Source: Octopus vulgaris
Taxonomy: Eukaryota
Length of the DNA stretch: 64,000 nt
NCBI GenBank assembly: GCA_951406725.2
Contig: OX597814.1
Span: forward strand, 33,480,001-33,544,000
Reading direction: 5' to 3'
The stretch's first letter is position 1, and every line of letters begins with the position of its first letter. Below are positions 1 to 64,000 of this stretch, in pieces. The position numbers and the translations under genes were made by a program. The notes under the pieces were generated by a model, which worked only from the letters and a program-made list of their open reading frames with translations, had not been told where the DNA came from and did no database searches.

Positions 1-107
1 GTGTACGATAGAATAAGTACTAGGCTTACAAAGAATAAGTCCTGCGGTTGATTTGCTCGACTAACGGCGGTGCTCCAGCATGAAACAACTAAAAGAGTAA
101 AAGAGTA
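1..107 (+). mobile_element. 3' fragment of tRNA-derived SINE family A
   Basis: gatagaataagtactaggcttacaaagaataagtcc...ggcggtgctccagcatg...aaaagagtaaaagagt matches the 3' half of the full copies at 6270 and 56594. Confidence 0.85.
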
Positions 108-328
108 TATATATATATGTATGTATGTGTGTGTGTGTGTGTGTTCGGAGATATGTAAAGGCATACATATCCTTACATACACGTACACAAATGCACGCAC
201 ACGCGCGCTCGCACACACGCGCGCACGCACACACACACATAACAATGAAGTTAACTATTGTGGCATGAACTTTGTTTCTTCGCTGTTCTCGCATTTGTTG
301 TTATTAATTAATGTTCTGTTCTATTTAG

Positions 329-1035
329 TCATTACGACAACAACAACTACTACTACTACTCCTACTACTGCTGCTACTGCTATTACCACCACTACTCGTA
401 CTACCGCTAGTATGGCAAAGATAGTGTCGGTGTCGACGAGAAAATATTAGCTGCTGCTTCTAGTGCTTCTGCAACGACGACAAAGATGGCGTCGACAATC
501 GACAAGAAAAACATTAACTACCACCACCTCTACAAAACCACTAACACCATCATGTCTGCCGCTGCCACCACCACCAGCACCATCACTATTACTGCTACTG
601 CTGCCACTGTCGCTGCTTCTGCTGTTGTTGTTGATGATGATGATGATGATGGTGATGATGATACATCAATTAATATGGCGGCGATTACAAAAGCTAGTGG
701 CAAAAATAATATTAACAATAACAAAAATAACATAAGCAATAACTATTAAAACTACTACATATACTGCTACTGCTATTACAACTACCACTAACACTACTAC
801 CACCACCACCACCGCCACCACCACTTTTACCAATATGTTGTCGGCAGTAGCGATATCCATCAACACACCACCAAAAACAATGGCTGCTGTAGTGTTGCCA
901 ACATTAGCATCGCCAACTCCACCTTCCCCATCGCCATCCCAACCACTCACATCATCATCCTCATAATGAGAAACATTACCTGTACGTCTACTATACTGCT
1001 ACTACTACTACTACTATTACTACTACTACTACCAC

Positions 1036-1094
<59 letters not shown>

Positions 1095-1140
1095 TATTAA
1101 CAACAGCAACAACAACAAACAACTGCAACAACGATAGCCA
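329..1140. repeat. Degenerate trinucleotide low-complexity tract (ACT/ACC/AAT/CAA)
   Basis: Poly-T/N/D/L translations broken by stops; pure (AAT)n at about 1037-1092. Confidence 0.8.
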
Positions 1141-2212
1141 CAATAACGTCAGTATATCCTGAGGGCTTTGCACGCAAGCCGAGGAGAAATGATTCGTTAG
1201 AAGAGTTGCGGGATACAAGGCCATAACTGTTTGAAGCTGCGACTTCCAAGGACGCTGATAAAAGGACGAACCCCAGCGGCCAGTTTGTAGCTGCCGGCGG
1301 CTAACAGTGAATAATATCGAACGTACAATGCGGGAGGTAAGCAAGTCTCGGAGGTCATATACACACTAGTGAATTCGTGTTTAGATATCACAAAGGGAAA
1401 ACTGTTATCAATTATCTGAATGAAATAACAAGACGGTCATGACGTCAGATTTCCAAGGAAAATTGCGGATAGTTTCGTAAATTATCCAATAAAAGCATTT
1501 ACTACAATTTCCCTTCTCTGTATTTTAAAGAATACAAACGTGTGTTGTTTCTCTATTATCATCATCACCATCATGATAGCTTATTTATTTATTTGTTTCT
1601 TTATTTGTTTGTTTGTTTATTTGTTTGTTTGTTTGTTTGTTTGCCGGTGACTGCTAAGAATGTTAAAGCAAGCATTTCAAGTGAAAGAACACGAAGCGAT
1701 TATTGGGTGATCTTGTAAACTGGTTTCAAAACCTGATCAGAAACCAAGCTGCTTCAGTTATTATTGTGATGGTCTTTATTAACAGAATGAACATTGTAAC
1801 ATCCCGTAGGAAAAAAAGAAAAGTAATGGAACTCCGTCGCTGTCGACGATGACCATTGAGTTGCTCCATCGACTGAATTGTCTATTTATTGAGTTCGCAT
1901 GTATATGGCAGAGTATTTTTCTGATACGTATACCCTTAACATGCTCTGGCAGAATTAATGCATCACGCGAATGTGCGACAAGGAAGGCCTATACAATCCA
2001 TCTTTCAGGCTTCCATACAGTTTCTCTCAACCCTGTTTGACTCACATGGCTTGAGTTAAGCTGAATATGGTGAAAGGCACTTGCCGAAGATGTCAAGCAG
2101 GGGGATGGATCGAACTCGTGATATTGTGGTTGTTATACGTATTGCATCAATTTCCTTCAATTCCACGGGGTTAAGAATGGCTATAAGAGAGATCAAATTG
2201 AGCAGATATGGA

Positions 2213-2690
2213 GGTAAATATGCGGATAAACAAATTAGATATATTAAATATAACAGTTTGGGGATGAAATACAAAGTCTGTATATCTGTATACATGTAAG
2301 ACGAGAGAAAACAAAAAGTGGGAACTTCTCTGCATTATGATATGAGATATAAGATCTTTTCTACCTTGATGATGGAGGCTCGATTGCTTCCATTACGACC
2401 GGATATTGTGATGAACTACATACATCTGCCAAGAATATGATGGATCTCCAAGCTCACAGAAGCAGCTGTTGGACTTATAATACCTGTCTTCCTCCCCTTT
2501 CATTTTCTCTATCGTTTGTACTCTGTGTAAGTTGTACCTCTAAATATGAATATCTATGTATTTATACTTAAAATTCATCATATGAAAGTCTTCACTTTCT
2601 GTCGTTTTGCATGTATACATAAATCTATATTTTGTATTTATACACAAAAATTTTATATTTAAAATATATAATTTGTTTATCCGCATAAAT

Positions 2691-2693
<3 letters not shown>
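2213..2693. mobile_element. Old fold-back element with a degenerate hammerhead-like motif in the spacer
   Basis: Arms about 2213-2310 and 2595-2693 (ggtaaatatgcggataaacaaatta vs taatttgtttatccgcataaatacc); TTGATGA-TGGAGGC/GCTTCCA stem at 2366-2392. Confidence 0.6.
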
Positions 2694-2740
<47 letters not shown>

Positions 2741-2785
2741 GACCTCGCGTTGTTGTGGTTTTTTGGTGCTTTCTTGTTTGGATTA

Positions 2786-2882
<97 letters not shown>

Positions 2883-2885
2883 CAT

Positions 2886-2918
<33 letters not shown>

Positions 2919-2932
2919 CACGCACACACATA

Positions 2933-2976
<44 letters not shown>

Positions 2977-2980
<4 letters not shown>

Positions 2981-4188
2981 GTCATCCCATGAATAATGCG
3001 GTTTTTTTTTACTTTATTTTTCAAAACAAAGATAAAGTTCTTTTTTAATCTAAAATATACTCCCCTTTCATTTTCTATAATGCTCTTCCACCCATCCATC
3101 TGGCAGACTTCAAAGCTCCTCGTCCAAAATTCACTTGTCCGTAACGAAAAATACTCCTCCAGTACTGTTCTGACCTCGTCTACAGAATTCATGTTTTTTC
3201 CGCCCAAATCATTTTCAAGACTGCGAAATAAACGATGATTAGATGGGGCAATGTTCGGCGAATATGGTGCGTGGGGCATCGTTTCCTATTAAAACTGCTT
3301 CAGCATTTGGAATGTTATCTTGATGGAACAGCACCTTTCGTCTTGAAACCAAAGATGGTCGTTTTTCTTTTAGCATTGACTTAAGCCGCTCAAGCTACTC
3401 GCAGTAGATCTCCTTCGTTATCAGTTGGTTTGGCTTTAAAAGTTGAAAGTGGACTAAACCATTCATATTCCACCAAACAGATAACAACACTTCGCGTGGG
3501 TGAAGACCTTCTTTAGCCTGGGGTGCTAGTATTTCTCCTTTCCCTACTCACTCTCTTCGTTACCAATAACTATTCGGTCCAAAAAAGGTTCATTCGTGAG
3601 ACGTGACAGTAAAGAATGATACACTCACTCTCTGTTTGCAATTAGACTGGGAAAGTTTGTGAGGAACCCAATGACCCAATTTACTGACATTTCTGACGAC
3701 ACGCAGGTGTCGATGAATGGTTGAATAACCAAAACCAAACTTCTCTGTTAGTTCCTCAACAGTTACGATGGGGCTTTGTTCCAACAGGTTTTGCAGGACG
3801 TCTTCGCCGAGCGCTACAGGTCTTCCAGGATAAAGCTCCTCTTCTAGGTTGTAGCTTCCAGCTCGGATTTCTGGAACCACCGTTGACACTGGCTTATGCT
3901 TATTGTCCGATCCCCATATATTTCATTAATATTCCTCACACTTTCCGTTGCGTTGTTGCCTTTATTGAACTCATAAAGCAAAATACGTCGAATATGCTCC
4001 TTTGTCACTGCCATTATAACTGTTAAAACCGAAGTGCATTCTTCAAAACATGCACTAAGAAAAAGGACAAGATAAAATTACCACCTGTTTTTATAGCAAG
4101 TTAATGCAGTTAGTTTATCCCCCCACCCGCACCCCCAACTTTTAGTCCATGCAATTTCAAAAAGTGTATTATTTATGGGATGACCCAG
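2977..4188 (-). mobile_element. Full-length decayed mariner transposon
   Basis: TIRs ttgggtcatcccatgaataatgc / gtattatttatgggatgaccca; frameshifted transposase with WVPHKL and [13 protein letters not shown] motifs. Confidence 0.92.
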
Positions 4189-4189
4189 A

Positions 4190-4303
<114 letters not shown>

Positions 4304-4541
4304 GTATCACGCGCGTGTGTGTGTGTAAATTCATGTAGTAGACATACAAGTACGTCGCCTTCACTTCGTTCGCAACCTTATTCGATTTTCGACTCTTGAT
4401 TTTATGAAAGCCATCTACAGAACTTGACCATTGCCAGAGAAGTAGATACATTAAATTTAATAGCTACAGAGAATTGGAACTGTTAATTTTTGTATGCCAT
4501 TAGTATTTATCACTTTATGTGTCTGTGTATGTAAGAATATG

Positions 4542-4609
<68 letters not shown>

Positions 4610-5545
4610 ATATATGTATGGATGCATGTATATATGTAAAATGCATGTATCTCTTACAAAGTAGCTAATTTTTTTATCATACTGTGCTTTCCTACTTTCT
4701 TTAAGTGGGTAGGAATTATATTTATATTGAGTCAAAATCCACTTGTTTTGCCCTTCATTTTCTACTATTTCTATCTCGTTTTCGTCTTCGCGTTTTCATT
4801 CTCTCTTCTTTTCTCATTGTTCTTCTGATTTCACCTTCTATTCACTTCTCTACATCTCTCTCACGCTCTTCTCCCCCTCTCACTGCCTTCTTTCCTTCTT
4901 TTTCTTCTTGTCCTCCTCCTTCTTTTGCTTCATTTTCTCTTTCTGCTGTCTTTCTTCACTTCTTGTTCGCTTTTCTTCTATTTTATGTTGCTTTCGATAT
5001 CTTCTCCACCTCTTTCTTCCTCTGCTTCTTCTTTTTACATTTCCTTCGTTTCTTCCTCCCTTCTCATTCTACTTCAGGTATAAGAAGAAGAAAAAAAAGA
5101 AACAAAGATGAAACGCTTCATTTTTTCTGTTTTTATATATTATTACCACAGTCATGATTTTATTTTCGTTCAATTATTATTTACTTAAAGACCATCATAG
5201 AAAACAATTCTAAACACATCAAAGAGACTATTTCCTAGATGTGTCTAACAACAATTGAAATAACTACAGTATACTTCAAAAACCGAAGTTTCTTCTAGTT
5301 TTTTTTTTCTTTATTTTTGGTTACTAAATCATAACCCTGTACAACAATCAAACATAAGAGAATTCTACGACAGTATTCATAGTTTTTCATTTTGCACTAA
5401 GGTTTTTTTACGAAAAAGTCTGGCAGCATATTGAATGCGTATAAATGTGCACATGTGTATATATTGTGCATAATATTTGATTCCATGTATGGATATATAT
5501 GTGTGTGTGTGTGAGTGTGCATGCATACACACATATATACACATG

Positions 5546-5608
<63 letters not shown>

Positions 5609-5680
5609 ATATATATATGTGTGTGTGGCTGTGTGTGTGTGTGTGTGTAGTATGTATATATGTATATTATACACATAGGC

Positions 5681-6120
5681 TATAAAGACGAAGTGAATAA
5701 GGGGGGTCGAGAGAAAGACAGATAGTAAGATTAACAAAGAGTTCGATATATATATACATATATATATATTTATATATATATGTGTGTGTATGGAGGGAGA
5801 GAGAGTGAGAAAGAAATACCGTATTTCAAATACCATACCACCAAAATTTTGGATTTATTAAGATAACCTCCGTCTTTAGAGGATGCATCATAATTACTAA
5901 ATGGCAATTAAAACTAGATCTCCTTGACAAGAGGAGAGAATCTCAAGATTCAAGTATTGTATAAATATTACATATATAATCGTATATATATATATACACA
6001 TATAATCGTATATATATACACATATATATATAACGGAGGTTATCTTAATAAATCAAAACATTTGGTGGTATGGTATTTGAAATACGGTATTTCTTTCTCA
6101 CTCTCTCCCCCTCCACACAC

Positions 6121-6185
<65 letters not shown>

Positions 6186-6245
6186 ACTCTCTGTTAATCT
6201 TACTATCTCTGTATTTCTATCTCCCTTATTCACTTCGTCTTTATA
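5681..6245. repeat. Fold-back inverted repeat with about 190-210 bp arms containing internal (TA)n
   Basis: 5681-5873 is the reverse complement of 6033-6245 (gaaataccgtatttcaaataccataccacc / ggtggtatggtatttgaaatacggtatttc). Confidence 0.85.
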
Positions 6246-6269
6246 TATAAATATATATATATATATAAA

Positions 6270-6675
6270 GGCGTAGGAGTGGCTGTGTGGTAAGTAGCTT
6301 GCTAACCAACCACATGGTTCCGGGTTCAGTCCCACTGCGTGGCATCTTGGGCAAGTGTCTTCTGCTATAGCCCCGGGCCGACCAATGCCTTGTAAGTGGA
6401 TTTGGTAGACGGAAACTGAAAGAAGCCTGTCGTATATATGTATATATATGTATATATGTGTATGTGTGTGTGTGTGTTTGTCCCCGTAGCATTGCTTGAC
6501 AACCGATGCTGGTGTGTTTACGTCCCCGTCACTTAGCGGTTCGGCAAAAGAGCCCGATAGAATAAGTACTGGGCTTACAAAGAATAAGTCCCGGGGTCGA
6601 TTTGCTCGACTAAAAAGGCGGTGCTCCAGCATGGCCGCAGTCAAATGACTGAAACAAGTAAAAGAGTAAAAGAGA
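6270..6675 (+). mobile_element. SINE family A, full length (tRNA head, CORE-like segment, internal microsatellite)
   Basis: Box A tggctgtgtggtaag; box B gggttcagtcc; ttgggcaagtgtctt; aaagagt tail; many copies in the window. Confidence 0.92.
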
Positions 6676-6686
6676 GAGAAAAGAGA

Positions 6687-6721
<35 letters not shown>

Positions 6722-6898
6722 TATATATAGATGTAAAAATGTACGATATATATATATATATATACAGTGTACATTTAAACACATAAGAGATGACCATCAT
6801 ATGACACCTAGCACGCTTGAAGGAGTAGCCAAAATCCAAACCACTATTAGGGAGAAATTTCGAGGGGAATGAAAATATAAGCATTTACTATTTATCTC

Positions 6899-6968
6899 GT
6901 GAACCATGATTTCGAACGCTAAATTAGTAAATAAAGTAATTTGCAAGAAGGAGCTCTCTTCAGCAGGG
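6899..6968 (-). ncRNA. Type I hammerhead ribozyme (mirror copy, slightly decayed)
   Basis: Reverse complement reads CTG CTGAAGA GAGC...GTTC GAAA TCATGG TT CAC. Confidence 0.65.
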
Positions 6969-7312
6969 ACGCCAAGATAAACATAAATACGACGCAATAC
7001 AGTATATGCCTCGTGCTTATATGTAATAACTTTTCAAATCCACCGCGCAAGCGCAGTTTGTCGGCAACAAATAAAAATAATGCCGGCATTTCTTCAAAAA
7101 TTTGCCAAAAATTATCCGTAATTAAATTTTTTCCTACCCTAATATTTATTAATAATTGATAAGTTTTGGCAAGTTTTCGAAAACATGCCAGCATTATTTT
7201 TATTTGCTGACGACAAAAAGCTGCGCTTGCGCGGTGGATTTGAACAAGTTATAATATATAAGCACGAGGCATATACTGTATTGCCTCGTATCTATATGTT
7301 AATCTTGGCGTG

Positions 7313-7382
7313 TCTGCTGAAGAAAGCTTCGCCTAGCAAATTGCTTTATTTGCTAATTTAGAGTTCGAAACCATGGTCCAGG
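7313..7382 (+). ncRNA. Type I hammerhead ribozyme
   Basis: Stem I CTG/CAG; CTGAAGA core; extended stem II; GAAA; palindromic stem III ACCATGGT; GUC cleavage site. Confidence 0.8.
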
Positions 7383-7709
7383 AGATAGATTGTAAATGTT
7401 TTTATTTTCATTCTCTTCGAAATTTATCCTTAATAGTGGTTTGGATTTGGCTATTCTTTCTAGCGTGTTAGTGTCCTGTGATGGTTATTTCTTATGTGTT
7501 TAAATATACACTGTATTTATATGAATAATATATAGTCTATTGACTAATTTTCTGCATGCTAGGCCACTGGTAGTAAAAAATTTCTAAAATTTTGCCTTAC
7601 CCTGATATATGTATCTTTGTGTGTGCGTGTGTGTCCACGCATCACCACTTGACAACAAGTGTTGATGTGTTTACTTCCCGTAACTTAGCGTAAAGATAGA
7701 TAGATAGAT

Positions 7710-8415
7710 TAGTTTCTTTATTGGCCACACAGGGCTGCACACAGATGGGACAAGTTACAAGGTAGAACTTATCTTTTGGGGGATGAAAAAAAAAACAACA
7801 AAAAACAAAAGAATAAAAAAAAAAGGGTGGCGTAGGTTTTCGCTCAAAAGGGATCGTAAAAGGGAAGAAAAGAACAAAAAAAAAGGAAAAGAAAAAAGGG
7901 AAAAGGACAAAGGAAAAGAAAAATGAAAAAAGAAGAAAAAAGAGGAAAAAAGGGAGAAGAGGAAAAGAAAACGATCAATAGGGATCGTGTATCACAGTGT
8001 CAAGATGTATGGTGCAAAGGGGAAAGCAAGTAAGGTTTATCCGTGGGAAGAAAAGCCTACGAAAAAGACCACGGTAACCTTGGTCAATATTGTTATATGT
8101 TACCACATTTGTTTCCAAGTGGGTAACCCTCTGTTTTCAATTTCTGGGTTCATAGGATTATGCTCAAGGTGGCTTCGTCATTCATACGTGCCATCCTTGC
8201 TACATTCGCCCATCTTTTTTTTAAACGTTCGCTAGACAAAACTTGCCTCTCTACTCTCACTTTCCTTTTCAAGTGGTACTTGAAGAAGTTGATGAGAGGT
8301 TGACCAGAGAGGAAAGTGTTTGTCTCCAATCCTTTCAGACGCGTCCACCAGTTACATTCTTTCGCCATAGCCACAAGGATGATGAAAATAACTCCTCCTT
8401 CCCGTTTGAAGGAAG
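7710..8415 (-). mobile_element. 5'-truncated Tx1/L1-like LINE (ORF2 C-terminus plus 3' UTR) in (GATA)n
   Basis: ORF 8150-8374 AMAKECNWWTRLKG...FFKYHLKRKVRVER...RW; pyrimidine-rich 3' UTR ending aataaagaaac + (TCTA)n. Confidence 0.75.
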
Positions 8416-8830
<415 letters not shown>

Positions 8831-8837
8831 GATAGAT

Positions 8838-8918
<81 letters not shown>

Positions 8919-9620
8919 CACACATATGTAAATATGTATGTATGTTTGTATGTATGCATTATTGAATTGAATTTTCACATATGATAACCGATTAATATTT
9001 ATAATATAAATGTGGTTGCAAATTTGCATGCCTCTGTCTGTATAGATGTACGTGTGTGTGTGTAAGTTTGTATGTTGAGTATATTATTGTATGTATGAAT
9101 GTGTGCTTCAGACATTGTATGTATGGAAGTGTTGTACAGACACACTCGTACGGCTTCCTTTTAACGTATTAGTAAAAAAAACATATTGCAACTTCCTGTC
9201 TGGCTGCCCTGAGGCTATAAATAAAAATTTGTATTCCATCTATTAGCTACATACAGTTTATCTAAGTAAAACTAAAGCTGTGTCACATCTATGTCTTGGA
9301 AGCCATCTTCAGAAAGTGCTCGTTTCATACATTACGAATCGATTTCGTATAATCGATGTTTAATATCATTTAATAACATTCGAAATTATAGAATATTTAT
9401 ATTCTATATACTGTTCTTTATTTTTGCTGACGCTCTTTCTATAATCTTTATTCGCATCATTTATGCCTTTGTACGCTTGTTTGGGTGTATGCATGTCTAT
9501 GAGTATGAATGTGTGTGTGTTTGTGTGTGTATATATATATATTATATTATATTAGAGACAAAACCACTATTATGCAAATCAAACAAAGAAAGACTTAAGC
9601 CAATACATAAAATAATTTAT

Positions 9621-9678
<58 letters not shown>

Positions 9679-9789
9679 AACATATGCATATACTGGTACA
9701 GGACGTCACCAACGATGCAGACAATATGAAGTACATAGACAACGAAAGAAAAAATGGGAAACAGGACACGTTCTCATAATTGTTTCGCT

Positions 9790-10240
9790 AATCCAATAAC
9801 AACAGTACAAAGTATGTAGCCCTTAAAACGTTTTTTTTTTCTTTGCATTAACAGTATCTTCTTCCCAGCCCTCAACATGTGCTCTTTGCTTGCGTCTGTT
9901 CCATCTATTTTGTGCCCAGATATAGTACACGGGAACCTCAACGTAAAAGAGTATTCGGACAAACAGACCACATTGGCATAATTTGAAAAAAGCTGTCAAA
10001 GTGGTTTCTCATGGATTCAGAACTACATTTCGAGCTTTGTCTTCTGTGAAATATACACGCTGGCCATTTTCAAGATGTACAGATAGATTCACTACTGTTG
10101 GATGCCGCTCGTGGATTTCAAAGCCCTGGATGTCACATTGCCTCGTTAGAAGAAATATGCCTGCCCAACTTATATCGCTGAATTTCATCTGCCTGCCTGC
10201 ACTCCTGTTCAAATCCAAAAACGGCTATCAAATTATAGAA
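9790..10240 (-). mobile_element. Helitron Rep/helicase pseudogene fragment
   Basis: GFEIHERHPTVVNLSVHLENGQRVYFTE followed by frameshifted ETTLTAFF and TLLR-EVP-Y-like motifs typical of Helitron RepHel. Confidence 0.85.
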
Positions 10241-10436
10241 TTCTATTAAACTTCAATGAGCCAAGTAACAAACTGGGTGTTACTTTAACCTCTTTGCAAA
10301 GTTTCACGAAATTCGTTAACGGCTGTAGACGGCAAATTGACACAAACAGACAACTCGAGTTTATATATGTATAGATATATATATATATATATATATTGGT
10401 ACAGGCGTAGCTGTGTAGTAGGAAGATTGCTTCGAA

Positions 10437-11440
10437 AGTGCGAGGAATATTGCGAGGAATAATGCAGTATATGGGGATCGGACAATAAGCATAAGCCAGT
10501 GTCAACGGTGGTTCCAGAAATTCCGAGCCGGAAACTACAGTATACAAGACGAGCTTCGTCCTGGAAGATCTGTAGTGCTCCACGAGGATGTCCTGCAAAA
10601 CCTGGTGGAACAAAATCCCATCGTAACTGTTGAGGAACTAGCAGAGAAGCTTGGATTTAGTTATTCAACTATTCATCGACACCTGCGTGCCATCGGAAAA
10701 GTCAGTAAATTGGGTCAGTGGGTTCCTCACAAACTTTTTCTAATCGCAAGCAGAGAGTGAATATGTGCTCTTCTTTGCTGTCATGTCTCACAAATGGACC
10801 TTTTTTGGACCGAATTGTGACTGGTAACGAGAAATGGGTTCTCTATAAAAATGTTAAACGCCGAAGACAGTGGGTAGGGAAAGGCGAAACAGCGACACCA
10901 AAGGCTAAGGAAGGTCTTCACCCACATAAGGTGTTGTTATCTGTTTGGTGGGATATGAAAGGTTTAGTCCACTTTGAACTTTTAAAACGATAATGGAGAT
11001 CTATTGCGCCCAGTTTGAGCTGTTTAAGTCAGCGCTAGAAGGAAAACAACCATCTTTGGTTTCAAGACTAAAGGTGCTGTTCCATCAGGATAATCCTCGG
11101 ACATATGCAGCGAGGATGACATTACAAAGGCTGGAGCAGTTTGAATAGGAAACGATGCCACACCCACCATATTCTCCGGATATTGCTTCATCTTATTATC
11201 ATTTATTCCGCAGTCTTCAAAATCACTTGAATGGAAATAAGGTATGAATTGTGTAGACAAGGTCAGAACAGTACTGGACAAGTGAATTTTGGAAGAGGGG
11301 CCTTGCAAGTCTACCAGATTGATGGAAGAGCATTGTAGAAAATTAAGGAGAGTATATTTTAGATTAAAAAAGAACTTTGTTTATCTTAATTTTGAAAAAT
11401 AAAGGTATAAAAGAATCGCATTATTTATGGGATGACCCAA
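10437..11440 (+). mobile_element. 5'-truncated mariner (same family as 2977-4188) inside a decayed family A SINE
   Basis: WVPHKL, RIVTGNEKWV, HPPYSPDIAS motifs; right TIR gcattatttatgggatgacccaa + TA; SINE head about 10402, SINE tail 11445-11675. Confidence 0.9.
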
Positions 11441-11705
11441 TATTTATGTGTGTGTCTGTGTTTGTGTATATCCCCACCACCAAGGCTTGACAACCGATGT
11501 TGGTGTGTCTACGTCCTCGTTATCTAGCGGTTCGGCAAAAGAGAACGATAGAATAAGTACTAGGCTTACAAAGAATAAGTCCAAGGGTCGATTTCTCCGA
11601 CTAAAAGACCCTTTAAAGCTGTGGTCCAGCATGGCCGCAAACAAATGACCAGAACAATAAAAGAAAAAGAAAAGAATACATACATATGTACATAAATATA
11701 TATAT

Positions 11706-11761
<56 letters not shown>

Positions 11762-12019
11762 GGATAATATTATCTAGTGGCCAGCATGGGAATAAATACC
11801 ATACAAAGGTAATACATTTTTACAACTATAAATAATGATATCTCATGGTGCGATATGAACATTTTAGGTGGTTTTTAGAGTCAGGGTTTTAACTGTTATT
11901 TCGGCATGGTGGTGTCTCTCAGATATCTTTATTTATAGTTATATATATATATATATATATATTTTATATACTTACATACATATATATATATATATATATA
12001 TAGATATATATATATATAT

Positions 12020-12084
<65 letters not shown>

Positions 12085-12940
12085 CACATTTGTTGTTGAA
12101 AATGCACCTAAATTTGAAAAGTTTGTAATTGTCTAAAATAATTTATTTATATATATACCAAACTAGTTTCAACAATATTTTTTGTTTATCAACGGTAAAA
12201 ATTTAGAATTTCGAATTAGAAGAACATCTTTAAAAGTTTCAATGTTCACAATTTAAAATGTTCATAACAGAGAAATTTAGAATTATGAATTATAAAAAAA
12301 CATGTTCAAAAATTTCGATGTTGTCAAATTTAAATGTTCATAACAGTCAATAATATTAAAACTGTGTATGAATTTGTTTGAATGTACAAAGCTCATTAGT
12401 GTTAGTAGTGATCGACAAGAATTGAATATTATCAAAGTTTCAGCCATATTGAGTCAAGAAGGAAAGAAACAAGGGAGAAAAGAGGATAGTAAAAAAGAGG
12501 GATTTAATTTACAATTTCTCTGAGCCTCTTTCCGTCGTGTGTAGGAACTTCGCTTCTAGCGGTGTGTTTTTGAATCCGGTGTATTTACAACTTTTTTCCG
12601 CGAGTGGATCTGATTTTTTTGATTCGTTAAATTATTGGTGACGTCATGTTTTTCCGGTGGTCTAGTTTATCGGTCAGCCTGGTTGGCTTCCCTCTGGAGA
12701 ACGGTCATCAGTCGTTCCAGTTGACTGATTTTCTTAAAGGGTCATTCTATTGTATTTACTGAAGTTCGGTTTTGATTGGTCTAGAATTAGGCGACGTCAG
12801 CAACTGGCGTTTGTAAAATTTCATTGGTCTTGAGGTAATAGAAATCAGTAACTAGCGTTTGTATGGTGTTATTGTATGGTGATTTGGAGCTGAGGTTTCG
12901 AAACCCAGGTGGAAGACTTACTAAAGTTTTTTAAATTGTT
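12085..12940 (-). mobile_element. Probable Penelope-like 3'/pLTR remnant with decayed HHR
   Basis: Reverse complement of 12157-12196: accg TTGATAA acaa..ttgt t GAAACTAGTT tggt; TGACGTCA and CCAAT motifs inside. Confidence 0.45.
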
Positions 12941-13959
12941 TGTTGTTCCAGGCGGCAATCTTCCATTATTATTATCATTTGTTCTTAAGGCAACGAGCGG
13001 GTTAAATCGTTAGCACTCTGGACGAAATTTTTTCCAGCATTTCTTCGGGTTTTACGTTTTGAGTTCAAATTCTGCCGAATTCGACTTTACCTTTCAGTCT
13101 TTTCCGGTTCGGTAAAATAACCGACTTCCCTCTTCCCCAAAATTTCAGGTTTTATGCCTATAGGAAAAAGAATTATTTTTATTTGGTCTTTATGGTACCA
13201 AGAAAATAACTTTTATCTCTGTTAGTTTGGTCTAAATAGATTTTTTTTTTTTTTTCGCATATTTTTCTTCATTCTGAAAACCAGTAAGTTCAACCCCCCC
13301 CCCCCCCCCCCCCAGTTGGCTTCCAGTCAAAGAGATTATAGCTTCAGTGCCCAAACTTTTCGTAAGAAAAATCTTCTTATGCAACAGAACATAGTGCATC
13401 AGGTCAAAAACTAATATACAGCGACTACGAAGACGGCAAATCTAACTAGTTATGTGCACAAATGGCTAATTTTTGGCATTATTAAATTTAAGCTTATGAT
13501 AACATTGCTAATATAAAGAACAAAAGTAAAGCAGCGAGTTGACAAAATTGTTACCACTCTGAGCAAGCAAAATGCTTAGCGGTATTTCGTCCGTCTTCAC
13601 TTTCAGAGGTCAAATTCCGCCGAAGTCGATTTTACCTTTCAGCCTTTCGGCGTCAATAAAATAAGCGTCAAAAATTGTATATTATTCTTTATTTACAAAT
13701 TAACTGACTGTAACGGCTTTCTACCTCCAGTTTGAAGAGAGGTTATATGCCCTCTGTCATTAGAGTTTGAGGAGTCATCTATAAAGCTAAGTGCTCTATG
13801 GATGCGAAACCATTGGAAGTCGTATATGATCGGACATATATCTAACCGCATGTAAATACATGTATATATATATATATATATATTCATAATACATACATGC
13901 ACACACACACACACACAGATATATCAGATATATATATATATATATATATATCTTTCTCT

Positions 13960-14362
13960 TTTACTCTTTTACTTGTTTCAGTCATTTGACTGCGGCCATG
14001 CTGGAGCACTGCCTTTAATCGAGCAACTCGACCCCGTAACTTATTCTTTTGTAAGCCCAGTACTTATTCTATCGGTCTCTTTTGCCGAACCGCTAAGTGA
14101 CGGGGACATAAACACACCAGCATCGGTTGTCAAGCAATGCTAGGGGGACAAACACAGACACACAAACATATACACACACACACTTATATATATACATATA
14201 TACGACGGGCTTCTTTCAGTTTCCGTCTACCAAATCCACTCACAAGGCTTTGGTCGGCCCGAGGCTATAGTAGAAGACACTTGCCCAAGGTGCCACGCAG
14301 TGGGACTGAACCCGGAACCATGTGGTTGGTAAACAAGCTACTTACCACAGAGCCACTCCTGC
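13960..14362 (-). mobile_element. SINE family A, full length
   Basis: Reverse complement of the 6270-6675 pattern. Confidence 0.92.
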
Positions 14363-14379
14363 GTAACTTTTAGAAGAAA

Positions 14380-14560
14380 AAAAAACGAAGAATAAACACA
14401 ACAAAAAACAACAACGTGGGGGCGTGGTACATGCAAAGTATTAGCAGACGCTCAGAAAAGGAAAGAAAGGTGGCTTTACGTTTCGAGCAAAGCTCGTATT
14501 CAGAAACACAGGAAAGTCCAAGAGAAAAGGAATACAGAGAAAAAACATCGCCGATAGACG
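14380..14560 (-). mobile_element. PLE-type 3' end with decayed minimal HHR
   Basis: Reverse complement of 14475-14506: ttt CTGAATAC GAGC ttt GCTC GAAACGTA aa; similar to 33325-33460. Confidence 0.6.
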
Positions 14561-14752
14561 CAAACTATTACTTTTATAGGTGAAAGCAATGTGACATTTG
14601 TATTGACTGTGATTTTTTTCATCACTAAATCTCGGAGCTGGAACAGATCTGCAAATGCGGCTCATAGAGATAATATTTGAAAATGAAGGTATCATTGAGC
14701 AGCTGATATCGATAAGCGAGTAATTATAAATATAATAAGTACGTACAGACCA

Positions 14753-14844
<92 letters not shown>

Positions 14845-15035
14845 AGAGAGAGAGAGAGAAGCAGCAGAGAGGCGAACAGACAGAGAGATAGGTAGACAGA
14901 CAGACAGGCAGACAGATAGAGACAGACAGACACACACACATACACACACACACCGACTGATAGATACATGAATACATACATACACAGACAGATAGACAGG
15001 CGAGCAACCAGGCAGACAGACAAACAGACAGAAAT

Positions 15036-15180
<145 letters not shown>

Positions 15181-15690
15181 GGAGAGAGAGAGAAACAGAC
15201 AGAAATAGATAAAAAATATATAATTATAAAATATACAAATAAAAAAATAACTAACAACCAAAACATATATTTTATATTTTGTCATTTATTTTATTGCTAA
15301 ATTTACAAGTACCCAAAACTCTCACTGTTATTTCCTGTCAAATACTGTGATGTGTTTAACAAAAGGAACTTAAACCGCGTTTATAAATCAATTCTCGGCA
15401 TGAACAACCCTATAAGGAAAGAAGAAAACCAGTATGAGGTTGGAAATTCGATTTTACTTTTGAACAGATACAATTTAAGGAGCAATGTCTGTTGCACTTT
15501 AACAATTGCAGTTATTGATATAAGAAGGTTTAGATGTACGCACTAATTCGTATATTTAAATACACACACACATATATATACATGTGTGAGTGTGTGAGTG
15601 TATGTATGCATATATATATGTGTGTGTATGTATATACACCTATATATATATTTATATATATATGTATATATATACATACATACACACACA

Positions 15691-15734
<44 letters not shown>

Positions 15735-15735
<1 letters not shown>

Positions 15736-16125
15736 CTCTTTTACTTGTTTCAGTCATTTGACTGCGGCCATGCTGGAGCACCGCCTTTAGTCGAGCAAAT
15801 CGACCCCGAGACTTAATCTTAGTAAGCCCAGTACTTATTCTATCGGTCTCTTCTTGCCGAACCGCTAAGTTACAGGGACGTAAACACACCAGCATCGGTT
15901 GTCAAGCAACGCTAGGGGGACAAACACAGACACACAAACACACACATGCATATATATACATATACACGACAGGCTTCTTTCAGTTTCCGTCTACCAAATC
16001 CACTCACAAGGTATTGGTCGGCCCGGGGCTATAGCAGAAGACACTTGCCCAAGATGCCACGCAGTGGGACTGAACCCGGAACCATGTGGTTGGTTAGCAA
16101 GCTACTTACCACATAGCCACTCCTG
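15735..16125 (-). mobile_element. SINE family A, full length
   Basis: Near-identical to the other family A copies. Confidence 0.92.
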
Positions 16126-16603
16126 TATGTATATATATATATATATATACATAAATGCACGCAATTATATAGATAGATATATAGATAATTAGAGAGGGGG
16201 GTGAAAAAGAGAAAGAGAGAAAGATACACAGAGAGGCTGACTGACAGTCAGCAAAATAAGCAGAAAGACAGATAAATAGATATTGTTAGTAACAAACAAG
16301 AGAAAAAGTACTCAATATACGATACAGTTTATGAATTACATTTATTCAGCTGAACCACCAACAAGTTCTTAGATTTTGTGTTTATTTATTTGTTCAGACA
16401 GCACCTTGATTTAGTCTATGTTCTTTTGTCCAATATATTGTAAGTGTCCTACTATTGCTCTGACTAAGGATGTTGGGAGTCAAAACCCCTTTATTAAACA
16501 TTTTTCATACAGGGAAGCATCACACCTTGGAGTCGGATATCATGTAGATAAAATTACCAAAATTTGCAAACATTCCAAAAAGTATTTAGTAGGAATAAAT
16601 ATA

Positions 16604-16828
16604 TTGGGTTGTCCGGAAAGTTCGTGCCGATTTTTGAAGGAAAGAAAGAGGTCAATAAATACTTGCCATTACATTTTTAATCAACCAAATATGAACCATT
16701 TTGTTGCACAATGCGTCTCCATCTTTCCTTTAACTTGAAAATACTCTCTTCCCAGAATTGAGGTGACTGGGAGGGTAAGTCGAAAGGTAATCTACTATAA
16801 ATCGCCACGAACTTGCCGGACAACCCAA
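16604..16828. mobile_element. Internally deleted mariner (MITE)
   Basis: TIRs ttgggttgtccggaaagttcgtg / cacgaacttgccggacaacccaa; 225 bp; TA on the left. Confidence 0.85.
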
Positions 16829-16852
16829 GAGTTAGCAGAAATATACATTAGG

Positions 16853-17215
16853 CATAGGCTGTATGGTAAGGTGTTCGCTTCCTGATAACATGATTCTGGA
16901 TTCAAGCCCCATTACGTGGCTCCCTGGGTAAGTGGGGTTTTTTTCTACTACAGCCACAGGCAAGCCAAAGATTGTGAGTTGATTTGGGAGACTGCAACTG
17001 AGTATGCATGTGTATTTGTCATTGTGCTTGACTTTGTCACCCACCACCGCTTGATACTGTTGGTTTGTTAATGTCCCCGTATCTTAACGGTTCGGCAAAA
17101 ATGACAGAAAATATACCAGGCTTTAAAAAGTAAATGCTGGAGTTGATTGGCTCGACTAAAACCCTTCAAGGCGGTTCTCAAGTATTGCCATAATCCAGCG
17201 ATTGAAACAATGACA
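16853..17215 (+). mobile_element. Old degenerate SINE family A copy
   Basis: ggcataggctgtatggtaag head; aaacccttcaaggcggttctcaagtattgcc tail. Confidence 0.7.
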
Positions 17216-17849
17216 TCTAAAAAATAAGGATATCATTTGTTTCAAATTTATTTTGCTCAGAGGTGACATTTTATCCGGGGTGTGGTTATGGCTTGTCGAA
17301 ATATTATTTTTGATAATTTCTGTTAATTTTGTTAATATTGTGTACAAGATTTTCGACAGTAGGCCCAACGATATTGCCTACTTTGAATGAAAATTGTTTC
17401 ATTTCAGTGGAAGCTTTACTAGACTTTGCAAGAGTATCACCTTGTCTGTTTCAATCAATAAAATATTGAGGTCATTTCTGTATCATGGATGAAGGACTAC
17501 TTATATGACTTAAACAGCCGCCTGAACGAGAATGTAACCGCAAAAATTAAGTAACAGATGAACAAATGCTTCGGGTGAAAGAATATATAATCTATATTAT
17601 AATTATTCTTTCTATTTCTCTCCTCTTTTCGTCTTACTTTTTCTCGCTCCTCTATGTCACTCCTCACTTTTATTATTTCAATCTCATTTTTATTTTTATG
17701 TCTTTTCATGACTTTAATACCCATCCAATGACCTATCTTCCTCCACTTTCTTTTCTTCTACTGTGGTGGAGTTGTATTTTTATGTAAAAGGAGAGTATCC
17801 TAGATTTCTAGAACAACTACACTCTAGAGATGGGTTAGGTGGCATCGCA

Positions 17850-19130
17850 GTGAGTGTTTAAATTTCATATTTCTTTGCTAACAGATTAATACAAATACAT
17901 GTAGACGCAATGCACACTGCAACAACCATCAGTCACTGAATCCAAGAAACCCCTAGCTTTCTTCTCTTTTCCCCGCGATTTTCGCGGATGATTTCCTAGC
18001 GCATCTATCTCTAAAGAACTACTAAGAACAATCATCTAACTTTCTGCATATTTATATACTTATTTGTAAGACGTATTTATAAACACGTTGATGCCATTAA
18101 CAACCACCTGCCCATCAATTTTATCTTCATATATATATTTCACATATATATTTATATCTGTGTACGTGTGTGTATATATCTGCGTATGCACTAAATAAAT
18201 TAAGTCATATAATACGAATATGTATGAAACAATCTCTTTTTCCTCACTTCCCTTAATAAATTGTCTATACAGCTAATATTTTGACATAAAATAGGTTATA
18301 GATAGTTAAAATTTGAAATTACAGAACATTATATATTGTCCGGACTTCGTGCTGTCGTTAAAATTGTCGCATTGCCATAAAATCTTCTTTGTTTGGAAAA
18401 CCTCCTTAAGAAGATAATTCCTTAACAATCGTTCCTTGAAAATATGATTCTGCCAGTGCACAACATCCTACCGCGGTAGGCAAGAAGAATTCTGTCGAAA
18501 TTTCATTTTACATGCTCTGTTGTTAATACTATAGCAATTTTTATGGAATTTCTCTTCTTCCTCCACTTTTATTTTCCTGTTTTTCATCTTGGCTCCTACA
18601 AGATAAACTATATATGAAGTTAAAATATTTGGCGCCTCTTCTAAACTTACTGTTTATACAAGTTAAATAAATAAAGCCATAGAGTATGTTTATGTGTTAA
18701 TTTATTTCATTCACTTTCTATGATAAATGGTTGACATAGCTCATATGATATTTCACCATAAAATGTACCAATTTATTAATGGAAATTAAAATTATTTACA
18801 TAAGATATTTTCTATGCTTCGTCCTGTGGTTAAATTTGTCCCATCCCCAGTTATCCTTCATCATTTGGAGAATTTTACAAGAATCCCTAACATGTCTTCC
18901 TTACTAAAATTATATTGGTAGTTTACGGCTTCCTCTTCTAGTAGAGAGAAAGAATCCCTTTGAAAGCTCATTCTAAATAAGGAAGAAATCTCACTCTTCA
19001 TGCCCGCATACATAATTTTTTCTTTTCAAATACACAGAAATATTTTTGATTTTAAAGAATAGGGTAGATTTTTTAGTACAGTGAGATAGATTAAAAATCT
19101 AAGTATCCCTCACTGTTCATCGTATGGTTT
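17850..19130 (-). pseudogene. Heavily decayed non-repetitive segment, possibly an L1/Tx1-like ORF2 remnant
   Basis: Minus strand near 18830-18900 reads PNDEG*LGMGQI, resembling the post-RT GGLG motif; many stops. Confidence 0.25.
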
Positions 19131-19291
19131 AGAGGGAGATATTTCAGAGAAAGATGAGATGGGAGTGAAGTGATGGGAGTGGGGATACAATTTGGAATTG
19201 GTTTTTCTTCCTCGTAACTTTTTTGTTAATATTCTTCTTGTTTTGAGTTAACCGCAGGAGATATTTCAAACAAAAAACAATTACATCAGAA

Positions 19292-19407
<116 letters not shown>

Positions 19408-19752
19408 TAATAATAATAATCATATTGATTATATCTAACATAATATCAATAATAATAATAGTAGTAGTAGTAATAAATGCTTCTAAACATTTTTCATCAG
19501 AGCATTAGTCTAGTTTCAACTGAAAATAATTGCATAGCTCAAAGCTGTTTTCATTTAAATAAATAAATAAATAAAAGATAATAAAGAAAAAAGGTTAGAA
19601 ATTGCATTAATATACGTGAGTCTCTGAGTGTCTATATAAATATATATTTGGGTGTATTATACACATTTCTTTAAACATATATTCATTTGTGTGTACGCGA
19701 ATGTATCTATGTGGAGACAGATAGAGAAAGATAGGCAGACACACAGACAGAG

Positions 19753-19819
<67 letters not shown>

Positions 19820-19858
19820 CAGACAGGCAGACAGACAGACAGACAGACAGACAGACAT

Positions 19859-19911
<53 letters not shown>

Positions 19912-20275
19912 CATAGATAGACAGGCAGACAGACAGACAGACAGATAGATAGACAGACAGACAGACATATATATAAAAAAAATCCATAAAAATACATAAA
20001 CTCAAAAAAATGAAGAGATCTAATTTCTGCTGAATTTTCGAAAACCCACATAAATAAATAAATAAATAAAAACAGAGAACAACAACAACAATAGCAACAA
20101 GTATCAAGGAAGAATGAGAATAAACCCACTGGAATAGTTGATTCGTTATTCTTTTTCGCTTTTATTGTTTACTTAGGTTTCTATAGAGAGGGATTCATAT
20201 TTTATTTTTGCTGTGCGCTATTTCAGCTCTATATCTTATATATACATATGCGTGCGCGTCTTCGTGTGTGTGTGC

Positions 20276-20346
<71 letters not shown>

Positions 20347-20947
20347 TGTGTGAATTTCCCCATTCCACCTTTAACATTCAAAGAAACTTCACAAAACATG
20401 CCATTACTTCTATTTTCTGTTAATCTTTTGAAGCTTTTATCAAAAAATATATAGTTATGGTTGAAGGGGGAATGTTGGATTTTATTTGTTTTCTTTTTCA
20501 TTCGTTTTGCATTTTGTGGAGATTTAAAAAAAAATTTTTGGTTGGCTTCAAATTATTTATGGTTGGTTTACGGTTAGTTTAAGGTTTGTTTAGGAATAGT
20601 TTGATGTTGGTTTGGTTGGTTAGAATTAGTTGAGGTTGGCTTGGTCTTAGTTTAGGGCTGGTTCGACTTAGTTTAGCCTGGGTTTATGTAGAATTGGTTG
20701 AAGGTTGATTTGCTGATACCCAAGGTTGATTATGATTTTACTTAGATTGGTTTGGAATTAGTTTGGAGCTGGTTCGGAGATGGTTTGGAGGTGGTTTTGA
20801 ATTTGCTTGGAGATTTAGAGGTGGTGCTTCGAGGTGGTTTGGAGAAGGTTTGGAGGTAGTTTGAAGATGGTTTGAGGTTAGTTTAAGGATTGTTTAGGAA
20901 CCGTTTAATAGTTGTTTAGGTGTTGTTTTTAGGTAATCGGGAATTAG

Positions 20948-21458
20948 AGTTCTATATTTAAGAGATGAGGAATGATGTACATTGTTTACATTGCTTACAT
21001 TTGACGGATATTTGTCCTTATCTTGTTGGTTATTAACACAATGTTTCGGCTGATATATAATAGATAGAGAGCATAACTGGAAAATACGAAAACTAAAAGA
21101 AGCATCACATATGTTAGGACACAAAAACCTCTTAAGCAGACTGAGTGCAGATATATGTAGCATATGGGATCCAGCATTAAGGAAGGATAGGAAAATATTA
21201 GGTTTATAAGCTCTAAAATTCACTCCATAGTCGCCTACGGGCATATGGCATAGTGGTTAAGATCGCGGGCTACTAACCCCAAGATTCCGAGTTCGATTCC
21301 AAGCAGTGACCTGAATAATAATAATAACATCGAAAAATACTTCAGGAATGAGAACCCAGGTTCGAAATTTCCCCAAGACACCTGATGAAGGCTGGAGGGT
21401 GTATCCGCCGAAACGTTGTGTTAACAACAAACAAGATGGGGACAAATATCCGTCAAAT
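20948..21458 (+). mobile_element. tRNA-module plus HHR element preceded by an inverted copy of its 3' end
   Basis: tRNA-like 21239-21312; HHR 21377-21422; 20948-21056 is the reverse complement of the element tail; second copy at 41921-42262. Confidence 0.85.
21377..21422 (+). ncRNA. Minimal type I hammerhead ribozyme (PLE type)
   Basis: gacac CTGATGA a GGC...GCC GAAA CG TT gtgtt; loopless palindromic stem III (ACGT). Confidence 0.85.
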
Positions 21459-22504
21459 CTGGAGTTAGTTTGGTATTTGTTTGGGATTGATTCAGGGCTG
21501 ATTTCTTTCTGTCTCTTAGTCAAGAGAGAAGGCAATACCTATGATTCTATGTTAAGCCTCCGAAACAGGTGGGAGAAAGTTCAGGGAAGAAAGTATACTC
21601 AAAAGCCTGATCCGAAGACTTGCAACAGATGGGACTCTACGAAAAGTACCCATGATGCCTGGTGGTGATATATTTTATCTTTTACTTGTTTCAGTCTCCT
21701 GACTGCAGCTATGCTGCGGCACCACCTTCAAATGTTTTACTCGAACGAATCGACTCCAAGATTTTTTTAAGGCCTGGTACTAATTCTCTCGGTTCTTTTA
21801 CCGAACCGCTAAGTTACAGCTGTCAGGTGATGTTCGGGGTTAGTTTGGGTTGGTTTGTATTTGGTACCTGCATTGGTTTCAACATAGTGTGGTGTTGGTT
21901 TTGCAATGGTATAGGGCTGGCTTAGGTTAGCCTGTAGGTGTTTTGATGTTTGTCTTGGGTTGGTTAGGAATCGTTTTATAACCGGTTCAAGTTCCTTTTC
22001 CAGGTGGTCATACTCTTGTTTTATTTTTACTGTTTTTATCGTTCTTTCAATATATTTCTAAAATCTTTTTTTAAATATCTTGAGTTTCTTGGTTATTTAT
22101 TTTTCTTCTTTTAAAATCTCTCCCAGTGTTGTTTTTCTTACCGTGCCATTTCCTTCTTCTTCTCTCTTTTTTTCTTGTTCTCCTTTTCGTTTAAATATTC
22201 TTTTTTCAAATCTTCCACATTGCCTGCTAAACTTTTATTTAATATTTTTCTTCATTTCTTTTCTGTTAATTTTTTTTTTCTTTTTGATCTCTAAGTATAC
22301 ATGTGTGTGAATGCATGATGTTTTTTATATTCATTTACTTATTTTAGATTAGATGCTGACATGACACCAAAACAGGGAGATTATATTTTCTTTATATTCG
22401 CTTTTTTAGTGTGGAGGCGCATGGCTTAGTACTTAGGATTTTGCACTCATTATTGTTCGATTGTGGTTTCGATTCTTGGACTGAGTAATGCGTTATGTTC
22501 TTAA

Positions 22505-24674
22505 CCCTTCGTTAGTCACACGGGATGTGTGGCCACACCAAATTATATAAATACTCTGAATTTTTCTCCCTTCCTCTACTCTTCTGACTCAGTGAGGGTG
22601 TGTTGCAAGTGGTGTGACGCAGTCGTTGCTCAGTTGTCGTGGGAGGTAGACGTCGTTTTTGTCTAGTCACCCCATGTGACTAACGCAGGTACGAGGGGCG
22701 TTCTATAAGTAATGCCCCTGACCCACTTCCCATAGCAGTAGAGCAACGAAATTTAGCACAGTTATTAGTCGTCTTTTTCTACATAGGAACCACCCAGAGT
22801 TACGCATTTCTCCCATCGTTTGATGCAGCTCTGGAGACCGTTTTTGTAGAAGACCCCAGCTTGGTCCTCCAACCACGACGTGACTTCAGAAATCAAGGCT
22901 GCATCATCTGGGAAACGCTTTCCTTTCAAAAACAACTTCATGGCTGGGAAGAGGTGAAATCAGAGAGTGCAAGGTCAGGAGAGTAGGGGGATGGGGGAGG
23001 AGTTCATAGCCACACGCCTGTGCTTCTGATCTGGCGACACGCGAGTTGTGGACCGGAGCGTTGTCCTGCAGGAGGAGGATGCCTTTTCTGATCTTGCCCC
23101 GCCTCTTGATTTTGATAGCTTCTCTTAATTTCCTCAAAAGTGAAGCATAATAGACTCCTATAATTGTGGTACCCTTTGCCAGGAAATCTGTCATCACTAC
23201 TCCGTCCTGGTCCCAGAAGACTGTGAGCATGACCTTGTCAGCGGAGAGCTACACCCTTGCCTTCTTTGGAGGAGATGAGTCACGGTGCTTCCACTGCATT
23301 GACTGGGCTTTGGTCTCTGGATCATAGTGATGGACCCAGGTTTTGACTCATCTTCTTGGCACATCTCCAAATTCATTCTCGAGCACTTGACGCGTTCTTG
23401 CTTCTGGAAAGGTGTGAGCAACCTGGGAATCCATCTGGCAGACACCTTTTGCATATGCAAGTGGTCATGAATGATAGTTTCCACAGACCCGGTACTAATC
23501 TTGACCTGATGGGCTATTTGGCGAATTGTTATGCGTCGATCTTCCAAAATGGCAGCTTCAACTCGACGGACAGATGCCTCATCAATGGCAGAAGGGGGTG
23601 ACCAGATCTGGGAGCTGTTTCCACAGAGTTCCGACCATGTTTGAATTCACGATGCCAGCGTTTTACAAGGTCATATGATGGGGCATCATCACCATAAGTT
23701 ACTTTCATTTCATCAAAAGTCTCCCGTGGTGTGCGTCCTTTCAAATACAAAAACCGGATCACTGCTCGACACTCAACAGGCTCCATTTCACACTTGACTC
23801 AGTTCAAACACCTGTAAATCAGAAACCACAATCAGTTCAGAGCTGTAATTTGCCGCTTAATCGATGGAGATATAAATAATTGCACATGCAAAATTTCAGC
23901 TAGATCAAACAACTGCAAGTGGGTCAGGGGATTACTTATTGAACGTCCCTCGTATGTGTTCATGATTTATAATTAATAATTTAATAATGATATCTTTAGT
24001 TCAAGTTTTAATTTAATGCATATTGCCTCTTATGTAATTTTTTAAATATTATTACACATCACAGATATTTTTTTTAATTCCACAAAATGGAGTATTCTGT
24101 GAGTATTTTCGAAATAAATGTGATTTGAATCTAAGATTTTTTTAGTTTTTTCCATAATTTTATAATTCATTTTATTATAAAGAATAAAAAGATTGAGACA
24201 TGGCCAACCTCACACACTTCTCATGAGGAATTTCGGAAGTAGCATCGTGAGACCACAGCTGAGACGCTTCCTAAAATAAAAAAGAAAAGCCGTTAGAAAG
24301 CCGATTATAGCAGCGACTCCATCTAAGAATATATGAAGAAGGCATATTATGGATGACTAAATTACAACAGGTAAATAGCCCACTGTCTATATTATAGTGC
24401 ATTCTTGTACCATTCAAAACTTTTTATTCTTTACAAACAATACACAATGCTTCAAGCGAACTACAATACTCTATTATTTTATTGTATTGTTTTATATTAA
24501 TATCAATCAGCTACAAGGATTTCAAACTTCTCAGCAATGATTGCAGATAAATCCTGAACCAACAGAATGAGTATATTTTACATAATACTAAAACTACAGA
24601 CATTTTTATATTGGGGTGTGTAAGGACTCCTTGTGACTAACCATGTTCGGAAAGGTTAAGTGACAAACGAAGGG
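22505..24674. mobile_element. Non-autonomous piggyBac element
   Basis: TTAA target sites at 22501-22504 and 24675-24678; TIRs cccttcgttagtcac / gtgacaaacgaaggg. Confidence 0.85.
22692..23952 (-). mobile_element. Full-length mariner with frameshifted transposase (start 23786)
   Basis: TIRs cgaggggcgttctataagtaat / attacttattgaacgtccctcg; TA target duplication; MEPVECRAVIRFL, WIPRLL, LLQDNAP, LPHPP; first catalytic D region appears deleted. Confidence 0.93.
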
Positions 24675-25009
24675 TTAAGTAAAACCATTCCCTACATGTT
24701 GTTCCAATTGACACATGAAACAAAATGACTAAACCTGCGACCGACCAGCGTCCTGTCCGGGGTGAGGAATATACAGGTCACAGAATCCAGGAAACCACTC
24801 TAATGATCTTATGGCTCGGGAAGGACCTATGATATTTTTTTTTAATGTGTTGTTACAGCTGTTGTTCTTCTTGTTATTGCTAGTACTGTTGCTATTATTG
24901 CTACAGGCGTTACTATCATCATTGCCATTGACGTGGTCATTGTTTTTATTGCTGCTGCTGTTGTTTTCTTCTTCTTCCAATCAGGACTCATGCCATTAAC
25001 CATAAAGAA

Positions 25010-25458
25010 TAATCTGTAATTCGAGCCTACTCTAAGCTACTAAGAATACGTGCGGCAACTTGAAGATCCACCCACCACACGTGATAGACTGGCGGTTGCA
25101 CGGGCTCGAAAGCTACGTTATTATCCTCATTCCGTAAACGATGGATTATTTAACGGGTGGAGAGCTGAACCATCCTGGGGTACAGAGGATTCGCAATCTA
25201 GACTAGGGTCTGAAAGTTTACCACACGATAGTGGGTTACACCATGGTTCCACTGCTTTGTGGAAGAAGTAGGAAGAAAGAGTGAGAGAAAGTTGTGGTGA
25301 AAGAGTACAGCGAGGATTATCATCCTTCCCTGCCGGAGGCTCGTGGAGCTTAGATGTTTTCGCTCAATAAACACTCACAATGCCCGGTCTGGGAATCGAA
25401 ACCGCGTTCTTACGATCGCGAGTCCGCTGCCCTAACCACTGGGCCATTGCTCCTCCAC
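25010..25458 (-). mobile_element. SINE family B head joined to a different 3' half
   Basis: 25275-25458 matches 40460-40641; 25010-25270 does not match the family B tail. Confidence 0.65.
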
Positions 25459-26579
25459 TACTGTTGTTGTTGTTGTTGTTGTCGTCGTCGTCGTCGATAT
25501 CATTCCTCAAAGCTTTACTATTTTTAATGTCACTGTTGCTGTGTTGTTATTAAAGTTTTTGTTGCTGTTTAGACCCAGACCAGATCTGACAGAGACCTAT
25601 GATCGAAGGCATTCCAGCGATGACCATGCCGAATTTATTTTACAACGTATGGCATTATCTAATAGTTCCTTCTTTTTTTTCTTTTTTTTCAAAGGGAGAG
25701 AATTTAACTTATTTATAGCTAGTCGAGCAATCACGTAGAAGCTTCTGCGTTTGTTCGCTTACTGATGTTTTTGTGGTTATTAAATCCTAGATCAGCCCTG
25801 AATTAGCAAGATTCTGATTAAAGACATTTTACCTGTGGCTAACCTCCTTTTGCTTATGCGCGCCACATTACATAGAGTGTGAATTGAGAAAGATTTGGTT
25901 GCTATTTCTAGCAGTTTGAAGGACCAAACAGAATCTTGCTCATTGGCTCGTGTTCATAATTGTAGCTGAGACTGGGCAATGGATTGGCAAAATCGTAAAA
26001 GCGTCGAACAAAATGCTTTGCAGTTTTTAGTTACAGCTCAAAGTTCAAAATCCTCCCGGTAGCAACTTCGCCTTTCATCCTTTCAGACTCAATAAAATAA
26101 AGTACCAATGAAGTACTGAGATCGATGGCATCGACCAACTCACTTCCCCAAATCTCAGGTCTGGTTTCTATGTTATAAACGATTTTTGTTGCTGAGATTG
26201 ATAGAACCGTTAAAGTAACAAATACCTTTTCGTACCTAGTTAAATCCCTTTATATTCTAAGTTCTAATCCCACCAGAGTTTAGCTTGCTTTTCATTCTTC
26301 CGTGGTCGATAAAATAAGTTACCAGTCATATACGGGGATTCATAAAAATTACTGTTCTCTGACTCAATGTGTGAAACCTTTTGCCTTTATTGGAAACCAT
26401 CTTTGCAGTTGTTGTTTGGTATAAGCCAGTGAGTTGGCAAACTCGTTAGTGCGTCGAACCAAACGCTTAGTGACATTTCTTTTTTCTTCCAGCTCATTGC
26501 GTTCTGAGTTTTGTCCTTATTATTTATTCCATTTAAGAAATAGATGTTTCTAGTGATTTTGTGGATGAGGCTAAATCTA

Positions 26580-26968
26580 AGATACTTCTGGCTGGACCAT
26601 AATTTTAACAGCGAATTTTAAAAGTGACACCATAGACCAGAATATTTTAAACGATTATTTAGATGGACTTATAACTTTGAAGTTATATAATATACTAGTC
26701 CCTCAGTCGCATTAAAATAGAATCATGTTCTTCCATTAATGTATTTTTATCTTTCTACTGATGTCTTCGAATTGCTGTCTTTCTGTTACCATATCTATTT
26801 TGATAACTTTGTTGCCGGTCCTGTTCTTTTATACTTTTATACTTAGATTTGTATAACGTAGCTTTAGACAACATTTGGTCTAATTTCTCCCCTTTGTTTA
26901 AGGAGAGTTGACCTCTGCCTCGTATGTCACTCTTCTAGCTTTACTAATTTGAATTAGTGAACATGATT

Positions 26969-26970
<2 letters not shown>
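26580..26970 (-). pseudogene. Possible decayed PLE GIY-YIG endonuclease fragment
   Basis: Minus-strand fragments C...VTYEAEV, LKLRYTN and KIFWSMV resemble PLE endonuclease motifs. Confidence 0.3.
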
Positions 26971-27016
<46 letters not shown>

Positions 27017-27415
27017 TTCTCTTTTCTCTTTTACTAGTTTCAGTCATTTGACTGCGGCCATGCTGGAGCACCGCCTTTAGTCAAGCAAATCGACGCCGGG
27101 ACTTATTCTTTGTAAGCCCAGTACTTATTCTATCGGTCTCTTTCGCCGAACCGCTAAGTGACGGGGACCTAAACACACCAGCATCGGTTGTCAAGCAATG
27201 CTAGGGAGACAAACACAGACACACAAACATATGCACACACATACATATATATGTATACATATATACAACAGGCTTCTTTCAGTTTCCGTCTACCAAATCC
27301 ACTCACAAGGCATTGGTCGGCCCGAGGCTATAGCAGAAGACACTTGCCCAAGATGCCACGCAGTGGGACTGAACCCGGAACCTTGTGGTTGGTAAGCACT
27401 TACCACACAACCACT

Positions 27416-27418
<3 letters not shown>
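27017..27418 (-). mobile_element. SINE family A, full length
   Basis: Near-identical to the other copies. Confidence 0.92.
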
Positions 27419-27487
<69 letters not shown>

Positions 27488-27563
27488 TTAAGAGTAAGTA
27501 TTGATGGTTTATTTGGGGACCAAATGGGGTGCCCCAGCATGCAACATGTTTTAATCAATCAAT

Positions 27564-27602
<39 letters not shown>

Positions 27603-27659
27603 ATATATATATATATCTTAGATTTGGCAACATGTTTTAGATATTTTAGGGGCACAAAG

Positions 27660-28266
27660 TCACTTCCAGCATACTTCCATTTAAAAGCCTCAGTGTACGG
27701 GCCGGTTCTTCTTACCTTAATCCATCAACATAAAAATTTTCTTAAATTGAGAGATGAGCTTTCCCCAACCAGCATGGTTATACGTAGGACCACTTTTAAG
27801 AATTTCGTCCACATACCTGGTGTACATCTTATTTCTGTATCTTGGTACCACTTTGCTTTTTATTATAGTCATGTATAACGTCACGAACATGGACCCTAAG
27901 CGCCAAGCCAATTCATAATACATTTTTTGTCTATATAAATTGCAGTTTAGATAAGTAAAATAATTGGGGAAACTTGAGTTCTCAAAACAAAATAAACAGG
28001 ATGGATAACGTATAAATCTAACGGTTAAAAAAACAAATTACAATGGTAATATCTATATCAATGGAATTAAACATCCATACTATAAAGATACTAACATCAC
28101 TTTTCTAGAAGGTAAGACTTACCAAGATCTAGGCACGTTAATGTTGAATTTAGAAATATTACTCTACCAAACAAACAGCAAGGAGCTCATACGAAAATAT
28201 GAAAACATTGAGATGAAAATGATAAAACTCAAACAGAGTTTTCAATAGGTATCTAAAAGGGACCCT
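27660..28266 (-). pseudogene. Penelope-like reverse transcriptase remnant
   Basis: YLNCNLYRQK, LGSMFVTLYM and YTRYVDEI match the PLE RT motifs F..K.Y.Q, GSPL...AN.YM and Y.RYVDD. Confidence 0.65.
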
Positions 28267-28669
28267 GTTCACCATATATACATATATGAGAGCGTTTGGA
28301 TGCGTGAATATATATTTGTAAATGTATACGTCAGCGTCTTTGCATCAGTATATAAATATGCATACATGTAAACATTTATAATACATCTATCTGTATACAT
28401 CATAAACATATTATCTATGAGTGTGTTTGTGTTTGCTTGCATGTGACTGGGAATATATACGAGAATACAATGAAAGACAGGTGTGGTATTCTTCAAAAAG
28501 GCAAATAGTGGTAGAAGGCGAAAGAGACGAGATGATTATTCAGGAAAAAAAAGAAAAGAAGTTGTTTGCCATAGTTAAGATCGTTCGTAGCGATAATTCT
28601 ATGTTTATTCTTCTGGCATTTCCAATGTTTTAGTAGGGAGAGGTATATAGCTATATATTTGCATACACC

Positions 28670-28825
<156 letters not shown>

Positions 28826-28852
28826 CAATATATATATATATAATATATAATA

Positions 28853-28906
<54 letters not shown>

Positions 28907-29558
28907 ATATATATATATAATATACAATATATATATATATATATATAATATACAATATATATATATATATATATACATATATATGATATGATATATATTT
29001 TTTTTTCCTCTTGCCTACTCCGTCCATACTTCAAGAAGCTAGAATTATTTTTATCTTTCTTTTCCAATATCAATACATATTTATACCAACAATAACAGCC
29101 TTCACCTTATCTTACTATTTCTTTCGCCATCAAAATCATTTCCTAGCATTATTATTATCATTATTATCATTATTATTATTATTATTATTGTTGTTGTTGT
29201 TGTTGTTTTCTTCATCATCATCATCATCATCATCACCATCATCATCATCGTCGTCGTTGTTATTGTTGCTGTTGCTGTTATTAGTATTAACGTTGTTATT
29301 GTCTCTATTTATCTTTTACGTTTTATTTTGTATTTTCTGTTCCATATTTGCAGTTCTTTTCCTCTTTTTTACAAATTCTTACTTCTATATCAATACTTAC
29401 CTTTAGTTCCTTTACCATGATAAATGATCAGGGTTCTATTGTCACACCATCCATTGGACAGTGCTTCCCTACTAAACTTCTCTGAGGACACAATTAGTAT
29501 CATCAGACCATGAAGTAAGAAGATAATAATCAAGTCCGCAAGTTTACGCATATGTGTG

Positions 29559-29642
<84 letters not shown>

Positions 29643-29723
29643 TATATATATAAACAGTTTATACACTTGTGTGTGTGTGCATATGTATATATGTGTGTCT
29701 GTCTGTCTGTATTTATGTATATA

Positions 29724-29766
<43 letters not shown>

Positions 29767-29874
29767 TTAGTGAACGTACACTGGGGCTTTTTAATGGAAA
29801 TATTCTGGCAGTGACTTTGTGCCCTTAAAATATCTAAAACATATTGCAAAATAAACCATCAATACTTACTGTTA

Positions 29875-29928
<54 letters not shown>

Positions 29929-30273
29929 ATTCATATTCCCTCTGCATGGCATGTTGGGCAAGTCTTTTCTATAGCCTCGCACCGGCGAAAACCCTTGTGA
30001 GTGGACTTGGAGGACAGAAATTGAAAGAAGCCCATCGTATATGTATGTGGGGGGGGGGGACTGTGTTCGTCTCCACCACTGCTTGACAACCGGTGTTAGT
30101 TGCCTTACGTCCCCGTAACATAGCAATTTGGCAAAAAGAAACCGATAGAATATGTACCACGTTTAAAAATAAGATCCTGAGGTCGATTTGTGCGACTAAA
30201 ACCATTCAAGGCGGTGCCCCAGCATGGTCACAGTCAAATGACTGAAACACGTCAGATAAAAGTTATATGTATG

Positions 30274-30535
<262 letters not shown>

Positions 30536-31007
30536 ATATATATATATATACACACAACATGAATTTCTTCTATCTTATTGCCCTTTTAAAATATTTGGGA
30601 AAAATTATATTCAATGTGTCCAACTTGTTATCATTCTTTATTTACTTATTTTGCAACTGAAGATGGTACTGCCTTTAAATTGATGTAATGATTACATGGT
30701 TCGGTTAAATGGAGCCGCTTGAAATGGTCGTCCTACATCACTACTTGATATCCTGTTGCTTACTCTGGTTTTATTCATCTTACTTCGGGCTGTGCGGATA
30801 ATACCAGACTGACTTGGTGCTTGAACTTAAGCACCTGATTCAACTGAATCTCAATTATATATATATATATAATTCAAAAAATTTATATATATATATATTA
30901 TTTGTGGATGAGCAAGTCTACCAATGGTTCCGTCTTCAAAAGAGAGTATTATCATTTTTTAAGCGTACCACATAGGAACGTTGGTGCTCGTCTTCATTTT
31001 GGATGAG

Positions 31008-31038
<31 letters not shown>

Positions 31039-31041
<3 letters not shown>

Positions 31042-31123
31042 GTGCTCGCGCGTGCACGTGTGTGTCTGTGGTGCTCGCGCGTGCACGTGTGTGTCTGTGG
31101 TGCTCGCGCGTGCACGTGTGTGT
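31039..31123. repeat. 29-bp CpG-rich tandem repeat, 3 copies
   Basis: gtggtgctcgcgcgtgcacgtgtgtgtct repeated. Confidence 0.85.
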
Positions 31124-31142
31124 GTGTATGTGTATATATAAG

Positions 31143-31260
<118 letters not shown>

Positions 31261-31791
31261 TGCCTCAGTGGGTCTGTGAGTATATATATATTAATATGTG
31301 TGTGTGTGCCTGAATGTAAGAAAGATAAGGAGGGAGAAAGAAGAACAGAGTGAAAGTGAGAGAGAGAAAGAGAGAGCAGTCTATATTTTCCAATACTTTT
31401 ACCTAGGTTTTGCGGCTATAGAGAACTGACAAAAATTCACAAATGTCCACATCTTTTTCGCGTTACGAAGCAGTCAAAATATGCAGATAAACTTCTTTGA
31501 TATATTCTCTTTGCTTTCAACTGGGTATCTACTAAATCTTTTTGACTAAATATCTGCATATTTGCAAAAACTTATAGATCGTTTGCAATTATATAGTTCG
31601 TCCGAAGGTATATGTATGAAAGTATGTTATGGAAGTACAAGAACGATTTTGATTTCAACAACGTTGCTATATCTTTGCATTTTCTAACACTAATATTTAT
31701 CGGAATGAGTTTCAAATCATGACGTCACTCTTCACTGTTTCTTTTTCTTTTTTTTTTTTTTGTTTGTGAACTTCCAAGTCCTACGAGTGTA

Positions 31792-32030
31792 TGATGAAGC
31801 ATCAAAAAGCTTGTCTATTTTTGCAAGAAATAGCAGCTAAATTTATATCAGTTACCACCTACTTGTCTTAAACAGAGGGGTATTGTTGTCCTAGATATAC
31901 TATGGCTGATGAAGCATCAAAAAGCTAGTCTAATTTTCTAGAAATAGCAGCTAACTTTATATCAGTTACCACCTACTTGTCTTAAACAGAGGGGTATTGT
32001 TGCCCTAGATATACTATGGCTGATGAAGCA
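31792..32030. repeat. About 115-bp tandem duplication
   Basis: tgatgaagca recurs at 31792, 31907 and 32021 with matching intervening sequence. Confidence 0.85.
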
Positions 32031-32367
32031 GCATGATACTCGATGTTGGTGCGTTTACGTCGCCGTAACTTAACGGATCGGCAAAAGAGACCGACACAAG
32101 TACTAAGCTTACAAAGAATAAGTCCTGGAATCGATTTCTTCAACAAAAATCCTTTTAAGGTGGTGCTCCAGCATGGCCACACTCAAATGACTGCAACTAG
32201 TAAACAAATAAACGACTATATAAGAAGAAATAGAAGACATCGGAAAAAGCAAATGTTATGTTATGAACTTCGTTACATAAGTTCATTACATAACCTTTGT
32301 TTTATTTTCCTGTGTCATCTGTTTGTTCCTAACACCACTCTATATTCATCTGCCATTGGGCTCTGAA

Positions 32368-32429
<62 letters not shown>

Positions 32430-32481
32430 AGTTCTACACCAGGTTATTAGTCTCGCTATACCTAAACGAAATATTTATATA

Positions 32482-32519
<38 letters not shown>

Positions 32520-32680
32520 AACAACTTTTAAACAAGGGCAAAAGAAAATTATTTCTATGCCAATATGCTGATAACAGACTTTTAAATCGTCAATTTCCAC
32601 ATATTATATACTCACTATAGAAATACGTTGAACTGAAATCGGGAAGCTAGTCAACAGAATTTTTTTTTTAAAGTTCGCTA

Positions 32681-32739
32681 TTTCTATATTGAATCAATTT
32701 CGGAATTAATCTCATAGATTTTTTCCTCGTCAGTAGAAA
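32681..32739 (-). ncRNA. Type I hammerhead ribozyme, intact mirror copy
   Basis: Same fold with CTGACGA core; the core differs only at the variable position 7. Confidence 0.85.
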
Positions 32740-33087
32740 ATACGAATAGAAATAAATGAAATACTTACATGCGCCCATGTAAGTATTAAGGTTATAAGTT
32801 TATAAGTTGTTTATAATTTTAACATTTAAAGGTATTTTAATATGCTGCCACTTTTTGATGAATTTTTTTCTGTAAAAAACTTCATCCTATATTAGTAGTA
32901 AATTTATTATTATTCACTATAGGGACTGGTAACCACTATAAGCTGTGGTAGAGAACAGCTCACACGTGTACTGAGGCTAGCCAAAGGATTTTATATTTAG
33001 ATATAACTGGGGTACTTATATGTACACATGACTTTTGCTTCGGTTTTTTACCATGGGCGCATGTATTTCATTTATTTCTATTCGTAT

Positions 33088-33147
33088 TTTCTACTGAAGA
33101 GGAAAAAAATCTATGAGATTAATTCCGAAATTGATTCAATATAGAAA
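33088..33147 (+). ncRNA. Type I hammerhead ribozyme, intact
   Basis: Stem I TTTCTA/TAGAAA; CTGAAGA; stem II GGAA/TTCC; GAAA; stem III ATTGA-T-TCAAT; AUA cleavage triplet. Confidence 0.85.
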
Positions 33148-33324
33148 TAACGAACGTTTTAAAAAAAATTCTGTTGACTAGCTTCCCGATTTCAGTACAA
33201 CGTATTTCTATAGTTAGTATATAATATGTGGAAATTGACGATTTAAAAGTCTGTTATCAGCATATTGGCATAGAAATAATTTTCTTTTGTCCTTGTTTAT
33301 AAGTTGTGTATATATATATATATA

Positions 33325-34140
33325 TAAGGTTAATCCAAACGGGAAAACAGAAAAAACAACAACACGTGGAACAATTAAAGTATTATTATTATTAGGCGCT
33401 CAGGAAAAAGGGAAGAAGGAGGGTATGACGTTTCGAGCGGAGCTCTTCGTCGGAAACATAAGAGAAGGAAGAAAGAAGAAAGAAAGATCCCGATGTGGGC
33501 GAACGGAGGGAAAAAAACGCGACTGGTTTTTACGAAGTAAGCATGCTGAAAGGCCGGAAGTTTTGGATAACAGTGGCTGGTTTTTAAAGACAAAAGAGCG
33601 GAGACAGGAACGTTGGTAACAACTCGATGAAACGGAAGAATGATGTGTATGTATGTGTGAGTGGATACGTGTGTGTATGTGTGTGTGAGGCGAGATAAAA
33701 AAAATATATGTATAGGTTAGTGCGTGCGTCTGTATGTAAGTGTAGGGCGAAAAGTAGTTGACATAGCAGTCTCAAGTGAGTAGTCAGTGGTAAAAGGAGG
33801 AAGGAGGGAAAGGGTGGGGGCGTATGTAACGTGCCAGTGTGTGTGTTGAGTGGTAGTGTGTGTGTGTCCAGTGTGCGTAGTTGTATGTATGGCAAGTAAA
33901 TTTGAAGTGTGTGTAAGTGTAATGTATATATATATATGCAAATGTGTGTGTGTGAGTGCGTGGGAGTGGGTGTATGTGTGTGTGTGCGTGTGTGTACAAA
34001 AGGGGGGGTATTAAGGAAACAAACTGCAACTGAGGGAAAGATGGAAAAGTGCTCCCGCGGTGACAGGCGTAGGAGAAACCCAAAGACAACGCGCCGGCCC
34101 CAGATACGAACAGGAGATCTAGTCGGTACCCACGGGCGTG
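33325..34140 (-). mobile_element. PLE 3' remnant: decayed ORF end, CA-rich UTR and variant HHR
   Basis: Reverse complement of 33423-33457: CCGACGA a GAGC tcc GCTC GAAACGTC; RLSPREHFSIF..LNTPPF resembles a PLE C-terminus. Confidence 0.5.
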
Positions 34141-35700
34141 GTGCATGCATGCGTGTATGCGTGCGCGAACGCGCACATGCGTGTATGTGCGCGCGCCTGC
34201 GAGTATGTGTGTAAGTATGTGTGCGTGTGGATGTGTGAGTGTGTCTGTGTGTATGTCTGGGTGTCAGTGTGTCCGATGAATGTATGTAAGTATGTGTGTG
34301 TATATGTGTGTGTATAGATGTATGTCCGTGTGTATATGTGTGTGTATGTGTATGAGTGTGTATGTATGTACGTGTGTGTGTGTATGTGCATGTGTGTGCG
34401 CGTGCATGCAAGTGTGTGAGTGAGTGTGTGTGTGTGTATGTATGTGTGAGTGTGTATGTCTGTGTGTATAGGATGCATGTATGTGTATGGGTGTATGTAT
34501 GTGTGTATGTATGTATGTGTACGTGCGTGTGTGTGTGTATGCATGTATGCATGTATGCGTATATGCGTGTAGGTGTGCGCGTGTGCATGCATGCATGTGC
34601 GTATGCATGTGTGTGTGTGTGTGCATGTGTGTAAGTATATATGTATGTGCGTATATGTGCGTGTATGTGCGTACATGTGTGTGTGTGTATGCATGTGTGT
34701 GTATGTAGGTGTGTAGGCGTGTGTGTATAGGTGTTTGTATGTAAGTATGTATAGGTGTGTCCGTGTATGTGTGTGTATGCATGTGTGTGTATGTAGGTGT
34801 GTAGGCGTGTGTGTATAGGTGTATGTATGTATGTATGGGTGTGTCCGTGTATGTTTGTGTGTGTGTGTGTATGCATGTGTATGTAGGTGTGTGTGTACGT
34901 ATGTAATATATGTATGTATGCGTGTGTGTGTGTGTGTGTATGCGTGTGTGTGTGTATATAGGTGCGTATGTATGTGTGTGGGAGTGTAGGTGTGTGTGTG
35001 CGTGTATGTGTGCGTGTGCGTGTATATGTTGGTGTGTGTGTATGTGAGTGTGAGTGTATGGGTGTTTGTCATGCATGTGTGTGCGCGTGCAGGTGAGTGT
35101 GTGTGTAAGTATGTGTGTGTGTATGTATGTGTGAGTGTGTATGTGTGTATGTCTGTGTGTATGTATGTGCGTATAGGAGTATGTAAGTATGTGTGTATGT
35201 GTATGGGTGTATGTATGTATGTATGTGTGTGTGTGTGCATGTGTGTAAGTATATGTGTGTGTGCGTATGTATGTGTATGTGTATGTGTGTGTGTTTATGT
35301 ATGTGTGTATGTATGTGTGTAAGTGTGTATAGGTGTATGTATGTATGGGTGTGTGTCTGTGTGTGTTTGTGTGTGTGTGTAGGTATGTGTGTATGTATGA
35401 GTGAAGGTATGGCTGTGGCTGTGTAGGTGTGTGTATGTATGTAATGTATGTATGTAGGTGCGTGTGCGTGTATATGTGTGTGTGTGTGTGTATGCGTGTG
35501 AGTGTGAGTGTATGGGTGTATGTCTGTGTGTGTGTATGTCTTAAGTATGTATGTGTGCGTATGTATGTATGTGTGTGTGCGCGGGTGTGTGTGAGTGTGT
35601 GCGTGTATGTATGTGGGTGGGGATGCATGCGTGTGTGTGGGTATGTATGTATACATACGCACGCACACACACGAAGCACGCCCACACACACGAAGCACGC
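34140..35700. repeat. About 1.5 kb degenerate (TG/TATG) tract
   Basis: Alternating purine-pyrimidine mosaic; source of the long spurious H/T/Y ORFs. Confidence 0.9.
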
Positions 35701-36069
35701 TCACACAATATATATATATATATGTATGTATGTATGTATCATGTATGTATATATATATTAGCCGTGTATATAAATCAACTATATAGGTCATATATATTAT
35801 TTCAATACAGTGTAGACTGAGCTCTCCGTTGAAAGGCCCCTGGTATTATATAAAGTGTTAACATTTACCGTATGCAAATTAGCAGCCCCAGTTTCTTGTA
35901 GCTTCTGAAATTAATGAGTATATAAACAAATTGGAAGCTTTTTTCTCCGTGATTGGTCTCATGGATGTAGACGTCACTCATGAGAATCCATTAACATTCG
36001 AAAATTGATTATGGTCGTTCATTATTGTATTTTCAGTCTACGGAGAAATAGGTTATATATATTTCTTTT

Positions 36070-36630
36070 GTTTTTTACTTGTTTCAGGCATTTTACTGCG
36101 GCCATGCTGGATCACCGCTTTTAGTCGAACAAATCGACCCCAGGACTTATACTTTGTAAGCCTAGTACTTATTATATCGGTATCTTTTGCTCAGCAGCTA
36201 AGTTACGTAGACGTAAACACTTCAACATTTTTCCCAGTAACTTCATAACAGTACTGGCACCGCCAAGATTGAGTGATCTCAATGATAATGGTGCGAAACC
36301 ATGATGATATTTGGATTATTCAAAGTAGCGAATACTCCGTGTATCGTGTCCTTGTCTATATTCCCCGTCTGTTAAGTTTTCGTCCTGTTTCCTGTTTGCC
36401 CTGCGTTCGTCTAACTTTTTCTCCTTGCTGTGTTCTGTCTGTTCAATCATTGATTATATATATACTTATACGACGGTCTTCTTTCAGTTTCCGTCTTCCA
36501 AATCCACCCACAAGGCTTTATTCGGCCCGAAGCTATAGTAAAAGACACTTGACCAAAGTGCCACGCAGTGGGACTGAACCCGGAATCATGTGGTTGAGAA
36601 GCAAGCTTCTTACCACACAGCCACTCTTGA
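36070..36630 (-). mobile_element. SINE family A interrupted by a PLE-like fragment (about 36230-36460)
   Basis: SINE halves on both sides; insert has ctg GCACC...GGTGC GAAACCATG, an HHR-like motif with a deleted core. Confidence 0.6.
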
Positions 36631-37141
36631 GCCTATATATAAAGGCCTATATATATTCACGAGCTTCTGCATAGACTGTCCACCAAATTTCATTCACAAG
36701 TTATTGGTCAACCCGAGGCTATACAAAAATACCGTATACCATGCAGTGGTACTGAACCCGAGAACACATGATTTTCACGGTTGTGTAGCGAACTTCTTAA
36801 TAAAACATATACATTTCCTCTGTTTGCACATACACATCAGAATGCATACACGCACGCACACAGCAGCTCTGTGTAGAAACGGAAAGAGAGGAATACAGGA
36901 AAGAGGATAGAATCTAAATGGAACATGTATCACAAGAAAAATTTATGCACAGGAATATTCATATATATATACATATATATATATACAATATATACCCATA
37001 AACACACACACATATATATATGCATATATTTGTTGCATTATTACTTTAAAATATTTTCAAAATTCAGATGAAAGAAAAAATACGCCTTTTATAAAGAAAT
37101 GAAAACAAACAAAATAAACAAAAGATACGCAGGAGCGAATA

Positions 37142-37176
<35 letters not shown>

Positions 37177-37518
37177 CACCAATATAAACAGAGTAATAGA
37201 AGCAAATGGAAAATGATAGGAGATAGTGAGAGAAGAGAGTTGAGAGAGAGAGAGAGGTCGTGAGAGATGGTATTTCGGAAAAAGGAGTAAAAGAAAAACG
37301 GCAAGAATTTGTATAAAAAGAAGAATGACGTGCAAAAACATTAAGTGAGATAGAGAGAGAGAGAGAGAGAGAGAGAAACAAAAAGGAACCTGTCAATACG
37401 TACGAATGTGCGTTGTAGTATTTCTTAAAAATAATAATTTTAATACTATTATTACCATTATTTTGTTATTATTACTATTTTTTTATTATTATCATTATTA
37501 TTATTATCATTATTATTA

Positions 37519-37574
<56 letters not shown>

Positions 37575-37808
37575 AATATAAAAAAAAATCATCATGCAAA
37601 TCTTGAAGTATTTAAAGAAACCTGCTGAGCGAACCGTGATGAGTGGAAAATGAAAACCTCCAGAAAAACGGAATATTGACAAAATTCCTCCAAGATATCC
37701 ATCTGTTCTTAGTCAATAAAGACGTTTTCTGTTCAAATAAAACTTTATGAAATGCACACATGCCCACACACACACACACACACACAGCCTATGTGTATAT
37801 ATGTGAGC

Positions 37809-37853
<45 letters not shown>

Positions 37854-38244
37854 TACGTACACGCGCGCATGCAAACACGACACATAAATACTTAAGTCAG
37901 CCTTGTGGCGAACCTCTTTAGATTCATATCTTCTTGCTATTTCTTATCCTTATTTCTATTTTATTAAACTAAAACTGAAAAACACGCACCCACTCACACG
38001 CTTATATACGCATACACATACATATAATAGATATAAGCACATATATGATACATATCATACGCATGCATATATATATATGCATATACATGTGTATATAATT
38101 CTATATGTAGAACAAACCACTCCGAGTCGGAAATTCTGGTAATGTGCATCGCTTCTAAGCATAACACGAAATACATATACATGTCTGTCTGTCTGTATGT
38201 ATGTCTGTCTGTCTGCCTGTATGTATGTATGGATGGATGGATGG

Positions 38245-38311
<67 letters not shown>

Positions 38312-38648
38312 AATATATATACACATACACGCCTATGTACGTGTGTATACACGTATTTATGTATATGCATATATGCATGTGTGAGTGTATGTATATGATG
38401 TGTATGAGGCGAAGCCATAGCATGTGAGAAAATTTTTCTGGAGCTAAGTCCACATCTAGTTTTCAAGTTCTAGTTTGAAATATATATAATTTAGTGACTC
38501 AGCAGATTTTTCGTACGGTAAGCCTGACTATTACAAATTCTGTATACGCCACGGAAATCGGGTAACCTGTCTTACGAGTCCTAGGGATCAATAAAAATAA
38601 ATTATTGAATTCTGTCAGATATCATAAATATTAATTTAGGCCGAAAAG

Positions 38649-38872
38649 ATGGCGGCGAGCTGGTAGAATCGTTAGCACGCTGGACGCTATGCTTAGCCGT
38701 ATTCGCCCGCCGCTACGTTCTGAGTTCAAATTCCGCCGAGGTTGATTTTGCATTTCATCCTTTCTGGGTCGATAAAACAAGTACCAGTTGAACACTGAGG
38801 TTGATGCAATCGACTCATCCCCTCTCTTAAAAGGGCTGCCCTTGTGACAAAATTTTAAACCATTAATATAAG
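38649..38872 (+). mobile_element. SINE family C (Meta-domain-like)
   Basis: ggcggcgagctggtagaatcg head; gagttcaaattcc box B; tttcatcctttctgggtcgataaaacaagtaccag. Confidence 0.8.
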
Positions 38873-39648
38873 AAACGAGCGTCATTTCTATTAGCTGGAT
38901 TTAAACACAACTGCTGTAGCATACTTTGTTAAGAAATTACCTATTATAGAAGAGTGTGTGATTTCCTCTTGTTAGATTCTATACAGAGTAGAAGTTTCTG
39001 TCACAGTATTATGTGACCAAATATGCTGTGCATATTAATCGGTGATAGGCATAAACGTATAAGCATATAAATGTTAAAAATTTCGTTTCACAACTACGTG
39101 GTACCTTGTTCTGTCACAATGCATGGTATCTTAGCCAAATATCTTCTAGGCGCAGGAGTGGCTGTGTGGTAAGTAGCTTGCTTACCAACCACATGGTTCT
39201 GGGTTCACGTAGTGGGACTAACAGAATCTTACAAACCTTTGAGAAAGAAATTTTCATGTAGAGCCTATTATTGTGTAAATGCGTTCCTTACTTTAACTTC
39301 CCAAACACGCATGTTCTGGGTCAATGCGTGTTGAGGAAATTGTTTTTAGTAATGAAGTTAAATATTTCTGGTTTAGTTTCGGATTTTAAATTCTTATAAA
39401 GAATATTTCTTTAGCTCTTCCTAGTTGATCAATTTTGTCTTTTAATTTGGAGAAAGGGAATATTTTGAAATTTATATACATATATAAAAACCCAAAATAT
39501 TTCTTTTCTGTCAACCAAATATTTCACTCAGAAGACATGTAGTAATCTCGGGCTATAGTACAAGACATTTCTAGATAGGTAAATATTTCGGTAGGTAAGC
39601 TATGTATATATATATGCGAGGATTTCATAAGAGATGTCGAATTTTACA

Positions 39649-40002
39649 ATTCTATATATAATAATAATATTTTTTATAAACTTAAAACTTATAACCGATT
39701 ACAATGTATTGACTAAAGAAAATAGTCTAATGGAAAAAAGTGGGTTTTCCCTACGTGTGGGACTCAAGCCAAACCTCTATGCTTTCGCGTCAAGTGACCT
39801 ACCATTTACACCAACGTACACACCTGCTCCTGCCCGTCAGATTAAGAACTATAATTTTATAGTTGTTTTTTATCAAAAAAACTAGCATGTGCATTTTCTT
39901 TGATGATTTGATTAGCGGTGCCGAAATTTATAATTCTGTAAATACACGGTGATCGCTTATAAGCTTTAAACTTTTAAAGAATATTACCATTATTTACAGA
40001 AT
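39649..40002. mobile_element. Old fold-back with a tRNA-like module in the spacer
   Basis: Arms about 39649-39720 / 39934-40002; reverse complement of 39749-39819 has tggtgtaaatggt and ggcttgagtcc boxes. Confidence 0.5.
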
Positions 40003-40259
40003 GTGTGTATGTGTGTGTCCATGTTTAATGATTCGGTGAATAGAGATAGATATTATAAGTACTAGCAAATAAATACTGCGATCGATATCATAGAATAAAT
40101 CTTGTAAGGCTGGACCCAAGTAAGAGAGTATATAAAGTCTAGAGTACGTCTCTGCCTCATTACGACTTCAGACTTTAAACAGTCTTTGGTTCTGGATGCA
40201 GATTATGAATTATTTAGATTTTAACAAGTTACTAACAGATCATATCATTTTTTTTTTTT

Positions 40260-40641
40260 TGGAAGCACTCCGTCGGTTACGATGACGAGGGTTCCGGTTG
40301 ATCCGATCAACAGAACAGCCTGCTCGTGAAATTAACGTGTAAGTGGCTGAGCACTCCACAGACACGTGTACCCTTAACGTAGTTCTCGGGGATATTCAGC
40401 GTGACACAGAGAGTGACAAGGCCGGCCCTCTGAAATACAGGTACAACAGAAGCAGGAAGTAAGAGTGAGAGAAAGTTGTGGTGAAAGAGTACAGCAGGGA
40501 TCACCACCATCCCTGCCGGAGCCTCGTGGAGCTTTAGGTGTTTTCGCTCAATAAACACTCACAACGCCCGGTCTGGGAATCGAAATCGCGATCCTACGAC
40601 CGCGAGTCCGCTGCCCTAACCACTGGGCCATTGCGCCTCCA
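40260..40641 (-). mobile_element. SINE family B, full length (tRNA-Arg-like head)
   Basis: Reverse complement gtggaggcgcaatggcccagtggttagggc...cgacggagtgcttcc + poly-A; highly similar to 51068-51443. Confidence 0.92.
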
Positions 40642-40794
40642 CAGATCATATCATACAACTGCAAGGACTATACTATTATCAGGAAATTTTACCTTTTATG
40701 TGGATGTTCAGTGCTTCTCGTTCACACTCAGTTTATGGTGTTATATACTTTTGTCATATAACATTGGTCTTTTATCTCCAATGCCGAATTTTAC

Positions 40795-41300
40795 AGAAAG
40801 AAAGAGGTGAATCTAGCCGAGTTTAACGTTACATCATGAAAATAACATGGACGGAGCTCCGACTCGAAACCTTATATAAACCTCCTCGAGGAATGTGAAG
40901 ATGCAGGCTGGAAAGCGGAGCATTTTTCAATCGAAGCCGGATGTAGAGGATTCGTTGGACACTGTGTGAGGCGACTGTTGTTATCCTTAAGCCAAACTAA
41001 TCGTAAAGTAAATACCACCATGAACGATATCCAAACAGCAGTAGAAAAGGCTAGTCACTGGATTTAGCTAAAAAGAGTCGATGAGCGCTGGCTAGAAGAA
41101 TATTGAGCTTTATTTGATAACCGGTTGATATAGCAAGCAGGGCCTCGTATCAGTGAGGGGGGCCGGTGCGCAATGATGCCGTCAAGAGGTAGGCCCCAAA
41201 ATGGCATGCATTCTCTCCTGTATGGCTTCGGGTTTGCGGAGCTTTGATCTGATGGCACTTGCATGTGCAAGTTGTTTGCAAAGCATCACAAACTAATTTC
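40795..41300 (+). mobile_element. 3' fragment of an RLE-type (HERO-like) non-LTR retrotransposon
   Basis: LLEECEDAGWKAEHFSIEAGCRGFVG...AVEKASHWI*LKR...W (stop at 41106), then 3' UTR. Confidence 0.82.
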
Positions 41301-41920
41301 GTCAGTCAGTGTTAGCATGTTGGATCATTCTACTAATATTTAACATTTATTATACCTGAATTGACAAAACGGAATATGATATGAATATGCTCTGTAATGA
41401 AATCCGTAACGCTTTCGTCCAACAATCGAATCCTGTGACTGAACCTCTTATACCACAAAGTGCTGCTTGTAATGCTTAATGTTTACATTTAAAAGCCGGC
41501 ACAATCTTCTTAATGTTCACTTAGAAGAATTTTTCTAGTATTAGAACCGCGTATTTCTTGTCTATGGATGGTGAGTCTAGTTCACAGGGTAAGTTTCGTT
41601 TGTCCTGCGTAATCTCCCTTATAATCATTACATTCAATAGCATGAAATAAATTTTTCACCAAGGTCACAGAATCGTTAACATGCTAAGCATTTTGTCCAT
41701 ATTTATGTCCTGAATTCAAATACTACCGAGGTCGACTTTGCCTTTCATCATTTCGGAGACGATGAAATAAAACGCTCAATTACCGGGATCGATGTAATTG
41801 ACAAGTCCCCTGGCCCAAAATGTCAGGCCTTGTGCCAAAAGTAGACAGGATTATTTAAAGTAAAATCTGATTAATTAATCCTAATTAGTTAATTCGGGAA
41901 TTTGTTACAAAGAAATAAAT

Positions 41921-42104
41921 ACAGTTCTATATTTAAGAGATGAGGAATTATGTACATTATTTACAATTGACGGATATTTGTCCTCATCTTATTTGTTGTT
42001 AACACACCGTTTCGGCTGATGTACCCTCCAGACTTCATCAAGTGTCTTGGGGAAATTTCGAACCTGGGTTCTCATTCCTAAGGTATTTTTCGATGTTGTT
42101 GTTG

Positions 42105-42156
<52 letters not shown>

Positions 42157-42262
42157 CTTGGGGTTAGTAGCCCGTGCTCTTAACCACTACGCCATATGCC
42201 CGTGGGCTATTATGGGGTGAATTTTAGGGCTTATATATCTAATATTCTCCATGTGGTTCCTT
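41921..42262 (-). mobile_element. Second copy of the tRNA-module plus HHR element (HHR mutated, box B deleted)
   Basis: Reverse complement aligns with 21178-21458, including about 60 bp upstream of the tRNA module, and its tail matches 20948-21056. Confidence 0.85.
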
Positions 42263-42424
42263 AAATTTTTTTACCAAATTCAATTAATGGACGGTGGCTA
42301 TTTCTAGTCATCATTTGGACTACATAACTTATTTCAACGTACGTTATTTCAATCTATACGTATCTAATGGTTCAGTTAACTTTTTTTGCACAACACCTGC
42401 TTTACACCAGTATACATACACATG

Positions 42425-42745
42425 TGCGGGTGAGCTTAGCGCTTAGGGCATTCGGCTCACGATCTTAAGGTTGTGAGTTCGATTCCCGGCGATGCATTGT
42501 GTCCTTGAGCTAGACACTTTATTTCACGTTACTCCAGCCCTCTCAGCTGGGAAAATTTAGTTACGCCTGTTATTCAAAGGAGTCAGACTTATCATATTCT
42601 CTGTCACACTGAATATCCCTTGGGATGACGTTAAGGGCACGCATGTTTGTGGCGTGCTCAGCTACATGTACGCTGATTTCATGAGCAAGCTGTCCCGTTG
42701 ATGGGATCAACTGAAACCCTTATCGTAACCGACAGAGTGCCAGTT
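42425..42745 (+). mobile_element. Degenerate family B-related SINE
   Basis: Homologous to 54787-55098. Confidence 0.7.
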
Positions 42746-43079
42746 ATGCATATATATATATGAAGGACTGTTTTAACGAAGTCGCGTCTTGTCACTACCT
42801 TCGAAACGCAGAGTAACTAAAACAGCGGACAATTGATGAAGAGAATGTTCTTTATTTTACCTATCTCGTTTCTCTCTTTCTTTCGTTGTTCGAAAAAAGT
42901 TCGTTTTCCATGCTTTTGTTTATGTTCTCGTTTCTCATTTTGTTCACGTTATTTTGACGTCCTGTACCCACATATGCATGTATATATACATATATATGTA
43001 GGCATTTACATGTATGTGTAAATATATGCATATATATATATATTATTTATATTATATTATATTATATATATATATATAT

Positions 43080-43285
43080 TCGCCATGATAGATCGCTAGC
43101 CACTACACATTCTTTATTTTCTCCCTTTATTTCCTATCCTTCTTTCTTTCTGTGTTCCTTTCTGTGGAAGAGCGTATGCTCGAAACGTTAAGACTTTTTC
43201 ACTTCCCGAGCGTTATACTAATCCATCTGTTTGTTGTCTACTCCACCTGTCTTCGTCTTTTGTTTGTTTGTTTTTTGTGAATTCT

Positions 43286-43290
<5 letters not shown>
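43080..43290 (+). mobile_element. PLE-type 3' end with variant HHR (43158-43192)
   Basis: cttt CTGTGGA a GAGC gtat GCTC GAAACGTT aag. Confidence 0.7.
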
Positions 43291-43336
<46 letters not shown>

Positions 43337-43427
43337 TGTGTCAAAGACCTATAATCCTTTAAGGGATGCTAGCATCCTAGTTCTCCTGTTTATACCAGTG
43401 TTCAGTGGAAACTAAATATGTATATAA

Positions 43428-43974
43428 AGTTGTCACTAATAGTGACTGCGCGTACAAGGTAGCACCTACATTGCTAGAAACAAGAGTCGAAGACCCTTAT
43501 AGCTACAAAAAAACACATTGTCTATGTACTGACAAGGCAGATAGCCGCTCCACAGCAAACAAGGTCACTATACTATCAAGTTAGTTTCCCTTGGAATTAA
43601 ATCTCATCAAGTGATCACTCCATCGCTGATGGTTATACTAAATCCTACCTGTCAATATATAGTATTTACCATACGTCTTAAATCTAAACACCTTCGTTAT
43701 TTTATCATTTTCACATTAACATTTTTTGCTGAACCATCCATTAATTCGTATGGTATATACTGTATACTGCCAAGTAGGATGTGTGACCACTACTGATGAG
43801 CTTTAATTCCAAGCGAAATCAGCTTACTAGTATAGTAACTTCGCACGTTATTGGGTGATTATCTCCCTTGTCAGTGTATAGACAACGTGCTTTTTGTGGC
43901 TATAAGGGTCTTTCACTCCTGTTTCTAGCAATGTAGGTGCTACTCTGCACTCTCAGACACTATTAGTAACAACT
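43428..43974. mobile_element. Diverged fold-back HHR element
   Basis: Arms about 43428-43680 / 43740-43974; acta CTGATGA GCTT..AAGC GAAA at 43789-43831; decayed mirror core on the left arm. Confidence 0.78.
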
Positions 43975-44019
43975 GAAGTTTTCCCTTTTGTTTTTATATT
44001 GCGACTAGCCACTTCAGTT

Positions 44020-44084
<65 letters not shown>

Positions 44085-44321
44085 GGCGGGTGTACTTCAT
44101 TTGTAAATTAATAATGCTACTATGATTTCATGTGCGAAGACATTCCTCAATTTTCAAGCGATACACTTAAAAATGTTGGTCATCACCAGCCAAATGGAGG
44201 CGGTTACAAATATCTTTAAGTGGAATACTTGAAAAATTGTGGAAATTCTTTCCACGTGTAAGCATTGCTACCAGCTTTGTTATTCCACAGCTCTCAATTT
44301 CTCTGGTAGACACCATTCTAT

Positions 44322-44411
<90 letters not shown>

Positions 44412-44723
44412 GGGACGTATGTGCATATAGTTCAATTATGAGTAGTAGTATCTATCAACGGGACATCATTCAGATTGAATTCTGGGAATATTATGAGATG
44501 AATAGATTATGTAATATTCATGCATTTTTGATAGCATTTAGTCATTAAGCAGCAAAAATGAAACCGAGGAAACTTAGGCATAGATATGGAAGTGTGATTC
44601 AGAAATTTGCCTCGTAACCTAATAGTTCGAGATACGCTACCGTTGTTCGGTACATTCTTTACTAAATTCCATTTGACCAACAGATCGCGATTTAATTTAG
44701 TTTGATGCAATATTTGACATCAC

Positions 44724-44786
<63 letters not shown>

Positions 44787-44924
44787 ACCCGTGCTAGCAT
44801 GGAAAACGGACGCTAAACGATGATTATGAAGATGATGATATCAAATATAAATTAAAAACAGAACACAAAGGATATACATGTGCTTACACTTATCAAGTAT
44901 TCACTTTAAATTTACAGTACCTAC

Positions 44925-45395
<471 letters not shown>

Positions 45396-45700
45396 ATGTG
45401 GCTCTCCTGCAAGGGACGATGTTACTGCTGTTTTAGCCCCAAGAAACATCGTTTCAAGCTGGCTATATGACACAATATCTCTGTCGTTAAATTTTCGAAG
45501 AGGGAGTTCACCACTCCCACCTAGCGCAAAACAACATCCATACATACATATATACATATTCATATACATATGCATACATATACATATATATTCGTGATGC
45601 TAATTATTTTCATAAAGTATACTTCACGCTCTTCCTGTTGGCATCAATCAGATAGAGAGAGTAAACACGTATACAAAGGGGATATGTATGTGGGTATATA

Positions 45701-45760
<60 letters not shown>

Positions 45761-45999
45761 CACATATATATGTACGTAATTATGTATGCATATATATATA
45801 TTTAATCTACGTTTATAATACATGTGTGTATGTATGTATTTGTACATATATATTCGTGATGTTAATTATTTTCATAAAATGTACTTCATGCTCTTCCTAT
45901 TATTTTGCATGGCGTATGGCAAAATAGAGAAAACTCCCACACAGACACTCATGCGTATATATAATATTTGCATGTATATGCATATATAGAGCGTTGTGA

Positions 46000-46077
<78 letters not shown>

Positions 46078-46090
46078 GGATGGATAGATG

Positions 46091-46153
<63 letters not shown>

Positions 46154-46158
46154 GGATG

Positions 46159-46241
<83 letters not shown>

Positions 46242-47434
46242 GCACACAAGCACACAAACACGCGCACACGCACGCACACACTCAAACACAGAAAAATACC
46301 TTTTTTTATCTTTCCAGCAAATGGTTTGTGTTATTTATCCAAATCAATGTAACAATAATTCGATTGAGAGAGAATATCCTTAGGCGAAGCTGGTGGAAAG
46401 TCAATTTGTTGTTACTGTTGTTGTTGTCTCCCTTTATTGCTCTTGTTGCTGTGATTGCTGCTGTGACTACTGCTGCTGTCATTTATGATTGCTTCTTAGA
46501 TTTTTATTCCTTTATTCTGATATATTCTAATAATATTAGTTTATTTTTATTTTTTGCTTTTTTTTTTTGTTTTTTGACATTGTTCTTGTTGCTAATATTA
46601 AAATAAATACATATCATTTATATAAAAATAATTTCAAATAATAACACCGTTAATGATGATTTTAGACAATAACGAGCAAAAAAAAAATCAACAACAAAAA
46701 TATTTGTGATTACAACATACAACAACAACAAAATAATCTAAGATACAAACTTATATCTATAGAATTTCAGCTGGAAGGCATCGTGAGATTTTTGGCATCA
46801 GCAATTCATACTCAAGAATAAGGGGTAAAAACAAAAATTAAATCTTGCCTTTGTATTTTTCAGATGTTTGTACGATTTGAGTAGATCTTTGATCATGAAA
46901 TATAATTTAAATAGAAAAAATAATAAATGAAGCAGATAAAAATAAATATGTAAAGAAACAGAAAATATATATAATAAAACATCATTAAAATGATATTCCT
47001 AAGGCAATTTTGAATGCATTGTGAGGGAAAACACCTGTTTCATGATACGAAACAATAGTTTTAAAATGGACCTGGAAATACTAATAAGAACGACTATTAC
47101 ACATAATAAAATATCCTTATTAGTAATTCTGCTGCAATTAAACTCCATAATTCAAATAATTTTCTTGATCTGCAACATAAATTATTAGGGAGTTGTCTTT
47201 GATTTAACCAGTGCAGAAACGAATAATAGCTTTACCATTGAGTGCAGTTACGAAGCTCAAACAGAATGCGTATAAAGAAGCACGCATATGAGCAGTAACA
47301 ATATCTTTAACGTCTTCTAATAAAAATAAATCCGGAATATTTCCATAAGAAGTATGCGCACTATGCCCGAGTGATTAAGATTTTCGCTTCGCATACACGG
47401 TGTCTTGGTTTCGATTTCACTGCATGGCATCATG

Positions 47435-47716
47435 GAGTTTATATGTGTATGTGTAATCTGTAATTCTAGCGGCACCTATAATGGTCTCGAAATTATGTTG
47501 GCATATGTACAACAAATAAGTACAGAGCAATGTAGACTAATGAATTCCAATCGTCTCTGCTGTAACATCATAAGAAATTAATATCTTACAAGCGAGCAAA
47601 AGAGAGAACCTCTACATTACCTCTCAGCTACGTTAGAAATAACCGCCTAATCTCCCTCAAACCACACACACTGCCGTCTAGTATGCATTTAAACAAATTT
47701 CCGTTTAATCAGAGAC
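47435..47716 (+). repeat. Direct duplication, copy 1 (copy 2 at 49900-50140)
   Basis: Near-identical; copy 2 lacks an internal segment of about 43 bp. Confidence 0.9.
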
Positions 47717-48039
47717 TGTAGATTCGTATTGATCCATAGCTTAGAAGTCGACTTGGTTAGTCGGAAATATATAGCAGCCAAACAGATAAATTTGTACCCG
47801 TCATTTGACGGACCATTTATGTCACACAATATCACGCTGATTTCACCTGACAATGACATTAAAGTCACAAGTGTCGTTGGAATACGCAGCCAGTTACACG
47901 CTAATAGAATAGGAATGGTAGTTTAATCAATCGAACAATCGATTACTCATAGTTGGGAATTTTCACCGAGATCCAATATTATTCCCTTAAGAAACAGCAC
48001 AAAACACTCGTTAACGAATTAAGAGATAAGTAGTCGCTC

Positions 48040-48780
48040 TCAACTTCCATCACGACTTCAAGACGGTTCCAGAACTTTGCAAATCCGTTCCTCATAGTGT
48101 CCCTGGAAGATTTTCAAGCGCCTCCATTATCTTGATCCCCAGCTTGGCCTTGGTACAAAGGTTGATGGCTTTCTCAACCACACTCCACACATAGTAATCT
48201 ATGGGATTAGAATCGAAGGAATAAGGAGGCTAGAAATTGAGGGCTGTTGAAATCATAGAAATTCTTCAACAACCAGCTCTGACTCTTTCCAGAAGTATGA
48301 AAAGGATCTGAATCATAGTGCCACACATGGCCTTCCAGCAACAACTTTCTCTAGCCAAGGTTTGACCACAATCTTCAGCAGCTTCACATAGCCGTCAGAA
48401 TTGAACCTAAAGTTCTGTTCAAAGACGTGGGGCGGCATGACGTTACCCTCACTGGAGATAGACCAACACACCATCATCTTCATGCTGGTCACGGCTTCGT
48501 AGTCTCCTTTGCAGCTGCCCGTGTCACATCTTACACTCTTTACTGTGTTCACAGAGCGTTGAGCAGCAGTCATGGTGTCGGCATTTTGATACATCATGCT
48601 ACAGGTAACTTTTTTCAAGCATTTAGATGACTTCCGGTCCTCCATGTTAGCTAACTTTTTCTGAACTGCAACTGTAATCTTTATGCTCTGCAACGCTGTT
48701 GACTATTCACCATTGCATTAAGCTGTTCCTGAAGAAAGGAGACATAAATAATCGTCAAATTTAGCTCGAACGCCCAGCAA
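48040..48780 (-). mobile_element. Decayed Tc1/mariner-superfamily transposase (maT/DD37D-like)
   Basis: SSEGNVMPPHVFEQ...VKPWLEKV; PP-S-DSNPIDYYVWS motif. Confidence 0.75.
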
Positions 48781-49171
48781 TTTTTAACTTTTGCTTACAC
48801 GGCCTGTCTACACCTCCATACATAAGTGTGCCATACATAACTGCACGTGCAAATACATGCAAATACATACGCTAATAGTATTACAGACATAATATCCCAT
48901 CTTCTATAAACTCAGCTTCATAAATTCTCATCCCCGCATCAATCACAAAAGATGAGATTAAAAGCAAAGCTTACCAAATAACCATTCTTCCTACTTACGA
49001 CCTACACTAAGAACCTTAATCACAATCAAATATCACACACAGCAATATAAACGTAGAACAATTCGAAGGAATAAGTCGCTTTGCGACTACGGGGCTTTGG
49101 GTTCAATCCCCCACTTTGCGGCACCTTGGTCAGATGTCTTCTAAAATAGCTTCGGACCGACCTGTACCTGT

Positions 49172-49378
49172 TTCTTTACTACCCACAAGGGGCTAAACAC
49201 AGAGGGGACAAACAAGGACAGACACACGGATTATATCGTAACTAGTACTTAATTTATCGACCCCGAAAGAATGAAAGGCAAACTCGACCTTGGCGGAATT
49301 TGAACTCAGAACGTAACTGTAGACGAAATGCGGCTACGCATTTCGCCCGGTGTGCTAACAGTTCTGCCAGCTCGCCAA
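49172..49378 (-). mobile_element. SINE family C nested in a decayed family A SINE
   Basis: Reverse complement matches 50642-50872; family A pieces at 49070-49165 and 49410-49630. Confidence 0.78.
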
Positions 49379-50641
49379 CCAGTACCTTGAGAATGAATTT
49401 AGTCAGCAAAAGCTTTGTGTGTGCACGCGCGTCTGTGTGTGCGAGCGTGTGTGTGTGTGTGTCACCACCATCATCCCCACCGTTTGATATACAGTATTGT
49501 TTTGTTTACGACCTCGTGACTTAGCGGTTAGGAAAAAAATACTGACAAAATATCAGACTCTAAAATTAGTAATGGCATCGATTTCTTCGATTAAAACCCT
49601 TCAAGGCGGTGCCCCAGTATGGCTGAAAAAGCTAAAGAATAACATAAACCAACTGTGTATTACACTTAATACACAGTTCTATAACATTCATATTATAGAA
49701 ATGTGTATAGAAATACACTTCTATAACATTCATGTCGTATATAAAACAAATATACAATGAAACAATATAAAATGAAACAAACTCGTAGACTGCATTTGGC
49801 AAACGGAAAAATTAAAACACTCCACTACAATGAAAACATATCATCCATCATGGATTCCTAATAGCGTGTGTATGTATGTGTGTGTATGTGTATGTAAGAG
49901 AGTTTATATGTGTATGTGTAATCTGTAATTCTAGCGGCACCTATAATGGTCTCGTAGACTAATGAATTCCAATCGTCTCTGCTGTAACATCATAAGAAAT
50001 TAATATCTTACAAGCGAGCAAAAGAGAGAACCTCTACATCACCTCTCAGCTACGTTAGAAATAACCGCCTAATCTCCCTCAAACCACACACACACTGCCG
50101 TCTAGTATGCATTTAAACAAATTTCCGTTTAATCAGAGACGATTTGAAGTTAAATTACGTCTACGCCAACAATAGCATGCAAAGCAGTGATCTGGATTCG
50201 ACAATGTAAAATAAACCCACATTTTGCTCCAAACATAACCATAGAAATGGGTTTATAGATTGCCCTTATCATTTGACCAAATACATGAGCGCTGCAGGTT
50301 TGCTTAATCAGGATTGATATGAGGGTTAAACAACAAGAGTTTGCTTTTTTGAATGAAAGCCCAAATTTTATGTTGCTTAAATTATGTAACTTCATCAATG
50401 GCACTAACATGAACCTAAAGGATTCCCTTTTTTTTTCAATTAAATACAATCTGAGAATTGGATATAATTTGTAATAGGAATACTTAGCAATCAGATCGCT
50501 ATATCCGATGTCACGATTGGCTAGAATATTTCCTACGTCATAAGAAAATTCTGACCAATCAAGACTTAGCGTGGAATTGGCTCCAGCAACAATTTCATCT
50601 TTGGCGCACTTCTTTCTGAGCCAAACTACCACTATATATTC

Positions 50642-50872
50642 AGGCGGCGAGCTGGCAGAAACGTTAGCACGGCGGGCGAAATGCTCAACAGTATTTCGTC
50701 TGTCGCTACATTCTGAGTTCAAATTCCGCCGAGGTCGACTTTGCCTTTCATCCTTTCGATATCGATAAAAAAAAGTACCAGTTTCGCACTGGGATCGATG
50801 TAATCGACTTAATCCCTTCGTCTGTCCTTGTTTGTCCCCTCTATGTTTAGCCCCTTGTGGGCAGTAAAGAAA
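50642..50872 (+). mobile_element. SINE family C, full length
   Basis: Boxes A and B; gaggtcgactttgcctttcatcctttcg; tail gccccttgtgggcagtaaagaaat. Confidence 0.88.
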
Positions 50873-51067
50873 TATATATATTCAGTGCATCTAACCCACT
50901 AACAACAGGTGGCGGACGGCAGCAAACTCAAGTGCTTGGATCAACACAGAAGCAATGCACAGACGGTGAACGAGAAACATTAGAAGAGAGTAGCACAACC
51001 AGCAGCTAACCACAATGGACGAACGGCAACAGTAACACAAGGACCAGCTAACATTTAGACAGCTTCT

Positions 51068-51443
51068 GCAATAGCCCAGTGGTTAGGGCAGCGGACTCGC
51101 GGTCGTAGGATCGCGGTTTCGATTCCCAGACCGGGCGTTGTGAGTGTTTATTGAGCGAAAACACCTAAAGCTCCACGAGGCTCCGGCAGGGATGGTGGTG
51201 ATCCCTGCTGTACTCTTTCACCACAACTTTCTCTCACTCTTACTTCCTGTTTCTGTTGTACCTGTATTTCAAAGGGCCGGCCTTGTCACTCTCTGTGTCA
51301 CGCTGAATATCCCCGAGAACTACGTTAGGGGTACACGTGTCTGTGGAGCGCTCAGCCACTTGCACGTTAATTTCACGACCAGGCTGTTCCGTTGATTCGG
51401 ATCAACCGGAACCCTCGTCGTCGTAACCGACGGAGTGCTTCCA
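51068..51443 (+). mobile_element. SINE family B, full length
   Basis: Matches 40260-40641 in opposite orientation. Confidence 0.92.
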
Positions 51444-52328
51444 GAATCACACCAATCCAAGAGCAATAGTTTTCAACTTCTCTTGATGTTTTGTCGGTTG
51501 TGGTAACGATAACTTCTTTATTTACGAAAAGAATAAATATTACGTTTATCAAAAATCTCAAACAGATATCAGTATTCTTCTTCGTAACATGTGCATTGTA
51601 TAAACCTTTAGAGATTGATATTATACGACAGTAAATCTCAAGATGGTCATGAAACTCCAGTCAAGATTCCATATCATTTATACTGAAATGCTTAACGGAA
51701 ACTGTCTTAAAATGCATTGCAGCAAAATTTTGCAATTTTTTTATCACTATTTGAAAGAAGATCCGTCTAGTTAGGCTACTTTTACGAATATAGATGATAT
51801 GGAAATAATACCTTAAAGGCTTTCATGAGTAATGAAACTGGGAGTATTAATTTGTTTGCTTGTTCCTCTAGAAATAGCAGTCAAAGCACCCGCAGATCGC
51901 TACTTACAGTTTAAATAATCAAAATATATTAGGCAATGGTTTCAATTTTTGGCACAAAGCCAGCAAATTTATTGCGAGTGGTAATTCTTTTACATCGGCT
52001 CCCTGATACTTACTTTATCGACCCCGAAAGATAGAAAGGCAAAGTCGCCATCGGCGGGATTGAAAATGAGCTTAAAGAGAGGAAGGAAATTCTGTTAAGC
52101 TTTTGTCCGATGTGCTAACGATTCTACCAGATCGCTACCCAAAAAAGACATTAGTTAATGCATTCCAACACATATATATACACAGACATGCAAGAAGTAA
52201 ATAAACACCTTTAATTGTCAAAATTTCTGATCTAAACGTTTTAATATTTTCAGTGGTGTAGAATTTACAATGTAATTATTCTTTTTCATTCCAGGTGCCA
52301 TTATATTAAACATTTGCGAAGAGTAACT

Positions 52329-53348
52329 ATGCCACGCACAAAAAATTCAGCAGAACTGTCAGATTTTCAAAGAGGTCATATTGTTGGGCAATCTGAGGCT
52401 GGTCTTAGCTAGCGAAAAATTGCCGAAAATTTTCGAATTCATCTTGCTACTGTTAATAGAATTATAGCGCAATTAAAAAGCCAAGGAAAAGAATCAATAG
52501 ATTCTCGTCCCAGCCGACCTGGGCTCTCGGAAAAAAGGTTTCACTGTTTGAAGAGAATTGAGGAAAACGAACCCAGTTCGAAGGCTCCTGACATTACAAA
52601 ACAGCTAGAAGTTAGTCCAAGAACGTGTGTTACATATCTGCAAAAGCTTGGGTATTATGGACGAGCAGCTAGAAGAAAACCTCTCCTTCAACCAATCAAT
52701 ATCATGAAAAGAAAGAAATGGGCTAAAGAGATGTCAGAAAATCCAGTTTATTTTGGGATAGAGTGATTTTCTCATGAATCCAGATTTGCATTATTTTCAG
52801 ACAGTGGGCGTGTTTGGGTCTGGAGGCTTCCTAATCAAGAATTTGATTCGAAAGGACTCCAACCAATCGTGAAACATGGTGGTATCTCTGTAATGGTATG
52901 GGGAGCTGTCACCAGCAATGGTCGTTCTGGGCTGATCGAATGTGTTGGAACCATAAATTCTCAAAAATACATCGAAATACTTAAGCAAGGGCTACTTCCG
53001 ATGTATTCACACGATAACATAACGAAAAATGAGTTTTTATTCATGGAAGATGGGGCTCCATGCCACACAGTGAAAAGGAATCAACAATGGCTGACAAAAA
53101 ACGGGATCAAAAAGCTTCCTTGGCCGAGCCAATCTCCTGACATGAACCCAACTGAAAATCCTTGGAGCATACTAGATAGAGCTATACGAAAAACTCGACA
53201 GAAACTTAAATCTAAAGATGAATTGTTTCGATTGTTGCGTGAAAAGTAGGCAGAAATTCCATAAGAGACAATCACAAAGCTCATCATTTCAATGCCAAAA
53301 AGAGTTTCTGAATTAAAAACTGCGCAGGGAGTGTCAACTAAATACTAA
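52329..53348 (+). pseudogene. Tc1 (DD34E) transposase pseudogene
   Basis: MPRTKNSAELSDFQRGHIVG...AARRKPLL...VKHGGISVMVWG...FMEDGAPCH...WPSQSPDMNPTENPW...STKY*; stops and frameshifts; no TIR pair found. Confidence 0.92.
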
Positions 53349-53439
53349 AGTATGTAATCATACCTATCGATTACATTTCAATTGTTCGCTTTGCTTATAC
53401 TTCCTGTATATCTCTGTATGTATGCGTGTGTGTGTGTGT

Positions 53440-53530
<91 letters not shown>

Positions 53531-53574
53531 GTCCTTTTGGGAATATGAAATTACTAGGAGCGGATTCCCAGTCC

Positions 53575-53660
53575 ATTCGCTCCCGCCCCTTTTAGTCGCC
53601 TCTTACGCCACACTGGGAATACGGCGACTGCATCCTACCGGTCTCCTCCCCAGTCACAGT
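53575..53660 (+). mobile_element. Short LINE-type 3' tail inside (TG)n
   Basis: tttagtcgcctcttacg motif resembles I/Nimb-type LINE 3' ends. Confidence 0.35.
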
Positions 53661-54075
53661 ATGTGTGTGTGTGTTTGTGTGTGTGTGTATGTATGTGTGT
53701 TTATATGTATGTATATATGTATGCAAACTTCCGCAGTAGACATACAAACGTCAAATTTACTTATTTCTTTGTAGACTGCGAAAAAATGACGAGTACCCTT
53801 AATCGATTTTCGATCATTATTATCAGAGGTATCAATATAACTTGACTAATGTTAGAGAAACGAATAACAAGTTTGTAAATGCACATTAAATCCAGCAACT
53901 TTAAAGAAGTGAAGCTACTAATTTACACACCACTAATGCTTAACATTTTATTTAATATCAACGATTTCCTTTTATAATTTGTTCACGTAACACTATTCCG
54001 CAATATTGTTGTTTCTTGTATTAAGATATCATATAATATATACGCATCATTTAGGTGCTCCATCATTACCTAGGC

Positions 54076-54752
54076 CATATGAAAAATGACATTACTTAAA
54101 TGGCATCCATTTTCGGCTTCGCACGTCCGTGCTCTTTCAAAAACTTGCACCATAACACCCTCAAAAGTTTCAGACACCACTTCTCTGATTTCTCTGTTGA
54201 GGCTCTCCTTCAGTTGCACCAGGGTTCGGTTTGTTGACGTAATCCCTCTCTTTGAGGTATCCCCACAATTAAAATGCGGGCTAGTCAACTGCTTATACCG
54301 CAAGAATAACAATGCAGTTGCTACGGCTGTGCTTTGGAGACACAGTAATCTCCTGCTACGGCAATGGTAACTGACCTTAACGTTCCCGAGACTTGACAAG
54401 CCCGTATTTTTTTCTTGTGGGGATACCTGAAAGAGAGGGCTACGTCAACAAACCGGAGACCCTGGTGCAACTGAAGGAGAACATCAACAAAGAAATCAGA
54501 GAAGTAGGGTCTGAAACTCTTGAGGGTATTATTGTGCAAGTTTTGGAAAGAGCACGGACGTACGAAGTTGAAAATGGCTGCCATTTAAGCGATGTCGTTT
54601 TTCATATGTGATGTAGTGCTGTTGCAGAATTTGACTTGTGCATATTAATTTCTATTATGTCCATTATATTGTATCAAAATTTCATGCATTTATTTGTATA
54701 GTTAAGGAAGTTATTAAAAATTGAAACCCGTCAGTGACTTTTGGAACACACT
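54076..54752 (+). mobile_element. 3' part of a mariner-superfamily transposon with an inverted duplication
   Basis: PDLT-P-FFLWGYLKE..YVNKPETLVQLKENI..ENGCHL; arms 54076-54288 / 54393-54608; TIR-like end about 54722-54752. Confidence 0.8.
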
Positions 54753-54786
54753 AATTATGTATATATTTGCATACATATATGTATAT

Positions 54787-55098
54787 GAGGACGCGTGGCA
54801 GGGCATTCAGCTCACGATCGTAAAGTCGTCAGTTCGATTCCCGGCGACGCGTTGTGTCCTTGAGCATGACACTTTATTTCATGTTGCTCCAGTCCACTCA
54901 GCTGGCAAAAATGAGTAGTACCTGTATTTCAAAGGGCCAGCCTTGTCACACTCTGTGTCACGCTGAATCTCCCTGAAAACTACGTTAAGGGTACACGTGT
55001 CTGTGGAGTGCTCAGCCACTTACTCATTGATTTCACGAGCAAGCTGTTCCATTGATCGTATCAGCTGGGATCCTCGTCGTCGTAATCGACGGAGTGCT
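54787..55098 (+). mobile_element. Family B-related SINE (short variant)
   Basis: gttcgattccc box B; gtgtccttgagc; tail shared with family B. Confidence 0.8.
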
Positions 55099-55101
55099 CT
55101 T

Positions 55102-55145
<44 letters not shown>

Positions 55146-55774
55146 GTGTGTGGTGTGCAGGTATGAGCATGTATCAAAACAGGAGACTTGAAAAACTTTT
55201 TGTATCATTTATTCACCATTACACGCGTTTCATTTGCTATTTACCTTGGAAAGATTTACATTTGGATGAAGTGTTTAGATTTAAATAGTAGTCAGGCGTC
55301 CTGTAGATAGTTGGCGGGGAAAATAAAAAACAAATATAGTAAAATTACTTTACGTGAAGATAATGTGCGTATGAGGAGGTGGGAGCGGCAGTGAAGGTAA
55401 ACAGAATACGAAGGATGTGATAAAAGTGAAGGCAAGTATATGAATATTAAATGCCTTTACAAGGAAGGAAGGTAGAGATAAAAGAAGTGAAATGGAGAGA
55501 AAAGATGGGAGTTCGGGAAAATAAGAGATCGGAGAAAAAAATAATTGCTGTACGAAACATTGGAAACGTGAAAGAGGCAAAACAACAACTGTGAGTCCTT
55601 TGAGAGAAGAAACGTTATTAAAAAGTACACACACCTAGTGGAAAATCCGGGGACGTTGGTGAGAAACTATTAAATGAAATTTAGTAAACTGAAGCACATG
55701 GAAAGGTAAAACGAATGTGAAAGAAGAGTGTGCATGTGAGTGAATGAGAAGCTTTTATATGCAGAAGTGAAAAT

Positions 55775-56220
55775 TTTCAGCTACTGAGAAAGGCTGTAAA
55801 AGTTAAGCCGCTACTCCCAAGAATGAAGGTGGGAATGGTATGCAGTGATATACATCTGGAAGATCCTTGAAGGACTTCTACCATACTTTGGTATTGAATA
55901 GTACGCCGCTGAATAGTACCAAGGATCCCAACATCACCATGAAAATACAAGACTAGATATAGTATTAGCTTGGGTTTCAATGGGCCCACAGCACTTCGAA
56001 ATGCCCAGGAGACCTGCATGATGTGAACGTAAGTGTCTTTAAAAAAACTGGATGAGCCTAACTCAAAGAAGGAAATACAGCTGAGGGCAGCAGCATCAAA
56101 CTCTCTCAGTCACCAAATGCCACATATCAGAGATGATTTCAAATAATGAAGGTGTAGCAAAGCCAAAGGTGGTGCCCCAGCATAGCCATAGCTTTCGGGA
56201 TGAAACTAGTTAGAGTCAGA
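55775..56220 (+). mobile_element. CR1/L2-group LINE 3' fragment
   Basis: YAVIYIWKILEGLLPYFGIE, SLGFNGPQ and RAAASNSL fragments; 3' end ggtggtgccccagcatagcc. Confidence 0.75.
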
Positions 56221-56593
56221 GAGTTGCATGTGTGGTGGGATGTAAGTATATATATATAGGTATGGATGTATGAATAGATATTTGTATATATTATATATAT
56301 ATATATATATCAATCAGGAGCAAATACTCAGGATCGAATATTTATATAGATATTAATATTGCTATTATTATCGAAGGCAATATAAATAGTTGATAATAAA
56401 AACAACATTAATATAGGCGGTTACAGGCCTAAAATAGCTTTATATGTGTCCTTATGATTGATATAATTTTAATGCTATAGCTATATAATGCTATTTTAGG
56501 CTTGCAACCACCTATATTAATGTTGCTGTTATTATTAACTATTTATATTGCCTTCGATAATAATAGCAATTTCAATATATATACTTACCACAC

Positions 56594-57005
56594 AGCAGGA
56601 GTGGCTGTGTGGTAAGTAGCTTGCTAACCAGCCACATGGTTCCGGGTTCAGTCCCACTGCGTGGCATCTTGGGCAAGTGTCTTCTGCTATAGCCCCGGGC
56701 CGACCAATGCCTTGTGAGTGGATTTGGTAGATGGAAACTGAAAGAAGCCTGTCGTATATATGTATATGTATATATATGTATGTGTGTGTTTGTGTGTCTG
56801 TGTTTGTCCCCCTAGCATTGCTTGACAACCGATGCTGGTGTGTTTACGTCCCCGTCACTTAGCGGTTCGGCAAAAGAGACCGATAGAATAAGTACTGGGC
56901 TTACAAAGAATAAGTCCCGGGGTCGATTTGTTCGACTAAAGGCGGTGCTCCAGCATGGCCGCAGTCAAATGACTGAAACAAGTAAAAGAGTAAAAAGAGT
57001 AAAGA

Positions 57006-57006
<1 letters not shown>
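56594..57006 (+). mobile_element. SINE family A, full length
   Basis: Consensus match; preceded by a 13-bp inverted copy of its own head. Confidence 0.92.
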
Positions 57007-57052
<46 letters not shown>

Positions 57053-57177
57053 CGCCTGAATATTTGCTCCTGATTGGTATTTTTCCCACTGAGGCTGTCC
57101 TGATTTTGGCGCAAAACAATTCAGGACGCCAGCAAACATCAACGTAGCCGGTTGAGAAAATTTTTCAAATGGTTGGT

Positions 57178-57228
57178 ATGTGCTGATGAAGGTAAGTTTG
57201 CTATAGCAAACCAGAAACCGGTCCACGT
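57178..57228 (+). ncRNA. Type I hammerhead ribozyme
   Basis: atgtg CTGATGA a GGT..gtttgc tata gcaaac..ACC a GAAA CCGG TC cacgt; GUC cleavage site. Confidence 0.75.
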
Positions 57229-57428
57229 CTATACTAATACCTAAAAATATATAGCTTTATGCTATATAGGTATGTGAAGGATTTTTTCGATCCGTTCGCC
57301 CGAGTACTGTTGATTCTGTTATTATTTTTTTCACTGTTATCTTTTGCCTGTTTGAACGAGGGTTTTAACTCTTATCTCTAGCAGACAGACACAGTCGCGT
57401 GTCCTTATGTTTGATATAACTGTGTGTG

Positions 57429-57477
<49 letters not shown>

Positions 57478-57565
57478 TTCGAGACAAAACCACTATTTTG
57501 CAAATCAAACAAGGAAAGACTTAATCAATACATAAAAAATTTTGGATTTATTCCCTAATATTTAT

Positions 57566-57616
<51 letters not shown>

Positions 57617-57835
57617 AAGAGGCTTCCAAATAGGAAAGCGTTGTGCTAGAACACAAAAAGGGATAAATTCACGAATGGAATGAAAATTAAAAACTTTTAC
57701 CATCTCAGCTATTTCCCAGACGGACGGTTTCTAACTATTTCCAGCAAAAAAGTATTTGCTGAAGGCCAGTTTCTTCAGTGGGACAGCCTTAATAATCCTG
57801 ACATACAGACTGCTAGATCCACTTGTAGATCTAAC

Positions 57836-58400
57836 GGTTTAGCCCCTTGTGGGCAGTAAATAAATAGGTATTTCGTCTGCCGTTACGTTCTGAGTTCAAA
57901 TTCCGCCGGGGTCGATTTCGCCATTCATCCTTTCGGGGTCGATTAAATAAGTACCAGTTACGCACTGGAGTCGATATAATCGACTTAATCCGTTTGTCTG
58001 TCCTTGTTCGTCCATTCTGTGTGTAACCCCTTGTGGGCATTAAAGAAATAAGAATCGTTAGCACACCTGGGCAAAATGCTTAGTGACATTTCGTTCGCCT
58101 TCACATTCCGAGTTCGAATTCCGCCGGGGTCGATTTCGCCATTCATCCTTTCGGGGTCGATTAAATAAGTACCAGTTATGCACTGGAGTCGATGTAATCG
58201 ACTTAATCCGTTTGTCTGTCCTTGTTTGTCCATTCTGTGTGTAACCCCTTGTGGGCATTAAAGAAATAAGAATCGTTAGCACACCTGGGCAAAATGCTTA
58301 GTGACATTTCGTTCGCCTTCACATTCCGAGTTCGAATTCCGCCCAGGTCCCCTTTGCGTTTCACACTTTCGGGGGTCGATAAAATAACTACCGGTTGAAC
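57836..58400 (+). repeat. Head-to-tail array of family C SINE units (about 227 bp period)
   Basis: aagaaataagaatcgttagcacacctgggc recurs at about 58044 and 58261. Confidence 0.85.
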
Positions 58401-58611
58401 GCCGGTTTCTTCTGCTGTCATTCTTAATATTATCCCTTTTTTTACTGCCATTGCATCTGCTGTTGCAGTTATTATCCTTATTGCTATAATTGTTGCGATT
58501 ATTAGGGCAGCCGTTGGCGTTGCTGTTGCTAACGGGTCTTTCATTCTTACTGTTAATGCCGTTGTTGTTGCTAATCCTGTTGATACTGCTACTACTGTTA
58601 ATGATATTTAT

Positions 58612-58829
58612 TACTCTTTACTCTTTTTACTCTTTTACTTGTTTTCAGTCATTTGACTGCGGCCATGCTAGAGCACCGCCTTTAGTCGAGCAAATCGACC
58701 CCCCGGACTTATTTTTTGTAAGCCCAGTACTTATTCTATCGGCCTCTTTTGCCGAACCGCTAAGTGACGGGGACGTAAACACACCAGCATCGGTTGTCAA
58801 GCAATGCTAGGGGGACAAACACACAAACA

Positions 58830-58901
<72 letters not shown>

Positions 58902-58937
58902 GTGGATTTGGTAGACAGAAACTGAAAGAAGCCTGTC

Positions 58938-59000
<63 letters not shown>

Positions 59001-59166
59001 TAAGACAGGCTTCTTTCAGTTTCTGTCTACCAAATCCACTCACAAGGCATTGGTCGGCCCGGACCTATAGCAGAAGACACTTGCCCAAGATGCCACGCAG
59101 TGGGACTGAACCCGGAACCATGTGGCTGGTTAGCAAGCTACTTACCACACAGCCACTCCTGCGCCT
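58612..59166 (-). mobile_element. SINE family A with an internal inverted duplication
   Basis: 58901-58938 mirrors 59003-59040 across (TA)n. Confidence 0.85.
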
Positions 59167-59679
59167 GATGTTGTCACTTATTATTACTGTTATTATTGTT
59201 GCTGCTGTTGTTGGTTTTGTTGTTTTTTTATTGCTGATTTATTGTTATTTTTTTCTCTGATGTTGTTGTTTACTTTTTTATTTCTGATGTTGTTGCAGTT
59301 GTTATTGCTGCTGAAGTGTTTCTTGTAACTGTTGTCATTGTTAATGCTGCTGCTTCTGCTGCTACTGCTCTTTTTACTCTTAATGTATTTACCGTTAGTC
59401 TTGTTATGGCTGCTGCTGCTACTGCTGCTGCTGCTACTGCTATTGTTCTTATCACTGCTGTTGTTGATGTTTTGTTGTTGTTATCGTAGATCAATGTTGT
59501 TACTGCTGCTTCTGTTGTTGTTGTTGTTGTTGTTGTTGTCATTGCTATCGTTGTTATTGTTGTCTTTTTTGTTATTGTCATTGCTGTTGTTGTTGTTGTT
59601 ATTGTTGTTGTCGTCGTCGTTGTTGTTGTTGTTGTTGTTGTTGTTGTTGCTGCTGCTGCTGCTGTTGTTGTTGTTGTTC

Positions 59680-59849
59680 TTAATGTTGTCACTGAAGTTA
59701 TTATTATTGTTGTTGTTGCTGTTGTTGTTATTATTGCTGTTGCCGTCGCTGCTGTTGCTACTGCTGTTTGTTGTTGTTGTTGTTGTTGTTGTTGTTGATC
59801 CTAATGTTGTCACTGATGTTATTATTATTATTGTTATTATTGTTGCTGC

Positions 59850-59880
<31 letters not shown>

Positions 59881-59939
59881 GATCTTAATGTTGTCACTGA
59901 TGTTATTATTATTATTATTATTGTTATTATTGTTGCTGC

Positions 59940-59970
<31 letters not shown>

Positions 59971-60170
59971 GATCTTAATGTTGTCACTGATGTTATTATT
60001 ATTATTATTGTTATTATTGTTATTATTGTTGCTGTTGTTGTTGTTGTTGTTGTTGTTGATCTTAATGTTGTCACTGATGTTATTATTATTATTATTGTTA
60101 TTATTGTTGCTGCTGCTGTTGTTGTTGTTGATCTTAATGTTGTCACTGATGTTATTATTATTATTCTTAT
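59680..60170. repeat. Minisatellite of compound microsatellite units
   Basis: gatcttaatgttgtcactgatg(tta)n..(ttg)n, 5-6 copies with a period of about 70-110 bp. Confidence 0.85.
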
Positions 60171-60256
60171 TATTGTTGCTTATGTTGTTGTTTTTGTTGT
60201 TTTTTTATTGCTGATTTTAACGTTGTAACTGTCATTATTATTGCCGCTGCTGCTAC

Positions 60257-60303
<47 letters not shown>

Positions 60304-60579
60304 TTGCCCTTAATGTCATTGTATTTACTTTTGTCGTTGCACTTAATGTTGTCACTGCTATTATTGTATTTGTTATTGTTGTTACTATTATCACCATTTA
60401 CATTGTTTTGTACGTTGTATTTTTGTTTATTTGTTGCTATACCAGATTGTTTTACTAAGACCAAACCACCGTACCGTCCAATTCACCACTCTAAGATATT
60501 TTCCAACGCCATTGTTACATTCCATTAGTCGCTTCTATTCAGTACCCCCCACGGCTATTTGGGTTAATTAGAAAACTAT

Positions 60580-60629
60580 AATTGTTTGCTGTCGTTGTTG
60601 TTATTGCTGCTGCCGTTGATAATGTTCGA

Positions 60630-60668
<39 letters not shown>

Positions 60669-61012
60669 ACAACCGCTGCTGCTGCTGCAGATAATGATGA
60701 TGACGATGGTGTTGTTGTTGTTTTTGTTGTCTGTTGGCGGTCTTAGTGTCTATGTTTTTGTTGTCATCGCTGTTCCTATTGCTGCTGACGTTGCCACTGC
60801 TACTGCAGCTGCAGCCTCTATTGTTGCGTCTGCTGCTGCTGCCTATACTATTGCCTTTACTGCTGCCTTTACTACTCGTGTTATTGTTACTGTTGTCTGC
60901 CATCGTATAAGTTACCGGTGTTAGTCTTGTTCTTCTTTTCCTTGGTTGCTTGCTTTTTGTCCTTTTTTGTTATTGTTCTGTAATTATTGTAGTTCTGTTG
61001 TTGTTGTTGTGG

Positions 61013-61065
<53 letters not shown>

Positions 61066-61701
61066 GAGAGTTAATTCTTTTGCTGGTATCATTGCTTTCA
61101 CCATTATCATCCTCTTCATCATTTCGTTGTCGCCGTCGTTGTCATTATCATCATCATCATCATCATCGTCGTCGTCTTCACCACAACCATCACCATCGTT
61201 CCAACTACCACTACCTTAATGACGACGACCACCACCACCATCATCACCATCATCGTAGTTGTGGTCACCACCACCACCACCACCATCATCACAACTAACC
61301 AGCAACAAAAACAACAACAACAAAACCTTCGTCATCATCATTATCGTCATCATCATTATCGTCACCATCATCATTGTTGCCACTATCACCACCACCACCA
61401 CCACCACGTCACAAGCTCCACCCCTAACACTACCACCACCAACAACAACAACAACATGCCTACCACCATCATCTTCATCGTAGTCGTCATCATCATCACC
61501 ATCATCATCATCATCCTCCACCTCATCATTATCATCATCATCATCGTCATTGACATTATTGCTACTATATTTTTGTCGTTATCTCATTCAGTTTTGTTGT
61601 TGTTGTTATTGTTGCTGTTTGTGTTTTATTGTCTCTTGTCTGCTTGTATCTCAAAGAGATGCAATTATATTCATTGTTTGTCTGTTTAACGTTGTTGTTC
61701 T

Positions 61702-61732
<31 letters not shown>

Positions 61733-62310
61733 GGTGGGGAAGAACAAATAAAGACAACAATGATAATAAAGGTGATGGACGACGATGATGAAGAAAGTTT
61801 TGTTGTTGTTATTGTTGTTGTTGTTGTTGTTGTTGCTGCTGCTGCTGCTGCTGCTGGTAATGATGATGACGAGGAGGAGAATGTTGTGGTGATGGTGGTG
61901 GTGATGGTGGTGGTGGTGGTGGTGGTGGTGGTGGTGGTGGTGGTAGTGGTGATGGTGGTAGTGACAGACAGACAGACAGACAGGTGGTGGTGGTGGTGGT
62001 GTTGGTGGTGACAATGGTGGTGACAGTGGTGGTGGTGGTGGTGATGGTGGTATTGGTGGTGATGGTGGTGGTGACGATGAATATTATGATGAATATGATG
62101 ATGATGGTGGTGGTGGTGGTGACGATGAATATTATGATGAATATGATGATGATGGGTGGCGGTGGTGGTGGTGGTGGTCTCGGAAGTAGTGATAGGGGCG
62201 GTGTTGGTAGTGGTGGTGATGATGACGATGGTTGTTGAAGTGGTGGTGGGGAGGCTGTGTTGATGATGATGAGGAGGATGAGGATGAGGCTGACAATGAC
62301 GACGATGGTG
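60580..62310. repeat. Extended trinucleotide low-complexity region (CTG, TTG, CAT/CAC then GAT/GGT)
   Basis: Homopolymeric translations in all frames. Confidence 0.85.
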
Positions 62311-62742
62311 ATAAATCAGACTAACCACTATCCTCGACCACACCCCCAAAGTCCGGTTTCCACTTTCTTTCACGCTCCATACTGCGACCCAACCACTTCA
62401 GTTTTCCAACCTGGGAACCTCTTCTATCAATGTAGGCTTTTGATTTTTGATTTCCACTTACATTCTCATATTTCTATAGTACTGCGTTGTTTGCAAGGAA
62501 TTGTGTTGTGCCTGAATATATGCATGTTTATGCACAAATGCATACCTGTAGGTATATATGCATATATCTCTGTATGTATGTATGTATGTATGCATATATC
62601 CCTGTATGTATGTATGTATGTATGTATGTATGTATGTATGTATGTATGTATGTATGTATGTATGTATGTATGTATGTATGTATGTATGTATGTATGGATA
62701 GGTATATTATGTAGGTATGTATGTATGGATAAATAGATAGAC

Positions 62743-62779
<37 letters not shown>

Positions 62780-62784
62780 GGTAG

Positions 62785-62915
62785 ATGTGTTTCTTTATTG
62801 GCCACACAGGGCTAAACGCAGAGGGGACAAAATACAAAGTATAGCTTGGGGGGGGGAGAAAAAAAAAACGAAAAAAGGAAAAATGGGTGAGTAGAATTTC
62901 GATCAAAAGAGATCG
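62785..62915 (-). mobile_element. Short 3' end of the GATA-associated LINE
   Basis: gtttctttattggccacacaggg...; GACA/GATA arrays on both sides. Confidence 0.8.
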
Positions 62916-62941
62916 TAGATAGATAGATAGACGATAGATAA

Positions 62942-62998
<57 letters not shown>

Positions 62999-63004
62999 CA
63001 GGAC

Positions 63005-63041
<37 letters not shown>

Positions 63042-64000
63042 GGTAGGTAGTTAGGTAGGTTTGCATGTATGTATGTATGTATTATATTTAAATGATAAAC
63101 TTCTGGAAAGTTTTATAGTTCCATAATGAATTGGATCTGTAGTCTTCAAATTAGCTTTCTGCTTTTTGGTTTTGGGAAGCCTAATTTCTCAAGATTGGTA
63201 TTTAGGCAATGTGTTGTATGTATGTATGTATGTATGTATGTATGTATGTATGTATGTATGTATGTATGTATGTATGTCAGGACACTGGTCATTCCTAGTG
63301 CAATTGGTAACATGTAATCCAATACCATTTGTCCCATGATCGTGAAGCCGCAACCATACCAGCATTATAATTTTAAAAAATATATAAGTAAATAAGAAAT
63401 AAATAAATGATCGACAAAATCCCTTAAGACGCACCCCAGCATGGCCGCAGCCCACTGTCTGAAACCAGTTAAGGAGTAACAGAAATACTATAGTAAGAAT
63501 TTGTTTCAATCTAGATCGGAAGCTTCCATCACTGAGACATAGGTTAATTTCGATACCCAATTTTAAACACCTGATGAATATTCTGCCCACAAAACTTCAA
63601 CAAGATGTGGAAATAAATGAGTTTTTCTTGTTATATTTTCTAAACCCATGGGGGTACTCTCACTCATAAATTATTAAACAAACAAAAGAATCGCTAGTTA
63701 ATGAAACCCTCGTTTAGCCTATTAGAAATAACAGTAAAATCACCCTCGAAATATAACCTACCTTCTAAGAAAAAAAACCACCTGACAATATGGTCTTTAG
63801 TGGTGTGTATGAGAGTAAGCGGAGATGGTCATAGATGGAAAATATTTGACCATAGGTCTGCTCAATCAAGGCCAACAAGAGGCGTAAAGAACATCAAAAA
63901 TATTTACTAGTAAGCCTAAACACAATCAGTTGACCGCGTATACATAAATGTCAAATCTCGCTCGTTTAGACTGCCATATTCTTGATAACGACTGACCATG

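Follow-up and report, generated by a model that had tools for sequence, protein, structure and literature searches.

The window, the whole 64,000-nucleotide stretch of Octopus vulgaris DNA analyzed here, carries two copies of one repeat family, which are laid out in Table 1. At the locus under study, the plus strand reads, in order, the stop codon of an open reading frame (ORF), 30 nt, a tRNA-derived module, an (AAT)n microsatellite, an ATG, a predicted hammerhead and two 3′ end sites. As originally predicted, an inverted 3′ end precedes the unit: positions 21055–20999 pair with 21402–21458 (89.5% over 57 bp), and the arm carries the 3′ tail out to 20948. The A and B boxes had been placed about 65 nt upstream of the hammerhead. 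This spacing is valid only for the end of the module, which lies 64 nt before stem I (21313 to 21377), because box B is separated from the hammerhead core by 81 nt.

Table 1. Features of the locus and of the second family copy in the window.
Feature	Position	Strand	Basis
Inverted, 5′-truncated second arm: hammerhead 3′ half and terminal tail, ending ...TAAATATAGAACT	20948..21058	−	Self-alignment
Coding remnant: last 49 codons and TAA of RT + GIY-YIG ORF, Penelope/Poseidon-type	21060..21209	+	C-terminus matches 569-aa stretch of L228 and aligned relatives
Inferred RNA 5′ end region, ~6 nt before tRNA +1, 13 nt before box A	21233..21238	+	5′-end pile-up; start site inferred
tRNA-derived module, without cloverleaf	21239..21313	+	Alignment to tRNA gene; boxes A and B
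Box A TGGCATAGTGG	21246–21256	+	Motif
Box B GAGTTCGATTCC	21289–21300	+	Motif
(AAT)n microsatellite, length highly variable among copies	21314..21328	+	Copy comparison
pLTR copy of ORF N-terminus, ATG at 21348, MRTQVRNFPKTPDEGW...	21348..21458	+	In frame with ORF where pLTR precedes ORF
Putative minimal type I hammerhead, predicted cut after 21417	21377..21422	+	Descriptor match
Hammerhead core: CTGATGA; GAAACGTT	21382–21388; 21410–21417	+	Motif
Hammerhead stem I; extra A; stem II (one mismatch)	21377–81/21418–22; 21389; 21390–94/21405–09	+	
Hammerhead palindromic CG at 15.2/16.2		+	As in PLE minimal ribozymes
Family copy 2: 62 nt upstream of module, box A without box B, two changes in hammerhead core, complete tail	41921..42264	−	

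The second copy had been predicted to share about 60 bp upstream of the module with the first, and we measured ~62 nt, the similarity of 42264–41921 reaching back to window position 21177. Its box B has gone through expansion of the (AAT)n, and its hammerhead core carries two changes (C3 and U16.1). No obvious target-site duplication was seen by eye at either window copy. A MITE with terminal inverted repeats was ruled out, as the arms at the locus are unequal 3′ ends of a Penelope-like element (PLE) and no such arms occur in the second copy. The second copy lies between two further SINE-like repeats (window 42420–42520 and 41715–41830), the former with a tRNA-type head resembling that of this genome's tRNA-headed SINE family. 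The window also holds long self-inverted repeats unrelated to the element (6743–7536, 806 bp, 83%; 11684–12081, 415 bp, 68%).

The parent element and its hammerhead

Could the unit be part of a larger, coding element? The 150 bp upstream of the module hold the final 49 codons of the ORF, which encode the end of a GIY-YIG domain, and a walk upstream through genomic copies recovered an RT, a DKG motif and an open stretch of 569 aa (locus L228), relatives being ~830–850 aa long. The L228 stretch matches RVT_1 with an E-value of 2.7e-6 (27.7 bits, slightly under the 29.6 cut-off), and of 7990 sequences scored, 2735 are homologs at E ≤ 1e-30. The motif VYSIPCSCG.LYKGET...EH aligns with the GIY-YIG of the relatives; PF01541 stands on 3 of the 120 homologs listed, and Pfam made no GIY-YIG call in L228 itself. 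The autonomous PLE that the original prediction suggested looking for is therefore at hand: it has an RT + GIY-YIG ORF, and the shared 3′ tail is its pLTR.

Furthermore, 25 of the 30 loci chosen by the 5′ end of the ORF have a direct copy of the pLTR tail immediately before the ORF start, which is the partial tandem of PLEs. Of nine such copies with a recognizable ATG (window 21348), six keep the reading frame into the ORF and three are frameshifted; the N-terminus of one locus (L235) matches that of the full-length relative P0003 (47%, E 2e-18). In the 29 loci selected by the module, the PLE tail follows directly behind the module in 23, and an inverted tail lies upstream in 16; an inverted copy with a one-sided tail is typical of the group (PMC8557442). 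The family shows the features of EN+ PLEs, namely a PLE-type RT, a GIY-YIG domain, the pLTR partial tandem, an inverted arm with a one-sided 30–40 nt tail and a minimal hammerhead structure, and the locus is a member of these elements, most likely in the Penelope/Poseidon clade. Judged from its sequence, the unit belongs to the autonomous PLE, of which it forms the 3′ end and pLTR, and is not a separate non-coding ribozyme element; the same reading places the module in the pLTR, ~110 nt before the ATG used in the tandem copies. The original prediction had envisaged a Pol III-driven ribozyme retroelement mobilized by PLE RT; copying by PLE RT stands and a Pol III-type promoter is probable, and the separate element served in trans gives way to the ORF C-terminus and pLTR found here.

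The RT–EN linker of the family lacks the CxxC pair that a second PLE family in the genome has. An extra Zn-finger-like linker between RT and EN is a trait of Neptune and Nematis. The second family is younger (L157:4417-6074, L351-L370; ~97% between copies), and has a frame of 770–777 aa with a CxxC linker as in Neptune; in its pLTR, a hammerhead-like core is preceded by motifs resembling CCAAT and TATA boxes. The GIY-YIG end of a third PLE family was seen at L219:1-330, and a first look at the genome gave 902 candidates.

A descriptor of the minimal hammerhead matched once in the window and not at all in 200 base shuffles. In PLE minimal ribozymes, one additional base sits between A9 and G10.1, and the 15.2/16.2 pair is palindromic (PMC4209133). 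The core, the extra base and the palindromic pair are all present, so that the PLE type predicted for this motif is borne out. The same descriptor matches 8 of the 12 related families tried, in which the stem sequences differ. Free folding of 21340–21460 was no better than that of shuffles (z −0.34), and single minimal hammerhead motifs are inactive according to the same source (PMC4209133). By its sequence, the hammerhead overlaps the coding N-terminus of the ORF, since the ATG is in frame in the copies counted above and the N-terminus matches P0003. The hammerhead-encoded peptide TPD.G...PKRC is retained at the N-termini of distant relatives (P0003, P0029), which suggests that the ribozyme overlaps the coding start across the lineage.

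The predicted cut lies 70 nt after the ATG, and the 3′ ends of copies cluster instead at +120 to +139 and at +160 to +163. A retrozyme or Sm-alpha type of element, in which cleavage within tandem repeats sets the ends of the unit, was ruled out, as the ends do not map to the predicted cut. One locus of retrozyme-like layout was observed (G000:C30:17291632-17292563; L325, L348), with five head-to-tail copies of the hammerhead tail at a period of ~195 bp; at least one unit of this array starts at (AAT)n without the module.

The tRNA-derived module and the 5′ boundary

Over its full length, the module is colinear with the genome's tRNA-Arg(TCT) gene and agrees with it at 48 of 75 columns (z 8.3), in a comparison that covered 24 tRNA genes in 16 loci. 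As the other candidate source, the heads of a SINE family in this genome gave at best 51 of 76 columns. Neither ARAGORN nor Rfam (at the gathering cut-off and at E ≤ 10) called a tRNA or a hammerhead at the locus or in copy L047. In a folding test, the module formed no cloverleaf and had no acceptor stem; relaxed ARAGORN calls were inconsistent between module copies, and a relaxed tRNA pattern search matched just one copy of the element. A separate locus (L457) has seven tRNA genes or relics, mostly Cys, clustered in 3 kb.

The genome assembly sampled comprises 2.8 Gb in 227 contigs. It was sampled in 100 tiles of 10 kb each, set at even distances. Matches occurred in 18 of them, one match being only 22 bp long, and the remaining 17 tiles were counted; scaled up from 17 per Mb, this extrapolates to a family of roughly 50,000 insertions. 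A second set, selected by the tail, consisted of 116 fetched loci, or 104 distinct ones after 12 duplicates were dropped. The module is present in 73 of these 104 loci and in 12 of the 17 tail-bearing tiles. Most hammerhead tails thus have the module, and a one-off SINE insertion, the origin that would have undone the original prediction, was ruled out. A piece of the ORF occurs in only 1 of the 17 tiles and 8 of the 104 loci. The short copies look like tRNA-derived SINEs, with a tRNA-related head bearing boxes A and B at their 5′ end, but they are PLE end repeats.

Where do the copies begin? We numbered 5′ ends from tRNA +1 in 97 module-bearing segments of the tail-selected loci. The segments are not all independent, since one locus is duplicated and some insertions contribute both of their arms. 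Only 6 ends lie beyond −30. Another 12, at −21 to −14, are mostly mirror junctions, which imitate the upstream sequence; 33 fall between −10 and 0 and 21 between +1 and +10. Further inward, 15 lie between +11 and +20, an internal inverted repeat accounting for some of them, and 10 beyond that. The random tiles gave 2 of 16 ends beyond −30 and 9 of 16 at −10 to +10. At the loss rate within the module, ~75 of 89 would be expected past −30, compared with the 6 of 97 observed, and this deficit far exceeds what the non-independence of the segments could explain. The loss rate within the ORF end is ~0.26% per nt (29 loci). Consistently, 5′ ends pile up 13–14 nt before box A (71 rows), and agreement with the long element drops to background 14–15 nt before it. 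These results show that a hard 5′ boundary sits 13–14 nt before box A. The tRNA-headed SINE family of this genome begins 11–12 nt before its own box A (32 copies).

The original prediction held that the module is internal and the unit therefore no SINE head. This does not hold for the family: most copies start at the module, and the prediction was misled because both window copies belong to the minority that extends past the boundary. Of the five upstream pLTRs that clearly reach the module, two pass the boundary (L234, L248), which counts against the model presented below. RNase P cutting of a tRNA-like fold is an unlikely cause of the boundary, as the ends lie 3–7 nt upstream of tRNA +1 and there is no acceptor stem.

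A short palindrome, GCCC-AC-GGGC, lies at the boundary in the family. It is conceivable that the boundary is no RNA end at all and that most copies are shortened here by RT stalling or by cDNA folding back on this palindrome, on which common mirror junctions are indeed centered. However, many of the ends between −7 and +10 show no mirror and adjoin either unrelated flank or another part of the element; the region forms no strong hairpin, and its folding is not more stable than that of shuffles (z −0.6 to +1.5); and a stop that removed more than 90% of cDNAs would presumably cripple an autonomous element. We regard RT drop-off at the palindrome as very improbable, and it is the least likely of the rival explanations.

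3′ ends and the origin of the short copies

Measured from the ATG, in loci selected without regard to their 3′ end, 40 of 82 3′ ends fall in the first of the two clusters given above and 32 in the second. A LINE-type 3′ end (A-rich or simple-repeat tail) is not present; the ends are two PLE end sites. In anole Poseidon, the RT was shown in vitro to start within uncut RNA, 111–118 nt past the ORF start, using two sites that delimit the tail (PMC11167929), and the two 3′ end clusters of the octopus family match these two start sites. If RT starts internally as it does there, both short and ORF-bearing products could come from one RNA.

Alternatively, the short copies might be an independent SINE lineage with master loci of its own, whose Pol III transcripts would be copied in trans by the protein of the PLE. 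In favor of this, short copies with their start at the module form the majority. Over the module, the short copies are also slightly less diverged than the long ones (6.9% vs. 9.1%, n 96 and 46), and one non-CpG site differs in allele frequency (57 of 96 vs. 18 of 46, P 0.03), although the P values are uncorrected and the pools were picked by different queries. Against this, no fixed diagnostic letter separates the 96 short from the 46 long segments in the 65 positions tested, and the minimal RNA of anole Poseidon needs ORF sequence beyond the RT start sites, which is absent from copies ending there (PMC11167929). We consider a separate SINE lineage rather unlikely.

Promoter, polymerase and known systems

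We consider it likely that the locus is a 5′-truncated, tail-to-tail copy of an autonomous Penelope/Poseidon-type element, and that the tRNA-derived A/B-box module in its pLTR acts as an internal promoter, probably for Pol III. In this model, the RNA of the pLTR–ORF tandem would start at the 5′ boundary, set by the module, and would run through the ATG and the uncut hammerhead into the ORF. The element's RT would initiate internally, ~120 or 160 nt after the ATG. Initiation in the first pLTR would run off at the RNA 5′ end and give a SINE-like copy of 270–300 bp as the common product, whereas initiation in the downstream pLTR of a read-through RNA would give ORF-bearing copies such as the window locus. 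Fold-back of the cDNA end on the GCCC/GGGC palindrome would be frequent and would leave the mirror junctions at the boundary.

Could Pol III read the whole protein-coding unit? We put this forward tentatively, as a possibility more doubtful than the model itself: the entire 2.6 kb would be transcribed by Pol III from a captured tRNA-type promoter, TTTT would have been purged from the sense strand, and the SINE-like copies would be a by-product of internal RT initiation. The sense-strand majority has no TTTT in 2624 nt, individual natural long copies having 0–4 each. The probability of this absence is 0.008–0.01 by base shuffle, 0.035 by synonymous shuffle, 0.05 by control codon usage and 0.08 under a dinucleotide model, and GGGG is likewise absent (P 0.03). 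The second PLE family, which served as the control, has 11 TTTT in 3180 nt. Among 26 related families (metagenome loci, 80 clustered, those below 1200 nt dropped), two are without TTTT over ~1.6 kb, the group total being 199 compared with 138 expected; none of the 26 has an A/B-box pair behind the ORF, several having little downstream DNA. The TTTT absence is suggestive only and weakly favors Pol III reading of the whole ORF.

In three RNA-seq runs from one study (~6% of each run), depth was equal on both strands and tracked genomic copy number, and read starts did not pile up at the boundary or at the hammerhead cut site. Uncapped Pol III RNA is a poor mRNA. The boundary could instead be a Pol II start of the pLTR, with the module captured by chance or helping through TFIIIC binding; a capped RNA would solve translation, and CCTTAG|GAATG before the ATG resembles a weak splice acceptor. 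The promoter of D. virilis Penelope lies in the pLTR and is internal, TATA-less and LINE-like (PMC2377424), and the octopus module appears, by analogy, to occupy the place where Penelope keeps it. On the other hand, the boundary lies at a SINE-like distance from box A, the 120 nt upstream of it hold no TATA motif, and no intron-like skip between the module and the ATG was found among the RNA-read joints listed. A Pol II start thus seems to us quite improbable, and a promoter of probable Pol III type remains our preferred reading.

The element resembles D. virilis Penelope (PMC2377424) and the anole Poseidon PAc (PMC11167929) in having RT and then GIY-YIG in one ORF, a promoter-holding pLTR in partial tandem, an ORF start at the hammerhead, two 3′ ends ~35–40 nt apart (the tail) and an inverted 5′ arm. 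It differs in that its pLTR starts with an A/B-box module, whereas theirs has a LINE-like promoter, with an intron in Penelope, and the available text of these sources mentions no tRNA-derived module. Schistosome Sm-alpha and Sj-alpha likewise carry a type I hammerhead behind a Pol III-type promoter, but they are described as non-coding tandem units freed by ribozyme cleavage (PMC6765202), unlike the present coding element with ends off the cut site; the Sm-alpha precedent of the original prediction thus applies to the order of the parts and not to the ends. Cassandra TRIMs and, by title, Helenus/Ajax (PMC10886601) also have a small-RNA-gene promoter in the terminal repeat that sets the RNA start, but these are non-autonomous LTR elements and not an autonomous PLE with a 2.5-kb ORF. 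Animal non-LTR retrozymes share the short hammerhead-bearing units in animal genomes; theirs are canonical hammerheads in tandem repeats of 170–400 nt (PMC7229834), whereas here the form is the minimal one of PLEs and the copies are mostly dispersed. The tRNA-headed SINE family of octopus has a similar head and a similar distance from 5′ end to box A, with a different body and tail. Ohshima and Okada reportedly described three tRNA-derived SINE families of octopus in 1994. The published papers searched, in the portions available, do not describe a tRNA-derived module in the pLTR of a PLE; the family may be recorded in repeat collections such as Repbase, Dfam and SINEBase or in the library behind PMC13282606. 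The element is an EN+ PLE, most likely of the Penelope/Poseidon clade, with an unusual promoter module.

PLE promoters have been characterized in very few elements, and here tens of thousands of dead copies place the likely RNA start within a few bases, at a SINE-like position. Annotators may misread the short copies of this PLE end repeat as tRNA-derived SINEs. Were the polymerase Pol II, the family would represent promoter capture inside an otherwise ordinary PLE. If it is Pol III, a start unusual for a protein-coding gene, SINE-like repeats would arise without a LINE partner, and how an uncapped RNA yields a protein of 800 residues would become the question.
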